Assembly (NCBI RefSeq): GCF_003334785.1
Contig: NZ_QOWV01000001.1
Source: Escherichia coli
Lineage (GTDB): Bacteria; Pseudomonadota; Gammaproteobacteria; Enterobacterales; Enterobacteriaceae
Length of the DNA: 64,000 nucleotides
Reading direction: 5' to 3' (one strand)
Shown here: one piece after another, positions 1 to 64,000 of the stretch
How positions within the stretch are numbered: the first letter of the stretch is position 1
Layout of the letters: every line of letters begins with the position of its first letter
Translations under genes and position numbers: made by a program
Notes under the pieces: model-generated
Seen by the model: the letters and a program-made list of their open reading frames with translations, nothing else
Database searches by the model: none
What the model was told of the DNA's origin: nothing

Positions 1-51
1 AAATTTGCCAACCTGGCTACATAATGCCGCGCATGTCGCGGCATTGTTTTC

Positions 52-540
52 ATGGAAGACGAAACGTTGGGATTTTTTAAGAAAACATCTTCATCTCATG
101 CTCGCCTGAATGTGCCTGCGCTGGTGCAGGTGGCGGCGCTCGCCATTATTATGATCCGTGGCCTCGACGTGCTGATGATTTTCAATACGCTGGGCGTGCG
201 CGGTATTGGCGAGTTCATTCATCGCAGCGTACAAACCTGGAGTTTAACGCTGGTCTTTTTAAGCAGTCTGGTGCTGGTTTTCATTGAGATCTGGTGTGCG
301 TTTTCACTGGTGAAAGGGCGTCGCTGGGCGCGCTGGCTATATCTGCTGACACAAATCACCGCCGCAAGTTACTTGTGGGCGGCTTCGCTGGGGTACGGTT
401 ATCCGGAGCTGTTCAGCATTCCCGGTGAATCAAAACGTGAAATCTTCCATAGCCTGATGCTGCAGAAGCTGCCGGATATGCTCATCCTGATGCTGCTGTT
501 CGTTCCCTCGACCAGTCGGCGGTTCTTCCAGTTGCAATAA
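52..540 (+). CDS. ybjO: inner membrane protein YbjO
   Basis: 162-aa ORF with hydrophobic membrane segments; position immediately upstream of rlmC as in E. coli K-12. Confidence 0.8.
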   Translation: MEDETLGFFKKTSSSHARLNVPALVQVAALAIIMIRGLDVLMIFNTLGVRGIGEFIHRSVQTWSLTLVFLSSLVLVFIEIWCAFSLVKGRRWARWLYLLTQITAASYLWAASLGYGYPELFSIPGESKREIFHSLMLQKLPDMLILMLLFVPSTSRRFFQLQ

Positions 541-580
541 TGTGTATAATCGTCGCCCCTGATGATGTGAAGGTCAATGT

Positions 581-1708
581 ATGCAGTGCGCACTTTACGA
601 CGCGGGTCGCTGTCGTTCCTGTCAGTGGATAATGCAGCCGATTCCAGAGCAACTCTCCGCTAAAACCGCCGATCTTAAAAATCTGCTCGCCGACTTTCCG
701 GTTGAGGAATGGTGCGCGCCGGTGTCAGGCCCGGAACAAGGGTTTCGTAATAAAGCCAAAATGGTGGTGAGTGGTAGCGTTGAAAAACCACTGCTCGGTA
801 TGCTGCATCGCGATGGCACACCAGAAGACCTTTGTGACTGCCCGCTTTATCCTGCCTCATTTGCGCCCGTTTTTGCGGCGCTAAAACCGTTTATCGCCCG
901 AGCGGGGTTAACGCCCTACAACGTGGCGCGTAAGCGTGGCGAACTGAAATACATTCTGCTGACTGAAAGCCAGAGTGATGGAGGCATGATGCTGCGCTTT
1001 GTACTGCGTTCTGATACCAAGCTGGCGCAACTGCGTAAGGCGCTGCCGTGGTTACACGAACAACTACCGCAGCTGAAAGTTATTACCGTCAATATTCAGC
1101 CGGTACATATGGCGATTATGGAAGGGGAGACGGAGATCTACCTGACCGAACAACAGGCACTGGCGGAGCGTTTTAATGACGTACCGCTGTGGATCCGTCC
1201 GCAAAGTTTCTTCCAGACTAATCCGGCGGTCGCCAGCCAGTTGTACGCCACCGCGCGCGACTGGGTACGACAGCTGCCGGTTAAACATATGTGGGATCTG
1301 TTCTGCGGTGTGGGGGGCTTTGGTTTACACTGCGCGACGCCTGACATGCAGTTAACCGGGATCGAAATTGCATCAGAGGCCATTGCCTGTGCAAAGCAGT
1401 CAGCCGCTGAACTGGGCTTAACGCGTTTGCAATTTCAGGCGCTGGACTCCACTCAGTTTGCCACCGCTCAGGGGGATGTGCCGGAGCTGGTGCTGGTTAA
1501 CCCGCCGCGCCGCGGCATTGGTAAACCGCTGTGTGATTATCTCTCAACGATGGCACCGCGTTTTATCATCTACTCCAGCTGTAACGCCCAAACTATGGCG
1601 AAAGATATCCGCGAACTGCCTGGGTTTCGTATTGAACGGGTGCAGCTTTTCGATATGTTCCCGCATACCGCGCACTATGAAGTGCTGACGCTGCTGGTGA
1701 AGCAATAA
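581..1708 (+). CDS. rlmC: 23S rRNA (uracil747-C5)-methyltransferase RlmC (RumB)
   Basis: 375-aa ORF; N-terminal Cys cluster (CRSCQW...CDCPLY) and SAM-methyltransferase glycine motif ([10 protein letters not shown]). Confidence 0.9.
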
Positions 1709-1730
1709 AAAAGCCGCATGTGCGGCTTCA
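1707..1730. terminator. GC hairpin (aagccgc-atgt-gcggctt) flanked by A-run/T-residues between rlmC and artJ
   Basis: inverted repeat read directly after rlmC stop; T-run is stronger on the minus strand (end of artJ transcript). Confidence 0.4.
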
Positions 1731-1757
1731 GATTGCTGACAAAGTGCGCGTTGTTTA

Positions 1758-1856
<99 letters not shown>

Positions 1857-1906
1857 AATTTTACCTTTGTCATCAGTCTCAAGCCGCGGTTGCGGCTTTC
1901 TGAATC

Positions 1907-2638
1907 TTACTGTGGGAACCACTGGTCACTGATTTTTTGATAAGTACCGTCAGCTTTAATTGCTGCCAGCGCGTTATTCAGTTTTTCCAGCAGGGCTTTG
2001 TTATCCGGACGTACAGCGATGCCCAGGCCGGTGCCAAAATATTGCGGATCGGTCACTTTCTCAGTAGCAACACCAAGTTGTGGATTGGTTTTCAGCCATT
2101 CGTTTACCACCGCTGTGTCACCAAATACCCCATCAATACGACCATTTTTCAGATCGATAAAGGCATTCTGATAACTGTCATAAGAGACAGTTTTCACTTC
2201 CGGGTGCTGATCCTGAATATATTTCTGGTGCGTAGTACCGTTTTCCATCCCAATACGTTTGCCTTTCAGATCGGCAAACGTTTTGTAGGTATCTTTTTTG
2301 GCAATCACGACGGCTGAGTTTTCATAGTAGGGCGTGGTAAACGATACCTGTTTGCTACGCTCCGGGGTGATATCCATACCGGAGATTACGGCGTCATATT
2401 TTCTGAATTTCAGGGACGGGATCAGGCTGTCGAACGCGTGATTAGTAAAAGTACATTCTGCCTGCATTTGTTTGCACAAGGCTTTTGCCAGATCGATATC
2501 AAAGCCGACAATCTCATTATTAGCACCTATAGATTCAAAGGGTGGATAGGTGGCTGAAACGCCAAAATTGATTTTCTCTGCGGCAGAAGCACCGAAAGTA
2601 AAGGAAGCAAGTAAAGCGGCAAGAACTAACTTTTTCAT
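1907..2638 (-). CDS. artJ: arginine ABC transporter periplasmic binding protein ArtJ
   Basis: 243 aa from MKKLVLAALL signal peptide; paralog of ArtI downstream; the track ORF extends 17 codons upstream of the likely start. Confidence 0.9.
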   Translation of the reverse strand: MKKLVLAALLASFTFGASAAEKINFGVSATYPPFESIGANNEIVGFDIDLAKALCKQMQAECTFTNHAFDSLIPSLKFRKYDAVISGMDITPERSKQVSFTTPYYENSAVVIAKKDTYKTFADLKGKRIGMENGTTHQKYIQDQHPEVKTVSYDSYQNAFIDLKNGRIDGVFGDTAVVNEWLKTNPQLGVATEKVTDPQYFGTGLGIAVRPDNKALLEKLNNALAAIKADGTYQKISDQWFPQ

Positions 2639-2707
2639 GATGGAACTCCCGTCTGTCAATCTTATGATTTTTGGCCGTGTCTGCGGCATGGGATAACAAT
2701 GCCATCA

Positions 2708-2725
2708 AGTGAATTTATATGCAAT
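2708..2725. promoter_or_regulatory. candidate ARG box (ArgR operator) in artJ promoter region
   Basis: aagTGAATttatATgCAat resembles the wnTGAATwwwwATTCAnw consensus; the art genes are known ArgR regulon members. Confidence 0.3.
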
Positions 2726-2753
2726 AAACATGATTAAATAATTTAAATGAAAT

Positions 2754-2786
2754 AAAAAAGACGGACAACTTAGTGGGTTGTCCGTC
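2754..2786 (-). terminator. rho-independent terminator downstream of artM (end of artPIQM transcript)
   Basis: gacggacaac-ttagtggg-ttgtccgtc stem-loop followed by a U-run on the minus strand. Confidence 0.6.
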
Positions 2787-2810
2787 TTCATTATAAGAAT
2801 TTATGCACTA

Positions 2811-2900
2811 TGTAGGCCGGATAAGGCGTCCCCGCCGCATCCGGCACAGGCACCGTGCTGATGTCTGATGCGACGCTGGCGCGTCTTATCAGACCTACAA
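2811..2900. repeat. REP/BIME palindromic elements
   Basis: tgtaggccggataaggcgtccccgccgcatccggca ... cgtcttatcagacctaca match the REP consensus. Confidence 0.8.
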
Positions 2901-2928
2901 AACCCCCCGGCGAATGTACGCAGCCACA

Positions 2929-3597
2929 TTAATTTCGCCGTTCGAATGCCAGCGCTTTGCGCTCGATCAGACGCATCATCAGCGTCAGCAGGCCGTTAAC
3001 GACCAGGTAAATAATCCCTGCCGCACCGAACACCATTACATCGTAGGTGCGTCCGTACAACAACTGGCTGTATCCCATCACTTCCATCAGCGTAATGGTG
3101 TATGCCAGAGAGGTACTTTTGAATACCAGCACCACTTCGTTGGAATAAGAAGAGAGCGAGCGTTTAAAGGCATACGGCAGCAGGATCGCCAGCGTATCTT
3201 TTTTGCTCATTCCCAGGGCGCTACAGGACTGCCACTGACCTTCCGGGATCGCACGAATTGCACCGTAAAACAGCTGCGTGGTATACGCCGCACTATTCAG
3301 CGACAACGCAATCAGCGCACATAACCACGGTTCTGACAACAAATGCCACAGTGCCGGATACTCCTGCAAAGTCGGAAACTGGCCCGGCCCGTAATAAATC
3401 AGGAAGATCTGCACCAGCAGCGGCGTACCGGTAAACAGCGTGATATAACCCCGCACCAGCCACACCAGCACCGGCGTTTTCAGCGTCAGGATGATGGTAA
3501 AAATCAATGCCAGAATCAGTGCCACAATCAGCGAGGCAACGGTTAGCGTCAGGCTGGTGTGTAGCCCTTTCATCAGTTCGGGTAAATACTCAAACAT
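2929..3597 (-). CDS. artM: arginine ABC transporter permease ArtM
   Basis: 222-aa polytopic membrane protein; start overlaps artQ stop by 1 bp. Confidence 0.95.
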   Translation of the reverse strand: MFEYLPELMKGLHTSLTLTVASLIVALILALIFTIILTLKTPVLVWLVRGYITLFTGTPLLVQIFLIYYGPGQFPTLQEYPALWHLLSEPWLCALIALSLNSAAYTTQLFYGAIRAIPEGQWQSCSALGMSKKDTLAILLPYAFKRSLSSYSNEVVLVFKSTSLAYTITLMEVMGYSQLLYGRTYDVMVFGAAGIIYLVVNGLLTLMMRLIERKALAFERRN

Positions 3598-4313
3598 TAG
3601 CTGGGCCTCCGCTCAAAACGTGTCGCGCGCAGGTCAATGCGTTTGAGAATGTACTGACTGAGCAGGGTGATCACCAGGTAAATCGCCGCCGCCACAATGT
3701 ACCAGGTAAATGGTTCCTGGGTACGAGTAGCGATGCTTTTTGTTTGCAGCATTAAATCATTCACACTAATCAAACTGACCAGCGCGGTATCTTTCAGCAG
3801 CACCAGCCACTGGTTACCGAGGCCAGGCAGCGCATGACGCCACATCTGCGGCATCACCAGACGGAAAAAGATAGCCGATTTCGACAGCCCCAGCGCCTGA
3901 CCAGACTCCCACTGACCCACCGGCACCGCTTTCAACGCGCCCCGAAGCGTTTGCGAGGCATAGGCGGCATACAGCAGTGACAGAGCGATGACACCACAAA
4001 GGAACGGGCTAACGTCGAAGTTCTCAATGTCCATCTGCACTGGGATCTGCACGAACCCAAGATTGATAGTGAAGCCATCCGAAAGCGTCAGCAGCAGCTG
4101 CGAGGAGCCAAAATAGATAAACAGCACCACCAGAATTTCTGGCAGGCCACGCAGAATGGTTACCAGCGCTGAACCTGCCCACGCGACAGGACGCCATTTT
4201 GCCGACTCCCATACCGCAAAGAACATCGCCAGCGCCAGCCCGACAATCAATGCACAAACGGCAAGGCCGACGGTCATCCCGGCGGCGCTTGCTAAAGGAA
4301 AAAATTCATTCAT
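3597..4313 (-). CDS. artQ: arginine ABC transporter permease ArtQ
   Basis: 238-aa polytopic membrane protein in the art operon. Confidence 0.95.
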
Positions 4314-4319
4314 CAGGAA

Positions 4320-5051
4320 TTACTTCTGGAACCATTTGTTGTAGATGGTTTCGTAAGTGCCATCTTTCTTCACTTTTTCCAGCGCAGTGTTGAGTTTCTG
4401 CTGCAGCTCAGTGTTGCCCTGACGTACCGCGATGCCGAGGCCAGTGCCGAAGTAATCTTTATCGGTCACTTTGTCGCCCACCGCCGCCAGTTTCGGGTTA
4501 TCTTTCAGCCACTCAGTGACCACTGCGGTGTCACCGAAGACGCCGTCGATACGCCCGTTTTGCAGATCCAGTTTTGCGTTCTGGTAGCTGTCATACGGAA
4601 CGGTAGTGATTTCCGGGTGCTTATCCATAATGAATTTCTGGTGTGTCGTCCCGTTCTGTACGCCGACTTTTTTGCCTTTCAGCTGATCAACACTGGTGTA
4701 TTTGCCTTGCTGACCCACAAACAGGGCAGAGTTGTCATAGTACGGGGTGGTAAACAGCACCTGCTTTTCACGCTCCGGAGTGATATCCATGCCCGCCATC
4801 ACGGCTTCTACGCGACGGAATTTCAGGCTTGGGATCAGGCTGTCAAACGCCTGGTTAGAGAAAGTGCAGGTTGCATCAATCTCTTTACACAGCGCTTGTG
4901 CCAGGTCGACGTCAAAACCAACGATCTGGTTGTTTGCATCAATCGATTCAAACGGAGGATAGGAGGCTTCGGTAGCAAAACGAATGGTTTCGGCAGCTGT
5001 GGCGGAAAGACTAAAACCTGCAATTAACGCGGCAATCAGAACTTTTTTCAT
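4320..5051 (-). CDS. artI: arginine ABC transporter periplasmic binding protein ArtI
   Basis: 243 aa with signal peptide; about 60 percent identical to ArtJ by eye. Confidence 0.95.
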   Translation of the reverse strand: MKKVLIAALIAGFSLSATAAETIRFATEASYPPFESIDANNQIVGFDVDLAQALCKEIDATCTFSNQAFDSLIPSLKFRRVEAVMAGMDITPEREKQVLFTTPYYDNSALFVGQQGKYTSVDQLKGKKVGVQNGTTHQKFIMDKHPEITTVPYDSYQNAKLDLQNGRIDGVFGDTAVVTEWLKDNPKLAAVGDKVTDKDYFGTGLGIAVRQGNTELQQKLNTALEKVKKDGTYETIYNKWFQK

Positions 5052-5068
5052 TGTTGTTATCCCGAATC

Positions 5069-5797
5069 TTAGTGAGAGAGATAGTTTTTAAATGCTTCGG
5101 TTTGCGGCTCGGTAAAGCAGCTCGCGTCGCCTTGTTCTACGATATGACCATTTTCCATATACACCACTCGGCTGGCGGTTTTACGCGCCACTTCAACTTC
5201 GTGGGTGACGATCACCTGGGTAATATTCGTTTCTGCCAGCTCACGAATGATGCTGACGATTTGTGCCGTAATTTCCGGGTCCAGTGCGGCGGTCGGTTCA
5301 TCGAACAGCAGTACCTGCGGTTCCATCATCAACGCACGGGCAATAGCAACACGCTGCTGCTGACCACCAGAAAGATGCAGCGGGTAACGATCGCTATAAG
5401 GTTTGAGACGCAGACGTTCCAGCAGTTTTTCTGCACGGGCCAGCGCCTGATCTTTACTCAACCCCAGTACACGGCAGGGCGCTTCAATCAGGTTTTGCTG
5501 CACGGTCAGATGCGGCCACAGGTTGTATTGCTGAAACACCATGCCAACGTTACGACGCAAATCGCGAATCGCTTTGTCAGAGGGTGTTTTGGTGAAATCG
5601 AAATGGTTGCCTGCAATGTTGAGCGTACCGGAGCGCGGCATCTCAAGCAGATTGAGTACACGCAGCAGCGAGCTTTTACCCGCGCCGCTGGGGCCAAGTA
5701 ACACCAGCGTTTCGCCCTGTGGGCAATCCAGCGTGATATCGAACAGCGCCTGATGCGCGCCGTAGAAGCAATTAATGCCGTTTAATTGAATACTCAT
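5069..5797 (-). CDS. artP: arginine ABC transporter ATP-binding protein ArtP
   Basis: 242 aa from [13 protein letters not shown]; Walker [13 protein letters not shown] signature [15 protein letters not shown]; the track ORF has a 33-codon upstream extension that I reject. Confidence 0.95.
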
Positions 5798-5852
5798 TGA
5801 CACTCGTATACTGGCAGTCTGATAGCTATTGAGGTCGAAGATAGTACCTTTG

Positions 5853-5870
5853 ACAGAATAATTATGCAAT
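5853..5870. promoter_or_regulatory. candidate ARG box upstream of artP
   Basis: acagaataattatgcaat is a partial match to the ArgR operator consensus about 60 bp upstream of the artP start. Confidence 0.25.
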
Positions 5871-6014
5871 ATTTCTGCTTTAAAAGTTAAAAGCAAAGCG
5901 CATTATTCAATAAACATAGCACAAAATAACGGGGGCGGTGGTCGGCGAGCATAAATGTCGGCATTCCTCACGAAATGCCGGACAATTTACGGGGTTTATT
6001 GGTTGATCAAGGCG

Positions 6015-6530
6015 TTAGCGATTCTCGATGGACTGACGGAGCGTACCCGCCGTGGCATGAACGCTACCGCCTAAGTAACGCACATCGTCGATGACCCAAC
6101 ACTGGCCTTCCTGAATCATTAACACTTCATCCTGCCAACCCTGGTCACCCTGTTTGAGATCCACGCGCAATGGAATGTTACGGGCATCACGATTAGGGAT
6201 AGTCGATGCACTGGCAACGTGGGCGCTATCTGGCAAGGTGGTTCGACTGGAGAATGGATCGTTGGTCAGTAGTTCCCGATGGTTATTATCCCGGGAGGCA
6301 TCGCTAAGCAGTGTCGCCAGTTTGTCGCTCAGATAAGGGCGCAAGGCGGTGATGTCGTTGCTGCGGTGCAAAATGCGGTAGTCATAAAATTGCTGGGCCA
6401 CGTTATCCGGGCCTCCTTCAACGCAAGGACCACTGCGTGTGCCGTTATCTTTATAAGCTGGAGTGACTGTGGTGCAGGCACTGAGGAGCAGTGCGCAGGG
6501 GATAAGCATTGTCAATTTGCTGTAGCGCAT
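6015..6530 (-). CDS. ybjP: lipoprotein YbjP
   Basis: 171 aa; signal peptide with lipobox LLSAC. Confidence 0.85.
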   Translation of the reverse strand: MRYSKLTMLIPCALLLSACTTVTPAYKDNGTRSGPCVEGGPDNVAQQFYDYRILHRSNDITALRPYLSDKLATLLSDASRDNNHRELLTNDPFSSRTTLPDSAHVASASTIPNRDARNIPLRVDLKQGDQGWQDEVLMIQEGQCWVIDDVRYLGGSVHATAGTLRQSIENR

Positions 6531-6655
6531 AATGATTTCCTTATAAGCGATCGCTCTGAAAGCGTTCTACGATAATAATGATATCCTTTCAATAATAGCG
6601 TATCAGTCTGATAATGCTTTTGAGATCGAAGGCTTAGCAAACAAGGAGATCGATC

Positions 6656-6979
6656 ATGCAATTTTCTACAACCCCAACTCTGGAAGGCCAGACCATCGTT
6701 GAATATTGCGGTGTGGTGACCGGCGAAGCGATTTTAGGTGCCAATATTTTCCGTGATTTCTTTGCCGGTATCCGCGATATCGTTGGCGGACGTTCCGGTG
6801 CGTATGAAAAAGAACTGCGTAAAGCACGGGAGATCGCCTTTGAGGAATTAGGCTCCCAGGCGCGGGCGCTGGGGGCCGATGCCGTCGTCGGTATTGATAT
6901 CGACTACGAAACGGTCGGGCAAAACGGCAGTATGCTGATGGTTAGCGTCAGCGGTACGGCGGTGAAAACGCGTCGATGA
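6656..6979 (+). CDS. ybjQ: UPF0145 family protein YbjQ
   Basis: 107-aa ORF; stop overlaps amiD start (ATGA). Confidence 0.85.
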
Positions 6980-7806
6980 GAAGATTCTTCTGGCTGGTCG
7001 CTGCCGCTCTGTTATTGGCAGGGTGTGCAGGCGAAAAAGGCATTGTCGAGAAAGAGGGATATCAGCTTGATACCCGACGCCAGGCGCAGGCGGCGTATCC
7101 GCGCATTAAAGTGCTGGTGATCCACTACACCGCAGATGATTTTGATAGCTCGCTGGCGACACTGACCGATAAGCAGGTCAGCTCGCATTATCTGGTCCCT
7201 GCGGTACCACCGCGATACAACGGTAAACCGCGCATCTGGCAACTGGTGCCGGAACAAGAACTGGCCTGGCATGCGGGGATTAGCGCCTGGCGCGGGGCAA
7301 CGCGCCTTAACGACACCTCTATTGGCATTGAGCTGGAAAACCGTGGCTGGCAAAAATCGGCCGGAGTGAAATATTTTGCCCCGTTTGAACCGGCACAGAT
7401 TCAGGCGCTTATTCCACTGGCGAAAGATATTATTGCCCGTTATCACATCAAGCCGGAAAACGTAGTGGCACATGCGGATATCGCACCGCAGCGCAAAGAC
7501 GATCCGGGGCCATTATTTCCCTGGCAGCAACTGGCGCAGCAGGGGATTGGTGCCTGGCCGGATGCGCAGCGGGTTAACTTTTACCTTGCCGGGCGCGCGC
7601 CGCACACACCGGTAGATACCGCGTCATTGCTGGAGCTTTTGGCGCGCTACGGTTATGACGTTAAACCTGATATGACACCGCGCGAGCAGCGGCGCGTGAT
7701 TATGGCATTCCAGATGCATTTCCGCCCGACGTTATATAACGGCGAAGCGGATGCAGAAACTCAGGCGATTGCCGAAGCATTGCTGGAGAAATACGGGCAG
7801 GATTAG
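6976..7806 (+). CDS. amiD: N-acetylmuramoyl-L-alanine amidase AmiD (lipoprotein)
   Basis: 276 aa; lipobox LLAGC; amidase_2/PGRP-like body. Confidence 0.9.
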
Positions 7807-8816
7807 CGCGGCAGTTTTCCGTGGTCGCGTAGCCAGGCGGCAGTTTTCTCGATACCTTCATCCAGGGTGATGACCGGCTGATAACCTAACTCTTCCTGCG
7901 CACGCGTAATATCCAGCGTAAAGTCAAAATTCAACTTGGAGACGCCGTAGTGGGTCAGCGGCGGCTCTTTTGCTGACTTGCGGCCTAAACGCTCCATGCT
8001 GCGGGCGATCATATCCAGCATCGGGTAGGGGACGGAACGAATACGACAGTCAATATTCAACTCGTCGATCAGCTTCTGCACGATGCTGCGCAGTGTGCGA
8101 TGCTCGCCGTTGGTGATGTTGTACACACGCCCGGAAGGTAGCTTATCGCAGGCTTCCTGGCTTGCCAGCCACATTGCGTGCACGGCATTTTCATAGTAGG
8201 TCATATCGACCAGCGCACTGCCGCCATGCGGTAACAGAATACTGCCGTAGTGGTGCATCATATGCGCCAGACGGGGAATAAAGACTTTATCGTGCGGTCC
8301 GAACAGACTTTGTGGGCGCAGAATAGTAAAGCGCGTTTGTGGATTCGCCTGCGAAAGCATATTGATCACTTCTTCGCTGGCTGCTTTGCTGCGGGCAAAC
8401 TCGTTGGCGAAGCGGTGAGGGCGAAAATCTTCTTTAATATCGCGATGGTGGTGATAATCGAAGTACAGGGAGGGGGAAGAGATATGAATAAAGTTACGCA
8501 CACCCCAGGCGACAGCCCATTCACCCAGGCGGCGAGTGGCGCGAACGTTAGCCAGATCGAAAGCCTGTTGTGTCCCCCAGGGTGAGGTAAAGCTGGAGCA
8601 GTGCCACAGCGTATCAATGCCCGCGAGCATCACTTTAGCTTGTGATGAAACCAGCTCGGTCAGATCCGCCGGAACAAACTCTGCGCCCATTTTTTCCAGC
8701 AATTTGCCCATTGCCTCGTTGCGACCGGTCGCTCGCACGCTGATGCCTTTCTGGCATAAAAACTCTACCGCGTTTCGACCTAAGCCGCTGGTGGCGCCGG
8801 TAACCAGTACCTTCAT
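7803..8816 (-). CDS. ybjS: NAD-dependent epimerase/dehydratase family protein YbjS
   Basis: 337 aa from [17 protein letters not shown] (Rossmann GxxGxxG); track ORF has a 21-codon upstream extension. Confidence 0.8.
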
Positions 8817-8914
8817 ATCAATCCACTGTTGTTGAGAAAATAACGTGCGCATTCTTCCGTGATTTCCCCCATGATGCAATGGGAAACATGAAAGAATAAC
8901 GCAGGTTTTGTCGA

Positions 8915-10345
8915 TTAATCTGTGCTTTGTTCTGCCAGTCTGGCGATTTGTTTTGCCATTCCGCGAAAAATAAACAGATGCGCGGGGATCATCAATAACC
9001 AGTAAAACAGCCCCGGCATACCGTGCGGATGCCAGAAAGCGCGGACATCGATAGTACGATAGTCGCCTTTATCTTCCAGGCTAAAACACAGTCGTCCCAG
9101 CCCCGGCGCTTTCATGCCAAATAACAACGTAAGTTGTTTTTCCGGTTCAACGACAATCACTTTCCAGCTATCCACCGCATCGCCAGTCTGTAAATATTCG
9201 CGCTCCGGGCGGCCTTTCGCCAGCTTATGACCGATCGCGCGGTCCATCAACGCCCGTGTCTGCCACAAAATATTGCCAAAGAAATAACGCTCTTTACCGC
9301 CGATTTGGTTCACTACCTGCCATAAAGCAGCAAGGCTGGCGGACGTTTTAACGGTAAACCCCGCCTGTTTGGCAAAATAACCGTACTCCGGTCGCCAGCG
9401 GGCAAAGGCCTGAGCGTCGTAGCCCCAGTCGCTGGAGTTGACCAGTTTTTCCTCCTCTTTCAACGTGCTACGTACCGCGTCATCGAAAGCGATCAGCCGT
9501 TGTGGGATGAGTGCACGTAGCGCGGTATCATCCGCCAGCAGATCGTGTTTCAGCCCCTGAATCAACGCCCTGGCGGTGGTGGGCGGTACGGAAGTAATCA
9601 CATTGAGAAACCACACCGAAATCCAGCGGGTGGGGAGGGGGATGGGGATCAACCAGCGGCGCTTACCGCTCACCGCCATAAAATGTTCAAACTGTTGCTG
9701 ATAACTGAGCACCTCTGGTCCGGCGGCTTCGAAGATGCGGTGTTCGCTGGCCGGATGATCTAACAACGCAACCAGATAGTGCAGCAAGTTTTCCAGCGCA
9801 ATGGGCGTGGTGCGTGAACGAACCCAGCGCGGAGGCGTTAAGACTGGCAGGTTGTAGACCATATCGCGCATGACTTCGAACGCCGCGGAACCTGCGCCAA
9901 CGATAATTCCGGCCCGCAGTTCGGTCACGGGTACATTCGCTTCACGCAGAATGTCCGCCGTAGCCTGACGAGCACGCAGATGATCCGACTGCTCATGTGG
10001 CGGGGCCTGCAACGAACTAAGAAAGATTAATTGCTTAACTGGTACTTCACGTAGCGCATCGCGGACGTTGAGAGCCACCTGGCGCTCCTGAGCGATAAAA
10101 TCGCCGCCTTCGCCCATGCTGTGCACCAGAAAATAGACCGTATCGATATCCTGCAACAGGGCCGGTAGGTTATCCGGCCAGCTGAGATCGACTTTATGGC
10201 AACTGACGTTTGCCAGTTGCAGCTTTGCAAGCCTGTCGACATGACGTGCCGCCGCCAGGATCTGATGCCCTTGCTGGCTGAGTGTGCGCACCAGATGCTG
10301 ACCAATGTAGCCACTGGCACCGAGAACTAAAATGCGTTGCGGCAC
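8915..10345 (-). CDS. ybjT: NAD(P)-binding (atypical SDR) protein YbjT
   Basis: Rossmann motif [11 protein letters not shown] near N-terminus; GTG start inferred at 10343-10345 giving 476 aa and removing the overlap with ltaE. Confidence 0.8.
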
Positions 10346-10355
10346 GTCTCTCTCC

Positions 10356-11357
10356 TTAACGCGCCAGGAATGCACGCCAGTGGGCGGCGACTTCCGCCAG
10401 TTGTTCGCGCGAGACGTCAAGATGCGTCACCAGGCGGACAATCGGCGAGGCGTTAATCAGCACGTTTCTCGCTTTCATGTATTCGCCTAACGCGGCAGCA
10501 TTTTCTTCCCCGACGCGAACAAACAGCATATTGGTGTCCTGACGCATCACATCCGCGCCTGCTTCACGCAGCTGCTCCGCCATCCAGGCAGCGTTGTCGT
10601 GGTCTTCCTGCAAGCGCGCAACGTTATTTTTCAGGGCATATATCCCGGCGGCAGCCAGAATGCCGGACTGGCGCATCCCGCCACCTGTCATTTTCCGCCA
10701 GCGAATGGCACGTTTAATGTAATCACGATTACCGACGAGTAATGAACCGACTGGCGTCCCAAGACCTTTCGACAGGCAAATGGTGAACGAATCACAATAT
10801 TGCGTGATCTCTTTCAGTTCGCAGCCGTAAGCCACCACGGCATTAAAGATGCGCGCACCGTCAACATGCAGCGCCAGATTGCGCTCGCGGGTAAATTCCC
10901 ATGCTTCTTTCAGGTATTCCCGCGGCAACACTTTGCCGTTGTGGGTGTTTTCCAGACTGAGTAATTTGGTGCGGGCGAAATGGATATCGTCGGGTTTGAT
11001 TTTCATCGCCACTTTATCCAGCGGTAGCGTGCCGTCGGCAGCCGCGTCTATGGGTTGCGGTTGAATACTGCCCAGCACCGCCGCGCCACCGGCTTCAAAC
11101 AGATAGTTATGCGCGGCCTGACCGACAATATACTCTTCGCCGCGTTCGCAGTGACTGAGCAGAGCGACCAGGTTGGCCTGAGTGCCGGTAGGCAGAAAAA
11201 TGGCGGCTTCTTTACCGGAAAGCTCTGCTGCGTAGTCCTGCAGAGCATTAACGGTAGGGTCGTCTCCGTAAACGTCGTCCCCAACCGGGGCGGCCATCAT
11301 CGCTTCGAGCATGGCGCGGCTTGGTCGGGTAACGGTATCACTGCGTAAATCAATCAT
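10356..11357 (-). CDS. ltaE: low-specificity L-threonine aldolase LtaE
   Basis: 333-aa PLP-dependent aldolase fold. Confidence 0.9.
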
Positions 11358-11393
11358 GGCATGTCCTTATTATGACGGGAAATGCCACCCTTT

Positions 11394-13112
11394 TTACCTT
11401 AGCCAGTTTGTTTTCGCCAGTTCGATCACTTCATCACCGCGTCCGCTGATGATTGCGCGCAGCATATACAGGCTGAAACCTTTGGCCTGTTCGAGTTTGA
11501 TCTGCGGTGGAATGGCTAACTCTTCTTTGGCGACCACCACATCCACCAACACCGGACCGTCGATGGAGAAGGCGCGTTGCAGGGCTTCATCAACTTCAGA
11601 CGCTTTTTCTACACGGATACCCGTAATGCCGCACGCTTCGGCAATGCGGGCAAAGTTTGTGTCGTGTAGTTCGGTGCCGTCAGTCAAATAGCCACCAGCT
11701 TTCATCTCCATCGCCACAAAGCCCAGCACGCTGTTGTTAAAGACGACAATTTTCACTGGCAGTTTCATCTGCACTACTGAGAGGAAATCGCCCATCAACA
11801 TGCTAAAACCGCCATCGCCGCACATGGCGACCACCTGACGTTCTGGCTCTGTCGCCTGCGCACCCAGCGCCTGCGGCATGGCGTTAGCCATCGAACCGTG
11901 GTTAAACGAACCTAACAGGCGACGCTTGCCGTTCATTTTTAGATAACGTGCCGCCCACACCGTTGGCGTACCAACGTCACAGGTGAAAATAGCGTCATCG
12001 GCGGCAAAATGACTAATTTGCTGCGCCAGATATTGCGGGTGAATGGCTTTCTCGCTCGGTTTAGCTAAATCGTCCAGCCCTTTGCGGGCGTCGCGGTAAT
12101 CTTCCAGCGCTTTATCCAGAAACTTGCGATCGGCTTTTTCTTCCACCAATGGAAGCAATGCACGCAGAGTCGACTTGATATCGCCGACCAGTGCCATATC
12201 CACCTTGCTGTGAGCGCCGATGCTGGCTGGGTTGATATCAATCTGAATGATTTTGGCATCGGTCGGGTAGAAGGCGCGGTAGGGAAATTGCGTGCCGAGT
12301 AGCACTAACGTGTCGGCGTTCATCATGGTATGGAAACCTGACGAGAAGCCGATTAACCCGGTCATTCCAACATCATACGGATTATCGTATTCGACATGTT
12401 CTTTACCGCGCAGGGCATGAACAATAGGCGCTTTAATTTTCCCGGCAAACTCAACTAACTCTTTATGCGCCCCCGCGCAGCCGCTGCCACACATCAGGGC
12501 GATATTGCTGGAATAACGCAGCAGTTGCGCCAGTTTGCGTAACTCTTCTTCTTCCGGCGTCACGACTGGTTGTGGCGCATGATACCAGTGCATGGTTGCC
12601 CCTTCTGGCGCAGGTTTTAACGCCACGTCGCCTGGTAACACGACAACCGAAACGCCACGGTTAAGCACCGCTTTGCGCATGGCAATCGCCAGTACTTGTG
12701 GGATCTGCTCCGGGCTGGAAACCAGCTCGCAATAGTGACTACATTCGCGGAATAGCTCTTGTGGGTGGGTTTCCTGGAAATAGCCGCTGCCAATTTCGCT
12801 GGAGGGAATATGAGCGGCAATCGCCAGTACCGGAACGTGATTGCGGTGGCAATCGAACAGGCCGTTGATTAAGTGCAGGTTGCCGGGGCCGCACGATCCG
12901 GCGCAGACCGCCAGTTCTCCGCTAAGTTGTGCTTCAGCGCCAGCGGCAAAGGCCGCCACTTCTTCGTGGCGGGTGGACATCCACTCGATGGTGCCCATGC
13001 GATTAAGACTGTCACTAAGACCGTTCAGAGAGTCGCCTGTGACTCCCCAGATGCGTTTCACCCCTGCCGATTCGAGTGTTTTGGCGATATAAGCTGCAAC
13101 CGTTTGTTTCAT
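11394..13112 (-). CDS. poxB: pyruvate oxidase (ubiquinone) PoxB
   Basis: 572-aa thiamine-diphosphate/FAD enzyme. Confidence 0.95.
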
Positions 13113-13244
13113 GGTTCTCCATCTCCTGAATGTGATAACGGTAACAAGTTTAGTTCATCTGACGGAGGGGGAAGGGATGGGAGAGAAAGGAGGCACTAAC
13201 GGTTAAATAGCCCGATGAAAGGAATATCATCGGGCATAAGGCGA

Positions 13245-14213
13245 TTATGCGAGAACCAAATCCCCCTGCGGATGGCAGGAGCAGGCCAGTACGTAACCTT
13301 CAGCGATTTCGGCGTCGGTCAGCGTCATTGTGCTGCTCACCGTATATTCACCGGAAACCACTTTTGTCTTACAGCAGCCGCAAACACCCGCACGGCAGGC
13401 AGCGACAACCGGAACGTTATTGCTTTCCAGCGCCTCCAGTAGCGTGGTGCCAACCGGGGCGTAAAATTCTCGTGCCGGTTGCAGTTTGGTGAATTTCAGA
13501 CCGCTGGTCGCCGCTTCTGCTACTGGGGTGAAGAATTTCTCTTTAAAGAAACGCGTCACGCCGAGCGCTTTCACTTCCTGCTCTACCCAATCCATATACG
13601 GAGCCGGGCCGCAGGTCATCACGGTACGTGAAGCTAAGTCAGGTACACCTGCCAGCAGTTCGCGAGTGAGACGACCAGCGATAAAGCCTTCGGTAACGTT
13701 ATTTTCTGCCACCAGCGTTACCGGATAGTTACGCCACTCATCGGCGAAAATAACATCCTGCGGCGTACGCACGTTGTAGATCACCCGCACATCGGCCTGT
13801 GGACGGTTCTTCGCAAGCCAGCGACGCATCGACATAATCGGCGTGACGCCGCAGCCTGCCGCCAGCAACAGGAATTTATCTTCTGCTTTATCGTCGCAGG
13901 TAAATTCCCCCATCGCGTCCGAAAGCCAGAGATAATCACCGCGTTTTACATCGCGCGTCAGCCACTGGGAGCCGACACCGTCATCAATCCGCCGCACGGT
14001 CAGGGTGATATATTCACTCACGCCTGGCGTGGAGGAAATGGTGTAAGCACGCAGCGTTTCCGCTGAGTTTCGCACGCTGACCAGTGCATATTGCCCGGCG
14101 CGATATGGGTAGTAATCGTGGCAAATCAGGGAAATCGTCCACACATCCGGCGTTTCTTGCGTAATGTGATGAACCTGCATCCGCCACGGGCATTGATTCG
14201 TTGGCATCGTCAT
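13245..14213 (-). CDS. hcr: NADH oxidoreductase for hybrid-cluster protein Hcr
   Basis: 322 aa; FNR-type flavin reductase domain plus C-terminal 2Fe-2S ferredoxin Cys motif (CRAGVCGCC). Confidence 0.9.
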   Translation of the reverse strand: MTMPTNQCPWRMQVHHITQETPDVWTISLICHDYYPYRAGQYALVSVRNSAETLRAYTISSTPGVSEYITLTVRRIDDGVGSQWLTRDVKRGDYLWLSDAMGEFTCDDKAEDKFLLLAAGCGVTPIMSMRRWLAKNRPQADVRVIYNVRTPQDVIFADEWRNYPVTLVAENNVTEGFIAGRLTRELLAGVPDLASRTVMTCGPAPYMDWVEQEVKALGVTRFFKEKFFTPVAEAATSGLKFTKLQPAREFYAPVGTTLLEALESNNVPVVAACRAGVCGCCKTKVVSGEYTVSSTMTLTDAEIAEGYVLACSCHPQGDLVLA

Positions 14214-14224
14214 CGACAAACTCC

Positions 14225-15877
14225 TTACGCGCTCAACAGTTGCTTCATGTCTTCTTCAACAGTGGTGATAGAACGCAGGCCGAATTTCTCGTTCAGCACC
14301 GCCAGCAGGTCTGGTGTCAGGAAACCAGGTGCAGTCGGGCCGGTGACGATATTTTTCACGCCCAGAGAAAGCAGCGTCAGCAGAATGACGATCGCTTTCT
14401 GTTCAAACCAGGAGAGCACCAGCGACAGCGGCAGATCGTTGACACCGCAGCCCAGTTTCTCTGCCAGAGTGACAGCCAGAATAATCGCTGAGTAAGCATC
14501 GTTACATTGACCTGCATCTACCAGACGCGGCAGACCTTCGATATCGCCAAACTCAAGTTTGTTAAAGCGATATTTACCACAGGCGAGGGTCAGGATCAGG
14601 CAGTCATCCGGCACGCTGGTGGCGAAATCGGTGAAGTAGTGGCGCTCGCCGCGTGCGCCGTCACAGCCACCAAGCAGGAAGATATGACGCAGTTTTTCAC
14701 GGCTCACCAGATCAATCAGCGTATCAGCAGCGCCAAGCAGCGTCTGGCGACCAAAACCCACGGTGATAAGGTGCGGAATTTCGCTGTACGGGAAGCCTGC
14801 CATCTGTTGCGCCTGGGTGATAACCGCAGAGAAATCATCACCGTCCAGATGACGCACGCCAGGCCAGCCAACAATGCTGCGGGTCCAGATACGATCGTCA
14901 TAAGCGCCTACGGTTGGGTCGATGATGCAGTTCGAGGTCATCACGATGGGGCCAGGGAAACGAGCGAACTCCACTTGCTGATTCTGCCAGCCGCTGCCGT
15001 AGTTACCGACCAGATGCTTGAATTTACGCAGCTCCGGGTAGCCATGCGCAGGCAGCATTTCGCCGTGGGTGTAGACATTAACGCCCGTGCCTTCGGTCTG
15101 TTCCAGCAGGTTGTAGAGATCTTTGAGATCGTGACCGGAAATCAGAATGCATTTACCCGCCGTCGCTTTGACGTTGACCTGGGTTGGCGTCGGGTGACCG
15201 TATTTACCGGTTTCGCCTGCATCCAGAATGCTCATCACTTTGAAGTTCATCTGGCCGATTTCCATTGAACACTCAAGAAGCGCGTTCATATCGGCAGGCC
15301 AGGTCCCCAGCCACGCCATGATTTTATGGTACTGGGCATAAATATCGTTGTCGTATTGACCGAGAACATGCGCGTGTTCCATATAGGCCGCCGCACCTTT
15401 CAGGCCATACAGGCACAGCAGACGCAGGCCGAGAATGTTTTCGCCAATCGCCGCTTTATCTTTGTTAGGGGTAAATTCTGCTGCCTGACGTTGCAGCTCG
15501 CCGAGATCGTCGCTCACCAGTTGCAGGTCAGCCATCGGGTTATCGACGCGCGCGTTGGCATCTACAGCCAGGCATTGCGCTTTCAGCGCCTCGCGCAGGG
15601 CAATCGCTTCACGAGCGTAGCCGACAATACGCGGAGAATCGAAGTTAACGTTGGTCAGGGTTGAGAAAAAGGCACGTGGCGCGAAGCTGTCAACATCGTG
15701 GTTGATGATGCCGTATTCACGCGCTTTTACCGCCCAGGCAGAAAGCCCTTGCAGCGCCGCGATGAGTAAATCCTGAAGGTCAGAAGTTTCCGCCGTTTTA
15801 CCACACATCCCCTGCGCGTATGAGCAGCCGTTTCCTGCCGGAGTACGGATAGTTTGTTCACATTGCACACAAAACAT
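14225..15877 (-). CDS. hcp: hybrid-cluster protein (hydroxylamine reductase) Hcp
   Basis: 550 aa from MFCVQCEQT with N-terminal Cys cluster; co-oriented with hcr. Confidence 0.95.
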
Positions 15878-15973
15878 GATCACACCTTTTAAAGTTATAT
15901 TTAATATACATGTTTAAGGTTAAGACGCTTAACGCGGGGATAAAAGGGATTTTTCATGCAACTTTAAGGGAGA

Positions 15974-15987
15974 TTGATTTAGCGCAA
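15974..15987. promoter_or_regulatory. candidate FNR site upstream of hcp
   Basis: ttgat-ttag-cgcaa is an 8/10 match to TTGAT-N4-ATCAA about 95 bp upstream of the hcp start; hcp is a known anaerobically induced gene. Confidence 0.3.
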
Positions 15988-16020
15988 TTTTGGCGGCAGG
16001 GATCTACCGCCAGAGAGGTA

Positions 16021-16920
16021 TTACGCAGAGAAAAAGGCGATGAGGATCGGCACTAACAGGCTAAGAATAAAACCGTGAACAATTGCCGCCGGGACCATAT
16101 CCAGCCCGCCAGTACGTTGAAGAACGGGCAGGGTGAAATCCATTGATGTGGCACCGCATAAGCCCAGTGCAGTAGAGCGGCTGCGGCGAATCAGCCCAGG
16201 GATCAACATAATAGCAATCAGTTCACGGGCCAGATCATTAAAAAACGCCGCGCTCCCGATTACCGGACCAAAAGATTCGGTCAATAAAATACCGGAAAGA
16301 GAATACCAGCCGAAACCGGAGGCCATTGCCAGCGCGGTATTGATGGGGAGATCAAGAATAAAGGCGTTAATTAAACCACCAATTAATGAACTGACAACCA
16401 CCACCACGGCGACAATCATTCCCCGGCGATTAAGGACAATCTGCTTTAAGGTCATGCCATTATTGCGCAACTGAATACCAACGAGGAAAAGTAGCAAAAT
16501 TAACGTGTATTCACTGGCTTCGGTCGCGTGTTGTAAGAAAGCCAGTCCACTTAGACCAATGGCAAAACCAATCACTACTACGCCGCACAGTTTTAGCGAC
16601 TCCAGCGCCATCGCAATACGCGACGGGAGTTTTTCTTGCTGATGGTGGTTGCGCCACGGCAGGCCTCGCTCCAGCCACATCAGGGCGGCAATATTACACA
16701 GTAAAATAACGGTAATACTGACGGCAGAATAATGCAGAATCGCCAACAGGTTACTGGCGAGGTTATCGAGAAACGCCAGACTGATACCCATAAAAAAGAG
16801 AATAAGGTAAACCATCCAGCTTAATAGCTGATTAATAACTTTTAACGCAGCTTGTTGGCGAAGCGGAATGAGGTAACCCACAATCAGGGGAACCAGAATG
16901 ATTAACAGCCCAGAAAACAT
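16021..16920 (-). CDS. ybjE: L-lysine exporter LysO (YbjE)
   Basis: 299-aa polytopic membrane protein from MFSGLLIILVPL. Confidence 0.85.
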   Translation of the reverse strand: MFSGLLIILVPLIVGYLIPLRQQAALKVINQLLSWMVYLILFFMGISLAFLDNLASNLLAILHYSAVSITVILLCNIAALMWLERGLPWRNHHQQEKLPSRIAMALESLKLCGVVVIGFAIGLSGLAFLQHATEASEYTLILLLFLVGIQLRNNGMTLKQIVLNRRGMIVAVVVVVSSLIGGLINAFILDLPINTALAMASGFGWYSLSGILLTESFGPVIGSAAFFNDLARELIAIMLIPGLIRRSRSTALGLCGATSMDFTLPVLQRTGGLDMVPAAIVHGFILSLLVPILIAFFSA

Positions 16921-17094
16921 GAAAACCCAGTCCTTGCAAAGATGAAGTCGAAATGCGCGATGACACACTACTGAAAGCGGAAGGACGAGTAAAGTTGCAA
17001 TTAAAAGGAAATGTTATGCATAAGGAGCAGTAGAGTATTCGTTTTCATTTAAAGATATTCTTGCGCTTTAATTACAAACTGCACCGATGTTGGT

Positions 17095-17300
17095 GGCGTC
17101 AAAATCGCCGAGGCGTTCCCTGAAGGCCGGGGCAGCCCACATGGATGTGGGCTGAGGGCGCGTTTTACAGGGATGTTACCTCGCGCCCGACCCGGTAGCC
17201 GTAAGGGATAAGTCGAGGGCACCGCGCAGCGGCGATTTTGTTCGCCAGAGCCCGGGGGTGCAGGGGGCGGCGGCGATTGGCCGCCCCCTGCGCGCTCCTT
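17095..17300. repeat. GC-rich cluster of nested perfect and imperfect palindromes (unclassified)
   Basis: perfect 10-bp-arm inverted repeats at 17133-17154 and 17261-17290, a 7-bp-arm pair gggcgcg/cgcgccc, and an outer imperfect pair 17095-17115/17225-17246, embedded in AT-rich intergenic DNA. Confidence 0.5.
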
Positions 17301-17375
17301 GCGCCAGTGGCAATATGTTGCTTAGCTCATGAAAGGAGCGCAACAAGATGATGAATCAACATATAACAACATCTT

Positions 17376-17405
17376 AAAAAAAGGCCTGACATTACGCCAG
17401 GCCTT
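17376..17405 (-). terminator. rho-independent terminator downstream of aqpZ
   Basis: aaggcctg-loop-caggcctt stem followed by a U-run on the minus strand. Confidence 0.65.
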
Positions 17406-17414
17406 CTGCGTTAA

Positions 17415-18110
17415 TTAATCACGCTTTTCCAGCAGGGTCCGGTAAATCAGACCACCGATAATGCCGCCGACAATTGGCACCACCCAGAAGAACCACAGTT
17501 GTTCTAATGCCCAGCCGCCCTGGAAGATAGCAACCGCGGTGCTGCGCGCCGGGTTAACAGAAGTGTTAGTCACCGGAATACTAATTAAGTGAATCAGGGT
17601 TAAGGCCAGACCAATAGCGATCGGCGCAAAACCTGCCGGCGCGAATTTGTCGGTTGCGCCGTGGATCACCAACAGGAAACCTGCACTCAATACCAGTTCA
17701 ACTACCAGCGCGGAAAGCATGGAATAACCGCCTGGTGAATGCTCGCCATAACCGTTAGAAGCAAAACCGCTGGCTGCCGCGTCAAAACCCGTTTTACCAC
17801 TGGCAATTAAATACAGCAGCGCCGCTGCAACAATACCGCCGACAACCTGGGCAATTACGTAGCCAACGACTTCTTTTGCCGGAAAACGTCCGCCAGCCCA
17901 TAAACCAATAGTGACCGCCGGGTTAAAATGACCACCAGAAATATGACCAACAGCAAAGGCCATCGTCAGAACGGTCAGACCGAACGCCAACGCCACGCCG
18001 GCAAAACCAATGCCTAATTCCGGGAAGCCTGCGGCCAGTACAGCACTACCACAGCCACCAAAAACAAGCCAGAAAGTACCAAAACATTCAGCTGCTAATT
18101 TTCTGAACAT
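17415..18110 (-). CDS. aqpZ: aquaporin Z
   Basis: 231-aa MIP-family channel with two NPA motifs (GGHFNPAVT and NPARS). Confidence 0.95.
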
Positions 18111-18535
18111 ATCCACCTCAATTAAAAATTGACCCTGTGAAAAATATGGTCGTTTTATAGGGTCGTCGTAAAAAAGTGACGACGGAAATAATGCGCGGCT
18201 ATTTTAAAAACGAAGGCGAGTCATTCACCAGATAAATAAATCCAGTAAATTTGATTTAGGGCAACAGCGGGTTGCCCCATATAGTCATTTGTCTGATTGA
18301 CAGTGTAGTGCACGCAAAAGATTTAATCCTTTAGGCGTAATAAAAAATAATTTATCATGCTAATTATTTGATTTTGTTGTTTTTGCAGACTTATCAGCAA
18401 GAGGGAGTATAACGCGATTATTCGCTCATTTTTCAGACATTTGCCATGCTTAAATGTGATGTCATCACGTATTAGCAAGGCCTTTCCCGTTATACTGCCA
18501 GCGTAAAGGATAAGTCACATATTTCTGGAGGGGAT

Positions 18536-20194
18536 ATGATTCTTGAGCGCGTTGAAATTGTGGGTTTTCGCGGTATCAACCGTTTGTCGTTGATGCTGGA
18601 ACAAAACAACGTCCTGATTGGGGAGAACGCGTGGGGTAAATCCAGCTTGCTGGACGCCTTAACTCTGCTGCTATCGCCAGAATCAGATCTCTACCATTTT
18701 GAGCGCGACGATTTCTGGTTCCCGCCGGGAGATATCAACGGGCGAGAACATCATCTGCATATTATTTTGACCTTCCGCGAATCGCTGCCAGGCCGACATC
18801 GGGTTCGCCGTTATCGGCCGCTGGAAGCGTGCTGGACGCCATGCACCGATGGCTATCACCGTATTTTTTATCGTCTGGAAGGGGAGAGTGCGGAAGACGG
18901 CAGCGTGATGACACTGCGCAGTTTTCTCGATAAAGACGGACATCCGATTGATGTCGAGGATATTAACGATCAGGCACGCCATCTGGTGCGTTTAATGCCG
19001 GTGCTGCGCTTGCGTGATGCCCGTTTTATGCGCCGTATTCGTAACGGCACGGTGCCAAATGTCCCTAATGTGGAAGTCACCGCGCGCCAGCTCGATTTCC
19101 TCGCCCGTGAGTTATCCTCACATCCGCAAAATCTCTCTGATGGGCAGATTCGTCAGGGACTTTCCGCAATGGTACAGCTGCTTGAGCATTATTTCTCTGA
19201 GCAGGGGGCCGGACAGGCGCGATATCGTTTAATGCGGCGGCGAGCCAGCAATGAGCAACGAAGCTGGCGCTATCTGGATATCATCAACCGGATGATTGAC
19301 CGACCTGGTGGGCGCTCGTATCGGGTTATTTTGCTCGGCCTATTTGCTACTTTGTTGCAGGCAAAAGGCACATTGCGACTGGATAAAGACGCCCGTCCAT
19401 TGTTGCTGATCGAAGATCCAGAAACCCGTTTACACCCCATTATGCTTTCAGTTGCCTGGCATCTGTTGAATCTTCTGCCATTGCAGCGCATTGCCACCAC
19501 CAACTCGGGTGAGTTGCTTTCGTTAACGCCGGTAGAGCATGTTTGCCGACTGGTACGTGAGTCCTCGCGCGTTGCCGCCTGGCGTCTGGGGCCGAGTGGC
19601 TTGAGTACCGAAGATAGCCGACGCATATCCTTTCACATTCGTTTTAACCGTCCGTCATCGCTGTTTGCACGCTGCTGGTTGCTGGTGGAAGGGGAAACGG
19701 AAACCTGGGTTATCAATGAACTGGCGCGTCAGTGCGGACATCATTTTGATGCCGAAGGGATCAAGGTCATTGAGTTTGCCCAGTCCGGGCTAAAGCCACT
19801 GGTTAAATTTGCCCGCCGAATGGGGATTGAATGGCATGTACTGGTCGATGGCGATGAAGCAGGGAAGAAATATGCCGCTACGGTACGCAGCCTGTTGAAT
19901 AACGATCGGGAAGCCGAACGAGAACATTTAACGGCGTTACCGGCGCTGGATATGGAACATTTTATGTATCGCCAGGGATTTTCCGATGTGTTCCACCGCA
20001 TGGCGCAAATCCCGGAAAATGTACCGATGAATCTACGCAAAATTATCTCGAAAGCGATCCATCGCTCTTCCAAACCCGATCTTGCCATTGAAGTGGCAAT
20101 GGAGGCAGGACGTCGTGGTGTGGACTCCGTACCGACGCTGCTGAAAAAAATGTTCTCACGCGTGCTGTGGCTGGCGCGCGGTCGCGCGGATTAA
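18536..20194 (+). CDS. ybjD: OLD-family ATPase-Toprim protein YbjD
   Basis: 552 aa; N-terminal P-loop GENAWGKSS, Walker-B-like LLLIEDPE, C-terminal Toprim-like E (LLVEGETE) and DxD (VLVDGDEAG). Confidence 0.85.
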   Translation: MILERVEIVGFRGINRLSLMLEQNNVLIGENAWGKSSLLDALTLLLSPESDLYHFERDDFWFPPGDINGREHHLHIILTFRESLPGRHRVRRYRPLEACWTPCTDGYHRIFYRLEGESAEDGSVMTLRSFLDKDGHPIDVEDINDQARHLVRLMPVLRLRDARFMRRIRNGTVPNVPNVEVTARQLDFLARELSSHPQNLSDGQIRQGLSAMVQLLEHYFSEQGAGQARYRLMRRRASNEQRSWRYLDIINRMIDRPGGRSYRVILLGLFATLLQAKGTLRLDKDARPLLLIEDPETRLHPIMLSVAWHLLNLLPLQRIATTNSGELLSLTPVEHVCRLVRESSRVAAWRLGPSGLSTEDSRRISFHIRFNRPSSLFARCWLLVEGETETWVINELARQCGHHFDAEGIKVIEFAQSGLKPLVKFARRMGIEWHVLVDGDEAGKKYAATVRSLLNNDREAEREHLTALPALDMEHFMYRQGFSDVFHRMAQIPENVPMNLRKIISKAIHRSSKPDLAIEVAMEAGRRGVDSVPTLLKKMFSRVLWLARGRAD

Positions 20195-21183
20195 CCGCGA
20201 AACATCGTGGCCATTTGTGGCTGAATAGCGTCGAGCATCTCATAGCGCCGACGGTATTCAGCCCGTTTTTTACTGGCGATTTCGGCAATCTCTTTTCGTG
20301 CTATCTGTGCTGGAAGGCGGTAATGGCGTTCAGCATCACATACGCCGCCAACCGATTCCCAGAAAGCGTTGTAATCAGCGTGGATCTTGCCTTCTTTATC
20401 GCGATAACGCAGGCTGCGGTAAATATGCGTTTCATTGCTGACGGCAATAATCTGCTCTACCTGCAAACGTTGGGCAAACAGACAGGCCGCTTCCATCACG
20501 AGGCGTTTGGGAAATAGCCCGTGGCAGGCTTTCGTCGCATTCTGGATTTCCTGATGTGGAATTTCCCATTTTGCGCCTTGCAGTCCGCCAATAAACATCG
20601 TTCTTTTCCCCTGATATTCACACAGGGTAAACGTGATCTCTGCCAGAGGAATACCTTCGCTGTTGCGGAACAGGATTGTGCTGTCACCTTCTTTATCCAT
20701 TGAGATCATCATGGTCAGCTCAAGCGTGAACTGCTCGCCGTTTTTGCCTTCCAGCTTCGCCAGTTGCAGCCCGGGGGTATTCAAATATAAGCTGAATTCT
20801 TCCGCCGACATACATTCGCGGAGTAACGCATAATGGTAACGTAACGCCTCCAGCAATTGCTTACGGCTAAGATTCGCCGCAAGGTAAGGGCGATGCAGAC
20901 GCACAGGCAGTCGCGGCTGGCGCGTTAACAATACATTGAGATTAGGCCAGTGGGAAAGTTCGTTCATCCACTCAACGCTTAAACGCGGCATAATCAACGA
21001 GCGCAGCAAAAATTTCTGGCGAAAACTACGGCGATGCCAGAATTTACCCGGCCGACACTGTCCACGTGCCAGACTAAGAAAAAGTGACAGGCTGCTGAGA
21101 GATTCAGATGGCGTAAAGGTCCGTTCAGTTAGCTGCGACATATTCATGAAATCAATGGTTATACATGGCGTCGATTTCACCAT
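20191..21183 (-). CDS. ybjX: VirK-like DUF535 protein YbjX
   Basis: 330-aa ORF convergent with ybjD; stop codons overlap (TTAA at 20191-20194). Confidence 0.8.
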   Translation of the reverse strand: MVKSTPCITIDFMNMSQLTERTFTPSESLSSLSLFLSLARGQCRPGKFWHRRSFRQKFLLRSLIMPRLSVEWMNELSHWPNLNVLLTRQPRLPVRLHRPYLAANLSRKQLLEALRYHYALLRECMSAEEFSLYLNTPGLQLAKLEGKNGEQFTLELTMMISMDKEGDSTILFRNSEGIPLAEITFTLCEYQGKRTMFIGGLQGAKWEIPHQEIQNATKACHGLFPKRLVMEAACLFAQRLQVEQIIAVSNETHIYRSLRYRDKEGKIHADYNAFWESVGGVCDAERHYRLPAQIARKEIAEIASKKRAEYRRRYEMLDAIQPQMATMFRG

Positions 21184-21297
21184 TGCGTATCTTAACCAAA
21201 CATCAATAGTGTGATTACTAACGTAAATTTTAGGGTTTTGTTGATATTTCGTTGAAGTTAATGACCCGGATTGGCATATGGAGTATTCAGAAAATTT

Positions 21298-22413
21298 ATG
21301 AAAAAGCGGAAAACCGTGAAGAAGCGTTACGTTATTGCGCTGGTGATAGTCATCGCCGGACTGATTACGTTATGGAGAATTCTTAACGCACCCGTGCCGA
21401 CTTATCAGACGCTGATTGTGCGCCCCGGTGATTTACAGCAAAGCGTGCTGGCGACCGGAAAGCTGGACGCGCTGCGTAAGGTTGATGTGGGCGCGCAGGT
21501 CAGCGGTCAGTTGAAAACTCTGTCGGTGGCGATTGGCGATAAAGTAAAAAAAGACCAGCTTTTAGGGGTTATTGATCCTGAACAGGCTGAAAACCAGATT
21601 AAGGAGGTCGAAGCAACGCTGATGGAGCTACGTGCGCAGCGGCAGCAGGCGGAAGCGGAGCTGAAACTGGCGCGGGTGACGTATTCCCGTCAGCAACGTC
21701 TGGCACAAACGAAGGCTGTTTCACAGCAGGATCTCGACACCGCCGCGACGGAGATGGCTGTGAAACAGGCGCAAATTGGCACCATTGACGCGCAAATCAA
21801 GCGCAATCAGGCTTCTCTCGATACGGCTAAAACCAATCTCGATTACACTCGCATCGTTGCCCCGATGGCCGGGGAAGTCACGCAAATCACCACTCTGCAA
21901 GGCCAGACGGTGATTGCCGCACAACAAGCACCGAACATTCTGACGCTGGCAGATATGAGCACCATGCTGGTAAAAGCGCAGGTTTCTGAAGCGGATGTAA
22001 TCCACCTGAAGCCGGGGCAAAAAGCCTGGTTTACGGTGCTTGGCGATCCACTGACGCGCTACGAGGGGCAAATCAAGGATGTACTACCGACGCCGGAAAA
22101 GGTTAACGACGCTATTTTCTATTACGCCCGTTTTGAAGTCCCCAACCCCAATGGTTTGCTGCGGCTGGATATGACTGCGCAAGTGCATATTCAGCTCACC
22201 GATGTGAAAAATGTGCTGACGATCCCTCTGTCGGCGTTAGGCGATCCGGTTGGCGATAATCGTTATAAAGTCAAATTGTTGCGTAATGGTGAAACACGCG
22301 AGCGTGAAGTGACGATTGGCGCACGTAACGATACCGATGTTGAGATTGTCAAAGGGCTTGAAGCGGGCGATGAAGTGGTGATTGGTGAGGCCAAACCAGG
22401 AGCTGCACAATGA
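21298..22413 (+). CDS. macA: macrolide efflux periplasmic adaptor MacA
   Basis: 371 aa from [18 protein letters not shown]; membrane-fusion-protein coiled-coil and barrel regions; stop overlaps macB start. Confidence 0.9.
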
Positions 22414-24356
22414 CGCCTTTGCTCGAATTAAAGGATATTCGTCGCAGCTATCCTGCCGGTGATGAGCAGGTTGAGGTGCTGAAGGGCATCAGCCTCGATA
22501 TTTATGCGGGTGAGATGGTCGCGATTGTTGGCGCTTCGGGTTCCGGTAAATCGACCCTGATGAATATTCTCGGCTGTCTGGATAAGGCCACCAGCGGCAC
22601 CTATCGCGTCGCCGGTCAGGATGTTGCCACGCTGGACGCCGATGCGCTGGCGCAACTGCGCCGCGAGCATTTCGGCTTTATTTTCCAGCGTTACCATTTG
22701 CTTTCGCATTTAACCGCCGAGCAGAACGTTGAAGTACCCGCCGTCTATGCTGGTCTTGAGCGGAAACAGCGACTGCTTCGTGCCCAGGAGTTGCTGCAAC
22801 GGCTGGGGCTGGAAGACCGTACAGAGTATTATCCGGCACAGCTTTCGGGTGGTCAGCAACAGCGCGTCAGCATCGCGCGGGCATTGATGAACGGTGGTCA
22901 GGTAATTCTTGCCGATGAACCAACCGGCGCACTGGACAGCCATTCTGGCGAAGAGGTGATGGCGATCCTGCATCAGCTGCGCGATCGTGGGCATACGGTG
23001 ATTATCGTCACCCACGATCCGCAGGTCGCTGCTCAGGCCGAGCGGGTGATCGAAATTCGCGACGGCGAAATTGTGCGCAATCCTCCCGCCATTGAAAAAG
23101 TGAATGTTACTGGCGGGACGGAACCTGTTGTCAACACGGTGTCTGGCTGGCGGCAGTTTGTCAGCGGTTTTAACGAGGCGCTGACGATGGCATGGCGGGC
23201 GCTGGCAGCGAATAAAATGCGTACTTTACTGACCATGCTGGGGATTATTATCGGTATTGCGTCGGTGGTTTCCATTGTCGTGGTGGGTGACGCCGCCAAA
23301 CAAATGGTGCTGGCGGATATTCGTTCTATTGGTACGAATACTATTGATGTCTATCCCGGGAAAGATTTTGGCGATGACGATCCGCAATATCAGCAGGCGC
23401 TGAAGTACGACGACTTAATCGCCATCCAAAAACAACCGTGGGTCGCCTCAGCCACACCTGCCGTCTCGCAAAACCTGCGCCTGCGTTATAACAATGTTGA
23501 TGTTGCTGCCAGTGCCAATGGCGTGAGCGGCGATTATTTTAATGTCTATGGCATGACCTTCAGTGAAGGAAACACCTTTAATCAGGAGCAGCTGAACGGT
23601 CGTGCGCAGGTCGTGGTTCTCGACAGTAATACTCGCCGCCAGCTTTTCCCCCATAAAGCAGATGTGGTTGGCGAGGTGATTCTGGTCGGCAATATGCCCG
23701 CCAGAGTCATTGGTGTGGCGGAAGAAAAACAGTCGATGTTTGGTAGCAGTAAAGTGCTGCGTGTCTGGCTACCTTACAGCACGATGTCCGGGCGAGTTAT
23801 GGGCCAGTCGTGGCTTAACTCCATTACTGTCAGGGTGAAAGAAGGATTTGACAGCGCCGAGGCGGAACAGCAACTCACGCGTTTACTTTCACTGCGCCAC
23901 GGAAAGAAGGATTTCTTTACCTGGAACATGGACGGCGTCTTGAAAACTGTTGAAAAGACCACACGTACTTTACAACTGTTTCTGACGCTGGTGGCGGTGA
24001 TTTCGCTGGTGGTGGGCGGTATTGGTGTAATGAATATTATGCTGGTGTCAGTGACCGAGCGGACGCGGGAAATTGGCATTCGCATGGCTGTAGGTGCGCG
24101 AGCAAGCGATGTTTTGCAACAGTTCCTGATCGAAGCCGTACTGGTTTGCCTGGTCGGTGGCGCGTTGGGAATAACACTGTCACTGTTAATTGCTTTCACC
24201 TTGCAGCTTTTCTTACCCGGCTGGGAGATTGGTTTTTCACCGTTGGCGCTGCTGCTGGCGTTTCTCTGCTCGACGGTCACCGGGATTTTATTTGGCTGGT
24301 TACCCGCACGAAATGCGGCACGACTGGATCCAGTAGATGCTCTGGCACGAGAGTAA
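22410..24356 (+). CDS. macB: macrolide ABC exporter ATPase/permease MacB
   Basis: 648 aa; Walker [13 protein letters not shown] signature [16 protein letters not shown]-terminal FtsX-like permease domain. Confidence 0.95.
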
Positions 24357-24428
24357 TTTTTGAGATAAAAATGCCAGCCGATCGGGCTGGCATTTTGCCT
24401 TTAGGATGTACACAATGAGACAGAAGAG

Positions 24429-24653
24429 CTATGCGACTGCCGCTTCTACTTCGACGGGCACAATAACACTGGCGTGATTGCCTTTTGGCCCCTGGTGGAC
24501 ATCAAACTGAACGGATTGTCCAGCTTTTAGCGTTCTGTAACCATCCATCTGAATGGTGGAATAATGAGCGAAAATATCTTCGCCGCCGCCTTCAGGGCAG
24601 ATGAAACCAAACCCTTTGGCATTGTTGAACCACTTAACAGTACCCTTTTCCAT
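24429..24653 (-). CDS. cspD: cold-shock-like protein CspD
   Basis: 74 aa from MEKGTVKWFNNAKGFGFI (CSD RNP motifs). Confidence 0.9.
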   Translation of the reverse strand: MEKGTVKWFNNAKGFGFICPEGGGEDIFAHYSTIQMDGYRTLKAGQSVQFDVHQGPKGNHASVIVPVEVEAAVA

Positions 24654-24975
24654 GCTTCGACATCCTTCGCAAATCTTATACAAGTAAGATGGAATAAACC
24701 GGGGTCAGAGAGGGGGCTGTTCAAAACCTCGCCAACTCTAGAAATACAATTTAGAGAATTAGGGCGAGCCGTCAAGCATTTGACAGGGGACAAGGGGCAG
24801 GTATGAATCAAAAATTTGAAGCAGTTAACGCTATTGACAGGAATGTGACAGATGTCGCTGATGCCAACGATAGATGATAGTTATCTATCATGTGGAGTAG
24901 ATTGGTCAGGCAAATAAGCTCTTGTCAGCGGCAGGGCGTTCTGCCGATAACCGTAACCGAAGATGATAACTGACA

Positions 24976-25296
24976 ATGGGTAAAACGAACGACTGGCTGG
25001 ACTTTGATCAACTGGCGGAAGAAAAAGTTCGCGACGCGCTAAAACCGCCATCTATGTATAAAGTGATATTAGTCAATGATGATTACACTCCGATGGAGTT
25101 TGTTATTGACGTGTTACAAAAATTCTTTTCTTATGATGTAGAACGTGCAACGCAATTGATGCTCGCTGTTCACTACCAGGGGAAGGCCATTTGCGGAGTC
25201 TTTACCGCCGAGGTTGCAGAAACCAAAGTGGCGATGGTGAACAAGTACGCGAGGGAGAATGAGCATCCATTGCTGTGTACGCTAGAAAAAGCCTGA
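24976..25296 (+). CDS. clpS: ClpA adaptor protein ClpS
   Basis: 106-aa ORF immediately upstream of clpA. Confidence 0.95.
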
Positions 25297-25326
25297 ATGC
25301 AGGCATAAAAATTGGGGGAGGTGCCT

Positions 25327-27603
25327 ATGCTCAATCAAGAACTGGAACTCAGTTTAAATATGGCTTTCGCCAGAGCGCGCGAGCACCGTCATGAGTTTAT
25401 GACCGTCGAGCACTTGTTACTGGCGCTGCTCAGTAACCCATCTGCCCGGGAGGCGCTGGAAGCGTGTTCTGTGGATTTGGTTGCGCTCCGTCAGGAACTG
25501 GAAGCCTTTATTGAACAAACCACACCCGTTCTGCCTGCCAGTGAAGAGGAGCGCGACACACAGCCGACGCTGAGTTTTCAGCGTGTACTGCAACGTGCGG
25601 TCTTCCATGTCCAGTCCTCCGGTCGCAATGAGGTTACCGGTGCAAACGTTCTGGTCGCTATCTTTAGCGAACAGGAGTCGCAGGCGGCATATCTGTTGCG
25701 TAAACATGAAGTCAGCCGTCTCGATGTGGTGAACTTTATCTCTCATGGCACGCGTAAAGACGAGCCGACACAGTCTTCTGATCCTGGCAGCCAGCCAAAC
25801 AGCGAAGAACAAGCTGGTGGGGAGGAACGTATGGAGAATTTCACGACGAACCTGAATCAGCTTGCGCGCGTGGGCGGAATCGACCCACTGATTGGTCGTG
25901 AGAAGGAGCTGGAGCGTGCTATTCAGGTTCTCTGCCGTCGCCGTAAAAACAACCCGCTGCTGGTGGGGGAATCTGGTGTCGGTAAAACCGCGATTGCGGA
26001 AGGTCTTGCCTGGCGAATTGTTCAGGGCGATGTGCCGGAAGTGATGGCTGACTGTACGATTTACTCTCTCGATATCGGTTCTCTGTTAGCGGGCACAAAA
26101 TATCGCGGCGACTTTGAAAAACGTTTTAAAGCGTTGCTCAAGCAGCTGGAGCAGGACACTAACAGCATCCTGTTTATTGATGAGATCCACACCATTATCG
26201 GTGCGGGTGCAGCGTCTGGTGGTCAGGTCGATGCGGCTAACCTAATCAAACCGTTGCTCTCCAGCGGTAAAATTCGTGTAATTGGTTCGACAACCTATCA
26301 GGAGTTCAGCAACATTTTCGAGAAAGACCGTGCTCTGGCGCGTCGCTTCCAGAAAATTGATATTACTGAACCGTCGATCGAAGAAACTGTTCAAATCATC
26401 AATGGCCTGAAACCGAAGTATGAAGCGCACCACGACGTGCGTTATACCGCAAAAGCGGTGCGTGCGGCGGTAGAGCTGGCGGTGAAATACATTAACGATC
26501 GTCATCTGCCGGATAAAGCCATTGATGTTATCGACGAAGCGGGCGCTCGCGCACGCCTGATGCCGGTAAGCAAACGCAAGAAAACCGTTAATGTGGCGGA
26601 TATTGAGTCCGTGGTGGCCCGTATTGCACGCATTCCAGAGAAGAGTGTTTCTCAGAGTGATCGTGATACCCTGAAAAACCTCGGCGATCGCTTGAAAATG
26701 CTGGTCTTCGGTCAGGATAAAGCCATTGAGGCGCTGACTGAAGCCATTAAGATGGCGCGTGCAGGTTTAGGTCACGAACATAAACCGGTTGGTTCGTTCC
26801 TGTTTGCCGGCCCTACCGGGGTCGGGAAAACAGAGGTGACGGTACAGCTTTCGAAAGCTTTGGGCATTGAGCTTCTGCGCTTTGATATGTCCGAGTATAT
26901 GGAACGCCATACCGTCAGCCGTCTTATTGGTGCGCCTCCGGGATACGTTGGTTTTGATCAGGGCGGTTTGCTGACTGATGCGGTCATCAAGCATCCACAT
27001 GCGGTGCTGCTGCTGGACGAAATCGAGAAAGCGCACCCGGACGTGTTCAATATTCTGTTGCAGGTGATGGATAACGGTACGCTGACCGATAACAACGGAC
27101 GCAAAGCAGACTTCCGTAACGTGGTGCTGGTGATGACCACCAACGCCGGGGTACGGGAAACTGAGCGCAAATCCATTGGTCTTATCCACCAGGATAACAG
27201 CACCGATGCGATGGAAGAGATCAAGAAGATCTTTACACCGGAATTCCGTAACCGTCTCGACAACATTATCTGGTTTGATCATCTGTCAACCGACGTGATC
27301 CATCAGGTGGTGGATAAATTCATCGTCGAGTTGCAGGTTCAGCTGGATCAGAAAGGTGTTTCTCTGGAAGTGAGCCAGGAAGCGCGTAACTGGCTGGCCG
27401 AGAAAGGTTACGACCGGGCAATGGGCGCTCGTCCGATGGCGCGTGTCATCCAGGACAACCTGAAAAAACCGCTCGCCAACGAACTGCTGTTTGGTTCGCT
27501 GGTGGACGGCGGTCAGGTCACCGTCGCGCTGGATAAAGAGAAAAATGAGCTGACTTACGGATTCCAGAGTGCACAAAAGCACAAGGCGGAAGCAGCGCAT
27601 TAA
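25327..27603 (+). CDS. clpA: ATP-dependent Clp protease ATP-binding subunit ClpA
   Basis: 758 aa; two AAA+ modules with P-loops GESGVGKT and GPTGVGKT. Confidence 0.95.
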
Positions 27604-27627
27604 TCTGATTGTTAGGTAGGTTGGTCA

Positions 27628-27666
27628 AGTCCGTAATCTCGAAAGAGGTTACGGACTTTTTGTTTA
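27628..27666 (+). terminator. rho-independent terminator of clpA
   Basis: agtccgtaa-tctcgaaagagg-ttacggact stem followed by ttttt. Confidence 0.7.
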
Positions 27667-27815
27667 TGGGGTGGAGGAGGTTCAGACCCTTTTTTTAATG
27701 ATGATGGTAAGTTGTTGATAATTAGTGCTGCGGGAAGGTAAGGATAAAAAAGGGTGCTGCAGGAGAATGGGATGGTTTTGCTTTATTAACAACGGGCTAA
27801 ACGTGTAGTATTTGA

Positions 27816-27903
27816 GTTCACTGCCGTACAGGCAGCTTAGAAATTCACAGGTAACATACTCCACCCGCCCACCATGTTCACTGCCGTACAGACAGATAAA
27901 ATG
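27816..27903 (+). CRISPR. orphan type I-F CRISPR remnant (repeat-spacer-degenerate repeat)
   Basis: 28-bp repeat gttcactgccgtacaggcagcttagaaa at 27816-27843, 32-bp spacer at 27844-27875, second repeat 27876-27903 identical at 22/28 positions; no cas genes in window. Confidence 0.8.
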
Positions 27904-27905
27904 CG

Positions 27906-27934
27906 AAAAAAAAGCTCGCACTTTCGTACGAGCT
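27906..27934 (-). terminator. rho-independent terminator downstream of serW
   Basis: agctcg...cgagct stem followed by an 8-nt U-run on the minus strand. Confidence 0.55.
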
Positions 27935-27946
27935 CTTCTTTAAATA

Positions 27947-28034
27947 TGGCGGTGAGGGGGGGATTCGAACCCCCGATACGTTGCCGTATACACACTTTCC
28001 AGGCGTGCTCCTTCAGCCACTCGGACACCTCACC
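27947..28034 (-). tRNA. serW: tRNA-Ser (anticodon GGA)
   Basis: 88-nt sequence whose reverse complement starts GGTGAGGTGTCCGAG and ends CACCGCCA with a long variable arm; anticodon loop CUGGAAA. Confidence 0.95.
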
Positions 28035-28077
28035 AAATTGTTTTGCTACCAAACCTCATGGGTGGCAACGGGGCGCT

Positions 28078-28106
28078 ACTATAGGGAGTTGGAGTAAAAC
28101 GGTCAA
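28078..28106 (-). promoter_or_regulatory. candidate sigma70 promoter of serW
   Basis: minus-strand TTGACC (-35) and TATAGT (-10) spaced 17 bp, followed by a GC-rich discriminator, about 45 nt upstream of the tRNA 5' end. Confidence 0.4.
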
Positions 28107-28221
28107 GAAGAATTTTAATGATAATTATTGTTTGCTCATACTGTAAACAAGTTGTGCAGTATATCTACATCGAGACAAGTTACGGACTTATACTTCCAAA
28201 GTACTTCATACATATCACAAA

Positions 28222-28249
28222 ATAAAAAGGCCGGTTAAACCGACCTTTT
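28222..28249 (-). terminator. rho-independent terminator downstream of infA
   Basis: ggtcggtt-taa-aaccggcc stem (one G-U pair) followed by a U-run on the minus strand. Confidence 0.6.
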
Positions 28250-28287
28250 ACTCGTTCTTTCTCTTCGCCCATCAGGCGGTAAAACAA

Positions 28288-28509
<222 letters not shown>

Positions 28510-28790
28510 ATCCTCTGGGGTATCACTACCGTAATTTGAACCGGCAAGATAATGCCGAAGTTCTGTAAATAAGTAAAGATTTGCGCGCTAAATCGCAACA
28601 AACAGGTTCGGCACATTACTCCGAAAACACACGGCTAAGCCGCACCAAAAGCGCAACGTATAAGGGAGCGGTGAGATAAACGATGGGCGTTACCTGACGC
28701 GAAAAATTCCTTATCGGCAGCGGGGTAATGAGCGTAACCAACTCTGCGACCGCAATTATAACACTCTGGGGAGAAATGTGCCGAAAACAT

Positions 28791-29495
28791 TCATTCTTGT
28801 GGTGAAAACAAGCATCGTGGTACCCAGAAATTATTCGGCAATCGTCCGAGGCGCATTTGATTGAGATAATTAAGGTAATCCCGGCGGGGAATTTCGCAGG
28901 CACCAAGCGATGCTGTGTGATCGTTAAGGACCTGGCAGTCGATAAGCTTACCGCCATGACCGATAAATTCCTCACAGAATACCAGAAGCGCCGTTTTAGA
29001 CGCATTTTCCATCCGGCTGAACATGGACTCGCCACAAAATAGCGTTCCCTGGGCCACGCCGTACATACCGCCGACAAGCTCATCTTCACGCCAGACTTCA
29101 ATGGAGTGGGCATGGCCGAGTTCGTGAAGGCGATGGTAGGCTTCGACCACGCCACGCGTGATCCAGGTTCCTTCTTCGCGATCGCTGGCACAGCCTTCAA
29201 TGACCTGACCAAAAGCGTAATTCATCGTGACACGATAGGGCGAGCGTTTATGAAATCGCTTCATACTACGGCTGATATGCAGTGATTCTGGCCATAGCAC
29301 CGCGCGGGGATCGGGCGACCACCAGAGGATGGGGTCGCCTGGAGAAAACCACGGAAAAATACCACGCTGGTAAGCCATTAACAGGCGCGCAGGGCTAAGA
29401 TCGCCCCCAAGTGCCAGCAGGCCGTTAGGCTCACGTAATGCGCCTTCCGGGGAAGGGAAGGCTATTGAATGGCGAGAAAGCTGAACCAGGCGCAT
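28791..29495 (-). CDS. aat: leucyl/phenylalanyl-tRNA--protein transferase
   Basis: 234-aa ORF in the conserved position between infA and cydC. Confidence 0.95.
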
Positions 29496-29536
29496 GACCG
29501 CAAAACTCCACGCAAGTCGGATCGTTCAATAATAGC

Positions 29537-31258
29537 TTACAAACCCTGCTTGAACTGGTAATAACGCCCCTGTCTGGCAAGCAGTTCTGCGTGAGTACCT
29601 TGCTCAATAATTTGCCCGTTGTCCATCACTATTATTTGTTGGAAACGAGAGAGTCCGCGAAGTCGATGGGTGACCATTAACACCGTTTTCTCACGCATCA
29701 TTTCTGCAAGCAATTCAAGGATCTGGCTTTCGGTTGTGGCATCTAAGCCTTCGGTAGGTTCATCCAGCAACACCAGTGGCGCATCATGTAACAGCGCACG
29801 GGCGATAGCCAGACGGCGCAGTTCACCACCGGAGAGCTGGCGTCCGCCTTCACCTAACCAACTGTTGAGACCTGCATCCTCGAGCAGCTTTTCCAGGCCA
29901 ACGCGACGCAAGATCTCCGACAGAGCCTCATCACTACTGCCAGGCGAGGCGAGTAAAAGATTATCACGCAGCGTGGCGCTAAACAGATGCACTCGCTGAG
30001 GAACAACGCTGATGGTCTGTCGTAGAGCCGCTTCATTCAGGCTGGCTATGGGGCTATCGTTAAGCAAAATCTCGCCCTGTTGCGGGTCCCATGCGCGGGT
30101 CAGCAGTTGTAACAGTGTTGATTTGCCGCATCCGGTTCGCCCGAGAATCGCTATATGTTCCCCGGCGTTTACCTGAAGAGAAATCCCTTTAAGTGCCTGT
30201 TGAGATTGCTCCGGATAAGTGAACTGAACATCCCGTAACGTCAGCGAAACGCGATCGGCAACACGAGTTTGGGTATCAGGAAAGGTGACCTCCGGTTTTT
30301 GATCCGTTAAGTCAGAGATACGTACGGCAGAGGCAATGACTTGCCCCAGATGCTGAAATGCACCCGTTACTGGTGCCAGTGCTTCAAACGCGGCTAACGC
30401 GCAGAAGACAAACAGGGCAATTAACGCGCCGGGTTGAGCATTGCCGCCAACGCCGCCAGACGCCATCCACAGCATCAGGATCACCGCTAACGCGCCAATG
30501 AGCAGCATTATCGCTTGCGACAATGCGGTCAGTTCAGATTGACGGCGTTGCGCTTCCAGCCATTGAATTTCTGTATTCTCTAGTTGCGTGCGATAACGAT
30601 CGCTGGCACCAAAAATGGTCAGCTCAGCTTGCCCTTGCAGCCAGGCCGTCAGTTGTTGGCGATACTGTCCGCGAAGATGAGTCAGATTTTGCCCGGTGCT
30701 TTTTCCCGCACGATAAAACAGCGGTGGCATCAGGAAAAGCGTCAGTAACATAATGCCGCCCAGCGTAAAGGCGAGGGTGAAATCAAGGAAACTTAACCCG
30801 ATTGTCACCACCATAATCACCACAAAAGCGCCCACCAGCGGCGAGATAACGCGCAGGTAAAGATGATCGAGCGTATCAACATCCGCCACCACGCGATTGA
30901 GCAATTCGCCCTGACGATAGCGCGCCAGTCCGGCAGGGGAGAGGGGCAGCAATTTGCTGAAGGTGTAAATGCGCAGATGCTGCAACACGCGGAAAGTCGC
31001 GTCGTGACTTACCAGACGTTCAAAATAGCGCCCGGCAGTACGGGTGATTGCTGCGCCACGCACGCCCGCAGCGGGTAGCATATAGTTGAAGCTGTACAGT
31101 CCGGCAACCCCCGCAACCGCTGAGGCCGAGAGGAACCAGCCGGAAAGTGTCAACAGACCGATACTGGCGAGCAGCGTCACAATTGCCAGCACAATACCAA
31201 GACTTAACATCCATTTATGACGTTTATACAGTGCCAGATAGGGTAGCAAAGCGTGCAT
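29537..31258 (-). CDS. cydC: cysteine/glutathione ABC exporter subunit CydC
   Basis: 573 aa; TM domain plus ABC ATPase (GRTGCGKST, LSGGELRRLAIARAL). Confidence 0.95.
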   Translation of the reverse strand: MHALLPYLALYKRHKWMLSLGIVLAIVTLLASIGLLTLSGWFLSASAVAGVAGLYSFNYMLPAAGVRGAAITRTAGRYFERLVSHDATFRVLQHLRIYTFSKLLPLSPAGLARYRQGELLNRVVADVDTLDHLYLRVISPLVGAFVVIMVVTIGLSFLDFTLAFTLGGIMLLTLFLMPPLFYRAGKSTGQNLTHLRGQYRQQLTAWLQGQAELTIFGASDRYRTQLENTEIQWLEAQRRQSELTALSQAIMLLIGALAVILMLWMASGGVGGNAQPGALIALFVFCALAAFEALAPVTGAFQHLGQVIASAVRISDLTDQKPEVTFPDTQTRVADRVSLTLRDVQFTYPEQSQQALKGISLQVNAGEHIAILGRTGCGKSTLLQLLTRAWDPQQGEILLNDSPIASLNEAALRQTISVVPQRVHLFSATLRDNLLLASPGSSDEALSEILRRVGLEKLLEDAGLNSWLGEGGRQLSGGELRRLAIARALLHDAPLVLLDEPTEGLDATTESQILELLAEMMREKTVLMVTHRLRGLSRFQQIIVMDNGQIIEQGTHAELLARQGRYYQFKQGL

Positions 31259-33025
31259 TTAAATCTCCTCCTGACGATGGGCCAGTAATGTGGCGAATGG
31301 GCCACCAGCCACACTTAATTCCGCGTAACGTCCTTGCTCAATAATCCGGCCATCCTGCATAACCCAAATGACATCCCAGTCAGCAAGATCTTCTAACTGG
31401 TGGGTGACCATTAACGTTGTCTGGCGCAGAGAGGCGGCATTCAGCGCCTCCATTACGCGCTGTTCACTGTGAGCATCAAGGCTGGCAGCGGGTTCATCCA
31501 ACAGTAATAGCGAACAGGGATTTAGTAACGCACGGGCCACCGCCACGCGCTGCGCCTGCCCCACGGAAAGGCGGGCAGCCTGGTCGCCAACAGGCGTATC
31601 AACGCCTTGTGGGAGGAGCGGTAGAAACTCGCTGACCCAGGCGTTATCCAGCGCTGCTTGTAATTCTTGTTCGCTGGCATCAGGTCGCGCCAGTAGTACG
31701 TTATCCCGCAATGTTGCTGCCGGTAATTGTGGGTTTTGCCCAACCCAGGAGAGATGTTTACGCCATGATTCTGGTGATAAATCGCGTAATTCTATCCCGT
31801 TGATTCGTAGCGATCCCTGATATGAGAGAAAACCAGAAAGCGCGTTCAGCAGTGAGCTTTTACCTGAACCGCTGCGACCAACCAACACCGCACGTTGGCC
31901 TGCTGGCAAAGTAAAGTTCAGCGGTCCGGCCAGCGTTTTACCTTCCGGCGACGTGATAAACAGCTCCTCGGCCTCAATGGTCACCGGATCGGTCGATGCT
32001 AATTCCGCCTCACCACGTTGCGGATGGGCGAGCGGGGTTTCCATAAACGTTTTCAGACTGTCAGCTGCGCCAACAGCCTGGGCTTTAGCATGATAAAACG
32101 TACCGAGATCGCGTAATGGCTGGAAAAACTCTGGCGCAAGGATCAGGGCCAGAAAACCCGCAGCCAGCGTCACACCGGTATCGTAGTGACCAAAATCCAG
32201 CTCGCCGAGATAGGAAAAACCAAAGTAGACCGCCACCAGAGCAATTGACAGCGAGGTAAAAAATTCGAGAATGCCGGAGGATAAAAACGCCAGCCGTAGC
32301 ACTTCCATTGTCCGTTGGCGGAAATCTTCCGAAGCAGAACGAATACTTTCAATTTCAGCTTCACCACGACCAAAAATACGCAATGTTTCCATGCCGCGCA
32401 GGCGATCGAGGAAATGCCCACTTAAGCGAGCAAGAGCGAGAAAGTTACGTCGGTTAGCATCGGCAGCCCCCATTCCAACCAGCGCCATAAACAACGGAAT
32501 TAACGGTGCAGTGCCCAGCAGAATGAGCGCCGCAGCCCAGTTAGAGGGGAAGATTGCCACCACAATCAGCAACGGCACCGACACTGCCAGCGCCATTTGC
32601 GGCAGATAGCGTGCATAGTAATCATGCATATCGTCAATTTGCTCGAGTACCAGCGTCGCCCAGCTCCCCGCAGGTTTACCCTGAATCCACGCTGGCCCTG
32701 CTTGTTGCAGACGGTCGAGAACCTGACGGCGGATGGCAAAGCGGATATGCTGCCCGGCGTGATAACCCACCCGTTCGCGTAACCAGACCACCCATGCGCG
32801 CAGTACAAAGGTCAGAACCAGTAACGTAAAGGGAAGCAGCAGGGCTTCACGGGGAATATTCTCCATAATCATATGTTGCAGAATTCGCGCCATGAACCAG
32901 GCCTGGGCAATGATCAATATGCCGCTCACAAAGCCCAGCAGACGAGAAATATTCAGCCAACGTTGGGAGATGACGCTTTGCTGTTTTAACCAGCGGGTTA
33001 ACTCTTTTTGACGAGATTTATTCAT
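31259..33025 (-). CDS. cydD: cysteine/glutathione ABC exporter subunit CydD
   Basis: 588 aa; TM domain plus ABC ATPase (GRSGSGKSS); directly abuts cydC. Confidence 0.95.
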   Translation of the reverse strand: MNKSRQKELTRWLKQQSVISQRWLNISRLLGFVSGILIIAQAWFMARILQHMIMENIPREALLLPFTLLVLTFVLRAWVVWLRERVGYHAGQHIRFAIRRQVLDRLQQAGPAWIQGKPAGSWATLVLEQIDDMHDYYARYLPQMALAVSVPLLIVVAIFPSNWAAALILLGTAPLIPLFMALVGMGAADANRRNFLALARLSGHFLDRLRGMETLRIFGRGEAEIESIRSASEDFRQRTMEVLRLAFLSSGILEFFTSLSIALVAVYFGFSYLGELDFGHYDTGVTLAAGFLALILAPEFFQPLRDLGTFYHAKAQAVGAADSLKTFMETPLAHPQRGEAELASTDPVTIEAEELFITSPEGKTLAGPLNFTLPAGQRAVLVGRSGSGKSSLLNALSGFLSYQGSLRINGIELRDLSPESWRKHLSWVGQNPQLPAATLRDNVLLARPDASEQELQAALDNAWVSEFLPLLPQGVDTPVGDQAARLSVGQAQRVAVARALLNPCSLLLLDEPAASLDAHSEQRVMEALNAASLRQTTLMVTHQLEDLADWDVIWVMQDGRIIEQGRYAELSVAGGPFATLLAHRQEEI

Positions 33026-33071
33026 TGCACGCTTAGCAGGTGAGTTATCAGAATTATTTGCAGAGCAATGT

Positions 33072-33109
33072 TACAACGGGGAAAAAATAAAGGCGACCCA
33101 TAGTCGCAT
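33072..33109 (-). terminator. rho-independent terminator downstream of trxB
   Basis: aggcgac...gtcgcct stem followed by a U-run on the minus strand. Confidence 0.6.
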
Positions 33110-33147
33110 GGTGTCGCCTTCTTTACTTTTGTTACTGATTTGTAAAA

Positions 33148-34230
<1,083 letters not shown>

Positions 34231-34657
34231 TCAAATTCTCCCGTCATTATCACCTCTGCTACTTAAATTTCCCGCTTTATAAGCCGATTAAATGATGAAT
34301 AAACGCCCCTGTTAATGAATATCTGGCATGTTGTACTAAAAATCGATGTTTTGCTTTGACAATCCCCTGGTGTTTTGCGAAAACATTCGAGGAAGAAAAA
34401 AAACAGTATTCTTATATGCGCATAACCATGCATGTAAATACCATGTTTACCGTGCTAGTGAAATCTACGTATGGCGTGGACAGACGCCATTCGTGATGTC
34501 GATAGCTGCCACAAGGCAACGGTCTTCTCACCGTAGACCCAGGCATTGCGCGCCGTGAATCTTCATGATTTCGGTCTATCGTGACGGGTAGCGACTCTGA
34601 ACAGTGATGTTTCAGGGTCAGACAGGAGTAGGGAAGGAATACAGAGAGACAATAATA

Positions 34658-35152
34658 ATGGTAGATAGCAAGAAGCGCCCTGGCAAAGATCTCGACCGTA
34701 TCGATCGTAACATTCTTAATGAGTTGCAAAAGGATGGGCGTATTTCTAACGTCGAGCTTTCTAAACGTGTGGGACTTTCCCCAACGCCGTGCCTTGAGCG
34801 TGTGCGTCGGCTGGAAAGACAAGGGTTTATTCAGGGCTATACGGCGCTGCTTAACCCCCATTATCTGGATGCATCACTTCTGGTATTCGTTGAGATTACT
34901 CTGAATCGTGGCGCACCGGATGTGTTTGAACAATTCAATACCGCTGTACAAAAACTTGAAGAAATTCAGGAGTGTCATTTAGTATCCGGTGATTTCGACT
35001 ACCTGTTGAAAACACGCGTGCCGGATATGTCAGCCTACCGTAAGTTGCTGGGGGAAACCCTGCTGCGTCTGCCTGGCGTCAATGACACACGGACATACGT
35101 TGTTATGGAAGAAGTCAAGCAGAGTAATCGTCTGGTTATTAAGACGCGCTAA
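34658..35152 (+). CDS. lrp: leucine-responsive regulatory protein Lrp
   Basis: 164 aa from MVDSKKRPGKDLDRIDRNIL; AsnC-type HTH plus RAM domain. Confidence 0.95.
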   Translation: MVDSKKRPGKDLDRIDRNILNELQKDGRISNVELSKRVGLSPTPCLERVRRLERQGFIQGYTALLNPHYLDASLLVFVEITLNRGAPDVFEQFNTAVQKLEEIQECHLVSGDFDYLLKTRVPDMSAYRKLLGETLLRLPGVNDTRTYVVMEEVKQSNRLVIKTR

Positions 35153-35192
35153 CACGGAACAGGTGCAAAATCGGCGTATTTTGATTACACTC

Positions 35193-35208
35193 CTGTTAAT
35201 CCATACAG
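35193..35208. promoter_or_regulatory. candidate LexA (SOS) box upstream of ftsK
   Basis: ctgt-taatccat-acag fits CTGT-N8-ACAG about 80 bp upstream of the ftsK start; an SOS-inducible promoter (dinH) is known for ftsK. Confidence 0.5.
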
Positions 35209-35286
35209 CAACAGTACTGGGGTAACCTGGTACTGTTGTCCGTTTTAGCATCGGGCAGGAAAAGCCTGTAACCTGGAGAGCCTTTC

Positions 35287-38200
35287 TTGAGCCAGGAATA
35301 CACTGAAGACAAAGAAGTCACATTGACAAAGTTAAGTAGCGGCCGCCGCCTTCTGGAGGCGTTGCTGATCCTTATTGTCCTGTTTGCCGTCTGGTTGATG
35401 GCTGCCTTACTAAGCTTTAACCCTTCGGACCCCAGCTGGTCGCAAACGGCCTGGCATGAACCTATCCATAATTTAGGTGGGATGCCCGGTGCGTGGTTGG
35501 CAGATACGCTGTTCTTTATTTTTGGCGTGATGGCTTACACCATTCCCGTCATTATTGTCGGCGGTTGTTGGTTTGCCTGGCGTCATCAGTCCAGCGACGA
35601 ATACATTGATTATTTTGCCGTTTCGCTACGCATCATTGGCGTTTTGGCGCTCATCCTTACCTCCTGTGGTCTGGCGGCAATCAACGCTGACGATATCTGG
35701 TATTTTGCCTCCGGTGGCGTCATTGGCAGCTTACTAAGCACTACGCTACAACCACTGCTACACAGTAGCGGGGGAACTATTGCGCTGCTCTGCGTTTGGG
35801 CAGCGGGCCTGACGTTGTTCACCGGTTGGTCATGGGTGACCATTGCTGAAAAACTCGGCGGCTGGATTTTAAACATTCTCACCTTCGCCAGTAATCGTAC
35901 CCGTCGCGATGATACCTGGGTCGATGAAGATGAGTATGAAGACGACGAAGAGTATGAAGATGAAAATCACGGCAAACAGCATGAATCACGCCGTGCCCGT
36001 ATTCTTCGCGGCGCGCTAGCGCGTCGTAAACGGTTGGCGGAAAAATTCATTAATCCGATGGGGCGGCAAACAGACGCTGCGTTGTTCTCCGGTAAGCGGA
36101 TGGATGATGACGAAGAGATTACCTACACTGCACGCGGTGTGGCTGCCGACCCGGACGACGTCCTATTTTCGGGCAATCGTGCAACGCAGCCAGAATATGA
36201 CGAATACGATCCATTATTAAACGGTGCGCCAATTACCGAACCTGTCGCTGTAGCAGCTGCTGCTACCACGGCGACACAAAGCTGGGCTGCGCCGGTTGAA
36301 CCTGTGACTCAGACGCCGCCTGTTGCCTCTGTTGATGTTCCACCTGCGCAACCTACAGTAGCCTGGCAGCCTGTACCGGGTCCACAAACGGGAGAGCCGG
36401 TTATTGCTCCTGCACCGGAAGGTTACCCACAGCAGTCACAATATGCGCAGCCTGCAGTGCAATATAATGAGCCGCTGCAACAACCAGTACAGCCGCAGCA
36501 GCCGTATTATGCACCTGCAGCTGAACAACCTGCGCAACAGCCGTATTATGCCCCTGCGCCAGAACAACCGGTGGCAGGTAACGCCTGGCAAGCCGAAGAG
36601 CAGCAATCCACTTTTGCTCCACAGTCTACATACCAGACTGAGCAAACTTATCAGCAGCCAGCCGCTCAGGAGCCGTTGTACCAACAGCCGCAACCCGTTG
36701 AACAGCAGCCTGTTGTGGAGCCTGAACCCGTTGTAGAAGAGACAAAACCCGCGCGTCCGCCGCTTTACTACTTTGAAGAAGTTGAAGAGAAGCGAGCCCG
36801 TGAACGTGAACAACTTGCGGCCTGGTATCAACCGATTCCAGAACCGGTTAAAGAACCAGAACCGATCAAATCTTCGCTGAAAGCACCTTCTGTTGCAGCA
36901 GTACCTCCAGTAGAAGCCGCTGCCGCTGTTTCCCCGCTGGCATCTGGCGTGAAAAAAGCGACACTGGCGACGGGGGCTGCCGCAACCGTTGCCGCGCCAG
37001 TCTTCAGTCTGGCAAATAGCGGTGGACCGCGTCCTCAGGTCAAAGAGGGGATTGGTCCGCAGTTGCCACGACCGAAACGTATCCGCGTGCCAACTCGTCG
37101 TGAACTGGCGTCTTACGGTATTAAGCTGCCCTCACAGCGTGCGGCGGAAGAAAAAGCCCGTGAAGCCCAGCGCAATCAGTACGATTCTGGCGATCAGTAC
37201 AACGATGATGAAATCGATGCGATGCAGCAGGATGAACTGGCACGTCAGTTCGCCCAGACACAGCAGCAACGCTATGGCGAACAGTATCAACATGATGTGC
37301 CCGTAAACGCAGAAGATGCAGATGCTGCGGCAGAGGCTGAACTGGCTCGTCAGTTTGCGCAAACTCAACAACAACGTTATTCCGGCGAACAACCGGCTGG
37401 GGCGAATCCGTTCTCGCTGGATGATTTTGAATTTTCGCCAATGAAAGCGTTGCTGGATGATGGTCCACACGAACCGTTGTTTACGCCAATTGTTGAACCT
37501 GTACAGCAGCCGCAACAACCGGTTGCACCGCAGCAGCAATATCAGCAGCCGCAACAACCAGTTCCGCCGCAGCCGCAGTATCAGCAGCCACAACAGCCGG
37601 TTGCGCCGCAGCCACAATATCAGCAGCCGCAACAACCGGTTGCGCCACAGCAGCAATATCAGCAGCCGCAACAACCGGTTGCGCCGCAGCAGCAGTATCA
37701 GCAGCCACAACAGCCAGTTGCGCCACAACCGCAGGATACCCTGCTTCATCCGCTGTTGATGCGTAATGGCGACAGCCGTCCGTTGCATAAACCGACGACG
37801 CCGCTGCCTTCTCTGGATTTGCTGACACCGCCGCCGAGCGAAGTGGAGCCGGTAGATACCTTTGCGCTTGAACAAATGGCTCGCCTGGTGGAAGCGCGTC
37901 TGGCTGATTTCCGTATTAAAGCCGATGTCGTCAATTACTCTCCGGGGCCGGTTATCACTCGCTTTGAATTGAACCTGGCACCGGGCGTAAAAGCGGCGCG
38001 CATTTCTAACTTGTCACGGGACCTTGCCCGTTCACTTTCGACGGTGGCGGTGCGTGTCGTTGAAGTTATTCCTGGCAAACCCTATGTAGGTCTGGAGTTA
38101 CCGAATAAAAAACGACAAACCGTTTATCTGCGCGAAGTTTTGGATAACGCCAAATTCCGCGATAATCCGTCGCCATTAACCGTGGTGCTGGGTAAAGATA

Positions 38201-39276
38201 TCGCCGGTGAGCCGGTGGTTGCCGATCTGGCGAAAATGCCGCACTTGTTGGTTGCGGGGACTACCGGTTCCGGTAAATCTGTCGGTGTGAACGCGATGAT
38301 CCTGAGCATGCTTTATAAAGCACAGCCAGAAGATGTGCGTTTCATCATGATCGACCCGAAAATGCTGGAGCTTTCGGTTTATGAAGGCATTCCGCATCTG
38401 TTAACGGAAGTCGTTACTGATATGAAAGATGCCGCCAACGCGCTGCGCTGGTGTGTTAACGAGATGGAGCGTCGGTATAAACTGATGTCTGCGCTGGGTG
38501 TGCGTAATCTGGCGGGTTATAACGAAAAAATTGCTGAAGCCGATCGCATGATGCGTCCGATTCCAGACCCGTACTGGAAGCCGGGTGACAGTATGGATGC
38601 CCAGCATCCGGTGCTGAAAAAAGAACCATACATTGTGGTGTTGGTTGACGAATTTGCCGACCTGATGATGACGGTAGGTAAAAAAGTGGAAGAGCTGATA
38701 GCACGTCTGGCGCAAAAAGCCCGTGCCGCGGGTATCCACCTCGTACTGGCAACTCAGCGTCCATCGGTTGATGTTATTACTGGTCTGATTAAAGCGAATA
38801 TTCCGACCCGTATCGCCTTTACCGTATCCAGTAAGATTGACTCACGTACCATTCTTGATCAGGCTGGCGCGGAATCACTGCTGGGTATGGGGGATATGCT
38901 CTACTCTGGGCCGAACTCCACGTTGCCGGTACGTGTCCATGGTGCTTTTGTTCGCGATCAGGAAGTTCATGCCGTGGTGCAGGACTGGAAAGCGCGTGGT
39001 CGCCCACAGTATGTTGATGGCATCACCTCCGACAGCGAAAGCGAAGGTGGTGCGGGTGGTTTCGATGGCGCTGAAGAACTGGATCCGTTGTTCGATCAGG
39101 CGGTGCAGTTTGTCACTGAAAAACGCAAAGCGTCAATTTCTGGCGTACAGCGTCAGTTCCGCATTGGTTATAACCGTGCAGCGCGTATTATCGAACAGAT
39201 GGAAGCGCAGGGGATTGTCAGCGAACAGGGGCACAACGGTAATCGTGAAGTGCTGGCCCCACCGCCGTTTGACTAA
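35287..39276 (+). CDS. ftsK: DNA translocase FtsK
   Basis: 1329 aa; TTG start; N-terminal TM domain, Pro/Gln-rich linker, C-terminal motor with Walker A GTTGSGKS and gamma domain. Confidence 0.95.
37504..37734 (+). repeat. in-frame 39-bp tandem repeat (about 5.9 copies) in the ftsK linker
   Basis: cagcagccgcaacaaccggttgcaccgcagcagcaatat repeated head-to-tail, encoding ([13 protein letters not shown])n. Confidence 0.9.
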
Positions 39277-39290
39277 CTAATGCATCGTAT

Positions 39291-39322
39291 GCCGGATAAG
39301 GCGCGGTAGCGTCGCATCCGGC
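39291..39322. repeat. REP palindromic element
   Basis: gccggataaggcgcggtagcgtcgcatccggc matches the REP consensus in the ftsK-lolA intergenic region. Confidence 0.75.
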
Positions 39323-39434
39323 ACTCTATCAACTGAAAATTCAGTATTTTCTTCTTTCCTCAAGCTGATTATTAGCCTGGAATAGAGAGTAGAGGGAACT
39401 CCCGATCGGGAGTGACGTAATTTGAGGAATAATG

Positions 39435-40046
39435 ATGAAAAAAATTGCCATCACCTGTGCATTACTCTCAAGCTTAGTAGCAAGCAGCGTTTGGGCTGAT
39501 GCCGCAAGCGATCTGAAAAGCCGCCTGGATAAAGTCAGCAGCTTCCACGCCAGCTTCACACAAAAAGTGACTGACGGTAGCGGCGCGGCGGTGCAGGAAG
39601 GTCAGGGCGATCTGTGGGTGAAACGTCCAAACTTATTCAACTGGCATATGACACAACCTGATGAAAGCATTCTGGTTTCTGACGGTAAAACACTGTGGTT
39701 CTATAACCCGTTCGTTGAGCAAGCTACGGCAACCTGGCTGAAAGATGCCACCGGTAATACGCCGTTTATGCTGATTGCCCGCAACCAGTCCAGCGACTGG
39801 CAGCAGTACAATATCAAACAGAATGGCGATGACTTTGTCCTGACGCCGAAAGCCAGCAATGGCAATCTGAAGCAGTTCACCATTAACGTGGGACGTGATG
39901 GCACAATCCATCAGTTTAGCGCGGTGGAGCAGGACGATCAGCGCAGCAGTTATCAACTGAAATCCCAGCAAAATGGGGCTGTGGATGCAGCGAAATTTAC
40001 CTTCACCCCGCCGCAAGGCGTCACGGTAGATGATCAACGTAAGTAG
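39435..40046 (+). CDS. lolA: outer-membrane lipoprotein carrier LolA
   Basis: 203 aa with signal peptide [21 protein letters not shown]. Confidence 0.95.
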
Positions 40047-40056
40047 AGGCACCTGA

Positions 40057-41400
40057 GTGAGCAATCTGTCGCTCGATTTTTCGGATAATACTTTTCAACC
40101 TCTGGCCGCGCGTATGCGGCCAGAAAATTTAGCACAGTATATCGGCCAGCAACATTTGCTGGCTGCGGGGAAGCCGTTGCCGCGCGCTATCGAAGCCGGG
40201 CATTTACATTCTATGATCCTCTGGGGGCCGCCGGGTACCGGCAAAACAACTCTCGCTGAAGTGATTGCCCGCTATGCGAACGCTGATGTGGAACGTATTT
40301 CTGCCGTCACCTCTGGCGTGAAAGAGATTCGCGAGGCGATCGAGCGCGCCCGGCAAAACCGCAATGCAGGTCGCCGCACTATTCTTTTTGTTGACGAAGT
40401 TCACCGTTTCAACAAAAGCCAGCAGGATGCATTTCTGCCACATATTGAAGACGGCACCATCACTTTTATTGGCGCAACCACTGAAAACCCGTCGTTTGAG
40501 CTTAATTCGGCACTGCTTTCCCGTGCCCGTGTCTATCTGTTGAAATCCCTGAGTACAGAGGATATTGAGCAAGTACTAACTCAGGCGATGGAAGACAAAA
40601 CCCGTGGCTATGGTGGTCAGGATATTGTTCTGCCAGATGAAACACGACGCGCCATTGCTGAACTGGTGAATGGCGACGCGCGCCGGGCGTTAAATACGCT
40701 GGAAATGATGGCGGATATGGCCGAAGTCGATGATAGCGGTAAGCGGGTCCTGAAGCCTGAATTACTGACCGAAATCGCCGGTGAACGTAGCGCCCGCTTT
40801 GATAACAAAGGCGATCGCTTTTACGATCTGATTTCCGCACTGCATAAGTCGGTACGTGGTAGCGCACCCGATGCGGCGCTGTACTGGTATGCGCGAATTA
40901 TTACCGCTGGTGGCGATCCGTTATATGTCGCGCGTCGCTGTCTGGCGATTGCGTCTGAAGACGTCGGTAATGCCGATCCACGGGCGATGCAGGTGGCAAT
41001 TGCGGCCTGGGATTGCTTTACTCGCGTTGGCCCGGCGGAAGGTGAACGCGCCATTGCTCAGGCGATTGTTTACCTGGCCTGCGCGCCAAAAAGCAACGCT
41101 GTCTACACTGCGTTTAAAGCCGCGCTGGCCGATGCTCGCGAACGCCCGGATTATGACGTGCCGGTTCATTTGCGTAATGCGCCGACGAAATTAATGAAGG
41201 AAATGGGCTACGGGCAGGAATATCGTTACGCTCATGATGAAGCAAACGCTTATGCTGCCGGTGAGGTTTACTTCCCGCCGGAAATAGCACAAACACGCTA
41301 TTATTTCCCGACAAACAGGGGCCTTGAAGGCAAGATTGGCGAAAAGCTCGCCTGGCTGGCTGAACAGGATCAAAATAGCCCCATAAAACGCTACCGTTAA
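40057..41400 (+). CDS. rarA: replication-associated recombination protein A (RarA/MgsA)
   Basis: 447 aa; AAA+ Walker [10 protein letters not shown] and Walker [11 protein letters not shown]. Confidence 0.95.
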
Positions 41401-41469
41401 TGTTATCGTTGCGGTAATGTTGTTACTGTATCCCTGTGGTCGCAGGCTGTGGCCACATCTCCCATTTAA

Positions 41470-42783
<1,314 letters not shown>

Positions 42784-42803
42784 TACCCAATTTTTCTGAA
42801 TCT

Positions 42804-42830
42804 AAAAAGCGCCTGCGGGCGCTTTTTTTG
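42804..42830 (+). terminator. rho-independent terminator of serS
   Basis: agcgcc-tgcg-ggcgct stem followed by ttttttt. Confidence 0.75.
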
Positions 42831-42837
42831 TCTCCCT

Positions 42838-42851
42838 TTGATACCGAACAA
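42838..42851. promoter_or_regulatory. candidate FNR site upstream of dmsA
   Basis: ttgat-accg-aacaa is a 9/10 match to TTGAT-N4-ATCAA; dmsABC is a known FNR-activated operon. Confidence 0.5.
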
Positions 42852-43021
42852 TAATTACTCCTCACTTACACGTAATACTACTTTCGAGTGAAAATCTACC
42901 TATCTCTTTGATTTTCAAATTATTCGATGTATACAAGCCTATATAGCGAACTGCTATAGAAATAATTACACAATACGGTTTGTTACTGGAATCAATCGTG
43001 AGCAAGCTTGAGTGAGCCATT

Positions 43022-45466
43022 ATGAAAACGAAAATCCCTGATGCGGTATTGGCTGCTGAGGTGAGTCGCCGTGGTTTGGTAAAAACGACAGCGATCGGCG
43101 GCCTGGCAATGGCCAGCAGCGCATTAACATTACCTTTTAGTCGGATTGCGCACGCTGTCGATAGCGCCATTCCAACAAAATCAGACGAAAAGGTTATCTG
43201 GAGCGCCTGTACAGTTAACTGTGGTAGTCGCTGCCCGCTACGTATGCACGTCGTGGACGGTGAAATCAAATATGTCGAAACGGACAATACCGGCGATGAC
43301 AATTACGACGGCCTGCACCAGGTTCGCGCCTGCCTGCGTGGGCGTTCCATGCGTCGCCGTGTCTACAATCCGGACCGCCTGAAATATCCGATGAAACGAG
43401 TCGGGGCGCGCGGTGAAGGCAAATTCGAGCGCATTAGCTGGGAAGAAGCCTACGACATCATCGCGACCAATATGCAGCGCCTGATCAAAGAGTACGGCAA
43501 CGAGTCTATCTATCTGAACTATGGCACCGGTACGCTGGGCGGCACCATGACCCGCTCCTGGCCGCCGGGAAATACCCTGGTCGCGCGGCTGATGAACTGC
43601 TGCGGCGGCTATCTGAACCATTACGGCGACTACTCCTCCGCGCAAATTGCGGAAGGTTTGAACTATACCTACGGCGGCTGGGCAGATGGCAACAGCCCGT
43701 CGGATATCGAAAACAGTAAGCTGGTAGTGCTGTTTGGTAATAACCCTGGCGAAACGCGAATGAGTGGCGGTGGGGTGACTTACTATCTTGAACAGGCACG
43801 CCAGAAATCTAATGCCCGCATGATCATCATCGATCCGCGCTATACCGACACCGGTGCCGGGCGCGAAGATGAGTGGATCCCTATTCGTCCGGGAACAGAT
43901 GCCGCACTGGTTAACGGTCTGGCGTACGTCATGATCACTGAAAACCTGGTGGATCAGGCATTCCTCGATAAATATTGCGTTGGCTACGATGAGAAAACCC
44001 TGCCAGCCAGTGCGCCGAAAAATGGCCACTATAAAGCTTATATTCTGGGTGAAGGGCCAGATGGCGTGGCTAAAACGCCGGAATGGGCCTCGCAAATCAC
44101 TGGTGTTCCGGCAGACAAAATCATCAAATTGGCTCGTGAAATCGGTAGTACCAAACCGGCGTTTATCAGCCAGGGATGGGGCCCGCAGCGTCACGCTAAC
44201 GGTGAAATCGCAACCCGTGCTATCTCGATGCTGGCGATTCTGACCGGTAACGTTGGTATTAACGGAGGCAACAGCGGCGCGCGTGAAGGTTCATACAGCT
44301 TACCGTTTGTCCGTATGCCGACCTTGGAAAACCCGATCCAGACCAGCATTTCGATGTTTATGTGGACCGATGCCATTGAACGTGGCCCGGAAATGACGGC
44401 GCTGCGTGATGGTGTACGCGGGAAAGATAAGCTGGATGTGCCGATCAAAATGATCTGGAACTATGCCGGTAACTGCCTGATTAACCAGCATTCTGAAATC
44501 AACCGTACCCATGAAATCCTTCAGGATGATAAGAAGTGCGAGCTGATTGTGGTTATCGACTGCCACATGACCTCATCGGCGAAATATGCTGACATCCTGC
44601 TGCCTGACTGCACCGCTTCCGAACAGATGGACTTTGCGCTGGATGCATCCTGCGGGAATATGTCTTACGTGATTTTCAACGATCAGGTGATTAAACCGCG
44701 CTTTGAATGTAAGACCATCTATGAAATGACCAGCGAACTGGCAAAACGTCTTGGCGTTGAGCAACAGTTTACTGAAGGCCGTACCCAGGAAGAGTGGATG
44801 CGGCATCTGTATGCCCAGTCGCGGGAAGCGATTCCTGAACTGCCAACGTTTGAAGAGTTCCGCAAGCAGGGGATCTTTAAAAAGCGCGACCCACAAGGGC
44901 ATCACGTTGCTTATAAAGCCTTCCGTGAAGATCCGCAGGCAAACCCACTGACTACGCCATCGGGCAAAATTGAGATTTATTCGCAGGCGCTGGCTGACAT
45001 TGCCGCTACCTGGGAATTGCCTGAAGGCGATGTGATCGATCCACTGCCGATCTACACGCCGGGCTTTGAAAGTTATCAGGATCCGCTGAACAAACAGTAT
45101 CCGCTGCAGCTTACAGGTTTCCACTATAAATCTCGCGTTCACTCAACTTACGGCAACGTTGATGTGCTGAAAGCGGCTTGCCGTCAGGAAATGTGGATCA
45201 ACCCGCTTGATGCCCAAAAACGCGGTATCCACAACGGCGATAAAGTCAGGATCTTTAACGATCGTGGTGAGGTTCATATTGAGGCGAAAGTGACGCCACG
45301 AATGATGCCGGGTGTGGTCGCACTGGGTGAAGGTGCCTGGTATGACCCGGATGCAAAACGTGTCGATAAGGGTGGTTGTATTAACGTACTGACCACTCAA
45401 CGTCCGTCTCCTCTCGCTAAGGGGAATCCGTCACATACAAACCTTGTTCAGGTTGAAAAGGTGTAA
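43022..45466 (+). CDS. dmsA: DMSO reductase catalytic subunit DmsA
   Basis: 814 aa; twin-arginine signal (SRRGLVKTTAIGGLA), N-terminal Cys cluster, molybdopterin oxidoreductase body. Confidence 0.95.
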   Translation: MKTKIPDAVLAAEVSRRGLVKTTAIGGLAMASSALTLPFSRIAHAVDSAIPTKSDEKVIWSACTVNCGSRCPLRMHVVDGEIKYVETDNTGDDNYDGLHQVRACLRGRSMRRRVYNPDRLKYPMKRVGARGEGKFERISWEEAYDIIATNMQRLIKEYGNESIYLNYGTGTLGGTMTRSWPPGNTLVARLMNCCGGYLNHYGDYSSAQIAEGLNYTYGGWADGNSPSDIENSKLVVLFGNNPGETRMSGGGVTYYLEQARQKSNARMIIIDPRYTDTGAGREDEWIPIRPGTDAALVNGLAYVMITENLVDQAFLDKYCVGYDEKTLPASAPKNGHYKAYILGEGPDGVAKTPEWASQITGVPADKIIKLAREIGSTKPAFISQGWGPQRHANGEIATRAISMLAILTGNVGINGGNSGAREGSYSLPFVRMPTLENPIQTSISMFMWTDAIERGPEMTALRDGVRGKDKLDVPIKMIWNYAGNCLINQHSEINRTHEILQDDKKCELIVVIDCHMTSSAKYADILLPDCTASEQMDFALDASCGNMSYVIFNDQVIKPRFECKTIYEMTSELAKRLGVEQQFTEGRTQEEWMRHLYAQSREAIPELPTFEEFRKQGIFKKRDPQGHHVAYKAFREDPQANPLTTPSGKIEIYSQALADIAATWELPEGDVIDPLPIYTPGFESYQDPLNKQYPLQLTGFHYKSRVHSTYGNVDVLKAACRQEMWINPLDAQKRGIHNGDKVRIFNDRGEVHIEAKVTPRMMPGVVALGEGAWYDPDAKRVDKGGCINVLTTQRPSPLAKGNPSHTNLVQVEKV

Positions 45467-45476
45467 GGAGTAACCG

Positions 45477-46094
45477 ATGACAACCCAGTATGGATTTTTT
45501 ATTGATTCCAGCCGTTGCACCGGTTGCAAAACCTGCGAGCTGGCCTGTAAAGACTACAAAGATTTGACGCCAGAAGTCAGCTTCCGCCGCATTTATGAAT
45601 ATGCTGGCGGCGACTGGCAGGAAGATAACGGTGTCTGGCACCAGAACGTGTTTGCCTACTATCTGTCGATTTCATGTAACCACTGCGAAGATCCGGCTTG
45701 TACTAAAGTCTGCCCGAGCGGTGCGATGCATAAACGTGAAGATGGTTTTGTTGTGGTCGATGAAGATGTGTGCATTGGCTGCCGCTACTGCCATATGGCT
45801 TGCCCGTATGGCGCACCGCAATATAACGAAACGAAAGGCCATATGACCAAATGCGATGGTTGTTATGACCGTGTTGCGGAGGGTAAAAAGCCGATCTGTG
45901 TTGAATCTTGTCCGCTGCGGGCGCTGGATTTCGGCCCTATCGACGAGCTGCGTAAAAAACATGGCGATCTGGCGGCCGTTGCGCCGTTGCCGCGAGCTCA
46001 CTTTACCAAACCGAATATTGTGATCAAACCCAATGCCAATAGCCGCCCGACCGGGGATACCACTGGCTATCTGGCAAACCCGAAGGAGGTGTGA
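45477..46094 (+). CDS. dmsB: DMSO reductase iron-sulfur subunit DmsB
   Basis: 205 aa with four ferredoxin-type Cys clusters (CxxCxxC...C). Confidence 0.95.
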   Translation: MTTQYGFFIDSSRCTGCKTCELACKDYKDLTPEVSFRRIYEYAGGDWQEDNGVWHQNVFAYYLSISCNHCEDPACTKVCPSGAMHKREDGFVVVDEDVCIGCRYCHMACPYGAPQYNETKGHMTKCDGCYDRVAEGKKPICVESCPLRALDFGPIDELRKKHGDLAAVAPLPRAHFTKPNIVIKPNANSRPTGDTTGYLANPKEV

Positions 46095-46095
46095 G

Positions 46096-46959
46096 ATGGG
46101 AAGTGGATGGCATGAATGGCCGCTGATGATCTTCACGGTCTTCGGGCAATGTGTAGCAGGTGGTTTTATCGTTCTGGCTTTGGCGCTGCTCAAAGGCGAC
46201 CTGCGAGCAGAAGCCCAGCAGCGTGTTATCGCCTGCATGTTTGGTTTATGGGTGCTGATGGGCATTGGCTTTATCGCCTCTATGCTCCATCTTGGTTCAC
46301 CAATGCGCGCTTTTAACTCGCTCAACCGGGTAGGGGCTTCAGCACTCAGTAACGAAATCGCCAGCGGTTCGATCTTTTTTGCCGTAGGCGGCATCGGCTG
46401 GTTGCTGGCAATGCTGAAAAAGCTGTCACCGGCATTGCGTACGCTGTGGCTGATAGTGACGATGGTTCTTGGCGTCATCTTTGTCTGGATGATGGTGCGT
46501 GTGTATAACAGCATTGATACCGTTCCGACCTGGTACAGCATCTGGACGCCGATGGGCTTCTTCCTGACGATGTTTATGGGCGGCCCGTTACTGGGTTACC
46601 TGTTGTTGAGTCTGGCTGGCGTCGATGGCTGGGCGATGCGTCTGCTGCCAGCAATTTCTGTACTGGCACTGGTAGTGAGTGGCGTGGTGTCAGTGATGCA
46701 GGGCGCAGAGCTGGCGACTATTCATAGTTCTGTGCAGCAGGCCGCAGCGCTGGTGCCGGACTATGGTGCGCTGATGTCCTGGCGGATCGTGCTTTTGGCC
46801 GTTGCCCTGTGCTTGTGGATTGCACCACAGCTAAAAGGTTATCAGCCTGCGGTTCCGCTACTTTCTGTATCATTCATTCTGCTTCTGGCAGGGGAATTAA
46901 TCGGTCGCGGCGTATTCTATGGTTTGCATATGACCGTGGGGATGGCCGTCGCAAGCTAA
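46096..46959 (+). CDS. dmsC: DMSO reductase membrane anchor subunit DmsC
   Basis: 287 aa from MGSGWHEWPLMIF; polytopic; the track ORF start lies inside dmsB so I use the ATG 1 bp after the dmsB stop. Confidence 0.9.
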   Translation: MGSGWHEWPLMIFTVFGQCVAGGFIVLALALLKGDLRAEAQQRVIACMFGLWVLMGIGFIASMLHLGSPMRAFNSLNRVGASALSNEIASGSIFFAVGGIGWLLAMLKKLSPALRTLWLIVTMVLGVIFVWMMVRVYNSIDTVPTWYSIWTPMGFFLTMFMGGPLLGYLLLSLAGVDGWAMRLLPAISVLALVVSGVVSVMQGAELATIHSSVQQAAALVPDYGALMSWRIVLLAVALCLWIAPQLKGYQPAVPLLSVSFILLLAGELIGRGVFYGLHMTVGMAVAS

Positions 46960-46966
46960 TCATAAC

Positions 46967-47000
46967 AACCGGGGTTTCGGCCCCGGTTCTCTTTTATTTC
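46967..47000. terminator. terminator hairpin between convergent dmsC and ycaC
   Basis: aaccgggg-tttcgg-ccccggtt stem followed by a T-rich tract; overlaps the ycaC C-terminal codons. Confidence 0.6.
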
Positions 47001-47620
47001 TGCTTCGTTAACGTGTCATAACTGGTCATCAAATTACGATAATCAGGAATGTGGTTAGAGAACAACGTCGCCAGTCCTTCAATATCATTACGCCAGTCGC
47101 GATGCAGCTCGCACGCCACGCCGAACCATGTCATCAATTGCGCACCAGCTTGCGACAAGCGATCCCATGCCGAATGCCGGGTAATTTCATTAAAGGTCCC
47201 TGACGCGTCAGTCACGACAAAGACGTCAAACCCTTCTTCAATGGCTGAAAGCGCCGGGAATGCCACGCAAACTTCGGTTACCACACCGGCAATAATTAAC
47301 TGTTTTTTACCTGTCGCTTTGACAGCTTTTACAAAATCTTCGTTATCCCAGGCGTTAATATTTCCCGGGCGAGCAATGTAAGGTGTATCGGGGAATTGTG
47401 CTTTCAGTTCTGGAACTAATGGGCCGTTAGGACCGGTTTCAAAACTGGTGGTAAGAATAGTTGGTAAGTTGAAATACTTAGCCAGGTCACCCAGCGCCAG
47501 CACGTTATTTTTAAACTTATCGGGTTCGATATCCCGTACAAGGGAAAGTAAACCAGCCTGGTGATCAACAAGCAAAACGGCAGCATCATTTTTATCAAGA
47601 CGAACATACGGTTTGGTCAT
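46994..47620 (-). CDS. ycaC: isochorismatase-family hydrolase YcaC
   Basis: 208-aa ORF with isochorismatase-like fold and conserved Cys. Confidence 0.9.
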   Translation of the reverse strand: MTKPYVRLDKNDAAVLLVDHQAGLLSLVRDIEPDKFKNNVLALGDLAKYFNLPTILTTSFETGPNGPLVPELKAQFPDTPYIARPGNINAWDNEDFVKAVKATGKKQLIIAGVVTEVCVAFPALSAIEEGFDVFVVTDASGTFNEITRHSAWDRLSQAGAQLMTWFGVACELHRDWRNDIEGLATLFSNHIPDYRNLMTSYDTLTKQK

Positions 47621-47933
47621 CCTCTTCTCCTTTCGAGAGTCAGTGGTACGTCTGAAATCGATCAGACGCGATGCATTGCTCTGAAAGCATAGACGGGAAA
47701 TATGAGTTTGCTGTGACCATGAAATTTTTCGACTGAACGAAGCGTATGAAATTTGTGTTAGTTCAATAAAAACAATCAGATGAGACTAATCATCTCTTCA
47801 GCATTAGCGTTATGAATGAGTAATATAAATCGATAATACCGCCGCTGGGATATCGCGTATTTTCACCCATTGACAATGTTTTTGGCGGTGGCATGATGCG
47901 CATGAAATTTGAACTTCCTCACGGTTTTAATTC

Positions 47934-49082
47934 ATGTCCACGTATACCCAGCCTGTCATGCTTTTGCTGTCTGGCCTGCTTTTGTTGACTCTGGCGATTG
48001 CGGTGTTAAATACACTCGTGCCGCTTTGGCTCGCCCAGGAACACATGTCCACATGGCAGGTAGGCGTTGTCAGCTCATCCTATTTTACCGGCAACCTTGT
48101 CGGTACATTGCTGACAGGGTATGTCATTAAGCGCATTGGCTTTAACCGCAGCTATTATCTGGCCTCCTTCATTTTTGCCGCTGGCTGTGCCGGCCTTGGC
48201 CTGATGATTGGATTCTGGAGCTGGTTGGCTTGGCGTTTTGTCGCGGGCGTCGGCTGTGCCATGATTTGGGTGGTTGTTGAGAGCGCGCTGATGTGCAGTG
48301 GGACGTCACGTAACCGTGGGCGTTTGCTTGCTGCGTATATGATGGTTTATTACGTGGGAACGTTTTTAGGCCAGTTACTGGTCAGCAAAGTTTCAACCGA
48401 GCTGATGTCCGTATTGCCGTGGGTTACAGGTTTGACGTTGGCAGGGATCTTACCGCTGTTGTTTACGCGTGTGCTGAATCAGCAGGCTGAAAACCATGAT
48501 TCGACGTCAATTACGTCAATGCTAAAACTCCGTCAGGCGCGGCTTGGCGTGAATGGCTGCATTATCTCAGGAATCGTTCTGGGATCTCTATATGGCCTGA
48601 TGCCGCTGTACCTCAATCACAAAGGGGTGAGCAATGCCAGCATTGGTTTCTGGATGGCGGTACTGGTCAGTGCGGGTATCCTTGGACAATGGCCGATTGG
48701 ACGTCTGGCGGATAAGTTTGGTCGACTGCTGGTGTTGCGTGTTCAGGTCTTTGTCGTCATTCTCGGCAGTATCGCGATGCTTAGCCAGGCGGCGATGGCC
48801 CCAGCGTTATTCATCCTCGGTGCCGCTGGCTTTACGCTATATCCGGTGGCGATGGCATGGGCTTGCGAGAAAGTTGAACATCATCAACTGGTGGCGATGA
48901 ACCAGGCCTTACTGTTGAGCTATACTGTGGGAAGTCTGCTTGGCCCGTCATTTACCGCTATGCTAATGCAGAATTTCTCCGATAATTTATTGTTTATCAT
49001 GATCGCCAGCGTATCGTTTATCTATTTGCTGATGCTGCTGCGCAACGCCGGTCATACGCCGAAACCCGTTGCTCACGTGTAA
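47934..49082 (+). CDS. ycaD: MFS transporter YcaD
   Basis: 382 aa with about 12 predicted TM segments. Confidence 0.85.
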
Positions 49083-49091
49083 ATGAATTCA

Positions 49092-49133
49092 AGCAGAGTG
49101 TGAACTTACTGTTTCACACTCTGCTTTTTTGTT
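49092..49133 (+). terminator. rho-independent terminator of ycaD
   Basis: agcagagtgtgaa-loop-ttcacactctgct stem followed by ttttttgttt. Confidence 0.75.
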
Positions 49134-49291
49134 TCTTCTATCTGACTTGCTTTATTCCAAATTTTATTCGTTTAAAAATAAAATGTGCAGCAGGTTATAA
49201 TTTTGCATTTCGCTATTTCCGCACTTCTTATTTGCCGCGCATAATCCCTCGTTTTACAGATGCCCCTTTAATTTTGGCGAAGGATTTGTCT

Positions 49292-50722
49292 ATGGCTGGG
49301 AATGTTCAGGAAAAACAGTTGCGATGGTACAACATTGCGCTGATGTCTTTTATCACTGTCTGGGGTTTTGGCAACGTTGTTAATAACTATGCCAACCAGG
49401 GGCTGGTGGTTGTTTTTTCATGGGTGTTTATCTTTGCACTCTATTTCACACCTTATGCGCTAATTGTTGGTCAGTTAGGCTCGACCTTCAAAGATGGGAA
49501 GGGCGGGGTCAGTACCTGGATTAAACACACGATGGGACCCGGACTGGCTTATCTCGCCGCGTGGACCTACTGGGTGGTGCATATTCCCTATCTGGCACAA
49601 AAACCCCAGGCAATTCTGATTGCGCTCGGTTGGGCGATGAAAGGCGACGGTTCGCTAATCAAAGAATATTCAGTCGTAGCGTTACAGGGGTTAACGCTGG
49701 TGCTGTTTATCTTCTTTATGTGGGTTGCTTCACGCGGTATGAAATCGCTGAAAATCGTCGGTTCTGTGGCAGGGATTGCTATGTTTGTTATGTCGCTCCT
49801 GTATGTGGCGATGGCGGTAACCGCGCCTGCAATTACTGAAGTGCATATTGCGACCACAAACATTACCTGGGAAACGTTCATTCCTCATATCGACTTTACC
49901 TACATTACCACTATTTCAATGCTGGTTTTCGCGGTTGGCGGAGCAGAGAAGATTTCTCCTTACGTTAATCAAACGCGCAACCCAGGAAAAGAATTTCCAA
50001 AAGGGATGTTATGCCTGGCGGTGATGGTTGCGGTTTGTGCCATTCTGGGCTCGCTGGCGATGGGGATGATGTTTGATTCGCGTAATATCCCGGATGACTT
50101 AATGACCAACGGTCAGTATTACGCCTTTCAGAAGCTGGGCGAGTATTACAACATGGGTAATACTTTAATGGTGATTTACGCCATTGCGAATACCCTGGGA
50201 CAAGTAGCGGCGCTGGTATTCTCGATTGATGCCCCGCTTAAAGTGCTATTAGGTGATGCTGACAGCAAATATATTCCAGCCAGTTTATGTCGTACCAACG
50301 CTTCTGGTACGCCCGTTAATGGCTATTTTCTGACCCTGGTACTGGTGGCGATTCTGATTATGCTGCCGACTCTCGGCATTGGTGATATGAACAATCTCTA
50401 TAAATGGCTGTTGAACCTTAATTCGGTAGTGATGCCGCTGCGTTATTTATGGGTATTTGTTGCATTTATTGCAGTCGTTCGCTTGGCGCAGAAATATAAA
50501 CCAGAATATGTCTTTATTCGTAATAAGCCTCTGGCAATGACCGTCGGGATTTGGTGTTTTGCCTTTACCGCCTTTGCCTGTTTGACGGGGATCTTCCCGA
50601 AAATGGAAGCCTTCACTGCAGAGTGGACCTTCCAGTTGGCGCTGAATGTTGCAACGCCGTTTGTGCTGGTAGGATTAGGACTGATATTCCCGCTGCTGGC
50701 GCGTAAAGCGAATAGTAAATAA
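49292..50722 (+). CDS. ycaM: APC-superfamily amino-acid transporter YcaM
   Basis: 476 aa from MAGNVQEKQLRWYNIALMSF; the track ORF start at 49100 runs through the ycaD terminator and is rejected. Confidence 0.8.
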   Translation: MAGNVQEKQLRWYNIALMSFITVWGFGNVVNNYANQGLVVVFSWVFIFALYFTPYALIVGQLGSTFKDGKGGVSTWIKHTMGPGLAYLAAWTYWVVHIPYLAQKPQAILIALGWAMKGDGSLIKEYSVVALQGLTLVLFIFFMWVASRGMKSLKIVGSVAGIAMFVMSLLYVAMAVTAPAITEVHIATTNITWETFIPHIDFTYITTISMLVFAVGGAEKISPYVNQTRNPGKEFPKGMLCLAVMVAVCAILGSLAMGMMFDSRNIPDDLMTNGQYYAFQKLGEYYNMGNTLMVIYAIANTLGQVAALVFSIDAPLKVLLGDADSKYIPASLCRTNASGTPVNGYFLTLVLVAILIMLPTLGIGDMNNLYKWLLNLNSVVMPLRYLWVFVAFIAVVRLAQKYKPEYVFIRNKPLAMTVGIWCFAFTAFACLTGIFPKMEAFTAEWTFQLALNVATPFVLVGLGLIFPLLARKANSK

Positions 50723-51631
50723 TTATTGTGGTCGGTGACGCTGACTCTGGCAGATCTGACCCGTTTTTACATAATCGAGAAATGCGCGCAAGCCGCAGGA
50801 CATATACTGGCGGTTTGGATAATAGATCTGGAAGCCTGGACGCTCTGTGCTCCAGTCTTCCAGTACACATTCTAAACGACCAGTATCAAGGTACTCCTTG
50901 ATCTGTTCATAGAGCAGATACCCGATACCAGCACCCATCAAAACGGCCTCCAGTTCAGCATCAACATCATCCAGAATGATATTTCCTGCGACAGCAATTT
51001 CCAGCTCCTTTGCAAATTGCCAGTGGAAAGGTTTGCCGCTGGGATAACGAAAAACAACACATTGATGATTAAGCAGATCATGAGGATGGCGGGGTTTGCC
51101 ATATCTTGCAAAGTACTCTGGCGTTGCTGCTACACATAATTTCACTGGCGGGCCGATCGCCACGCTGATCATATCTTTTTCGACGATGCAACTAAGTCGA
51201 ACGCCAGCGTCAAAGCCCTGTTGGACGATATCGACAAGAGAGTCGTCAGTTGTGAGCTCGACTTTAATATCAGGATATTCACGTGTGAAACCAACCAGTA
51301 AAGACATTAAAAATATACGTGCAGCTACCCGGGCGGCATTGATTTTGAGCGTTCCTGTCGGTGTCAGACGAAAATCATTCATCTCATCTAACATGATCTG
51401 AATTTCGTCGAAAGCTGGGCGCAATCGTTCATAGAGATTAGAACCCGCTTCCGTTAACGATACGCTTCGGGTTGTCCGATTGAATAAGCGAATTTTAAGA
51501 CGTTGTTCCAGTGTTTTAATACTATGGCTAATGGCGGACGAGGATAAGCCTAACTCATCGCCCGCTGCACGAAAGCTTTGATTACGGGCCACGGCAAAGA
51601 AAGTGGCAAAGTCAGACATATTCATCCGCAT
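50723..51631 (-). CDS. ycaN: LysR-family transcriptional regulator YcaN
   Basis: 302 aa; N-terminal HTH plus LysR substrate-binding domain; divergent from ycaK. Confidence 0.85.
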   Translation of the reverse strand: MRMNMSDFATFFAVARNQSFRAAGDELGLSSSAISHSIKTLEQRLKIRLFNRTTRSVSLTEAGSNLYERLRPAFDEIQIMLDEMNDFRLTPTGTLKINAARVAARIFLMSLLVGFTREYPDIKVELTTDDSLVDIVQQGFDAGVRLSCIVEKDMISVAIGPPVKLCVAATPEYFARYGKPRHPHDLLNHQCVVFRYPSGKPFHWQFAKELEIAVAGNIILDDVDAELEAVLMGAGIGYLLYEQIKEYLDTGRLECVLEDWSTERPGFQIYYPNRQYMSCGLRAFLDYVKTGQICQSQRHRPQ

Positions 51632-51730
51632 TAGTGAAAATCCTTCATTAACTCATCCTGAATCATCACGTTTACAGGATTATGCCGCCTGCGTAAAGTG
51701 CGCTCCAGAACTTAACGTGGAGGTAAAATT

Positions 51731-52321
51731 ATGCAGTCTGAACGTATTTATTTGGTATGGGCCCATCCTCGTCATGATTCATTGACCGCACATATTGCTG
51801 ATGCGATCCATCAGCGGGCAATGGAGCGGAAAATACAGGTGACGGAACTCGATTTATATCGGCGTAATTTCAACCCAGTGATGACGCCGGAAGATGAACC
51901 AGACTGGAAGAATATGGATAAACGTTATTCTCCAGAGGTTCATCAGCTTTATTCAGAGCTGCTTGAACATGACACGTTAGTGGTGGTTTTTCCTCTCTGG
52001 TGGTACAGCTTCCCGGCAATGCTAAAAGGATATATTGACAGAGTATGGAATAATGGGCTGGCTTATGGAGATGGGCACAAATTACCATTCAATAAAGTTC
52101 GTTGGGTGGCGCTGGTTGGAGGAGACAAAGAATCATTTGTCCAGATGGGCTGGGAAAAAAATATAAGCGATTATTTAAAAAATATGTGCAGTTATCTTGG
52201 TATTGAAGATGCCGATGTCACTTTCTTGTGTAATACAGTGGTATTCGATGGGGAAGAACTTCACGCGAGCTATTATCAGTCGTTATTATCTCAGGTACGG
52301 GATATGGTAGATGCACTATAA
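51731..52321 (+). CDS. ycaK: NAD(P)H dehydrogenase (quinone)-like flavodoxin-fold protein YcaK
   Basis: 196-aa ORF with flavodoxin-like fold. Confidence 0.85.
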   Translation: MQSERIYLVWAHPRHDSLTAHIADAIHQRAMERKIQVTELDLYRRNFNPVMTPEDEPDWKNMDKRYSPEVHQLYSELLEHDTLVVVFPLWWYSFPAMLKGYIDRVWNNGLAYGDGHKLPFNKVRWVALVGGDKESFVQMGWEKNISDYLKNMCSYLGIEDADVTFLCNTVVFDGEELHASYYQSLLSQVRDMVDAL

Positions 52322-52360
52322 GATGTGTTAAAAACGCTGTAGCAGAATGAAGCGCGGAAT

Positions 52361-52393
52361 AAAAAAGCGGCAACTCAATAAAGTTGCCGCTTT
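52361..52393. terminator. terminator hairpin between ycaK and pflA (stronger for pflA)
   Basis: gcggcaact-caataa-agttgccgc stem; 6-nt U-run on the minus strand, short T-run on the plus strand. Confidence 0.65.
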
Positions 52394-52402
52394 ACGGGGA
52401 AA

Positions 52403-53143
52403 TTAGAACATTACCTTATGACCGTACTGCTCAAGAATGCCTTTCACGCGTTCCATGGTCTCTTTCTTCGGTGGTTTAACACCGTCGAGTTTGTACTCTT
52501 CACCCATTGCCACCCATTTGTGTTTGCCCAGCTCGTGGTAGGGGAGAAGCTCGATTTTCTCAACGTTGCCCATATCACGGGTAAATTCACCGAGGCGATG
52601 CGCTGAATCGTCATCGTCAGACCAGCCTGGGACAACAACGTAGCGGATCCACACCTTCACATTTTTGTTCGCCAGATATTTAGCGAACTCCAGCGTGCGG
52701 TGGTTGGAAACTCCAACCAGATTTTGGTGGATCTCGTCGTTCATCTGTTTGAGATCGAGCATTACCAGGTCGGTTACTTCCAGCAGTTCATCAATCACCG
52801 GATCGTAACGACGAACAAAACCGTTGGTGTCCAGACAGGTATGAATGCCTTCTTTTTTGCAGGCGCGGAACCAGTCACGAACAAACTCAGCTTGCAGGAT
52901 TGCTTCACCGCCGGATGCGGTAACGCCGCCGCCGGAAGCGTTCATAAAGTGGCGATAGGTCACCACTTCCTTCATCAAATCTTCAACGGTAACTTCTTTA
53001 CCGCCATGCGTGTCCCAGGTGTCGCGGTTATGACAATACAGGCAGCGCATCAGGCAGCCCTGGAAAAAGGTGATAAAGCGAATACCTGGGCCGTCTACGG
53101 TTCCACAGGATTCAAAGGAGTGAATGCGACCAATAACTGACAT
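52403..53143 (-). CDS. pflA: pyruvate formate-lyase activating enzyme
   Basis: 246 aa from [15 protein letters not shown]; radical-SAM CxxxCxxC ([10 protein letters not shown]). Confidence 0.95.
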
Positions 53144-53260
53144 TGCGGTGTTTCTCCAGATGTGGCCCATCTGAGGCCGTGTTGGTGCGCAGCTCGAAGG
53201 CTACGTCGAGTCTGTTTTGGCAGTCACCTTAAAGTATAGATAGCTGACAAAAAAGGCTCT

Positions 53261-53292
53261 CGCGCTAAAAAAGGCCCCACTTTCGTGGAGCC
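53261..53292 (-). terminator. rho-independent terminator downstream of pflB
   Basis: ggcuccac-gaaa-guggggcc stem (one G-U pair) followed by a U-run on the minus strand. Confidence 0.65.
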
Positions 53293-53334
53293 TTTATTGT
53301 ACGCTTTTTACTGTACGATTTCAGTCAAATCTAA

Positions 53335-55617
<2,283 letters not shown>

Positions 55618-55671
55618 GTAACACCTACCTTCTTAAGTGGATTTTTTATTTACTGCGTACTTCGACAACCA

Positions 55672-56529
55672 TTAATGGTGGTCGTTTTCACGCAGGTAAA
55701 TGACCCAGTATGTCAACCCAACCAACAAACCACCACCGATAATGTTGCCGATCGTAACCGGAATCAGGTTATCAGTGATGAAATTCATCACGGTCAGGTG
55801 AGAAAAATTTTCCGGTGCAGAACCGACTGCGGTCCAAAATTCCGGGGATGCGAAGTCGCGGATTACAATACCCATCGGGATCATAAACATGTTTGCGATA
55901 CTGTGCTCAAAACCGCTGGCAACAAACATCGCGACCGGCAGCACCATAATGAACGCTTTGTCCATCAGGCTGCGGCCAGAATAACTCATCCATACTGCCA
56001 GACATACCATCAGGTTTGCCAGGATACCAAGACAGACGGCCTCAATAAAAGTATGGTGCACTTTGTGGTCGGCGGTTTGTAGGACGTTTAGTCCCCATTG
56101 ACCATTTGCGGTCATATACTCGCCGGAAAGCCACATTAAAAGTACAAACAGCAGTGCGCCGACCAGGTTGCCAAAATAGACATTTAGCCAGTTTTTCGCC
56201 AACTGACCCCAGGTGATGCGCCCACTCGCCTTAGCAACAACAATCAACACGGTGGAAGTAAAGAGATCGGCTCCGCAGACAACACAAAGAATCAGCCCCA
56301 GAGAGAAGCAAATGCCGCCAACCAGTTTTGCCATGCCGAAGGGCATTGTGCCTGTGCCAGTGGTTGCTGTGATATAGAAGACGAATGCGATTGAGATGAA
56401 AACACCGGCGGTAATCGCCAGATAGAAAGTCTTAAGCGGATGTTTCGTTGCTTTATAGACACCCGCCTCTTCGGCCACTTTGGCCATTGCAGCAGGAAGT
56501 AAAAGATCAAAAGGGTTGTCAGCTTTCAC
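55672..56529 (-). CDS. focA: formate channel FocA
   Basis: 285 aa; GTG start at 56527-56529 (V-KADNPFDLLLPAAMAK); FNT-family membrane protein. Confidence 0.9.
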   Translation of the reverse strand: MKADNPFDLLLPAAMAKVAEEAGVYKATKHPLKTFYLAITAGVFISIAFVFYITATTGTGTMPFGMAKLVGGICFSLGLILCVVCGADLFTSTVLIVVAKASGRITWGQLAKNWLNVYFGNLVGALLFVLLMWLSGEYMTANGQWGLNVLQTADHKVHHTFIEAVCLGILANLMVCLAVWMSYSGRSLMDKAFIMVLPVAMFVASGFEHSIANMFMIPMGIVIRDFASPEFWTAVGSAPENFSHLTVMNFITDNLIPVTIGNIIGGGLLVGLTYWVIYLRENDHH

Positions 56530-56589
56530 ACTAACTCTCTCTTTATTAAGTCGGCGACGAGATACTAACAAAGCATTATAGATGAGAAA

Positions 56590-56603
56590 TTGATATAGAT
56601 CAT
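56590..56603. promoter_or_regulatory. candidate FNR site in focA-pflB promoter region
   Basis: ttgat-atag-atcat is a 9/10 match to TTGAT-N4-ATCAA about 60 bp upstream of the focA start. Confidence 0.45.
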
Positions 56604-56934
56604 ATCTCGCCTGGCTTATAGGCCCGTAACTCGCATGGTTTTTATGCAAATACGGAGTAAATATTTGATTATCCAAATAAAAATAAATTTTAAAAATTAA
56701 CAAATGAGTTGAATTTTTTCCGCATCCTCCGCTAAAACAGTTAATTAAAAGGGAGCATCAGGCGAATAAAGTAACAATATCGATCGTATTTATTAAATAC
56801 AAATTACCGATATTTAACCTTATAATTACAATTATTTTATTAATGCAAATATATGTAAAGCGGGGCATTAAAAAAACGCCCCGTAATATAACTCAGACTA
56901 ATCATTAAGCCTACATTGCGTAGGCTATTTGATT

Positions 56935-58695
56935 TTATTTTGCCCAGAATGCTGCTTTGGCGCGCTGCAGCTTTTCGTAGGCCTTCAACAACGACTGATG
57001 TGCAGCAAACGCGTGCAGATCGCTATCTACCGGTTGCAGGCCGTAAAACGCCGCTTCGCCGCTCATTGCCGCACTGGCGGCTTCTACGGCATCTGCGCCG
57101 TACATGCGAACAAACGCATTCAGATATTGCAGCGGCTGGCGATCTTCTTCCTGTGCCAGTAATAACAACGTTTGCAGGCAGCGATAATAGTTGGCGCGTT
57201 CCGGACTAAATACTGATGAGTTAAACTCCATCGTCCATTCGGTCCAGACCAGAGCCTGTTCCAGATCGCCACCAGCCAGCGCCAGCATGGCTTTTAATTC
57301 ACCGATACGCAGGGTGTACCAACCGTTATCCGACCCGGTCGCCAGACCCAACAGCTCACGCACGCGGGTAAAGTCATCAAAACCTTCTTCATCCAGTTGC
57401 TCGATGAGGTTCAGGTAATCTTCTTTTTCCCACTCGCTGCCTGGTAGCGAAAGAATCGTTTCACGTAAATGGCTGCCCATACTGTTATTCGCGAGCCACA
57501 GATCTTCAGCCGGATAAATATCGGACATGCCAGGCACGATAATACGGCAAGCATAAACGCCCAGATGCTCGTAATCGGCAATATAAACTTCTTTATCTTC
57601 TTTGTTGAAGATAGCCATCAGTGTGGCGAACTCTTCTTCCGTGGTGCCGGAGAAATTCCAGTCCACAAACGGATAATCGGCATCCTGCTTGAACAGGTCC
57701 CAGGAGATTAAACCGCTGGAATCGATAAAGTGCGTTTCGAGGTTGGTATGTTCAGCGACTTCTTCATCATCGAAGGTTGGCGGAGTAAACACATCCAAAT
57801 CTTTCAGGCCACGACCTTGCAGCAGCTCGGTCACGGTACGTTCCAGTGCTACGCCAAAATCAGGATGCGCACCGAAAGAGGCAAAGCAGGTACCGTTAGC
57901 AGGATTGAACAGTACCACGCAAATCACCGGATACTGGCCGCCAAGCGAACCGTCATAAGCGAAGATTGGGAAACCCTCCGCTTCCAGCGTTTCGATGGCT
58001 TCAACTACTGCTGGGTAACGCGCCAGCACGTCTGCCGGGATCTCTGGCAGGCTGATGCTTTCAGCAATAATGCGGTTTTTCACGTAGCGTTCGAAAACTT
58101 CAGACAATCCCTGAACGCGTGCTTCGTTGCGGGTATTACCTGCGGACATACCGTTGGAGACGTACAGGTTACCAATGATATTCATCGGAATATAAACGGT
58201 CTGATTGTCGGACTGACGCGTAAACGGCAGGCCGCAAATACCACGATCTTCGTTACCGGATTGTAGGTCAATCAGCATGCTGCCGGTCAGTTCATTCTCC
58301 GGATCATAAAACGCGCGCAGACGGTCATCGAGCAGCCCTTCTGGCACATCGTCATTTTCGGTCAGTGGGAACCATTTTTCGTTGGGATAATGCACGAACG
58401 GACCGTTGGCGATGGTTTCGCCCAGCCAGAAGTCCGCAAAAAAGTAGTTGGTTGAGAGACGCTCGAAATATTCACCGAGTGCAGAAGCCAGCGCCGCTTT
58501 CTTGGTTGCGCCTTTACCGTTGGTAAAACACAGTGCGCACTCTTTGTCGCGAATATGTACAGACCAGACGTTAGGCACGGGATTCAGCCAGGAGGCCTCT
58601 TCAATCTGAAAGCCGAGGTCTGAAAGTTTTTGCTGGAAGCGAGCGATGGAATCTTCCAGAGCGGCATCTTTGCCGGGGATAAATGTTTGCGTCAT
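56935..58695 (-). CDS. ycaO: YcaO-family ATP-dependent protein
   Basis: 586 aa from MTQTFIPGKDAALEDS; YcaO superfamily domain. Confidence 0.9.
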   Translation of the reverse strand: MTQTFIPGKDAALEDSIARFQQKLSDLGFQIEEASWLNPVPNVWSVHIRDKECALCFTNGKGATKKAALASALGEYFERLSTNYFFADFWLGETIANGPFVHYPNEKWFPLTENDDVPEGLLDDRLRAFYDPENELTGSMLIDLQSGNEDRGICGLPFTRQSDNQTVYIPMNIIGNLYVSNGMSAGNTRNEARVQGLSEVFERYVKNRIIAESISLPEIPADVLARYPAVVEAIETLEAEGFPIFAYDGSLGGQYPVICVVLFNPANGTCFASFGAHPDFGVALERTVTELLQGRGLKDLDVFTPPTFDDEEVAEHTNLETHFIDSSGLISWDLFKQDADYPFVDWNFSGTTEEEFATLMAIFNKEDKEVYIADYEHLGVYACRIIVPGMSDIYPAEDLWLANNSMGSHLRETILSLPGSEWEKEDYLNLIEQLDEEGFDDFTRVRELLGLATGSDNGWYTLRIGELKAMLALAGGDLEQALVWTEWTMEFNSSVFSPERANYYRCLQTLLLLAQEEDRQPLQYLNAFVRMYGADAVEAASAAMSGEAAFYGLQPVDSDLHAFAAHQSLLKAYEKLQRAKAAFWAK

Positions 58696-58824
58696 GAAAA
58701 TCACTTTAGTCGTACGGAAAGCGCGCAATAATACGGGTTTTATCTCAAAGGCGCTATCACCGCCGCCATGCCGATGAACTGTTGACTATGCTTTTAGCGG
58801 ATAAACCACGTTAAGAGCATAAAA

Positions 58825-59517
58825 ATGAAGGCGTTCGATCTCCACCGTATGGCATTTGATAAAGTGCCTTTTGATTTCCTTGGCGAAGTTGCACTACGTA
58901 GTCTTTATACCTTTGTACTGGTCTTTTTGTTCCTCAAAATGACCGGAAGACGCGGTGTGCGGCAGATGTCGCTGTTTGAAGTTTTAATCATTCTGACGCT
59001 GGGATCAGCGGCGGGAGATGTGGCGTTTTATGATGATGTGCCGATGGTCCCGGTACTTATCGTCTTTATTACTCTGGCGTTGTTATACCGCCTGGTAATG
59101 TGGTTGATGGCGCACAGTGAAAAACTGGAAGATCTTCTGGAAGGCAAGCCAGTTGTCATTATTGAAGATGGCGAGCTGGCCTGGTCGAAACTCAATAACT
59201 CCAACATGACGGAATTTGAGTTCTTTATGGAGCTACGATTGCGTGGCGTGGAGCAGCTGGGGCAGGTACGTCTGGCGATTCTCGAAACCAACGGGCAAAT
59301 CAGTGTCTATTTCTTTGAAGATGACAAGGTGAAACCGGGTTTACTTATTTTACCCAGTGATTGTACGCAGCGTTACAAAGTGGTGCCGGAGTCGGCGGAC
59401 TATGCCTGTATTCGTTGTAGTGAAATCATTCATATGAAAGCGGGGGAAAAACAATTATGTCCGCGCTGTGCAAATCCAGAATGGACGAAGGCAAGTCGGG
59501 CAAAACGGGTGACCTGA
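58825..59517 (+). CDS. ycaP: DUF421 family inner membrane protein YcaP
   Basis: 230 aa; N-terminal TM segments; C-terminal CIRC...CPRC Cys pairs. Confidence 0.8.
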   Translation: MKAFDLHRMAFDKVPFDFLGEVALRSLYTFVLVFLFLKMTGRRGVRQMSLFEVLIILTLGSAAGDVAFYDDVPMVPVLIVFITLALLYRLVMWLMAHSEKLEDLLEGKPVVIIEDGELAWSKLNNSNMTEFEFFMELRLRGVEQLGQVRLAILETNGQISVYFFEDDKVKPGLLILPSDCTQRYKVVPESADYACIRCSEIIHMKAGEKQLCPRCANPEWTKASRAKRVT

Positions 59518-59715
59518 CAGTAAAAACATCGGCTTTTTGCTAATAATCCGAGAGATTCTTTTGTGTGATGCAAGCCACATTTTTGCCCTCAACGGTTTTA
59601 CTCATTGCGATGTGTGTCACTGAATGATAAAACCGATAGCCACAGGAATAATGTATTACCTGTGGTCGCAATCGATTGACCGCGGGTTAATAGCAACGCA
59701 ACGTGGTGAGGGGAA

Positions 59716-60804
59716 ATGGCTCAAATCTTCAATTTTAGTTCTGGTCCGGCAATGCTACCGGCAGAGGTGCTTAAACAGGCTCAACAGGAACTGCGCGACT
59801 GGAACGGTCTTGGTACGTCGGTGATGGAAGTGAGTCACCGTGGCAAAGAGTTCATTCAGGTTGCAGAGGAAGCCGAGAAGGATTTTCGCGATCTTCTTAA
59901 TGTCCCCTCCAACTACAAGGTATTATTCTGCCATGGCGGTGGTCGCGGTCAGTTTGCTGCGGTACCGCTGAATATTCTCGGTGATAAAACCACCGCAGAT
60001 TATGTTGATGCCGGTTACTGGGCGGCAAGTGCCATTAAAGAAGCGAAAAAATACTGCACGCCTAATGTCTTTGACGCCAAAGTGACTGTTGATGGTCTGC
60101 GCGCGGTTAAGCCAATGCGTGAATGGCAACTCTCTGATAATGCTGCTTATATGCATTATTGCCCGAATGAAACCATCGATGGTATCGCCATCGACGAAAC
60201 GCCAGACTTCGGCGCAGATGTGGTGGTCGCCGCTGACTTCTCTTCAACCATTCTTTCCCGTCCGATTGACGTCAGCCGTTATGGTGTAATTTACGCTGGC
60301 GCGCAGAAAAATATCGGCCCGGCTGGCCTGACAATCGTCATCGTTCGTGAAGATTTGCTGGGCAAAGCGAATATCGCGTGTCCGTCGATTCTGGATTATT
60401 CCATCCTCAACGATAACGGCTCCATGTTTAACACGCCGCCGACATTTGCCTGGTATCTATCTGGTCTGGTCTTTAAATGGCTGAAAGCGAACGGCGGTGT
60501 AGCTGAAATGGATAAAATCAATCAGCAAAAAGCAGAACTGCTATATGGGGTGATTGATAACAGCGATTTCTACCGCAATGACGTGGCGAAAGCTAACCGT
60601 TCGCGGATGAACGTGCCGTTCCAGTTGGCGGACAGTGCGCTTGACAAATTGTTCCTTGAAGAGTCTTTTGCTGCTGGCCTTCATGCACTGAAAGGTCACC
60701 GTGTGGTCGGCGGAATGCGCGCTTCTATTTATAACGCCATGCCGCTGGAAGGCGTTAAAGCGCTGACAGACTTCATGGTTGAGTTCGAACGCCGTCACGG
60801 TTAA
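59716..60804 (+). CDS. serC: phosphoserine aminotransferase
   Basis: 362 aa [19 protein letters not shown]...; class V aminotransferase. Confidence 0.97.
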
Positions 60805-60823
60805 TGCCGAAATTTTGCTTAAT

Positions 60824-60853
60824 CCCCACAGCCAGCCTGTGGGGTTTTTATTT
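60824..60853 (+). terminator. intrinsic terminator/attenuator between serC and aroA
   Basis: ccccacag-ccagc-ctgtgggg stem followed by tttttattt. Confidence 0.75.
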
Positions 60854-60874
60854 CTGTTGTAGAGAGTTGAGTTC

Positions 60875-62158
60875 ATGGAATCCCTGACGTTACAACCCAT
60901 CGCTCGTGTCGATGGCACTATTAATCTGCCCGGTTCCAAGAGCGTTTCTAACCGCGCTTTATTGCTGGCGGCATTAGCACACGGCAAAACAGTATTAACC
61001 AATCTGCTGGATAGCGATGACGTGCGCCATATGCTGAATGCATTAACAGCGTTAGGGGTAAGCTATACGCTTTCAGCCGATCGTACGCGTTGCGAAATTA
61101 TCGGTAACGGCGGTCCATTACACGCAGAAGGTGCCCTGGAGTTGTTCCTCGGTAACGCCGGAACGGCAATGCGTCCGCTGGCGGCAGCTCTTTGTCTGGG
61201 TAGCAATGATATTGTGCTGACCGGTGAGCCGCGTATGAAAGAACGCCCGATTGGTCATCTGGTGGATGCGCTGCGCCTGGGCGGGGCGAAGATCACTTAC
61301 CTGGAACAAGAAAATTATCCGCCGTTGCGTTTACAGGGCGGCTTTACTGGCGGCAACGTTGACGTTGATGGCTCCGTTTCCAGCCAATTCCTCACCGCAC
61401 TGTTAATGACTGCGCCTCTTGCGCCGGAAGATACGGTGATTCGTATTAAAGGCGATCTGGTTTCTAAACCTTATATCGACATCACACTCAATCTGATGAA
61501 GACGTTTGGTGTTGAAATTGAAAATCAGCACTATCAACAATTTGTCGTAAAAGGCGGGCAGTCTTATCAGTCTCCGGGTACTTATTTGGTCGAAGGCGAT
61601 GCATCTTCGGCTTCTTACTTTCTGGCAGCAGCAGCAATCAAAGGCGGCACTGTAAAAGTGACCGGTATTGGACGTAACAGTATGCAGGGTGATATTCGCT
61701 TTGCTGATGTGCTGGAAAAAATGGGCGCGACCATTTGCTGGGGCGATGATTATATTTCCTGCACGCGTGGTGAACTGAACGCTATTGATATGGATATGAA
61801 CCATATTCCTGATGCGGCGATGACCATTGCCACGGCGGCGTTATTTGCAAAAGGCACCACCACGCTGCGCAATATCTATAACTGGCGTGTTAAAGAGACC
61901 GATCGCCTGTTTGCGATGGCAACAGAACTGCGTAAAGTCGGCGCGGAAGTGGAAGAGGGGCACGATTACATTCGTATCACTCCTCCGGAAAAACTGAACT
62001 TTGCCGAGATCGCGACATACAATGATCACCGGATGGCGATGTGTTTCTCGCTGGTGGCGTTGTCAGATACACCAGTGACGATTCTTGATCCCAAATGCAC
62101 GGCCAAAACATTTCCGGATTATTTCGAGCAGCTGGCGCGGATTAGCCAGGCAGCCTGA
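60875..62158 (+). CDS. aroA: 3-phosphoshikimate 1-carboxyvinyltransferase (EPSP synthase)
   Basis: 427 aa [35 protein letters not shown]. Confidence 0.97.
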
Positions 62159-62326
62159 ATGAACAACGGGCAATAAATAGCCAAATCTTTCTTTATCAAA
62201 ACGTCGGCACATTGTCGGCGTTTTTTTTCGGACCTTGTGAGTCATTTTGATTAATGGTAGCGTCGCTTGTCAATGTAAGTTGTTGATACATAATATTTAT
62301 ATATGATTAATCAACGGATGATTCAC

Positions 62327-63091
62327 ATGAAGAATACTAAATTACTGCTGGCGATTGCGACCTCTGCAGCATTACTGACAGGGTGTCAAAATACCCACGG
62401 TATTGATACCAATATGGCTATCAGCTCCGGTTTAAATGCCTATAAAGCAGCAACATTAAGCGATGCCGATGCAAAAGCGATTGCCAATCAGGGCTGTGCC
62501 GAAATGGACAGCGGCAATCAAGTCGCAAGTAAATCCAGCAAGTACGGTAAACGTCTGGCAAAAATCGCCAAAGCATTGGGTAACAATATTAATGGCACGC
62601 CGGTCAACTATAAGGTTTATATGACCAGCGACGTCAACGCATGGGCGATGGCGAACGGCTGTGTTCGTGTCTACAGTGGCCTGATGGACATGATGAATGA
62701 CAACGAAATTGAAGGCGTTCTGGGCCATGAACTGGGCCACGTCGCGTTGGGTCACTCGCTGGCTGAAATGAAAGCTTCTTATGCGATCGTTGCCGCACGC
62801 GATGCCATTTCAGCTACCAGCGGTGTGGCTTCCCAGCTTTCCCGCTCACAATTAGGTGATATCGCAGAAGGCGCTATCAATGCTAAATACTCCCGTGATA
62901 AAGAGTCCGAAGCAGATGATTTCTCCTTTGATCTGTTGAAGAAACGTGGCATCAGCACCCAGGGGCTGGTTGGCAGCTTTGAAAAACTGGCTAGCCTGGA
63001 TGGCGGTCGCACCCAGTCCATGTTTGACTCTCACCCACCATCAACAGAGCGTGCGCAACACATCCGTGATCGTATCGCCTCTGGTAAGTAA
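62327..63091 (+). CDS. ycaL: putative metalloprotease lipoprotein YcaL (M48 family)
   Basis: 254 aa from MKNTKLLLAIATSAALLTGC (lipobox); HEXXH zinc motif GHELGHVALGH. Confidence 0.85.
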   Translation: MKNTKLLLAIATSAALLTGCQNTHGIDTNMAISSGLNAYKAATLSDADAKAIANQGCAEMDSGNQVASKSSKYGKRLAKIAKALGNNINGTPVNYKVYMTSDVNAWAMANGCVRVYSGLMDMMNDNEIEGVLGHELGHVALGHSLAEMKASYAIVAARDAISATSGVASQLSRSQLGDIAEGAINAKYSRDKESEADDFSFDLLKKRGISTQGLVGSFEKLASLDGGRTQSMFDSHPPSTERAQHIRDRIASGK

Positions 63092-63263
63092 ATCATTGTC
63101 ATCTTTCGGGCTGGTCTTCTGCCAGCCCGCTATAATTGCGCAATAAATCCCCATCTGAATACAGACAAAACTGGTTTTTGCACACAACGTTAACGATTTG
63201 TGGCGTCGGCGCGTATAATGCGCGCGGTTATGTTAACGGTACGCCTGTTTTAAGGAGATAAAG

Positions 63264-63947
63264 ATGACGGCAATTGCCCCGGTTATTACCATTGATGGCC
63301 CAAGCGGTGCAGGGAAAGGCACCTTGTGTAAGGCTATGGCGGAAGCGTTGCAATGGCATCTGCTGGACTCGGGTGCAATTTATCGCGTACTGGCATTGGC
63401 GGCATTACATCACCATGTTGATGTTGCGTCGGAAGATGCGCTGGTACCGCTGGCATCCCATCTGGATGTACGTTTTGTGTCGACCAATGGCAATCTGGAA
63501 GTGATCCTCGAAGGGGAAGATGTCAGCGGCGAAATTCGTACTCAGGAAGTGGCGAATGCAGCTTCACAAGTCGCGGCATTCCCACGCGTTCGTGAAGCAT
63601 TATTGCGTCGCCAACGCGCGTTTCGCGAATTACCAGGTCTGATTGCCGATGGCCGCGACATGGGAACGGTGGTATTCCCTGATGCACCAGTGAAAATTTT
63701 CCTTGACGCCTCCTCGGAAGAACGTGCGCATCGCCGCATGCTACAGTTGCAGGAGAAGGGCTTTAGTGTTAACTTTGAGCGCCTTTTGGCCGAGATCAAA
63801 GAACGCGACGACCGCGATCGTAACCGAGCGGTAGCGCCACTGGTTCCGGCAGCCGATGCTTTAGTGTTGGATTCCACCACCTTAAGCATTGAGCAAGTGA
63901 TTGAAAAAGCGCTACAATACGCGCGCCAGAAATTGGCTCTCGCATAA
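63264..63947 (+). CDS. cmk: cytidylate kinase
   Basis: 227 aa; P-loop [13 protein letters not shown]. Confidence 0.95.
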
Positions 63948-64000
63948 GCGACCGAATTTGCAGTACCCCCGTTGCAATGGAATGACAGCGGGTATGTTAA

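Follow-up and report, generated by a model that had tools for sequence, protein, structure and literature searches.

Gene layout at the ybjQ-amiD locus

The DNA analysed here is a stretch of 64,000 nt from Escherichia coli (the window), in which the small gene ybjQ is directly followed by amiD. A sequence match over 3001 nt at this locus showed 100% identity to E. coli K-12 MG1655, and the ~3-kb stretch was matched in 5,425 of the 5,426 complete genomes of E. coli. RefSeq gives the gene order as artP (-), ybjP (-), ybjQ (+), amiD (+), ybjS (-) and ybjT (-). The MG1655 RefSeq annotation and the list of open reading frames agree on the four genes and on their ends (Table 1), and the gene identities proposed earlier from the letters alone (the sequence-only reading) proved correct by RefSeq annotation, open reading frames and family profiles. 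A table based on an operon database groups 'amiD,ybjQ' into a single operon unit (PMC4448311). The locus is the already known ybjQ-amiD two-gene operon of E. coli K-12, with genes, gene ends and operon in the standard annotation.

Upstream and in divergent orientation lies ybjP, whose product has a lipobox (L-S-A-C, Thr at +2) and scores 327 bits against the NCBIfam equivalog NF007824 (cutoff 200). The spacer between ybjP and ybjQ is the presumed promoter region. Promoter matches there reach consensus level only (6509-6536 on the + strand, 6606-6578 on the - strand), and they were not taken as evidence, as the consensus scan for promoters and terminators gave counts not above those of shuffled sequence. 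The spacer carries an insertion in ~20% of E. coli genomes, and the alignment to ~1,127 E. coli genomes is interrupted in it at window positions ~6548-6600. On the other side, ybjS starts with the annotated ATG at 8816, and its product matched only SDR-family models in NCBIfam, all of them sub-threshold.

An Rfam scan of positions 5500-9200 (E <= 1) returned two sub-threshold chance matches only. One of them, CRISPR-DR53 at 5949-5985, falls on the same place as a terminator-like hairpin of ybjP; the other, an archaeal sRNA model, was likewise rejected. Neither YbjQ nor YbjP matched any of the PADLOC defence models.

Table 1. Features of the ybjQ-amiD locus and overlapping gene pairs used for comparison (positions in the window)
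Feature	Position	Strand	Description	Basis
ybjP	6015-6530	-	171-aa lipoprotein, divergent from ybjQ	ORF, NCBIfam, RefSeq
ybjP/ybjQ intergenic region	6531-6655		125 nt, divergent; presumed promoter region	
ybjQ Shine-Dalgarno	6643-6648	+	AAGGAG, 7 nt before ATG	anti-SD duplex -7.1 kcal/mol
ybjQ	6656-6979	+	107-aa YbjQ_1/UPF0145 protein	Pfam, NCBIfam, RefSeq
SD-like motif in ybjQ 3' end	6958-6965	+	GGCGGUGA / GGCGGTGA, 10 nt before amiD ATG	
ATGA stop/start overlap	6976-6979	+	ybjQ TGA 6977-6979, amiD ATG 6976-6978; candidate termination-reinitiation site	
AmiD signal peptide and lipobox Cys17	6976-7026	+	coding region	translation
amiD	6976-7806	+	276-aa N-acetylmuramoyl-L-alanine amidase, outer-membrane lipoprotein	Pfam, crystal-sequence identity
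TTAG stop/stop overlap	7803-7806		amiD TAG 7804-7806 (+); ybjS TAA (-), read as TTA 7803-7805 on +	
ybjS	7803-8816	-	337-aa NAD-dependent epimerase/dehydratase-family protein, convergent with amiD	ORF, RefSeq
ybjX/ybjD convergent overlap	20191-20194		TTAA	
macA/macB overlap	22410-22413		ATGA	
artQ/artM overlap			1 nt	

The two proteins of the operon

YbjQ gave a full-length match above the curated thresholds to the YbjQ_1/UPF0145 family, both in Pfam (PF01906, E = 6.8e-39, 133 bits, residues 1-104) and as the NCBIfam equivalog NF002776 (218.5 bits, cutoff 160). The crystallised, folded domain of a homologue (PDB 1Y2I) matches YbjQ residues 1-107. In the translation, a signal peptide is absent from the N-terminus, residues 1-107 being the folded domain, and the protein is predicted to be cytoplasmic. 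Relatives of YbjQ have been described as pentamers (PMC4092069). The family is large (6,911 representative clusters at E <= 1e-3) and is labelled by Pfam as a putative heavy-metal binder, a name which is a structural inference. In the literature on ybjQ, ybjR and UPF0145 we found no paper that gives a function for YbjQ or a link between YbjQ and AmiD.

AmiD cleaves peptides off MurNAc and anhydro-MurNAc. Its abundance in the tables of Mori 2021 is ~1-2.6e-5, in unlabelled columns that presumably give the proteome mass fraction. The protein encoded here matches Pfam Amidase_2 (PF01510, E = 7.4e-30), and its residues 18-276 are identical at every position to the crystallised AmiD (PDB 2BH7/2WKX/3D2Y). 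It has the zinc ligands of an AmiD-type Amidase_2 enzyme, H50, H166 and D176 (as in PMC5543032), of which H50 is visible in the translation. The lipobox L14-A-G-C17 agrees with the description in PMC5543032 and, together with a residue other than Asp at +2 (A18), marks the N-terminus as a lipoprotein signal peptide. The ATG of amiD is the sole in-frame start, and it yields this canonical signal peptide. AmiD is known as an outer-membrane-anchored zinc amidase of broad specificity with an unclear physiological role (PMC5543032). In a ΔampG ΔamiD strain, large peptidoglycan fragments build up in the periplasm and are released into the medium (PMC4302634). A preprint on E. coli amidases discusses neither AmiD nor the ybjQ-amiD operon.

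Probable translational coupling at the ybjQ/amiD junction

The stop codon of ybjQ and the start codon of amiD overlap in an ATGA, a feature already pointed out by the sequence-only reading and confirmed by sequence, script and annotation. The two genes thus form a co-directional stop/start overlap of the -4/-1 nt class. An SD-like motif lies in the 3' end of ybjQ, and its form GGCGGTGA is a possible ribosome-binding element for amiD. For GGCGGUGA, the duplex with the anti-SD was calculated at -9.1 kcal/mol, which is stronger than that of the ybjQ Shine-Dalgarno. The 100 nt from 6926 to 7025 fold with -40 kcal/mol (z = -2.58), and both the motif and the amiD AUG are within predicted local hairpins in this fold of the naked mRNA. 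The contrast between the strong Shine-Dalgarno of ybjQ and the merely SD-like, distant motif of amiD is a further point in favour of coupling.

According to published experiments, a spacing of 20 nt nearly abolishes coupling (PMC10666635), and 14 of 14 native overlapping pairs of Huber et al. were strictly coupled, as quoted in the same source. Since native overlapping pairs behave in this way and a 20-nt spacer nearly removes the effect, amiD is likely to be translationally coupled to ybjQ in E. coli.

It is also conceivable that the ATGA reflects compaction only, and that ribosomes initiate on amiD independently at its own SD-like element, or that an internal promoter drives its transcription, with no meaningful coupling in either case. 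The strong pairing of GGCGGUGA with the anti-SD speaks for this explanation. On the other hand, 13 nt separate the end of the motif's GGCGG core (6958-6962) from the AUG, a long distance for ribosomes to initiate efficiently de novo, and the core is predicted to be base-paired. Furthermore, a promoter-like site on the + strand inside ybjQ was not found in the consensus scan, and the overlapping E. coli pairs that have been tested were, as far as PMC10666635 quotes them, strictly coupled. We regard independent expression of amiD as rather unlikely.

Conservation of the junction across species

One genome per species was scanned with a 7-sequence alignment of YbjQ, an alignment of 25 sequences being too diverse. 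The loci considered are the best 80 of at least 552 hits, mostly from Enterobacterales, and 78 of them were informative. Around each locus AmiD, YbjP, YbjS, YbjT and ArtP were located in fetched flanks of ~4 kb per side (1.3 kb downstream in locus L077). Among these best 80 hits, the stop/start overlap was present in 66 of the 78 informative loci; amiD followed on the same strand after a gap in six and was on the opposite strand in one, and an AmiD homologue was not found in the fetched flanks of the remaining five. Of the 72 loci with amiD downstream of ybjQ in the same orientation, 66 thus keep the overlap. It occurs in five forms within the same best 80 hits (41 ATGA, 18 TGATG, 4 TTGA, 2 GTGA and 1 TAATG) and is retained across Enterobacteriaceae, Erwiniaceae, Rahnella and Dickeya. 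Because the overlap persists despite this turnover, its survival points to the maintenance of tight coupling or, failing that, of tight spacing, and its retention in 66 of the 78 loci makes a coupled two-gene operon likely. Within the best 80 hits, GCGGTG is the sequence of the Ala-Val codons underlying the SD-like motif in 37 of 65 loci with the overlap versus 1 of 11 uncoupled loci, an enrichment which is suggestive at most, as it is confounded by phylogeny.

The gap between ybjQ and amiD is 25 nt in Pectobacterium and 49 nt in Brenneria (25-49 nt overall), and 200 nt in Yersinia nurmii. In Serratia grimesii a 528-aa open reading frame on the opposite strand is inserted between the two genes, and in Hafnia paralvei ybjQ is inverted, which leaves ybjQ and amiD divergent and 40 nt apart. 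The 6-nt gap in Pantoea rodasii (L065) is ambiguous and possibly caused by an assembly frameshift. In the fetched flanks of Xenorhabdus and Budvicia amiD was not found near ybjQ, and the same applies to the three scan loci outside Enterobacterales, which come from MAGs labelled Chloroflexi, Omnitrophota and Gammaproteobacteria. For Yersinia pestis, ybjR (amiD) has been reported to be regulated by PhoP (PMC2650801). Independent expression of amiD gains some ground here, as lineages with gaps of 25-200 nt evidently express amiD without an overlap and the Yersinia gene has its own PhoP-dependent regulation.

The sequence-only reading had called the two proteins obligately co-translated. Coupling as such is plausible, given the overlap in 66 of 72 same-strand loci (best 80 of at least 552 hits) and the structured start region. 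The word obligate goes too far, since GGCGGUGA lies near the amiD AUG, several lineages keep both genes uncoupled and PhoP is reported to regulate the gene in Y. pestis; judged by these genomes, the coupling of ybjQ and amiD is not obligate.

Overlaps in the neighbourhood and the convergent amiD/ybjS end

To judge how ordinary such junctions are, neighbouring gene pairs were inspected in 50 kb of the window with annotation. Overlaps occur in this region in three of 29 co-directional neighbour pairs (macA/macB, ybjQ/amiD and artQ/artM), and of the six convergent pairs, two share 4 nt (ybjX/ybjD and amiD/ybjS). This matches the genome-wide picture: no co-directional junction is more frequent in E. 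coli than the -4 ATGA, and of 2,987 co-directional pairs, 707 (24%) are spaced within -8 to +6 nt (PMC10666635). Both overlaps at the locus are real but ordinary.

The second overlap, the TTAG shared by the stop codons of amiD and ybjS, had been noted before as well, and both sequence and script confirm it. Among the best 80 of at least 552 hits, 43 loci have a convergent ybjS; an overlap of 4 nt (TTAG, TTAA or CTAG) was seen in 12 of them, and the two genes are 0-629 nt apart in the remaining 31. In Enterobacter, Erwinia and Pantoea, ybjS does not adjoin amiD. No convincing intrinsic terminator was detected within ~80 nt of the amiD or ybjS stop (fold z +0.4 and +0.7). With zero intergenic space and no convincing terminator nearby, the transcripts of the two genes probably overlap at their 3' ends. 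The same two observations would fit a regulatory role of the TTAG, in which amiD and ybjS repress each other by transcriptional interference or antisense pairing. This is extremely improbable in our view, given that the 4-nt overlap occurs in only 12 of those 43 loci, that ybjS is not next to amiD in the three genera named above and that ybjX/ybjD shows a similar overlap in the same window. The TTAG is a by-product of tight gene packing, and nothing suggests selection on it.

Evaluation of a functional link between YbjQ and AmiD

From the overlap, the sequence-only reading had also derived a functional link of YbjQ and AmiD in cell-wall recycling. An overlap of 4 nt alone says little about such a link: subunits of complexes are encoded by 30.4% of the closely spaced E. 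coli pairs, and the other 69.6%, about 70%, do not encode complexes (PMC10666635). Among the best 80 of at least 552 hits, ybjQ adjoins amiD in 72 of 80 loci, and it adjoins the unrelated artP in 72 of 80 as well. As adjacency to amiD is no better kept than adjacency to artP, the arrangement looks like synteny inherited within one order rather than repeated selection.

Outside Enterobacterales, AmiD was a neighbour in none of 13 YbjQ contexts, a small sample which combines the three loci of the genome scan with 10 loci from exact look-ups of eight YbjQ homologues. These eight distant homologues are 58-76% identical to YbjQ, and their neighbours include a HIT protein with a GST, biotin carboxylase, spermidine synthase, an ABC ATPase, patatin and small membrane proteins. 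An amidase was not among the neighbours at any of the 10 loci; in three of the look-ups the contig was short (1-2.5 kb) and carried incomplete neighbours, which were not AmiD-like. In the reverse direction, no YbjQ gene was found near an AmpDh2-type amidase in three distinct contexts (four loci from Pseudomonas and Stutzerimonas). In these 13 YbjQ and three AmpDh2 contexts, an adjacency of YbjQ and Amidase_2 genes did not recur in phylogenetically independent lineages. Elsewhere, YbjQ homologues also occur in 4-nt overlaps with unrelated genes, so tight packing is seemingly a habit of the small ybjQ gene and not specific to amiD. The pairing of ybjQ and amiD looks like a gene order inherited within Enterobacterales and specific to this order, rather than a sign of a shared pathway, and these contexts lend no support to a functional link in cell-wall recycling, a proposal that is weakly supported as a whole.

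What would a true partnership look like? Coupling would fix the ratio of YbjQ to AmiD, and YbjQ could act in AmiD biogenesis, for example if it held the precursor or loaded it with metal ahead of export, or in cytoplasmic muropeptide recycling. Several observations are in agreement with such a role. Although its sequence turns over, the overlap is kept in most Enterobacteriaceae, Erwiniaceae, Rahnella and Dickeya, and this persistence could reflect selection for a fixed stoichiometry, a feature enriched in proteins that act as partners. Close spacing is ~4.5-fold enriched for complex subunits in E. coli (30% of close versus 7% of distant pairs; PMC10666635). Pfam labels the YbjQ family as a putative heavy-metal binder, and AmiD is a zinc enzyme. 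There is also a precedent in the overlapping pair ydbH-ynbE, which is without annotated function in PMC10666635 and whose two proteins are reported in a 2024 paper to form a complex.

Against this stand the topology and the comparative data. Since YbjQ lacks a signal peptide and AmiD is exported to the outer membrane as a lipoprotein, a direct or stable complex of YbjQ with mature AmiD is topologically unlikely; AmiD would, moreover, normally take up its zinc after export. Both genes are kept in Hafnia, Serratia and Yersinia with co-transcription broken, and in Pectobacterium and Brenneria with the tight spacing lost. The absence of co-localisation outside Enterobacterales in either direction (13 YbjQ and three AmpDh2 contexts), the equal conservation of the artP adjacency and the literature cited above, which yielded no paper linking the two proteins, point the same way. 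On balance, we consider it quite improbable that YbjQ and AmiD are true partners. The narrower proposal, namely that YbjQ is a dedicated AmiD partner of Enterobacterales which would support precursor production or export competence, or sense muropeptides, with the overlap fixing the ratio, appears highly improbable. If a partnership did exist, it would provide the first function for the widespread UPF0145 family and a regulator for the AmiD amidase.

For experiments on this question, a pull-down or two-hybrid assay with YbjQ and AmiD would disregard their different compartments. Structures have already been solved for both proteins or their close homologues. Knockout phenotypes of ybjQ need to be checked for polarity on amiD, since the coupling itself would cause such polarity and thereby confound the phenotype of a ybjQ mutant.

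Proposed expression of the operon

Taken together, the locus is very probably an ordinary ybjQ-amiD operon, which is likely expressed by termination-reinitiation, gives no sign of a shared pathway and has the TTAG as a by-product of packing. In this model ybjQ would be translated first from its strong Shine-Dalgarno. Ribosomes that end at the ybjQ UGA most likely reinitiate at the overlapping amiD AUG (AUGA), and the same ribosomes would open the local hairpin that hides the amiD start region. As a result of reinitiation and hairpin opening, AmiD synthesis would largely be tied to the translation of ybjQ. AmiD is then exported, receives its lipid at Cys17 and becomes attached to the outer membrane, where it acts as known from the literature, and YbjQ is expected to remain in the cytoplasm as a small oligomer.

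Comparison with known systems

The kind of relationship envisaged for YbjQ and AmiD is known from amidase-activator pairs, namely EnvC, NlpD and ActS with AmiA/B/C and ActH with LytH (PMC10268282, PMC9245657). As described there, the amidases of those pairs are LytC-type and their partners are direct-acting periplasmic or membrane proteins, whereas AmiD belongs to the Amidase_2 enzymes and YbjQ lacks an export signal. On the side of the enzyme, the periplasmic AmpDh2/AmpDh3 of Pseudomonas aeruginosa share with AmiD the Amidase_2 and PG_binding_1 domains, a lipoprotein-type N-terminus and 41-44% identity. Unlike amiD, genes of the AmpDh2 type lie between a GGDEF cyclase gene and kinB, without a neighbour of the YbjQ family.

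With regard to the junction, ybjQ-amiD resembles the termination-reinitiation pairs hyfH-hyfI, menD-menH and ydbH-ynbE (Huber et al.; PMC10666635), as it is likewise co-directional with a -4 ATGA and has the downstream start embedded in the upstream coding sequence; for ybjQ-amiD the coupling is likely. In contrast to many such pairs, YbjQ and AmiD are predicted to be in different compartments. Compared with the annotated operon of E. coli K-12 (b0866-b0867) there is no difference: it is the same locus, with 100% identical DNA and identical gene ends and AmiD residues 18-276, to which the present analysis adds solely the comparative description of the junction.

Gene order around ybjQ and amiD

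In about 1,127 of 5,425 E. coli genomes, the match to the window is broken at ~6548-6600, in the intergenic region between ybjP and ybjQ. Strain YDC107 carries a 2.6-kb insertion that separates these two genes (locus L087, 6435-9061), and its ybjQ-amiD junction is the same as in the window. The intact reading frame inside the insertion (see table) gave a single NCBIfam match, a weak one to a repeat region.

Features in the window and in the loci of other strains and species
Feature	Locus	Position	Strand	Remark
Stable hairpin	window	~5955-5992	minus	some 30 nt beyond the ybjP stop codon
ybjX/ybjD overlap	window	20191-20194		4-nt convergent stop/stop, TTAA; second of its kind in the window
macA/macB overlap	window	22410-22413		stop/start, ATGA; second of its kind in the window
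593-aa ORF in insertion	E. coli YDC107, L087	7070-8851	same as ybjQ	intact; RefSeq: partial pentapeptide-repeat pseudogene
Inverted ybjQ	Hafnia paralvei, L062	3103-4321		ybjQ and amiD start codons back to back
528-aa ORF	Serratia grimesii, L069	4368-5954	minus	between ybjQ and amiD; lipoprotein-like N-terminus
ybjQ-to-amiD spacer	Yersinia nurmii, L071	4325-4524		200 nt

Downstream of ybjP, the hairpin is built on an 8-bp core, GGCAUUUC....GGAAUGCC. Flanking pairs lengthen this core, and AUGC follows. Folding of window positions 5930-6020 gave z = -1.8, and the structure probably serves as the terminator of ybjP. It also accounts for a weak, sub-threshold match to the Rfam family 'CRISPR-DR53' at 5949-5985.

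Arrangement in other lineages

Distant homologues of YbjQ were also observed in 4-nt overlaps, with unrelated neighbours, namely a HIT protein, an unannotated 456-aa protein and a membrane protein (L083, 2579-3327; L086, 1634-3330; L097, 474-1051).

The arrangement of ybjQ and amiD is altered in the loci of Hafnia paralvei, Serratia grimesii and Yersinia nurmii. In Hafnia paralvei, only 40 nt lie between the two start codons, which leaves scant space for two promoters; ybjP is missing from this locus, in which the convergent genes amiD and ybjS share 7 nt. The reading frame inserted in Serratia grimesii had no match in the NCBIfam search. According to a published report (PMC2650801), PhoP regulates ybjR/amiD in Yersinia pestis and does not do so in Salmonella, and the 200-nt spacer in Yersinia nurmii is consistent with the regulation published for Y. 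pestis.

Follow-up and report, generated by a model that had tools for sequence, protein, structure and literature searches.

YbjS and YbjT of Escherichia coli: two probably independent members of the SDR superfamily encoded side by side next to ltaE

The window, i.e. the whole stretch of DNA that was analysed, comprises 64,000 nucleotides of Escherichia coli (assembly GCF_003334785.1, contig NZ_QOWV01000001.1); at this locus it does not differ from the sequence of E. coli K-12 MG1655 (100% identity). Four genes, poxB, ltaE, ybjT and ybjS, follow one another on its minus strand, and amiD converges on them. The genes ybjS (b0868) and ybjT (b0869) are annotated in E. coli K-12 and belong to the core genome (5425 of the 5426 complete E. 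coli genomes have them), and they count among the K-12 ‘y-genes’; a literature search for DUF2867, b0868 and b0869 found no functional study. The genes and motifs of the locus are as follows.

6976 to 7806, plus strand: amiD, convergent neighbour of ybjS (open reading frame list, RefSeq)
7803 to 8816, minus strand: ybjS coding sequence, 337 amino acids, ATG start, TAA stop (open reading frame list, RefSeq)
8385 to 8399, minus strand: F140-A-R-S-K144 of YbjS, with Phe at the catalytic Tyr position (four alignments)
8778 to 8801, minus strand: T6-G-A-T-S-G-L-G13 of YbjS, dinucleotide-binding glycine motif of the TGxxxGxG type (sequence)
8851 to 8879, minus strand: candidate ybjS promoter, TTGCAT (8879-8874), a 17-nt spacer and AAGAAT (8856-8851) (conserved blocks)
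8915 to 10345, minus strand: ybjT coding sequence, 476 amino acids, GTG start, TAA stop (open reading frame list, RefSeq)
8918 to 9412, minus strand: YbjT residues 312-476, DUF2867, predicted helix-grip (SRPBCC/Bet v 1/START-like) ligand-binding fold (Pfam PF11066, model, Foldseek)
9416 to 10345, minus strand: YbjT residues 1-310, an atypical SDR domain whose GASGYIG lies at residues 9-15 (Pfam, PDB hits, Foldseek)
9968 to 9982, minus strand: H122-L-R-A-R126 of YbjT, HxxxR at the SDR YxxxK position (aligned to YaaSK of 9g83_P)
10346 to 10358, minus strand: ltaE stop overlapping the ybjT ribosome-binding site, TAAGGAGAGAGAC then GTG (read from the sequence)
10356 to 11357, minus strand: ltaE, low-specificity L-threonine aldolase, 333 amino acids, upstream of ybjT (open reading frame list, RefSeq K-12)

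The RefSeq annotation of MG1655 agrees with the window in the coordinates and start codons of ybjS and ybjT. A first-pass annotation of this DNA had correctly named the two genes and their neighbour ltaE and had described two adjoining open reading frames on the same strand, and its remark that no substrate is evident holds for both proteins. Public annotation already covers both genes, the domains of their products and the start codon of ybjT, and the locus is no new kind of system. The gene order poxB-ltaE-ybjT-ybjS is preserved in about 75 of 80 enterobacterial species, which is compatible with a shared function of some sort.

The ltaE stop codon (TAA, 10356-10358) is followed by the ten bases GGAGAGAGAC and then by the ybjT GTG at 10345. 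TAAGGAG and GTG recur in most of 74 related species at a distance of 9-10 nt (8 nt in two), and ybjT starts with GTG in 50 of the 74, most of the others having an ATG about two codons upstream. The GTG start 10 nt past the ltaE stop, already proposed on first reading, is thus backed by the sequence, by the RefSeq start and by the 74-species comparison, and on this comparative evidence is genuine. A longer ybjT start at TTG 10420 was considered and rejected, as it overlaps ltaE and lacks comparative support, and RefSeq gives the short form. The overlap of a stop codon and a ribosome-binding site is the layout expected for translational coupling; because the ltaE stop lies within the ybjT ribosome-binding site with the GTG next to it, translation of ybjT may be coupled to that of ltaE.

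Does ybjS belong to the same transcript? The published transcription unit is poxB-ltaE-ybjT and does not include ybjS (PMC2759082, PMC6469107). It is a stress-induced unit, with ybjT as its last gene, and according to the literature is regulated by sigma-S/Crl, SoxS, MarA and Cra; ybjS is placed in the Cpx regulon, with an induction of 2.3-fold. The ybjT-ybjS spacer is 98 nt long and holds a promoter-like element. Two blocks of it, CCCATTGCA(T) and TCACGGAAGAATGCGC, show conservation from Escherichia through Serratia and are also present in five species without ybjT. The element has a consensus score of 8/12, under the cut-off of 9 of a simple scanner, and a simple promoter and terminator scan of the spacers returned nothing useful. 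The E. coli spacer sequence alone folds at -29.2 kcal/mol (z -2.6). A conserved RNA structure or terminator was rejected, as RNAalifold found no conserved pairs in a spacer alignment of 18 genera and Rfam gave no match to the spacer. With no conserved RNA pairing, the conservation of the spacer is read as that of a promoter or operator at the DNA level, and ybjS would be transcribed from its own conserved candidate promoter. The simple scan found no obvious intrinsic terminator between ybjT and ybjS, and therefore read-through from the upstream operon may also express ybjS. A longer ybjS start at an upstream TTG or ATG was likewise set aside, as it falls inside the conserved promoter block and RefSeq has the short form.

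In L040, L047, L049, L053 and L073, ybjT is missing and ltaE and ybjS are still adjacent. The single operon from ltaE to ybjS that the first-pass annotation implied is not supported, given the promoter-like block of ybjS and the end of the published unit at ybjT, and neither is the implied pairing of ybjS and ybjT as a module, given the retention of ltaE-ybjS in these five species after loss of ybjT.

Are the two proteins related to each other? Pfam matches to Rossmann/SDR profiles are strong for both, far beyond chance (E 2.4e-29 for YbjS and 9.3e-16 for YbjT). A BLASTP comparison, however, aligns only residues 2-33 of YbjS with residues 4-35 of YbjT (E 0.002). As similarity is confined to a 32-residue Rossmann stretch, YbjS and YbjT are not duplicates. 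Tandem duplication was rejected on this alignment, and the expression ‘tandem pair’, which hinted at kinship, goes further than a similarity that stops at the Rossmann turn. The earlier description of both proteins as carrying GxxGxxG is right for YbjT (GASGYIG) and wrong for YbjS, where the motif is TGATSGLG, i.e. TGxxxGxG, and where a regular-expression search found no GxxGxxG. The term ‘atypical’, offered with no basis given, turns out to fit, as the YxxxK site is HxxxR in YbjT and FxxxK in YbjS. YbjS and YbjT probably belong to the SDR superfamily independently of each other, and they are not a pair that arose by duplication, nor do they form a module in which each gene requires the other.

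YbjS matches the extended SDR profile over its full length (Pfam Epimerase PF01370, residues 3-234 against positions 1-239 of 240, E 2.4e-29), and it also matches 3Beta_HSD (PF01073, E 6.4e-17). The spacing of TGATSGLG is that of classical SDRs and not the TGxxGxxG of extended SDRs; 79 of 80 species have exactly this motif, and so has a paralogue with 44% identity. At the catalytic site, F140 aligns with the Tyr of NSDHL (6jkg), of 9g83_P, of the 44% E. coli paralogue and of a 38% Paracoccus homologue, and all 80 species examined have both F140 and K144. S113/S114 and K144 are kept, so that the Ser-Tyr-Lys triad is incomplete only in that Tyr is Phe, and a His-rich loop, Y118-F-D-Y-H-H-H-R, is conserved. 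The pairwise dN of YbjS lies just above that of poxB and below those of ltaE, ybjT and amiD, with omega about 0.03-0.13. Judged from these substitution rates, YbjS is under strong purifying selection despite the Tyr-to-Phe change. The literature describes YbjS as an obligate substrate of GroE. How might such a protein work? A substitute acid/base might be provided by the His-rich loop, or YbjS might bind NAD(P)(H) and perform no redox chemistry.

The top-scoring curated family for YbjS is OleD, the 2-alkyl-3-oxoalkanoate reductase (NCBIfam NF042422). The alignment runs end to end (YbjS 1-328 against 1-327 of 329, E 8.9e-40), yet the score of 137 bits is far under the cut-off of 580. The nearest paralogues have the catalytic Tyr, whereas YbjS has Phe. 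No oleABC genes lie near ybjS, whose neighbours are amiD, ybjT and ltaE. Only the Tyr-bearing 44% and 38% paralogues adjoin a FabH/OleA-like (KAS III-like) condensing enzyme, together with an adenylate-forming enzyme, and the surroundings of these two resemble the arrangement of the ole genes; a literature search on this accessory lipid cluster found no functional study. The distant homologues were taken from a tblastn search of plasmids, and a scan of a genome collection with YbjS gave Enterobacterales matches only. The best PDB sequence match is NSDHL (6jkg, E 5.3e-14), of the 3β-hydroxysteroid dehydrogenase family, which has YxxxK where YbjS has FARSK. To our knowledge, E. coli makes no sterols. 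By its sequence relationships, YbjS belongs to the extended SDRs, its ancestors being lipid keto-acid reductases of the OleD/3β-HSD kind.

YbjT is built differently. Its N-terminal part matches Pfam NAD_binding_10, Epimerase and, over part of the profile only, NmrA (PF05368, residues 3-139 against positions 3-140 of 298, E 6e-11), and it carries both GxxGxxG and HxxxR in place of YxxxK, the features of atypical SDRs of the YbjT type. In all 74 enterobacterial species whose ybjT match could be read, H122 and R126 are kept, and across 102 representatives of the YbjT family with 27-58% identity the conservation of S120, H122 and R126 is 90% or more at each position. These features are presumably those of the CDD atypical SDR subgroup that includes YbjT, with HXXXR instead of YXXXK and a glycine motif of the TGxxGxxG type. 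The HxxxR and glycine motif of that subgroup were found here too among the 102 representatives, which belong to the same family; the CDD classification assigns no function.

The best PDB sequence hits of YbjT are 9g83_P (E 9.7e-9) and NDUFA9. An AlphaFold2 model of the full protein (pLDDT 94.3, pTM 0.92) gives as top Foldseek hits 9g83_P, NDUFA9 of many species, KstA11, SimC7 and GalE, with TMt of 0.67-0.76; TMq against NDUFA9 is at most 0.54 because the SDR half alone aligns. YbjT shares the SDR fold and GxxGxxG with NDUFA9 and with 9g83_P, an alphaproteobacterial NDUFA9 homologue, but 9g83_P has YaaSK where YbjT has HLRAR, and NDUFA9 is without the DUF2867 domain that YbjT has. NDUFA9 is a non-catalytic NADPH-binding subunit, the 39-kDa subunit of respiratory complex I, and a nucleotide-binding role at a membrane/quinone interface is plausible for YbjT. 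The NADH:ubiquinone oxidoreductase of E. coli consists of 13 Nuo subunits, and we know of no homologue of the 39-kDa (NDUFA9) subunit in this complex.

The long C-terminal extension of YbjT noticed on first reading is there; it measures about 165 residues and matches Pfam DUF2867 (PF11066, residues 332-463 against positions 13-142 of 142, E 1.5e-14), and its most conserved family motif is Y448-W449...P454-x-H456. In the model of this domain (pLDDT 92.1), one beta strand and two helices precede four further strands and a long helix, and the predicted antiparallel beta-sheet around the long C-terminal helix is that of the helix-grip fold, as in SRPBCC/Bet v 1/START members. Foldseek hits in the PDB are the PYR/PYL abscisic-acid receptors, MLL2253, DynU16/CalU16, MSMEG_5634, norcoclaurine synthase and YndB (probability 1.00, E about 1e-5, TM 0.5-0.6). 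Identity to SRPBCC members (PYR/PYL, CalU16/DynU16, norcoclaurine synthase, the AHSA1-like YndB) is 8-18%, and the conserved polar residues R364, D368, D392 and H456, as well as W449, have no counterpart in any characterised SRPBCC member. The domain is predicted, from the model, to be a hydrophobic-ligand domain. In the modelled structure, YbjT thus joins an NDUFA9-like SDR domain, in which HxxxR stands for YxxxK, to a DUF2867 domain, and this fusion of an SDR with a helix-grip domain is an architecture without a solved structure.

At E<1e-30, 801 clusters show the two-domain architecture. The gene contexts of distant homologues are heterogeneous (eleven loci); a B12-binding/MerR regulator recurs near three of the eleven, with no other recurrent neighbour, and a literature search on a link between YbjT homologues and B12-MerR regulators found nothing relevant. 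A secondary citation reports YbjT as tethered to the inner membrane; the model is globular, and its hydrophobic C-terminal helix belongs to the pocket domain. The basic R34 after strand 2 points to NADP(H), which YbjT would bind. YbjT might then reduce, or report on, a lipophilic ligand held in the pocket domain at the inner membrane, candidates being a quinone, an isoprenoid or a lipid-derived carbonyl. Over-expression of ybjT is described in the literature as harmful in at least 10 conditions.

What alternatives should be weighed? The annotation ‘NAD-dependent epimerase/dehydratase’ and the Pfam Epimerase matches of both proteins suggest nucleotide-sugar epimerases or dehydratases of envelope polysaccharide synthesis (LPS, ECA, O-antigen); the functional-atlas network of Hu et al. 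(2009) puts YbjT in an LPS/envelope neighbourhood with Rff/Rfb links, and the Salmonella literature names ybjT a putative NDP-sugar epimerase. The profile scores tell against it, YbjS reaching 54.1 bits with RmlB (TIGR01181, dTDP-glucose dehydratase; cut-off 365) and 38.7 bits with GalE (TIGR01179; cut-off 262), with which YbjT reaches 22.4. The catalytic Tyr that such enzymes require is missing in both proteins, glycosyltransferase or sugar-activation genes are absent from the neighbourhood in the K-12 annotation of the region, and YbjT bears the predicted hydrophobic-ligand domain. The nearest kin are lipid SDRs of the OleD/NSDHL/HpnA type for YbjS and NDUFA9 for YbjT; sugar epimerases, which the first-pass annotation chose as comparators, are not the closest relatives in NCBIfam, PDB sequence or Foldseek comparisons. 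It is likely that neither protein is a sugar epimerase, and a joint role of the two in polysaccharide synthesis appears very improbable. A short pathway encoded by one ltaE-ybjT-ybjS operon, in which threonine aldolase yields acetaldehyde and glycine and the SDR pair acts on aldolase products or on a common substrate, would account for the same-strand adjacency in about 75 of 80 enterobacterial species, the presumed tight coupling of ltaE and ybjT and the lack of a clear intrinsic terminator from ybjT to ybjS. It is doubtful all the same, both as to the operon and as to the pathway. The promoter-like block ahead of ybjS, the end of the published unit at ybjT and the five species that lost ybjT and kept ltaE and ybjS speak against it, as do the different regulators (sigma-S/SoxS/MarA for the upstream unit, Cpx for ybjS), the homologues outside Enterobacterales that adjoin neither ltaE nor each other, and the missing canonical tyrosine in both proteins.

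Perhaps neither protein is an enzyme: YbjS might be a pseudo-enzyme, an NAD(P)(H) sensor or scaffold like NmrA/HSCARG, and YbjT a non-catalytic nucleotide-binding subunit like NDUFA9. The Tyr-to-Phe change fixed in all 80 species under strong purifying selection, the Tyr retained by paralogues inside biosynthetic clusters and the non-catalytic nature of NDUFA9, the closest structural kin of YbjT, are consistent with this. On the other hand, the Ser-Ser and Lys of YbjS are kept and its invariant His-rich loop could act as acid/base, HxxxR of YbjT is conserved in the manner of a catalytic motif, and neither a partner protein nor a regulatory target is known; this proposal seems unlikely. Two independent SDR-superfamily members remain the preferred reading, and a wider and quite tentative proposal can be built on it: YbjS as a Tyr-less OleD-like descendant under strong selection, and the YbjT family as a widespread stress factor for membrane quinone or damaged lipid. 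YbjS may then rely on its His-rich loop for a new kind of catalysis, or it may sense NAD(P)H, and the YbjT family may be inducible by oxidative or light stress. YbjT combines an NDUFA9-like nucleotide-binding domain with a lipid-type pocket and, according to the published operon, is co-expressed with the quinone-reducing enzyme PoxB. Such a role would fit the position of ybjT behind the ubiquinone-dependent PoxB under SoxS, MarA and sigma-S in E. coli, and that of homologues in other phyla next to B12-dependent light-responsive (CarH/LitR-like) regulators.

At the other end of ybjS, its stop codon and that of amiD overlap by 4 nt (7803-7806), and a list of convergent excludons includes amiD-ybjS (PMC12288877).

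Four genes, poxB, ltaE, ybjT and ybjS, are consecutive on the minus strand, as seen by reading window 7600-11600 together with the ORF listing, which gives:

11394-13112, minus strand, poxB
10356-11357, minus strand, ltaE
10345 (GTG) to 8915, minus strand, ybjT, 476 codons
8816 (ATG) to 7803, minus strand, ybjS, 337 codons

The amiD gene is on the plus strand, convergent with ybjS, and the stop codons of the two share 4 nt (window 7803-7806); amiD-ybjS has been described as a convergent excludon (PMC12288877). The 4-kb stretch around ybjS/ybjT is 100% identical in E. coli K-12 MG1655 and is found in 5425 of 5426 complete E. coli genomes. RefSeq has identical coordinates, with ybjT as an SDR family oxidoreductase and ybjS as an NAD-dependent epimerase/dehydratase family protein. 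The first-pass annotation had identified both genes rightly. They are annotated, uncharacterised E. coli genes and not a new system; the value that remains is in specific, testable hypotheses. The literature counts YbjS among the obligate GroE substrates. YbjT has been reported to be tethered to the inner membrane and is placed in an LPS/envelope network, its over-expression is harmful in at least 10 conditions, Salmonella ybjT mutants are attenuated in mice, a Paraburkholderia homologue was needed for rhizosphere colonisation and a Chryseobacterium homologue was induced by cadmium. None of these reports defines a biochemical function.

Did the two neighbours arise by tandem duplication? The only BLASTP alignment between them pairs YbjS 2-33 with YbjT 4-35 (E 0.002), and on this ground a duplication was rejected; the earlier idea of a pair is not supported. 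Judged by sequence, the proteins are distant members of one superfamily. A GxxGxxG motif had been ascribed to both; YbjS has TGATSGLG, of the form TGxxxGxG, and lacks GxxGxxG, while the remainder of that observation was right.

The N-terminus of YbjT matches Pfam NAD_binding_10, Epimerase and NmrA, and the long C-terminal extension noticed in the first pass is a DUF2867 match (Pfam, residues 332-463, E 1.5e-14). Relatives fall into 801 clusters at E<1e-30 in a set of 1.84 billion representative proteins, and as most top matches span all 476 residues, the SDR+DUF2867 architecture represents an old, widespread family. Every full-length relative in AFDB50 is without a name, and no study of DUF2867 function came up in a full-text search of the literature. 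Among 102 representatives (27-58% identity), conservation is 90% or more at each of the positions S120, H122 and R126. In an alignment with PDB 9g83 chain P, the Y and K of YaaSK pair with H122 and R126; thus HxxxR replaces the SDR YxxxK in the YbjT family. The NCBI CDD entry for the subgroup containing YbjT describes this same HxxxR at the YxxxK position.

The AlphaFold2 model of YbjT, from the 102-representative alignment, has a pLDDT of 94.3 and a pTM of 0.92. Foldseek matches of this predicted fold in the PDB cover only the first ~300-350 residues. NDUFA9, the 39-kDa subunit of complex I, and its homologue from alphaproteobacteria rank first, and KstA11, SimC7 and sugar epimerases come next; the same search found no solved structure with both domains. 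The C-terminal 165 residues modelled alone (pLDDT 92.1) match PYR/PYL receptors, CalU16/DynU16, norcoclaurine synthase, YndB and other SRPBCC/Bet v 1 proteins (probability 1.00, TM 0.5-0.6). In the model, residues 442-468, a hydrophobic segment that is probably the source of past transmembrane predictions, form the long C-terminal helix of this SRPBCC/Bet v 1-like fold; the family's most conserved motif, Y448-W449...P454-x-H456, sits on it. What might YbjT do? A near-invariant R34 after strand 2, with no acidic residue there, suggests that it would bind NADP(H). It may act on, or sense, a lipophilic ligand in the START-like domain at the membrane, a role that fits co-expression with the ubiquinone-dependent PoxB and control by oxidative stress and stationary phase.

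YbjS has a full-length Pfam Epimerase match (E 2.4e-29). Its best curated family is OleD, aligned end-to-end with a score of 137 bits (cut-off 580), with HpnA and SdmB next, and its best PDB sequence match is NSDHL. F140 pairs in alignments with the catalytic Tyr of NSDHL and of 9g83_P, and all 80 species compared, which range from Escherichia to Serratia, keep F140, K144 and S113/S114. Is the gene decaying? Mean identity in the 80 species is 87.2% for YbjS, 85.7% for LtaE and 79.6% for YbjT; in four pairwise comparisons, YbjS dN is just above that of poxB and below those of ltaE, ybjT and amiD, and omega is ~0.03-0.13 with dS saturated. By these measures ybjS is not decaying.

Distant YbjS homologues obtained by tblastn against plasmids include a paralogue of 44% identity, encoded in an accessory E. 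coli cluster, and a Paracoccus protein of 38%. The two carry Tyr at the F140 position (YASSK, YAESK), and TGxxxGxG is common to all. Each is the SDR of a conserved gene set, in which it is accompanied by a KAS III-like condensing enzyme, an MBL-fold hydrolase and an adenylating enzyme related to F390 synthetase; in E. coli the set runs on into genes for a PAP2 phosphatase, a sterol-desaturase-family protein and an acyl-CoA desaturase. Gene order around the paralogues, not around ybjS itself, is similar to that of the ole genes. With Tyr-bearing homologues in such ole-like sets, YbjS seems to descend from lipid keto-acid reductases, as an orphan whose catalytic Tyr has turned to Phe. A Y118-F-D-Y-H-H-H-R loop, invariant in YbjS and absent from the paralogues, could supply a substitute acid/base. 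YbjS would bind NAD(P)(H), with either non-canonical catalysis or a non-redox role. It is unlikely that YbjS or YbjT works as a sugar epimerase, since both lack the catalytic Tyr, score far short of the equivalog cut-offs and have no sugar-pathway genes beside them.

The accessory cluster with the 44% paralogue, of seven genes and lipid type, lies between narI and purU in E. coli KE48 (locus L089:6997-13878). Of 5426 E. coli genomes, 674 have it, and most of these are from UPEC or B2-like strains. Its four-gene core is also in Paracoccus (locus L090); no account of the cluster came up in a literature search.

The GTG start claimed for ybjT is borne out by the sequence, where GGAGAGAGAC separates the ltaE stop from the GTG downstream. 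Among 74 enterobacterial species having both ltaE and ybjT, 50 have GTG at the homologous position, 46 of these with a gap of 9 or 10 nt from the ltaE stop, and in most GTG species that stop overlaps the ybjT ribosome-binding site (TAAGGAG). Several genera, Buttiauxella and Cedecea among them, have instead an ATG ~2 codons upstream, which leaves the N-terminus nearly unchanged. This conservation supports the annotated start and suggests that ybjT translation is coupled to that of ltaE. The gap is 531 nt in Serratia plymuthica (locus L081:3848-4393), in place of ~10 nt, so tight coupling does not reach Serratia. Ahead of the GTG, the ybjT frame runs for 25 codons without a stop, within the ltaE 3' end (window 10346-10420, minus strand), and a frameshift there therefore yields a fused LtaE-YbjT ORF. 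Such fusions, of 806-814 aa, are found as ~15 singleton database entries (P0002-P0016), which are probably assembly errors or rare mutants.

Does ybjS belong to the same transcription unit? The poxB-ltaE-ybjT unit is controlled by sigma-S/Crl, Cra, MarA and SoxS (PMC2759082; PMC6469107), a Reg-Seq study lists a ybjT promoter with an RNA-polymerase site only, and a 2.3-fold induction of ybjS in the Cpx regulon has been reported. The 98-nt ybjT-ybjS spacer has two blocks, CCCATTGCA(T) and TCACGGAAGAATGCGC, conserved in 18 genera amid variable flanking spacer; they read TTGCAT, a 17-nt spacer and AAGAAT. In Enterobacter sp. BIGb0383 (L040), Escherichia sp. ESNIH1 (L047), Pseudescherichia vulneris (L049), Phytobacter massiliensis (L053) and Siccibacter turicensis (L073), ybjT is cleanly absent and ltaE abuts ybjS. 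All five retain the promoter-like block before ybjS, and L047, L049 and L053 have a terminator-like inverted repeat 3' of ltaE. We infer that ybjS is driven by its own promoter, with this block as the candidate element. As a promoter/terminator scan gave no evident terminator between ybjT and ybjS, the latter may also be reached by read-through. The E. coli spacer can form a long, imperfect hairpin (window 8843-8897, minus strand), in which GCGUUAUUCUUUC pairs with GGAAGAAUGCGC; the 109-nt stretch that holds it has -29.2 kcal/mol and z -2.6, and a U-rich stretch then follows. RNAalifold found no conserved pairing in the 18 genera, and the hairpin is thus probably without a functional role.

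Among 11 distant YbjT-family genes, three adjoin a B12-binding or MerR-type regulator (loci L086:3985-5004, L087:1122-1688 and L095:1936-2838). The regulators are CarH/LitR-like and light-responsive; a fasciclin-domain gene is nearby at two of the three loci and a lipocalin gene at one. These are hints of light or stress regulation of the family in other phyla. The YbjT architecture is also found fused to a PNPOx-like FMN-binding domain (locus L085:663-2693; P0263, 676 aa) and to a second SDR of YfcH type, Epimerase+DUF1731 (locus L084:2893-5694; P0278, 933 aa); at L084 the fusion gene overlaps at its start with a peroxiredoxin gene (AhpC-TSA).

Follow-up and report, generated by a model that had tools for sequence, protein, structure and literature searches.

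Genomic context of the hcp control region

The window, by which we mean the whole 64-kb stretch of DNA analysed here, is Escherichia coli chromosome with the gene order poxB-hcr-hcp-lysO(ybjE)-aqpZ-ybjD, as given by the RefSeq annotation of an identical genome. Queried with 701 bp around the hcp promoter, many E. coli chromosomes show 100% identity, and the sequence occurs in 5425 of 5426 complete genomes. The 143-bp lysO-hcp intergenic stretch alone retains at least 95% identity in all of these. Downstream of this stretch lie the two genes of the operon:

14225–15877, minus strand: hcp coding sequence, ATG at 15877; hybrid cluster protein (RefSeq: hcp, hydroxylamine reductase)
13245–14213, minus strand: hcr coding sequence, second operon gene, encoding the NADH oxidoreductase partner of Hcp (RefSeq annotation mapped from an identical genome)

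Translation from 15877 confirmed the N-terminus of Hcp, which is a high-affinity NO reductase (PMC9052748). Because the lysO stop codon occupies 16021–16023, the entire control region of hcp is confined to 15878–16020.

The AT-rich dyad as the NsrR operator of hcp

A preliminary description of this DNA had pointed to an AT-rich imperfect inverted repeat near 15893–15918 that resembles NsrR-type operators. The dyad is present, but its coordinates were offset by one base: the string aagttatatttaatatacatgtttaa occupies 15892–15917, where it forms an imperfect inverted repeat of 88% A+T. A repeat search delineated arms at 15884–15901 and 15903–15920 with 72% complementarity. In the published 11-1-11 register (15892–15914, axis at 15903), 7 of the 11 positions are symmetric. 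This register defines the following feature:

15892–15914, no strand: NsrR operator, 11-1-11 imperfect inverted repeat, AAGTTATATTTAATATACATGTT; centre 15903

Its halves read AAGTTATATTT-A-ATATACATGTT on the plus strand and AACATGTATAT-T-AAATATAACTT in the sense of hcp. Compared with this 23-bp operator, the 26-bp string first quoted carries three extra bases at its high-coordinate end. The suspected resemblance to NsrR-type operators proved to be an identity, as the 23-mer AAGTTATATTTAATATACATGTT is letter for letter the hcp NsrR site listed in PMC5320621 Table 4.

We scored the window with a symmetrised matrix built from 25 distinct published 11-1-11 sites (PMC5320621 Table 4), leaving the hcp site out. 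Scoring against published NsrR and FNR sites had been suggested in the preliminary description as a check; it returned 25.7 bits for the dyad and 13.4 bits for the FNR site described below. The value of 25.7 bits at 15892–15914 is the highest in the 64-kb window and exceeds that of 24 of the 25 training sites. It was equalled in one of 500 random Markov-1 sequences of 64 kb and in none of 2000 random 143-bp sequences of the intergenic composition. A search with the idealised NsrR palindrome, allowing up to three mismatches, found no match. Since the real hcp site carries six mismatches, consensus matching is too strict for NsrR and a matrix is needed.

The published record for this site is extensive. 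In strain CFT073, the hcp NsrR site is ChIP-seq positive, and its PatSer ln P of -23.87 is second only to that of ytfE genome-wide; the NsrR ChIP-seq summit is found 22 bp upstream of the hcp start codon, and nitrate induces hcp 44-fold (PMC5320621). The NsrR motif was first derived from aligned enterobacterial hcp upstream regions (Rodionov 2005, PMC1274295), and Phcp::lacZ serves as an NsrR-dependent reporter of cytoplasmic NO (PMC9052748). Loss of hcp repression in an nsrR single mutant is attributed to Filenko 2007 in the literature that cites it. These data support the identification of the AT-rich dyad at 15892–15914 as the known NsrR operator of hcp.

The dyad could also be bound mainly by another protein, such as an IscR-like Rrf2 regulator or an AT-preferring nucleoid protein, with NsrR in a secondary role. 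Rrf2 regulators bind related AT-rich palindromes, and H-NS, Fis and IHF are attracted by AT-rich DNA. Against this, the hcp site outscores all but one of the 25 bona fide NsrR sites on the NsrR matrix, and it is NsrR ChIP-seq positive in a gene that responds to NO sources (PMC5320621). In addition, Myers 2013 gives "None" for Fis, H-NS and IHF enrichment at the predicted FNR site of hcp, which lies some 78 bp upstream of the dyad. Binding mainly by a protein other than NsrR is thus very improbable.

Two further NsrR matches were observed elsewhere in the window. The 23-mer ATGTTGTACTAAAAATCGATGTT at 34328–34350 reproduces exactly the NsrR site that PMC5320621 Table 4 lists upstream of trxB. 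At 16992–17014, about 70–95 bp upstream of the annotated lysO start, the NsrR-like 23-mer AAGTTGCAATTAAAAGGAAATGT scores 15.7 bits, third in the window, and has one good half-site. It is absent from the PMC5320621 site list and may be a chance match.

The FNR site of hcp-hcr

An FNR-like 14-mer had been placed at 15974–15987 in the preliminary description, and TTGATTTAGCGCAA lies exactly there. Its reading as an FNR site holds as well, since the 14-mer agrees letter for letter with the hcp FNR site of Myers 2013 Table S6:

15974–15987, no strand: FNR site, TTGATTTAGCGCAA on the plus strand and TTGCGCTAAATCAA in the sense of hcp; centre 15980.5, reported at -72.5

The site combines one consensus half with one degenerate half (TTGCG instead of TTGAT) and fits the FNR consensus at 8 of 10 positions. 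With 44 occurrences in the window and 33 expected, sequences within two mismatches of this consensus show no significant enrichment. On a matrix built from the 62 ChIP-positive sites of Myers 2013 Table S6, with hcp left out, TTGATTTAGCGCAA reaches 13.4 bits, which ranks fourth in the window and falls at about the 10th percentile of real sites; roughly 1.2 matches of this strength are expected per random 64 kb. The score is weak by itself, and the reality of the site therefore rests on its position, its conservation and published ChIP data. In Myers 2013, the hcp site is ChIP-seq positive (Table S6) and is placed at -72.5 (Table 1, main text), and hcp-hcr is classed as FNR-activated with reference to Filenko 2005. 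A conserved FNR box in enterobacterial hcp upstream regions was noted by Rodionov 2005 (PMC1274295). This body of evidence supports the assignment of TTGATTTAGCGCAA at 15974–15987 as the known FNR site of hcp-hcr.

Other FNR matches in the window include two published sites. The best, TTGATATAGATCAT at 56590–56603 (17.1 bits), is the published focA-pflB FNR site. Between aqpZ and ybjD, the intergenic sequence TTGATTTAGGGCAA at 18251–18264 shares all but one base with the FNR site of hcp and is the ChIP-seq-positive FNR site "aqpZ/ybjD" of Myers 2013 Table S6; a NarL-like 7-2-7 match lies near it, at 18324–18339. Two more sequences, GTGATATTAGTCAA at 25063–25076 (13.4 bits) and GTGATTTACAGCAA at 21428–21441 (12.5 bits), score on a par with the hcp site.

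Both sites are conserved across Enterobacterales

We scanned GTDB species representatives with a DNA pattern for the conserved hcp start, which yielded 120 loci, among them 52 Enterobacterales species with enough upstream sequence for footprinting. All 52 carry an NsrR site scoring 20 bits or more (median 26.0), in 25 sequence variants, whose centre falls 23–30 nt ahead of the start codon of hcp. In 50 of these species, an FNR site with a score of 11 bits or more lies 72.5–83.5 bp upstream of the NsrR centre; in 27 species the spacing is exactly 77.5 bp, as in the window. Column conservation, defined as the fraction of sequences carrying the majority base in a MAFFT alignment, is 0.95 for the FNR site and 0.88 for the NsrR site, compared with 0.51 for the spacer between the -35 and -10 regions. 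No block of the intergenic region is better conserved than the FNR site, whose degenerate TTGCG half is itself kept across genera. The DNA between the two sites drifts while both sites persist.

These patterns bear on two further readings. With 8 of 10 consensus positions and 44 matches against 33 expected in the window, TTGATTTAGCGCAA might match FNR by chance, or belong to a different CRP/FNR-family protein, without serving as a functional FNR site. However, it forms the top-conserved intergenic block (0.95), near-invariant across Enterobacterales and kept at a constant spacing to the NsrR site, and it is FNR ChIP-seq positive upstream of an operon whose expression depends on FNR (Myers 2013). 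We consider a non-functional or differently bound site highly unlikely. Similarly, the dyad could be mere core-promoter or leader DNA whose symmetry arose by chance and has no operator role, given that imperfect palindromes are common in DNA of 88% A+T and that the published register has only 7 symmetric positions out of 11. Yet none of the 2000 random sequences of equal composition reached 25.7 bits, the site holds the same place in 52 of 52 species, its 25 variants all score highly while the neighbouring spacer drifts, and a published NsrR ChIP-seq peak lies over it (PMC5320621). The likelihood of mere chance symmetry is therefore close to nil.

Outside Enterobacterales the arrangement differs. 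Vibrionaceae hcp promoters (L002 and other Vibrio loci) mostly have neither site, which matches the NorR2 control described for this family in Rodionov 2005 (PMC1274295). Aeromonas hcp promoters (L022, L028, L050 and others) carry a near-perfect FNR box, TTGATCTGCATCAA, of 18.9 bits about 108 bp before the ATG, and a matrix scan of their upstream regions found no strong NsrR site. Shewanella hcp promoters keep a weaker NsrR-like site. This distribution indicates that the wiring of hcp to its regulators differs among gamma-proteobacterial families, as Rodionov 2005 described.

Deduced transcript start and probable core promoter

The reported FNR position allows the transcript start to be deduced, and with it a putative core promoter:

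15908, minus strand: deduced hcp-hcr +1, by arithmetic from the FNR centre (15980.5) minus the published 72.5; accurate to about 1 base
15915–15922, minus strand: probable -10 region, TAACCTTA in the sense of hcp; TAACCT (15917–15922) fits TAnnnT
15941–15948, minus strand: CCTTTT block, putative -35 region; conservation 0.75, compared with 0.51 in the adjacent spacer

The segment 15915–15922 is probably the -10 element: it lies where one is expected from the deduced +1, and the 52-species alignment shows a conserved T at 15922 and a conserved CTTA block. The CCTTTT block is a candidate part of the -35 region and fits the -35 consensus poorly. If +1 is at 15908, the NsrR operator spans about -6 to +17, with its centre near +6, and abuts the putative -10 element; that centre lies 26 nt before the hcp ATG. 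Chismon and colleagues are said to have placed, in 2010, the hcp NsrR site at +6 and a NarL/NarP site at -104.5.

A scan of 15800–16100 for sigma-70 promoters and terminators gave no matches, and the absence of a sigma-70 consensus promoter is expected for an activator-dependent promoter. In Myers 2013, hcp showed no peak in sigma-70 ChIP, and its promoter was assigned to sigma-E with reference to Rhodius 2006. In the main text of Rhodius 2006, hcp was not found, and inspection by eye revealed no sigma-E-like -35/-10 pair upstream of hcp. NsrR repression in the nitrite-free medium used by Myers and colleagues may be an alternative reason for the missing sigma-70 peak.

The remaining reading, in which the dyad forms an RNA hairpin within the 5' leader of hcp and controls translation or mRNA stability instead of serving as a DNA operator, agrees with the location of the dyad 15–40 nt before the ATG, near the Shine-Dalgarno sequence, but was rejected as practically excluded, because the minus-strand fold of 15870–15925 (-5 kcal/mol, z = 0.04 against shuffles) is no stabler than random, a +1 near 15908 leaves the upstream arm, half of the dyad, untranscribed from the hcp promoter, and no Rfam family matches the promoter in a scan of 13000–19000. 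The sole match in that scan was a sub-threshold hit to TwoAYGGAY at 17099–17238 on the plus strand, between lysO and aqpZ (30.6 bits against a gathering threshold of 43, E = 0.086), which is probably due to chance.

Possible additional elements upstream of the core promoter

Two further candidate elements are found within the 143 bp:

16005–16020, no strand: NarL/NarP-like 7-2-7 inverted heptamers, TACCTCT-CT-GGCGGTA in the sense of hcp; two mismatches to TACYYMTNNAKRRGTA
15954–15964, minus strand: upstream NsrR-like half-site, AAGTTGCATGA; centre about -51, between the FNR site and the -35 region

The NarL/NarP-like pair is centred at 16012.5, 32 bp upstream of the FNR centre, which by arithmetic corresponds to -104.5. 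Induction of hcp is NarL/NarP-dependent (PMC1274295). The pattern of two inverted TACYYMT heptamers 2 bp apart occurs three times in the window against 2.6 expected, no excess over chance. Conservation of the pair is seen in Enterobacteriaceae but does not extend to Yersinia, Serratia or Pectobacterium; the pair also overlaps a conserved hairpin, which could be an alternative cause of that conservation.

The half-site AAGTTGCATGA scores 9.5 bits, and its parent 23-mer (15942–15964) scores 18.0 bits, the second-best NsrR match in the window. A near-identical half-site upstream of CFT073 hcp is tabled as a "possible NsrR site" (PMC5320621 Table 2). Its conservation is patchy, with at least 8 bits in 10 of 47 species; the genera that keep it include Yersinia, Pectobacterium, Brenneria and Kluyvera.

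The hairpin is a 9-bp stem-loop at 15991–16012, read in minus-strand RNA as UGGCGGUAG-AUCC-CUGCCGCCA and lying about 9 nt after the lysO stop codon. It folds with -16.5 kcal/mol (z = -5.6) and is followed by AAAAUU, without a U-tract. Across Enterobacteriaceae the stem-loop is maintained with loops that vary; 96% of cells are paired, and one pair shows a compensatory change from G-C to C-G. Its 5' arm is the promoter-proximal NarL/NarP-like heptamer GGCGGTA. The stem-loop may serve as a 3'-end element of lysO; read-through from lysO into hcp is also conceivable.

These elements raise the prospect that the hcp region holds more than the known sites. The half-site would then be a second operator that hinders contact between FNR and RNA polymerase, and the stem-loop would link the formation of the lysO 3' end, or read-through into hcp, to nitrate-responsive activation. 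At present, we regard this extended arrangement as unlikely.

A model for signal integration at the hcp-hcr promoter

Sequence identity with the published sites, the matrix scores, and the conserved place and spacing of both sites across Enterobacterales were observed directly here. In vivo binding, the -72.5 position and NsrR repression are taken from published work (PMC5320621; Myers 2013; PMC9052748). From these combined lines, we conclude with a probability of about 0.95 that the 143 bp at 15878–16020 are the hcp-hcr promoter, which integrates anaerobiosis, nitrate/nitrite and nitric oxide signals.

In our model, FNR, which is active without oxygen, would bind the half-degenerate site at 15974–15987 under anaerobiosis and activate RNA polymerase from -72.5 in a class-I-type arrangement. 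In response to nitrate or nitrite, NarL/NarP would probably bind the heptamers at 16005–16020 and add to the induction. For nitric oxide, a [4Fe-4S] NsrR dimer would occupy 15892–15914, over the transcript start and adjoining the -10 element. As this operator covers about -6 to +17, NsrR would exclude or trap RNA polymerase. NO would then nitrosylate the NsrR cluster and release NsrR from the DNA, so that the FNR-activated promoter could fire. We infer the exact +1, the -10 and -35 elements and the steric nature of the repression from the layout of the sites.

Comparison with known systems

Both hcp promoter motifs are already known in detail. The discovery value of the locus is small, as hcp-hcr is among the best-studied nitrosative-stress promoters; its use lies in calibration, since two real regulatory sites were recognised from sequence alone, and hcp-free matrices together with a 52-species footprint recover both. 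A 2026 bioRxiv paper on an "hcp promoter" was set aside, as it concerns Bacteroides HcpR and is irrelevant to E. coli hcp.

The closest known system is the hcp-hcr promoter of K-12 and CFT073 itself (Filenko 2005, 2007; Chismon 2010; Partridge 2009; Myers 2013; PMC5320621). Both site sequences are identical, and the lysO-hcp-hcr context and the geometry are shared, with FNR at -72.5, the centre of the NsrR operator 26 nt before the ATG and the ChIP summit at -22. The CFT073 half-site reads AAGTTGCATTA, compared with AAGTTGCATGA here; otherwise there is no substantive difference.

The NsrR operators of ytfE and hmp (consensus AAGATGCATTT-N-AAATGCATCTT) have the same 23-bp 11-1-11 build as the hcp site and share with it the outer AA/TT and the inner ATTT/AAAT. 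In comparison with them, the hcp site is more AT-rich, with TTATA/TATAC replacing ATGCA and six mismatches to the idealised palindrome. Unlike the ytfE and hmp operators, it would lie over the transcript start of an FNR-activated promoter.

On the FNR side, ackA (-74.5) and ydjX (-60.5) provide upstream sites of class I type, in which a TTGAT-N4-ATCAA-type sequence lies about 70 bp upstream of +1, as at hcp, whereas class II sites are commonly at -41.5. The hcp promoter differs from those of ackA and ydjX in its degenerate FNR half and in the addition of a repressor gate downstream and a candidate NarL/NarP-type site upstream.

Follow-up and report, generated by a model that had tools for sequence, protein, structure and literature searches.

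The G+C-rich segment between aqpZ and lysO of Escherichia coli is TRIP1a/RRS-lysO, a member of an enterobacterial repeat family with a covarying fold

The aqpZ–lysO spacer and the element within it

The window analysed here is a stretch of 64,000 nucleotides of Escherichia coli DNA, and all positions are counted from its first letter. The genes lysO (ybjE) and aqpZ both lie on the − strand, and the spacer between them spans positions 16969–17414. One segment of this spacer differs sharply from its surroundings: G+C content is 68% over 17088–17309 versus 34% and 40% in the flanks (exact spans), and an along-sequence profile gives 0.63–0.72 within the segment versus 0.35–0.41 on either side. The original prediction, a G+C-rich nest of palindromes in an AT-rich spacer, is borne out by these values. 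The extent that it gave, 17095–17300, captures the segment but is too narrow, as the published Replication Risk Sequence (RRS, see below) covers 17088–17309 and the homology among related copies runs from ~17072 to ~17372. The parts of the element and the neighbouring features are as follows.

16021–16920, − strand: lysO (ybjE) coding sequence, for context; annotated 299-aa start, ATG at 16920
~17072–~17372, + strand: whole family homology, TTACAAAC ... CAACATATAAC, defined by aligning copies from further loci and genera; exceeds both the published RRS and TRIP1a
17088–17309, + strand: RRS-lysO, core of TRIP1a; 222 bp, 68% G+C, 168–389 bp upstream of the lysO ATG (PMC11194060)
17100–17240, + strand: core domain closed by outer stem P1; TwoAYGGAY match below threshold; helices 1–2 covary
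17100–17115 with 17225–17240, + strand: arms of outer stem P1; 16 nt, 88% complementary, with a tandem A.G/G.A mismatch
17115–17132 and 17240–17257, + strand: imperfect 18-nt direct repeats, 125 bp apart, flanking the 125-bp segment that is lost in deletion alleles
17133–17154, + strand: hairpin 1, with CAUGGAUG at its tip; perfect 10-bp arms CAGCCCACAT (17133–17142) and ATGTGGGCTG (17145–17154)
17156–17188, + strand: hairpin 2; stem GGGCGCG (17156–17162) / CGCGCCC (17182–17188) and an inner UAC/GUA stem
17167–17176, + strand: loop of hairpin 2, ACAGGGAUGU, outside the search pattern
17254–17273, + strand: published G-quadruplex sequence GGGGGTGCAGGGGGCGGCGG, exact match; overlaps the 5′ arm of hairpin 3
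17260–17291, + strand: hairpin 3; perfect 12-bp G+C-rich stem GCAGGGGGCGGC (17260–17271) / GCCGCCCCCTGC (17280–17291), 8-nt loop
17292–17341, + strand: hairpin 4, in which GCGCUCCUU pairs with AAGGAGCGC; the subtype-B equivalent is CGUUCAC/GUGAACG
17381–17405, − strand: aqpZ intrinsic terminator hairpin, outside the element; AAGGCCTG ... CAGGCCTT, then a T run on the − strand
17415–17417, − strand: aqpZ stop codon, for context (ORF list and annotation)

All palindromes of the original prediction are present at, or within 1–2 bases of, the positions that it gave. The second of them is indeed a perfect repeat, but its arms are 12 bp long rather than 10 bp. Furthermore, a perfect 9-bp pair that was absent from that list, GCGCTCCTT/AAGGAGCGC, lies at 17292–17300 and 17333–17341. 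Hairpin 3 is followed by no U or T run on either strand, and no terminator-like site was found there. The ORF list contains no ORF of at least 60 aa inside the segment, as had been predicted, the longest being 57, 56 and 37 aa. A small ORF beside the hairpins, MMNQHITTS (17348–17377), has a good Shine-Dalgarno sequence, and we rejected it as a candidate gene since Klebsiella and subtype-B copies lack its start codons.

The single-strand fold of the 279-nt element has an energy of −143.8 kcal/mol on the + strand and −131.3 kcal/mol on the − strand, versus shuffle means of −117 and −105 kcal/mol (z = −5.3 and −5.4). The element is thus ~26 kcal/mol more stable than its dinucleotide shuffles on either strand, and 0 of 200 shuffles folded as well. 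Because the folding z is about −5.3 and the pairs covary across 82 relatives (see below), the structure exceeds what is expected by chance.

The segment is 100% identical to the corresponding segment of K-12 strains C600 and TUM22768 (BLAST). The published RRS-lysO span, 168–389 bp upstream of lysO, translates to 17088–17309, exactly 222 bp, and a search for mismatches between this span and the RRS-lysO of MG1655 found none. The published G-quadruplex (G4) 20-mer occurs verbatim at 17254–17273, on the + strand only. The locus thus agrees with the published element in sequence, position, 222-bp extent, G4 20-mer and placement of the G-rich strand on the lagging-strand template, and we found no difference. 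It is essentially certain that the aqpZ–lysO segment is TRIP1a, which is the same as RRS-lysO and is already known and experimentally characterised.

The K-12 repeats TRIP1a, b and c were first catalogued by Rudd in 1999, as reported by Li et al. (2024, Genes 15:236, PMC10888264). In K-12, TRIP1a lies 31 bp past the aqpZ terminator, TRIP1b lies near putP and misses an internal 125 bp, and TRIP1c lies near yohI, now dusC; TRIP1d (alx-sstT) and TRIP1e (copA-ybaP) occur in other strains, but not in all (PMC10888264). Pham, Wood, Dunbar, Cox and Goodman described TRIP1 repeats as the 222-bp 'Replication Risk Sequences' RRS-lysO and RRS-dusC (NAR 2024, PMC11194060), in a series that also comprises Pham et al. 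NAR 2023 (PMC10287960) and a 2026 preprint (PMC13308219). The element catalogued in 1999 as TRIP1 has been a characterised functional RRS since 2023, one that programs gaps behind the fork where the Ter domain begins and ends. Consistent with TRIP1a, b and c, K-12 records match the whole element at three places and the inner 125 bp at two, and we found the second full-length copy between yohP and dusC. K-12 thus has two full-length copies (lysO and dusC) and an internally deleted third near putP.

The segment had originally been labelled unexplained, a label that the published record removes. A repetitive element was among the explanations proposed then; the repeat family is confirmed, but its name is TRIP1/RRS and not BoxC/RSA. 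It had also been foreseen that copies elsewhere in the genome would make the segment part of a known repeat family, and BLAST found such copies.

Copies, sites and alleles of the family

A BLAST search of 17080–17320 against 5426 complete E. coli genomes found the element in every one of them, at a median of 3 places per genome (range 1–10), and the inner 133 bp as sole query gave the same picture. In PLSDB, which includes some chromosomes labelled as plasmids, copies of 83–86% identity are present at unrelated intergenic sites of Klebsiella pneumoniae, K. aerogenes and K. variicola, with 13 places in one K. pneumoniae chromosome, and Citrobacter freundii has a partial match of 76% identity. 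The family is thus not limited to two positionally conserved copies, but occupies up to 10 places in E. coli and 13 in K. pneumoniae. The phage collection contains no match to the element and therefore gives no sign of a phage origin.

To extend the family, GTDB species genomes were scanned with the exact pattern AGGCCGGG-N8-CATGGATG-N7-AGGG, which has 20 specified bases and for which we estimate ~0.5 chance matches. The scan returned 96 stretches, all but two of which are true relatives, the exceptions being a coding-region match (L104) and an apparently unrelated stretch (L034). The relatives belong to Escherichia (coli, albertii, whittamii), Klebsiella, Enterobacter, Citrobacter, Leclercia, Silvania, Atlantibacter, Kluyvera and Pseudocitrobacter, and none is from Salmonella among the matches listed (80 of the 96 stretches). 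Copies on three contigs labelled Desulfacinum, Sporobacter and Bacillus are of Klebsiella or E. coli type and probably represent contamination. The family occupies dozens of unrelated intergenic sites in eight genera.

The copies fall into two subtypes that differ in the 3′ half. Subtype A (...GGAGCGCAA) comprises E. coli TRIP1a, c and d and the copies of Klebsiella, Kluyvera and Pseudocitrobacter, while subtype B (...GTGAACGGAA) comprises those of Enterobacter, Citrobacter, Leclercia and Silvania and some E. coli copies, and is usually followed by a CCCCTCACCC...CCCTCTCCC repeat. An exact Chi site is present in 0 of 82 copies, and at the left end the near-Chi sequence GTTGGTGG is inexact in every copy. 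Compared with the published descriptions of RRS/TRIP1, the present survey adds more copies, sites and genera, the two 3′ subtypes, a strong G4 motif in subtype A only, and natural inverted alleles.

In particular, other E. coli lineages (loci L005 and L001) carry an inverted allele at aqpZ–lysO, in which a ~276-bp block is ~94% identical to the window. Short filler on both sides of this block can barely be aligned, and the lysO-proximal 125 bp is almost identical, with one mismatch. Inversion at this site has been reported on a large scale, TRIP1a being scored as 'forward' in 3448 and as 'reverse' in 1255 of 4703 genomes (PMC10888264). Internal-deletion alleles also occur at aqpZ–lysO (L001 and L004), and L001 is without the 125-bp segment.

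The distribution of copies bears on an alternative reading, in which TRIP1 would be mainly a selfish or neutral repeat of the REP, ERIC and BoxC kind that spreads and is exchanged among spacers by recombination, with gaps as a side effect of its stable structure and not as a function selected in the host. The copy numbers in E. coli and K. pneumoniae fit this reading, as do the presence of TRIP1d and TRIP1e in some strains and their absence from others, the internal deletions of L001, L004 and TRIP1b, and the occurrence of both orientations at one locus. REP-like repeats surround the copies of K. pneumoniae, including a tandem pair, spaced 437 bp apart, in strain 176. Placement relative to genes also fits: by heuristic ORF calls, and with copies that are not all independent, the 59 copies with both neighbours called lie in 33 convergent, 24 tandem (13 sense, 11 antisense) and 2 divergent spacers, a preference for the 3′ ends of genes. 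REP/BIME, ERIC (IRU) and BoxC elements share with TRIP1 that they are dispersed, structured, G+C-rich, intergenic, mostly at gene 3′ ends, variable among strains and often adjacent to one another. TRIP1 differs from them in being a longer element of ~300 bp, in having only 1–10 copies in E. coli and in its complex multi-hairpin fold with conserved loops. REP-like and BoxC-like sequences adjoin the element, but none lies inside it, and its sequence appears unrelated to the consensus sequences of REP, ERIC and BoxC.

Against a selfish repeat, we found no transposase partner, no terminal inverted repeats and no target-site duplication. A MITE-like remnant, which the original prediction had offered as one explanation, is not supported. 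The two ends, TTACAAAC... and ...CAACATATAAC, do not form an inverted repeat, and comparison of filled and empty sites at alx-sstT (TRIP1d versus the K-12 and SE15 alleles) shows an exchange of the entire spacer without a target-site duplication. Taking these points together with those of the following sections, we regard the reading as a primarily selfish or neutral repeat as somewhat unlikely.

The conserved fold and its resemblance to TwoAYGGAY

We aligned 82 non-redundant copies with MAFFT, without the use of structure, and derived a consensus fold with RNAalifold. The consensus groups 53 pairs into 11 helices. The outer stem P1 is long and the inner stem short, hairpins 1 and 2 are direct neighbours, the 3′ half of P1 bears a small hairpin, and the G+C-rich hairpin 3 and hairpin 4 complete the fold. 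Standard pairs occupy 98.8% of cells, versus 36–43% in controls with slid partners; both-side changes occur in 30 of the 53 pairs, versus 5–10; 594 cells are changed on both sides, versus 21–82; and the covariation score is 0.396, versus at most 0.078. On four of five measures, 0 of 500 column shuffles reached the observed value. The strength of the covariation relative to these controls indicates that the fold is under selection. This multi-hairpin fold, covarying across eight genera, appears to be new relative to the literature searched.

Individual helices contribute to this signal. Compensatory changes affect 6 of 8 pairs in hairpin 1 (helix 5 of the consensus), the loop of which was preset by the search pattern and is also found in the BLAST-found copies, and 6 of 8 pairs in hairpin 3 (helix 10). 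The inner pair of hairpin 2 covaries (AU in 51 copies, GC in 30), and hairpin 4 has 3 pairs changed on both sides (helix 11). The hairpins covary in both subtypes, including hairpin 3, which overlaps the G4. Covariation and invariant loops across genera speak for selection on the fold and, to that extent, against a purely selfish or neutral repeat, although such a fold could serve the element's own propagation.

The consensus also identifies the folded strand. Cells with G.U(T) outnumber cells with A.C by 55 to 9, or by 217 to 9 when an invariant U.G helix is counted as well, and this excess points to the G-rich + strand as the strand that folds. The excess fits a folded lagging-strand DNA template, in which G.T is tolerated, and an RNA of the same sense equally well.

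In an Rfam search of the region, the sole notable match is TwoAYGGAY (RF01731) at 17099–17238 on the + strand, with 30.6 bits and E = 0.014, below the gathering score of 43. The resemblance is architectural: in TwoAYGGAY as in the RRS core, the closing stem P1 is long, P2 is short, and two neighbouring hairpins bear A-N-GGA-Y loops. In the window, loop 1 is AUGGAU, loop 2 is AGGGAU, and P1 has 16 pairs including the tandem A.G/G.A mismatch. Of the 82 relatives, 81 have CA(N)GGA(Y)G as loop 2, and 13 have CAUGGAYG. The known members of TwoAYGGAY (Weinberg et al. 2010) come from the gut metagenome, Clostridia and Psychromonas, whereas the RRS core is enterobacterial, scores below threshold and has AGGGAU as loop 2 here. 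Ten loci with family copies gave no RF01731 match at the gathering threshold, but only the unrelated PyrD leader, RyhB, SECIS and tRNA-Sec; six loci with other copies gave no Rfam match at E ≤ 0.1; and a sensitive Rfam scan of the Leclercia copy L080, which has two AUGGAU loops, gave no TwoAYGGAY match, but only RsmW at 13 bits. We therefore treat the likeness of the core to TwoAYGGAY as a lead and not as a classification, and homology as no more than a possibility.

This lead suggests a second alternative, in which the function is carried by RNA transcribed from the G-rich strand, with the two CANGGAYG loops and further GGA motifs binding a CsrA dimer, as a small sponge or as a cis element within transcripts of the neighbouring genes. 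TwoAYGGAY RNAs have been proposed to bind CsrA (Gardner and Eldai 2015, PMC4333381). RF01731 belongs to Rfam clan CL00106, the same clan as RsmW, and shares its architecture with the RRS core. Both loops fit the CsrA/RsmE consensus, (A/U)CANGGANG(U/A). Loop 2 is kept in 81 of the 82 copies, an insertion variant carries two more GGA-loop hairpins, and the G.U excess selects this strand as the folded one.

Other observations do not fit an RNA. The Rfam match is below the gathering score and does not recur in other copies, and the G.U excess is equally expected of folded single-stranded DNA with G.T pairs. The Csr/Rsm sponge sRNAs of clan CL00106 have their own promoter and a Rho-independent terminator, whereas neither was found for the RRS element: a scan of 16900–17450 for a sigma-70-like promoter or an intrinsic terminator found none, inspection by eye of the upstream flanks of the copies revealed no consistent −10 or −35 box, and the edges of homology of the Klebsiella copies have no conserved promoter-like flank. 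Orientation is random relative to the genes in tandem spacers. In E. coli CsrA CLIP-seq tables, which are gene-based and may drop reads from repeats, aqpZ has no entry, ybjE and dusC are marked 'No'/NS, and genome coordinates looked up in them gave unrelated numbers only, which is weak evidence against CsrA binding. On this balance, we consider a function carried by RNA to be very unlikely.

The same data bear on the proposal of a structured 5′ leader for lysO (ybjE), made in the original prediction, and on a riboswitch through which lysine or arginine would regulate this gene. The position of the element, 168–389 bp upstream of the lysO start codon, is the one point in favour of this proposal. 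The covariance search that had been suggested as a check returned the sub-threshold TwoAYGGAY-like match on the + strand, but no lysine riboswitch or other leader family on the lysO (−) strand at E values up to 10. In addition, the folded strand, as judged by G.U over A.C, is opposite to lysO; inverted alleles retain the 125 bp nearest lysO with a single mismatch; the same element is present at dusC, at alx-sstT and at many unrelated loci; and deletion of RRS-lysO by Pham et al. gave no reported growth defect (PMC11194060). We accordingly give a lysO leader almost no credence.

Replication gaps, the G-quadruplex motif and orientation

The experimental record for RRS concerns replication. RecA and SSB bound to single-stranded DNA form peaks on the lagging strand beside each RRS, tapering over ~2 kb (Pham et al., PMC10287960, PMC11194060), and the RecA and SSB ssGap-seq peaks at lysO and dusC are lost on deletion of the RRS (PMC10287960). 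Ectopic insertions of RRS create new peaks (PMC11194060), while inverted RRS copies give no detectable peak (Pham et al. RRS papers). DNA polymerases I, II and IV are blocked at the G4 (PMC11194060), and gap formation is directly visible in single-molecule work (PMC13308219). At least one RRS copy is conditionally essential (PMC11194060), with double deletion possible only together with a compensating 200-kb amplification (Pham et al. RRS papers), and deletion or inversion of an RRS alters supercoiling genome-wide (PMC11194060). The conditionally essential copy and the effect of deletion on supercoiling also count against a primarily selfish or neutral repeat.

The window is consistent with the published geometry. 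Over its 64 kb, the + strand has a GC skew of +0.031, a measure of composition only, which makes the strand that carries the G4 the compositional leading strand and hence the lagging-strand template, as published. The best explanation for the segment is thus that it is TRIP1a/RRS-lysO and that it acts as a structured, G-rich lagging-strand template that blocks the polymerase and leaves a gap, a reading that we hold to be very probably correct. As the fork unwinds RRS-lysO, the G-rich + strand, which is the lagging-strand template, folds into a stable structure in the published mechanism; this structure comprises the G-quadruplex at 17254–17273 and, as predicted by the present analysis, the conserved set of hairpins. 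The lagging-strand polymerase halts at this structure and re-primes downstream, and a post-replication gap of up to ~2 kb remains, loaded with SSB and RecA. On this reading, the element has no role for lysO or aqpZ and simply occupies their spacer. The gap-forming property rests on three experimental papers; as to purpose, the discoverers hypothesize that transient gaps relieve topological strain, like valves, where the Ter macrodomain meets its neighbours.

Pham et al. cite the pilE G4 of Neisseria gonorrhoeae as the sole analogue in bacteria. Both are G-quadruplexes on a defined strand that perturb replication, with a gap or nick used by RecA. The pilE G4 is short (16 nt), needs an sRNA promoter and serves antigenic variation, whereas the RRS is a multi-hairpin element of 222–300 bp with a proposed topological role.

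The G4 motif itself is distributed unevenly within the family. The canonical G4 pattern (four runs of at least 3 G, with loops of 1–7 nt) is absent even from the K-12 element, and G4Hunter scoring was therefore used. For RRS-lysO the score is 2.30 (sense strand) and −1.35 (antisense strand). Subtype A has a median score of 2.30, 26 of its 29 copies scoring at least 2.0, and subtype B a median of 1.25, which does not exceed the 1.40 of composition-matched shuffles. The restriction of the strong G4 motif to subtype A appears, in the literature searched, to be a new observation. Function may be determined by the conserved fold and not by the G4; if this were confirmed, the mechanistic focus would shift from the G4 to the fold.

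A more specific version of this idea is that selection maintains the TwoAYGGAY-like multi-hairpin fold with its two invariant CANGGAYG loops, that a partner specific for sequence and structure reads these loops, and that the G4 of E. coli and Klebsiella is a later addition that strengthens the block. The candidate partner could be CsrA, acting on RNA if the element is transcribed, or else a protein that binds hairpins in single-stranded DNA. We consider this version distinctly unlikely as it stands, but if it were true, a loop-reading fold would tie an orphan RNA motif to a DNA element that programs replication gaps.

The orientation of the element relative to replication is not conserved. In strain EC21Z-147, the G-rich strand of the lysO copy lies on the strand with a skew of −0.030 over 50 kb, and is thus the leading-strand template. 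In strain A13, the sole full-length copy, at dusC, has its G-rich strand on a strand with a skew of −0.027, likewise the leading-strand template. Some natural strains thus carry the orientation that gives no detectable gaps when engineered, and confirmation would put the claim of conserved position and orientation in question. The comparative results, namely the covarying fold, the subfamily-limited G4, the inconsistent orientation, the many copies and the TwoAYGGAY-like core, do not appear in the literature searched, and they bear on how RRS works. The subtype-limited G4, the variable orientation, the many copies and the REP-like placement relative to genes fit less easily with the published model, and they keep alive the view of the element as a selfish structured repeat. 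It is also favoured by the lack of orientation bias relative to local GC skew: in a crude test with short flanks, covering 75 loci for which 4 kb or more of flank was available, the skew of the sense strand is positive at 34 and negative at 41, and it is zero at one further locus.

Deletion and insertion within the structured core

In the window, the TwoAYGGAY-like core of the element is bracketed by two imperfect direct repeats. In several other copies of the family, the outer stem of the core (P1) contains an additional block.

Window 17115-17132 and 17240-17257: imperfect 18-nt direct repeats, 125 bp apart, flanking the TwoAYGGAY-like core
L082 ~8600-8700: additional ~95-nt block in the 3′ half of P1, likewise present in L046, L048, L049 and L079

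In L001 (3040-3060), an allele of the lysO locus, exactly the block bracketed by the 18-nt direct repeats is gone, and a deletion of the same size is reported for TRIP1b, the K-12 copy near putP (Li et al. 2024, PMC10888264). Together, the two losses suggest that slippage or recombination has occurred repeatedly across this structured core. The deletion in L004, of ~80 bp, differs from that in L001. The ~95-nt block, carried by E. whittamii, Silvania, Enterobacter sichuanensis and Leclercia copies, adds two GGA-loop hairpins to P1, CAAAATTGC-CGGGA-GCAATTTTG and GGCCC-AGGGAT-GGGCC.

Reversed and tandem copies

By GC skew, two natural E. coli alleles lie in reversed replication orientation, and one K. 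pneumoniae chromosome carries the element in tandem.

L108 ~25040-25340: natural allele of E. coli EC21Z-147, G-rich (G4) strand on the negative-GC-skew strand over 50 kb
L109 ~24530-24830: natural allele of E. coli A13, G-rich (G4) strand on the negative-GC-skew strand over 50 kb
L006 1565-1871 and 2002-2308: near-identical tandem pair of K. pneumoniae strain 176, 437 bp apart

As read from the negative GC skew, the G-rich strand of both E. coli alleles is the leading-strand template, and the A13 allele is the sole full-length copy in its strain. In engineered strains with the G4 strand as the leading-strand template, no gap was detected (Pham et al.).

The near identity of the L006 pair, each copy of which is adjoined by a REP-like GCCGGGTGGCGGCTGCGCCTTACCCGGCCTAC, suggests a recent local duplication; the strain 176 chromosome holds the element at 13 places overall. 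Klebsiella- or E. coli-type copies also occur on three contigs (L026, L054 and L074) whose assemblies bear the names Desulfacinum sp. MAG, Sporobacter termitidis MAG and Bacillus sp.; enterobacterial DNA has most likely contaminated these assemblies.

Ends and neighbours of the element

Window 17088-17098: near-Chi left end, GTTGGTGG (GCTGGCGG at the equivalent Klebsiella position)
Window 17334-17377, + strand: 9-codon ORF MMNQHITTS* with a good Shine-Dalgarno sequence, AAGGAG, at 8-nt spacing
L106 330-480: CCCCTCACCCTAACCCTCTCCCC...GGGGCGAGGGG repeat in the K-12 alx-sstT spacer

Both versions of the left end match the Chi site GCTGGTGG with one mismatch, and the exact site is present in 0 of 82 aligned copies on either strand. 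At the right end, the 3′ arm of hairpin 4 supplies the Shine-Dalgarno sequence of the small ORF. We discarded this ORF, which is probably not a gene, because its start codons are missing from Klebsiella and subtype-B copies. The CCCCTCACCCTAACCCTCTCCCC...GGGGCGAGGGG repeat, which presumably is BoxC-like, occupies in K-12 the spacer that holds TRIP1d in other strains. In Enterobacter, Leclercia and Silvania, as judged from the flanks of the alignment, it lies immediately 3′ of most copies of subtype B.

Follow-up and report, generated by a model that had tools for sequence, protein, structure and literature searches.

The DNA analyzed here contains the known, well-studied ybjD–ybjX–macAB region of Escherichia coli K-12. 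The stop-codon overlap, the transcript overlap and the divergent promoter under PhoP control do exist, but each had been published before and is of a kind common in this genome. The ordinary, conserved ybjD/ybjX/macAB arrangement of the Enterobacteriaceae, with a neutral overlap of the two stop codons, is very probably the explanation. The window, that is, the whole stretch of 64,000 nucleotides that was analyzed, is 100% identical to E. coli K-12 NCM3722. Adding 897,937 to a window coordinate gives the MG1655 coordinate, and the MG1655 annotation has exactly the same ybjD and ybjX coordinates as the ORFs of the window. The gene order macBA-ybjX-ybjD was kept across the Enterobacteriaceae loci examined, and an Rfam scan of positions 18500–21300 gave no match. 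Published experiments established the transcription starts, PhoP box 1, the dependence on PhoP, the RNA-seq overlap and the Rho region; our own analysis contributes a predicted ybjD terminator, a putative overlap of the macA −35 element with a PhoP box, and the reading of the stop overlap as neutral. The consequence is small, being mostly a matter of tidying the annotation at ybjX, with the terminator prediction as a minor, testable addition.

The ybjD gene (18536–20194, plus strand) and ybjX (minus strand) converge on the tetranucleotide TTAA at 20191–20194, where the sequence context at 20190–20197 is a-TTAA-cc. The first-pass annotation had described this tetranucleotide as a pair of overlapping stops, and the sequence and both ORFs agree: the ybjD stop codon TAA occupies 20192–20194, and the ybjX stop codon TAA occupies 20191–20193 (TTA on the plus strand). 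The overlap is thus 4 nt long for the coding sequences and 2 nt long for the stop codons. All 15 Enterobacteriaceae loci examined have this arrangement, with TTAA, TTAG or CTAG as the shared tetranucleotide, and the YbjX C-terminus varied among these loci while the overlap stayed. The loci span Escherichia, Citrobacter, Salmonella, Enterobacter, Kluyvera and two other genera, and were drawn from a contig scan with exact peptide words (13 loci) and four look-ups by protein identity. The overlap is ordinary rather than unusual. Among the eight convergent gene pairs in the window, amiD/ybjS also has a 4-nt stop overlap (TTAG, 7803–7806), and ycaM and ycaN are directly adjacent (0 nt apart). The ybjD/ybjX overlap would be a frozen, selectively neutral packing of two genes, held in place because a protein would become longer if either stop were lost. 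Its perfect conservation could also reflect selection for antisense coupling. We also considered a short hairpin, CGCGG-ATTAA-CCGCG, that spans the TTAA as a candidate bidirectional terminator; it was rejected, as it was no more stable than shuffled sequences (z = −0.8 and −1.3) and neither strand carries a U-tract.

A further proposal, that the two transcripts overlap at their 3′ ends, agrees with published data. The geometry of the genes forces an overlap, and ybjD-ybjX is among the 165 convergent excludons of MG1655 identified by RNA-seq (ExcludonFinder, Nucleic Acids Res 2025, PMC12288877). In addition, minus-strand RNA is ended by Rho in a region at MG1655 917246 (Adams 2021 supplementary file 2); this is window position 19309, some 880 nt into ybjD. 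Reads upstream and downstream of this position were 299 and 18 without bicyclomycin and 568 and 545 with the drug, giving a Rho score of 15.9 (p = 6.9e-53; Adams 2021). The minus-strand 3′ extension of ybjX, antisense to ybjD, accordingly covers 19309–20190, on the assumption that the RNA ended by Rho at 19309 originates from the ybjX promoter. A C-rich, G-poor stretch of the minus-strand RNA is present at about 19690–19890, with C/G ratios of 1.4–1.9. RNA polymerase would pass the ybjX stop codon and enter ybjD in the antisense direction, and Rho would halt it several hundred nucleotides further on, near 19309.

The features shared with other MG1655 convergent excludons (PMC12288877) are transcription that overlaps at the 3′ ends, a terminator located within the neighboring gene, which is predicted here, and a short intergenic distance, which is negative here; mutual exclusion or RNase III processing is putative for ybjD-ybjX. 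The amiD/ybjS pair is in the same excludon list. There, too, transcription of the minus-strand gene continues into the plus-strand gene until Rho ends it, at 905089 (window 7152). The two pairs have unrelated gene functions, and amiD/ybjS is not known to be under PhoP control.

The first-pass annotation had also stated that the overlapping stops leave no room for a terminator. This is correct for the space between the genes, whose length is zero, but a strong hairpin followed by six U residues lies inside ybjX, embedded in its codons, and is most likely the intrinsic terminator of ybjD (20217–20271, plus strand). A consensus terminator scan performed at chance level (2 found, 2.1 expected) and caught only a 5-bp fragment of this hairpin; therefore, inverted-repeat and folding analyses were used instead. 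The hairpin (20217–20264) begins 23 nt past the ybjD stop codon. Its arms, at 20219–20233 and 20249–20263, form a 15-nt inverted repeat with 93% complementarity and are followed by a G and then by T6 at 20266–20271, so that the stable hairpin and U-tract of an intrinsic terminator are both present. The predicted fold has a 17-pair stem and a free energy of −26.7 kcal/mol (z = −4.8), and none of 200 shuffled sequences was as stable. In seven Escherichia loci 16–17 of the 17 pairs were kept, compared with 8–14 outside Escherichia. No plus-strand 3′ end near 918,2xx is present in the Adams 2021 tables, and the TERMITe tables contained no match; low expression could explain the absence of a mapped 3′ end at this site. 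In the proposed mechanism, ybjD has its own promoter and its transcript would end at the hairpin and U6 within the last ~26 codons of ybjX. Because the predicted ybjD terminator is inside ybjX and ybjX transcription reads through, the two mRNAs would be complementary over at least ~80 nt and up to ~900 nt.

At the other end of ybjX, the start at 21183, which gives the longest ORF and is the start in the MG1655 annotation, is wrong. By primer extension and start-codon mutagenesis, ybjX transcription was placed some 18 nt downstream of position 21183, and its translation at M13 or M15, at 21147 or 21141 (Coluccia 2025, PMC12562796). The transcription start is a T at ~21165 (±1), and the −10 hexamer, supported by mutagenesis, is TGAAAT at 21179–21174; in a phylogenetic footprint this hexamer was 0.90 conserved across genera. 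The 5′ extension in the MG1655 annotation (21148–21183, minus strand) thus holds the −10 element and the transcription start, and lies outside the coding region of the mRNA. This extension was missing from orthologue gene calls. The RefSeq PGAP annotation starts ybjX at 21147, giving a 318-aa product and a coding sequence of 20191–21147 (minus strand); the alternative start at 21141 was more widely conserved. Since the promoter falls inside the annotated coding sequence, the MG1655 start codon should shift from 21183 to 21147 or 21141. With the start at 21147, the ybjX and macA start codons are 150 bp apart (21148–21297) and not about 115 bp as had been proposed for the divergent region, and the two transcription starts are ~59 bp apart. 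Another promoter-like site was seen at 20805–20834.

The PhoP link that had been suggested for ybjX holds: PhoP activates the gene directly, as published, through a box that lies between ybjX and macA. In Shigella flexneri, expression of ybjX is PhoP-dependent and responds to low Mg2+ via phoPQ (Coluccia 2025, PMC12562796), and the gene is directly activated in Salmonella (Zwir et al. 2012, PMC3335776). The promoter-proximal PhoP box 1, TATTGA-TGTTT-GGTTAA (21192–21208, minus strand), ends with GGTTAA at 21192, and the −10 element starts at 21179, leaving a spacer of 12 nt (21180–21191) as architecture II requires for its box in direct orientation. Mutating box 1 reduced ybjX expression in Shigella flexneri (Coluccia 2025, PMC12562796), and its Salmonella orthologue is the DNase-footprinted box GTATTGACGATTGGTTAAT (Zwir et al. 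2012, PMC3335776). The half-sites of box 1 were 0.94 and 0.83 conserved.

A putative second PhoP box, TGTTGA-TATTT-CGTTGA (21239–21255, plus strand), lies in reverse orientation to ybjX, 30 nt upstream of box 1 (gap 21209–21238). This box, TGTTGAtatttCGTTGA on the strand opposite to box 1, aligns with the Salmonella box TTGTTTAGATACGGTTTAC, the second one of architecture II, and matches it in position and orientation. Its half-sites were 0.85 and 0.88 conserved. When the second box is mutated in Salmonella, expression of ybjX falls by a factor of more than 8 (Zwir et al. 2012, PMC3335776). The promoters of Salmonella ybjX (somA; architecture II, PMC3335776) and Shigella flexneri ybjX (PMC12562796) belong to the same box class, TATTGA-N5-GGTTAA, and share with the E. 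coli promoter the 12-nt distance between box and −10, the reverse second box 30 nt upstream, the transcription start and the start codons. The E. coli second box is more degenerate, with GTTGA half-sites in place of GTTTA.

A search for PhoP boxes between ybjX and macA, as had been recommended, recovered two boxes conserved across genera and at the published spacing, but the match to the consensus was indistinct. Both boxes have 3 mismatches to (T/G)GTTTA-N5-(T/G)GTTTA, and at 3 mismatches the window contains 161 matches when 131 ± 11 are expected by chance. Both belong to published sub-motifs rather than to the canonical consensus. As consensus matches are near the chance level, we based the assignment of the boxes on the Shigella and Salmonella experiments and on conservation. 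PhoP bound at box 1 would replace the −35 element of the ybjX promoter, and the upstream reverse box would aid activation.

The macA (21298–22413) and macB (22410–24356) genes form a plus-strand operon that encodes a macrolide/peptide ABC efflux pump. Primer extension identified a proximal macA transcription start at the A at 21225 (Coluccia 2025), which is present in the window and gives a 5′ untranslated region of 73 nt (21225–21297); counted from this start, box 2 would span macA transcript positions of about +15 to +31. Judging from this published start, TTAACC (21191–21196), the complement of sequence within box 1, is the likely −35 element of macA. The macA proximal promoter stands back-to-back with the ybjX promoter, and its putative −35 would be under box 1. 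The proximal promoter region was poorly conserved (0.55). In Salmonella the macA transcription start is elsewhere, 504 nt upstream and inside ybjX, and the orthologous E. coli stretch is not conserved. The suggested PhoP link for macAB was borne out in part: in Salmonella, PhoP occupies a site upstream of macA, but the sign of its effect is disputed, as one study reported repression and another activation.

The 552-aa product of ybjD (b0876) is a Class 1 OLD-family ATPase/Toprim protein. Pfam identified an ABC-type ATPase (DUF2813/AAA) at the N-terminus and an OLD-like TOPRIM domain at the C-terminus, and PADLOC identified matches to GajA and Old profiles. The neighbors of ybjD are aqpZ and ybjX, with no adjacent helicase or retron genes, as befits Class 1. 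YbjD has been published as a stand-alone Class 1 OLD protein, which its authors treat as isolated, and it is cytotoxic when over-expressed. Among the matches listed, its homologues were at least 89% identical. Nothing links YbjD functionally to YbjX or MacAB.

Three other explanations of the locus were weighed. That the stop overlap is an annotation artefact, with one ORF truly ending earlier, draws on the fact that the locus does have annotation errors, as the 5′ end of ybjX illustrates. Both frames are open right up to the TTAA, however, and the YbjD C-terminus is RGRAD followed by the stop codon in 14 of the 15 loci and RGKAD in Kluyvera. The ybjX stop position is likewise kept in all 15, and the C-terminal helix of YbjX (residues 292–313) was modelled with high confidence. 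Conservation effectively refutes this explanation, which is hardly credible. It is also very unlikely that ybjD, ybjX and macAB constitute one PhoP-controlled envelope-stress module. The conserved gene order, PhoP boxes common to ybjX and macA, and published links of both YbjX/VirK and MacAB to antimicrobial-peptide resistance are consistent with such a module. Arguing against it are the conflicting effects of PhoP on macAB and the poor conservation of the macA proximal promoter together with the distant Salmonella start. In addition, YbjD comes from a phage-defence nuclease family and has no reported envelope phenotype or PhoP link, Massilia DUF535 loci have no ybjD or macAB neighbors within 3-kb flanks, and a single ybjX deletion has no phenotype in Shigella. 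The original suggestion of a co-regulated module with a nuclease neighbor was thus too strong, given the disputed sign at macAB and the lack of a functional tie for YbjD.

The remaining explanation is that the pair is a functional excludon in which PhoP-induced ybjX antisense RNA (up to ~900 nt) lowers the level of potentially toxic YbjD under low-Mg2+ or antimicrobial-peptide stress, either by transcriptional interference or because RNase III cleaves the duplex, with the conserved stop overlap guaranteeing the coupling. The excludon listing, the long Rho-terminated antisense RNA across ybjD, the retention of the overlap in 15 of 15 loci despite a variable YbjX C-terminus, the cytotoxicity of over-expressed YbjD and the strong PhoP inducibility of ybjX all fit this proposal. 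However, the same combination of overlap and Rho termination occurs at unrelated pairs such as amiD/ybjS, and therefore no special function is needed to explain it. Conservation of the overlap is expected in any case, since loss of a stop extends a protein, and ybjD appeared mildly up, not down, in cathelicidin-treated UPEC, in a library that may or may not be strand-specific. We consider this explanation unlikely. That the overlap and the ~900-nt antisense extension are a selected device by which PhoPQ, via ybjX, turns down core-genome YbjD under Mg2+ or antimicrobial-peptide stress is distinctly unlikely. If true, such a device would bring a nuclease/phage-defence function under the influence of envelope stress, and the antisense coupling would be a modest new excludon example in which a stress regulon is joined to a nuclease of the defence type; none of the present results calls for it. 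Neutral packing of an ordinary gene arrangement is the explanation that we favor.

The description of YbjX as VirK-like was confirmed by a full-length match to DUF535 (VirK/YbjX; PF04393, E = 1.4e-102), in which residues 36–313 align with positions 2–280 of the 281-position model. NCBIfam and PADLOC searches gave no match for YbjX, and the PDB contained no sequence relative. The VirK proteins of Shigella pINV, Salmonella and Klebsiella are DUF535 paralogues of the same Pfam family and predicted fold, and like YbjX they are under PhoP control and have been associated with outer-membrane integrity and resistance to cationic peptides. Unlike ybjX, virK is part of other operons (shf-rfbU-virK-msbB2); its phenotypes are stronger, and its reported cellular location differs between studies. 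YbjX itself would be a cytoplasmic DUF535 protein that supports outer-membrane integrity. In the predicted structure the C-terminal domain is similar to the GNAT core, in agreement with a published report, and this GNAT-like fold is probably that of an acyl-transferase. A conserved GGLQG motif (G187, Q190, G191) at a strand-to-helix junction of the model is suggestive only of a role in acyl-CoA binding or transfer. YbjX has 1684 relatives in a representative library clustered at 50% identity.

Every element of the first-pass finding was real, yet already described or common in this genome. Genome comparison gave 100% identity of 18400-21400 to E. coli K-12 strains, and 5425 of the 5426 complete E. 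coli genomes carry this region. According to the MG1655 annotation (NC_000913.3; MG1655 coordinate = window coordinate + 897,937), the genes are aqpZ (17415-18110, minus strand), ybjD (18536-20194, plus), ybjX (20191-21183, minus), macA (21298-22413, plus), macB (22410-24356, plus) and cspD (24429-24653, minus). YbjX is a full-length match to the DUF535/VirK family (Pfam, E = 1.4e-102). YbjD contains a DUF2813 ATPase domain and an OLD-type Toprim domain (Pfam) and matches GajA/Old profiles; a recent study describes it as a stand-alone Class 1 OLD protein with anti-phage phenotypes and toxicity upon over-expression, and the authors of that study see no link between YbjD and ybjX. The cspD leader and coding sequence (24365-24758, minus strand) scored 41.6 bits against the Rfam cspA thermoregulator family, a match below the gathering score of 78.

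Reading the junction sequence (...gcg gaT TAA ccg...) bore out the claim of the first-pass annotation that the ybjD and ybjX stop codons overlap in a TTAA. The ybjD stop is the TAA at 20192-20194, the ybjX stop is the minus-strand TAA at 20191-20193, and 4 nt are common to both coding sequences. A small hairpin spanning the TTAA itself folded no better than chance and was rejected. The convergent arrangement with the same 4-nt overlap was present in all 15 loci recovered and is old. These loci are 6 further Escherichia (E. albertii and E. whittamii among them), C. freundii and three other Citrobacter species, Salmonella enterica, one Enterobacter, Kluyvera, and two further Enterobacteriaceae in which YbjX has only 48% identity. 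Most of the overlaps read TTAA; Salmonella and C. freundii have TTAG, and one genome has CTAG. YbjD ends in RGRAD followed by the stop codon in 14/15 loci (RGKAD in Kluyvera), unlike the final residues of YbjX, which are variable. The Kluyvera locus (L016, 3001-5085) contains two tandem DUF535 genes between macA and ybjD, the second of which adjoins ybjD and retains the 4-nt overlap.

This overlap is not unusual. Eight convergent pairs are annotated in the 64-kb window, with gaps of 198 nt (rlmC/artJ), -4 nt (amiD/ybjS), -4 nt (ybjD/ybjX), 72 nt (macB/cspD), 343 nt (clpA/serW), 34 nt (dmsC/ycaC), 0 nt (ycaM/ycaN) and 81 nt (ycaK/pflA). The amiD and ybjS genes have TTAG at 7803-7806 in common, and ycaM and ycaN meet without any intergenic base at 50659-50660 (MG1655 948659/948660). 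All three of these closest pairs, ybjD-ybjX by name, are in an MG1655 list of 165 convergent excludons built from 58 RNA-seq data sets (PMC12288877).

The proposal that the ybjD and ybjX transcripts overlap was right and is already documented, by the excludon list and by a Rho-dependent termination region of Adams et al. 2021. This minus-strand region at 917246 (window 19309; Rho score 15.9, p = 6.9e-53) is classed as antisense to ybjD, which indicates that minus-strand RNA runs antisense over the 3′ part of ybjD. It lies ~880 nt past the ybjX stop codon. Over ~19690-19890 the minus-strand RNA is rich in C and poor in G (C/G ratio 1.4-1.9), in keeping with a Rho loading region, and we infer that the Rho-terminated RNA originates at the ybjX promoter. 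The amiD/ybjS pair mirrors ybjD/ybjX in combining a 4-nt stop overlap with a minus-strand Rho region antisense to the plus-strand gene (MG1655 905089, window 7152; Adams et al. 2021). Another published Rho termination region is antisense to macB (~22978, minus strand; MG1655 920915), probably resulting from cspD read-through.

The related claim that there is no room for a terminator held only for the intergenic space, which has zero length; a terminator-like hairpin sits within ybjX. On the plus strand, 23 nt past the ybjD stop, a 15-nt inverted repeat (20219-20233/20249-20263, 93% complementary) is part of a 17-pair hairpin (-26.7 kcal/mol, z = -4.8; 0 of 200 shuffles folded as well) followed by a G and then T6 at 20266-20271, all within the last ~26 codons of ybjX. 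In form this is a predicted intrinsic terminator for ybjD. The minus strand has the same hairpin without a U-tract after it; therefore, the predicted terminator would work in one direction only. All seven Escherichia loci keep 16-17 of the 17 pairs, with substitutions leaving a wobble pair in all but one case (a T-T mismatch in E. albertii), and pairing falls to 13-14/17 in the three Citrobacter species other than C. freundii, 10/17 in Salmonella and 8/17 in Enterobacter. No double compensatory changes were found among the compared loci, and the tables of Adams et al. 2021 contain no mapped 3′ end at the hairpin.

On the other side of ybjX, published start mapping revised the first-pass boundaries. 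The ybjX start at 21183 is the MG1655 annotation (330 aa). Coluccia et al. 2025, studying the Shigella flexneri locus with primer-extension RNA from E. coli DH10B into which the region had been cloned, placed the transcription start at a T lying 18 bp past the annotated ATG (~21165), found that mutation of the -10 hexamer TGAAAT (21179-21174) abolishes ybjX expression, and assigned translation to Met13 or Met15 (21147 or 21141; PMC12562796). PGAP also starts ybjX at 21147 (318 aa), and orthologues from Salmonella, Kluyvera, Enterobacter and C. freundii begin at the Met15 position with MSQ or MTQ. With translation from 21147, the start codons of ybjX and macA are 150 bp apart rather than ~115 bp. 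Since macA transcription starts at an A 73 bp upstream of its ATG (21225; PMC12562796), the two transcription starts are ~59 bp apart.

The suggested PhoP link was well founded. A PhoP box, TATTGA-5 bp-GGTTAA, overlaps the ybjX -35 element, and mutation of the box, deletion of phoP or phoQ, or high Mg2+ lowers ybjX expression (PMC12562796). In the window this box occupies 21208-21192 (minus strand), and 12 nt separate it from the -10. Salmonella ybjX has two footprinted boxes (Zwir et al. 2012, PMC3335776): mutation of the proximal box, GTATTGACGATTGGTTAAT, abolished expression, and mutation of the distal box, TTGTTTAGATACGGTTTAC, which lies 30 nt farther upstream in reverse orientation, reduced it >8-fold. 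In an alignment of 13 intergenic regions, E. coli TGTTGAtatttCGTTGA (21239-21255) aligned exactly with the distal Salmonella box, and it too is 30 nt from the proximal one. Conservation, as the fraction matching the window sequence across eight lineages, was 0.90 for the -10 hexamer, 0.94 and 0.83 for the proximal half-sites, 0.85 and 0.88 for the distal half-sites, 0.64 for the whole divergent region and 0.46-0.61 for flanking stretches. The boxes would not stand out from sequence alone: allowing 3 mismatches, the canonical PhoP consensus had 161 matches in the window versus 131 expected by chance.

For macAB, the complement of the proximal box, TTAACC (21191-21196), is at the expected macA -35 place, and the distal box covers roughly +15 to +31 in the macA transcript, a geometry from which repression at the proximal macA promoter would be expected. 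The Salmonella data conflict: PhoP was reported to bind and repress in one study, whereas a later one reported that PhoP supports macAB transcription from the main start, which maps inside ybjX, 504 nt upstream of macA. The E. coli stretch orthologous to that start is not conserved, and conservation is low (0.55) in the segment that holds the E. coli macA promoter. On the macA strand, antisense inside ybjX, promoter-like sites occur at 20805-20834 and about 20764-20791. A sigma-32 ChIP study reported low-level association with ybjX, a disputed target (PMC3738151).

Joining the three genes into one envelope-stress module was an overreach. In Massilia, the 3-kb flanks fetched around DUF535 genes contain neither ybjD nor macA, and we found no evidence for a part of YbjD in envelope stress. 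The one reading with some novelty would be a tuning of the OLD protein YbjD by antisense transcription under PhoP; nothing requires such tuning, and we consider it improbable. In UPEC, ybjD (UTI89_C0880) is among the genes affected by the cathelicidin-derived peptide B22 (tabulated value 1.31; PMC6737244). If the library was not strand-specific, this signal might stem from antisense read-through of PhoP-induced ybjX. YbjD conservation together with near-universal presence in E. coli hints at a housekeeping role. YbjD (18536-20194) is far more conserved than YbjX (20191-21147) in the relatives' loci L008-L012 and L015-L018; in the five scored within the same genomes (L008-L012), identities were 85-91% versus 48-77%, and the Salmonella homologues are ~90% versus 58% identical. 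Such conservation, with both genes on a 3-kb stretch present in 5425/5426 E. coli genomes, is not usual among proteins grouped with mobile anti-phage OLD nucleases.

Follow-up and report, generated by a model that had tools for sequence, protein, structure and literature searches.

The window analysed here, a 64-kb stretch of DNA, is K-12-type E. coli sequence and has a match in 5,425 of the 5,426 complete E. coli genomes, almost always with an identity of at least 99%; positions are converted to MG1655 coordinates by adding 897,937. Around the site the genes run macB, cspD (on the minus strand, with its ATG at 24653), yljB (24803-24877), clpS and clpA. The clpS gene (yljA; plus strand, 24976..25296, supported by both the ORF and the annotation) is the first gene of the clpSA operon and lies downstream of an 18-bp palindrome, ATGATAG-TTAT-CTATCAT (ATGATAGTTATCTATCAT), which occupies exactly 24874-24891, its two 7-bp arms matching perfectly around a 4-bp spacer. 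From its right end to the clpS ATG (24976) there are 85 bp, and from its left end to the cspD ATG (24653) 221 bp, as an earlier note on this DNA had described. The additional GATAG mentioned in that note was also found, at 24869-73, beside the GATAG at 24876-80 and with the matching CTATC at 24885-89. A second inverted repeat, GATAGAT/ATCTATC (24869-75 and 24883-89, with a 7-bp spacer), overlaps the first palindrome and includes the additional GATAG; within its whole extent (24869..24889), deep conservation is confined to the left arm.

The frequency of such repeats was estimated from dinucleotide-preserving shuffles of the 322-bp intergenic region, 12.9% of which contained at least one perfect inverted repeat with 7-bp arms and a spacer of 0-10 (mean 0.16). 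In the 64-kb window, 83 repeats of this kind were counted, versus 46 ± 7 in shuffles. The palindrome by itself is statistically unremarkable. A full-text literature search for the site sequence returned one PCR primer and nothing else.

The small ORF yljB (24 aa, plus strand, 24803-24877 in the RefSeq annotation) ends within the palindrome, its TGA stop codon (24875-77) being located in the left arm. The yljB frame was intact in three of 11 Enterobacteriaceae; in the others the start codon was lost or the frame was interrupted by a 1-nt indel or an early stop. As the nucleotides of yljB are highly conserved and its frame is mostly broken, the conservation is regulatory and not coding. The stop codon in the left arm would suit an RNA hairpin at the end of yljB in a transcript running from yljB into clpS, acting for instance as a translation-coupled element or an attenuator, and the 30-nt RNA indeed folds at -8.3 kcal/mol (z = -2.4). 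However, the stem is weak, AU-rich and without a U tract, the terminator scan was negative, and the z value was only -1.4 in a 66 nt context. The right arm, moreover, is not conserved, yljB is intact in only those three species, and no Rfam family matched at the site. An RNA hairpin is therefore an extremely improbable explanation of the palindrome. The gene yljB, validated as encoding a small protein, sits wholly over the candidate CRP, PhoB and OxyR sites described below.

To compare the region across Enterobacterales, the clpS loci of other members of the order were fetched and their upstream regions aligned, and 10 other Enterobacteriaceae were scored. Four near-invariant blocks were found in the Enterobacteriaceae: AAAATTTGAAGCAGTTAACGCTATT (24811-35), TGTGA-N6-TCGC (24845-58), ATAGATGATAGTTATCT (24870-86) and GTAGATT (24897-903). 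Conservation was uneven over the palindrome, with a mean identity among the 10 species of 8.9/10 for the left arm, 10.0/10 for the spacer and 6.9/10 for the right arm. The perfect dyad was present in E. coli and E. albertii, and a perfect right arm was confined to Escherichia; this may reflect chance or co-adaptation with the satellites. Outside Escherichia, two to six of the seven pairs of the 7-4-7 arrangement were kept, and the inner dyad GATA-GT-TATC was retained in most genera. The conserved block at 24870-86 was absent from the aligned clpS upstream regions of Serratia, Yersinia and Rahnella and of genera still further removed.

The promoter architecture of clpS differs between families. 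About 85 nt upstream of clpS, Serratia, Yersinia and Rahnella have GATGGTAAAAT, which is extended -10-like, instead of the ATAGATGATAGTTATC block, and these genera keep the block of CRP site I. In Enterobacter asburiae, the stretch from the GTAGATT block to the start codon of clpS is shorter by about 55 bp, and the OxyR-like site is at -73, versus about -128 in other Enterobacteriaceae.

The earlier note had taken the palindrome to be a candidate operator of a dimeric regulator acting on one or both of the flanking genes. In favour of a symmetric operator of clpS and/or cspD that binds a dimeric regulator different from OxyR are the perfect dyad in E. coli and E. albertii, the persistence of GATA-GT-TATC in most genera, and the conservation of 24870-24886 at almost every base, which is beyond the strict need of a degenerate OxyR half-site. 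Against it, the right arm is poorly conserved, pairing decays outside Escherichia, and a palindrome of this kind is within chance expectation. By its pattern of conservation, the dyad is not the part kept by selection, which argues against a classical symmetric operator. A scan of the window with 13 consensus families (15 patterns) gave only common-level matches over the palindrome for Fur, FNR, CRP, ArcA, DnaA, IHF, NsrR, Zur, MntR, NarL and LexA, and OxyR alone was distinctive. Matches at the level found for Fur, FNR, ArcA, NsrR, Zur, MntR, NarL, LexA, IHF and DnaA recur 88 to 3,954 times in the window; Fur (11/19), FNR (8/10) and ArcA (8/10), considered as candidates at the palindrome, were rejected, as each recurs 88 to 530 times. 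The site shares with Fur box and LexA box operators a short AT-rich dyad near a promoter, and its GATA/TATC half-sites are reminiscent of Fur, but its scores of 11/19 for Fur and 10/20 for LexA occur hundreds of times in the window and the dyad is not conserved. Overall, a symmetric operator of this type is highly improbable. Finding a neat palindrome in promoter DNA does not make it an operator; the symmetry in this case matches the core of a mobile-element recombinase site.

Evidence for such a site came from the E. coli genomes themselves. A 90-bp query across the palindrome was uninterrupted in 5,058 of the 5,426 complete genomes and split in the remaining 368, with the break at about 24870-24874; the attR junction was carried by 365 of the 5,426 genomes (6.7%). 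The inserted sequences are 10.8-14.7 kb elements of the phage-inducible chromosomal island (PICI) or capsid-forming PICI (cfPICI) type with a tyrosine integrase. In FDAARGOS_1256, yljB and clpS are separated by a 10,814-bp element that encodes a tyrosine integrase, an AlpA-like excisionase/regulator, an Icd-like protein, a DUF4222 protein, a primase, SSB, a prohead-protease/major-capsid fusion and TerS; tail and lysis genes were absent from its gene content. In B1W1, a 14,726-bp element was found at the same place, with an integrase region 91% identical to that of the FDAARGOS_1256 element and with additional genes for capsid, protease, portal, connector, HNH, TerS and TerL. By its gene set, the B1W1 element has the make-up of a capsid-forming PICI. 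With lambdoid phages the smaller element shared no more than 2-6% of its length in any one phage record (identity 80-93%), in genes for packaging and the head, namely terminase, portal and protease; this patchy similarity is the pattern expected of a satellite. The elements thus combine a size of 10-15 kb, int, an alpA-like gene, a primase and packaging or capsid genes with the lack of tail and lysis genes and a dedicated att site, and on this gene content we classify them as PICI and capsid-forming PICI phage satellites.

The satellite integrase has 412 aa and its gene starts 168 nt after the core. It matched phrog_1 (E = 2e-69); its matches to NCBIfam tyrosine recombinases were far below the curated cutoffs, with distant similarity to Xer/integron recombinases only.

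Comparison of the junctions defined the attachment core. In both elements attL reads ...GATAG-ATGATAGTTATtTATCA(G/T) and attR reads ...CTATAA-ATGATAGTTATCTATCAT-GTGG. The sequence common to attL, attR and the window covers 24874-24890/91 and consists of 11 perfectly matched bp, one C/T mismatch, and then TATCA(T). At the mismatch, position 24885, attL has T and attR has C in both independent elements. Since this difference segregates alike in the two, the crossover must lie to the left of 24885, inside 24874-24884. A joined attP was found on a 10,780-bp metagenome contig (L106), retrieved through integrase similarity, in which the right end of the element, ...AAATGATATAA, is linked through ATGATAGTTATTTATCAT to CTAGTGTTCGCGG of the left end, upstream of int. 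The 11 bp at 24874..24884, ATGATAGTTAT, are identical between attB and attP. When one attP variant was searched for in IMG/VR by exact match, no hits were obtained. Tandem GGTGTAGTYAAT repeats in the same orientation were present on both attP arms of both elements (38745-38768 and 49344-49367 in L097; 14186-14209 and 28698-28721 in L098).

The core sequence is thus present at both junctions of the elements and once at the empty site, a tyrosine recombinase gene adjoins it, and the joined attP was recovered. From this comparison we conclude that the 18-bp palindrome (24874..24891, common to attL, attR and attP apart from the C/T mismatch at 24885) is the unoccupied core attachment site (attB/attC) in the window for PICI and cfPICI-type satellites. 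The tyrosine integrase of the satellite would recombine the attP core ATGATAGTTATTTATCAT with the chromosomal ATGATAGTTATCTATCAT, with strand exchange placed within 24874-24884 by the sequence comparison. The inverted arms ATGATA/TATCAT are likely binding sites of two integrase monomers flanking the crossover, and the tandem GGTGTAGTYAAT repeats are likely arm-type integrase sites, as in lambda.

The arrangement resembles attB and attP of lambda-type heterobivalent tyrosine integrases in its short core with inverted arms around a crossover region, the candidate arm-type repeats on both attP arms, the integrase gene beside attL and the excisionase-like gene close by. For integrases of this kind, inverted core-type sites are expected to flank an overlap of 6-8 bp, with arm-type repeats in attP; at the sequence level, the inverted arms and the tandem repeats are present here. 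The arrangement differs in that the sequence is unrelated and the core is located in a regulatory region instead of a tRNA gene or the gal-bio interval. In their Table S1, Fillol-Salom et al. 2018 (ISME J) gave the att sequence ATGATAGTTAT at 'cspD-clpS' for two PICIs, EcCIIHE3034 (10.5 kb) and EcCI18098 (10.8 kb), and the paper counted eight PICI attachment sites in E. coli. The 11-bp core derived here independently agrees with that entry, as do the locus, the element type and the size of 10.5-10.8 kb. In contrast to the published cases, the site in the window is empty, the likeness of attB to attP reaches 17-18 bp with one mismatch and so coincides with the palindrome, and a 14.7-kb capsid-forming-PICI-like element also uses the site. 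The role as an attachment site is thus already published, and both functions proposed here are of known kinds; what is gained is a base-resolution picture of one of the eight E. coli sites.

In strain Z1323HEC0475, the chromosome record NZ_CP148326.1 ends exactly at window position 24874 and a 42-kb record, NZ_CP148327.1, ends with window 24836-24873, the assembly having apparently been broken at the att core. An IS1A in the K-12-derived strain ER1709 (366-1063 in L095) was considered as an insertion at the palindrome and rejected, as it is unrelated and lies at the 3′ end of cspD, where it lengthens the annotated cspD ORF.

A probable host function was found for the conserved left arm and spacer. 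OxyR is a tetrameric LysR-type activator, and its consensus was reportedly defined by Toledano et al. in 1994 as ATAGnTnnnAnCTAT-N7-ATAGnTnnnAnCTAT. When this consensus was scanned over the whole 64-kb window (63,964 positions), the single best match, 15/20, was ACAGATGTCGCTGAT-gccaacg-ATAGATGATAGTTAT at 24848..24884 (MG1655 922,785-922,821). A score of at least 15 is expected in Markov-random sequence at 1.7e-6 to 6.3e-6 per position, or about 0.0005-0.002 for the intergenic region. For calibration, the best scores in the classical promoters of MG1655 were 16 for oxyS, 14 for katG, 16 for dsbG, 13 for ahpC, 14 for dps, 17 for grxA, 14 for fur and 12 for trxC. A matrix was also built from the top consensus matches, not the footprinted coordinates, in these eight classical target promoters, with clpS excluded; with it, 24848-24884 ranked first of 63,964 positions at 12.7 bits, compared with 5.6-25 for the training sites in leave-one-out scoring. 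An alternative register at 24870-24906 (13/20, 5.8 bits, rank 41) was rejected.

The clpS-proximal half-site, ATAG-N7-TTAT, is a T-N11-A LysR-type box at 24870..24884 that contains the left arm and spacer of the palindrome and matches at 9/10. It is the only such half-site in the window and is near-invariant in 11 Enterobacteriaceae. Within the predicted 37-bp OxyR site, the conserved block ATAGATGATAGTTATC corresponds to the half nearer clpS, in a register differing from that of the palindrome. An OxyR-like site of 12-15/20 was found at the same position in 10 Enterobacteriaceae; none was found in the sample of more distant Enterobacterales, which included Serratia, Yersinia, Rahnella, Pectobacterium and Pantoea. 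With 6/10, the distal half is a weak match, and its overlap with a CRP-like site at 24841-24862 could account for the conservation of this half. Conservation is not focused on the OxyR consensus positions (9.6 versus 9.2 in the proximal half and 7.4 versus 8.8 in the distal half).

Published regulation agrees with the prediction. Among the OxyR regulatory interactions compiled for RegulonDB curation is one for yljA, which according to the source stems from one transcriptome study. The Imlay laboratory includes clpSA in its table of the OxyR regulon, citing Sen et al. 2020, and H2O2 raised the activity of a PclpS reporter, which was assigned to the pulsatile OxyR genes. The predicted site shares with those of oxyS, katG, ahpC, dsbG, grxA, dps, fur and trxC the 37-bp bipartite motif, at 15/20 versus 12-17/20, and a position upstream of a gene reported to be OxyR-induced; it differs from them in being predicted only and in its weak distal half (6/10), which overlaps CRP-like and PhoB sites. 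Taken together, motif, conservation and published regulation suggest that 24848-24884 is probably the OxyR site for clpSA, through which H2O2-oxidised OxyR would activate the operon.

Such a site would explain the invariance of the left arm and spacer across the Enterobacteriaceae, and this invariant sequence would in turn offer the satellites a reliable target, which fits the habit of integrases of targeting conserved sequence. We consider it very probable that the palindrome is a satellite landing site overlapping the probable OxyR site of clpSA. Of the reading in the earlier note, binding of a regulator here is thus very probable, but the symmetric dyad is highly improbable as the operator, its right arm being conserved at only 6.9/10 against 8.9/10 for the left. 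The regulator would probably be tetrameric OxyR, bound in a different register and using only the left part of the palindrome, and it is the dyad that matches the satellite att core. No evidence ties the site to cspD. The host regulatory signal would be asymmetric and larger, with only part of the palindrome included in it.

At a promoter that it activates, OxyR would be expected to bind next to or over the -35 region, with the centre of its site near -55. Two candidate -10 elements for clpS were found on the plus strand: TAGATT, within the GTAGATT block (24897..24903), which is invariant or nearly so and lies at a fixed distance from the OxyR half-site with no indels between; and TAAGCT (24915-24920), a moderately conserved TAnnCT hexamer. 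The centre of the predicted OxyR site would be at about -61 with TAAGCT (24915-20) and at about -44 with TAGATT. The transcription start of clpS was not found in the ROSE or SMRT-Cappable-seq supplementary data.

The block could alternatively be mainly a core promoter, with ATGATA (24874-79) as the -35 and TAGATT (24898-903, 18-bp spacer) as the -10 element of clpS, or with TATCAT as a -10 element on either strand. The two conserved blocks at a fixed distance without indels are compatible with this, and TATCAT fits 5/6 of the -10 consensus on both strands. On the other hand, the consensus promoter scan gave no plus-strand promoter here, TATCAT on the plus strand is not conserved, and a -35 hexamer cannot account for a 17-bp invariant block. 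We regard a mainly core-promoter function as unlikely; a core-promoter role would be compatible with the OxyR and attB roles.

Two CRP-like sites (24812-24833 and 24841-24862, 11/16 each) are located 29 bp apart inside invariant blocks; these are reportedly the CRP sites I and II through which cspD is activated (Uppal et al. 2014). On the minus strand at 24834-24851 there is a near-consensus Pho box, CTGTCACATTCCTGTCAA, which corresponds to the motif TGTCACATTCCTGTCAAT of a published PhoB ChIP-seq site at cspD/clpS; in the PhoB table, the RNA of neither flanking gene was flagged as significantly changed in the phoB deletion. The Pho box and the distal OxyR half are each overlapped by CRP site II, so that competition among three regulators for a single 25 bp stretch is possible.

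Integration of a satellite would affect this arrangement. Since the crossover falls inside the predicted OxyR site, an intact OxyR-like copy (15/20, 12.7 bits) is found after integration at attL, 168 nt upstream of the integrase gene, and a degraded copy (11/20, 5.7 bits) remains on the clpS side (attL 38608-38792 and attR 49439-49541 in L097). Integration also separates clpSA from yljB and from the CRP and PhoB sites by 11-15 kb. The clpSA operon matters for iron homeostasis during peroxide stress, and its probable OxyR site is cut by the att site, which is a small lead; beyond the overlap of att and OxyR sites, current understanding is unchanged. On sequence grounds, satellite integration might rewire peroxide signalling, so that about 7% of E. 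coli would have weakened H2O2 induction of clpSA and altered control of the iron pool, and the satellite integrase or excision would become OxyR-responsive. We rate this as distinctly doubtful, and it is the only part of the analysis that might be new.

Several minor features were observed on the cspD side of the region. An RNase III-dependent antisense RNA has been reported across cspD; it concerns the coding region and not the palindrome. The invariant sequence TACAATTTAGA at 24743-24755 is -10-like on both strands, with TACAAT on the plus strand and TAAATT, the predicted cspD promoter, on the minus strand. It may be a bidirectional promoter and could also supply the yljB transcript. The cspD mRNA (24497-24758, minus strand) gave a sub-threshold Rfam match to the cspA thermoregulator, with 29 bits against a gathering threshold of 78 and E = 1e-5.
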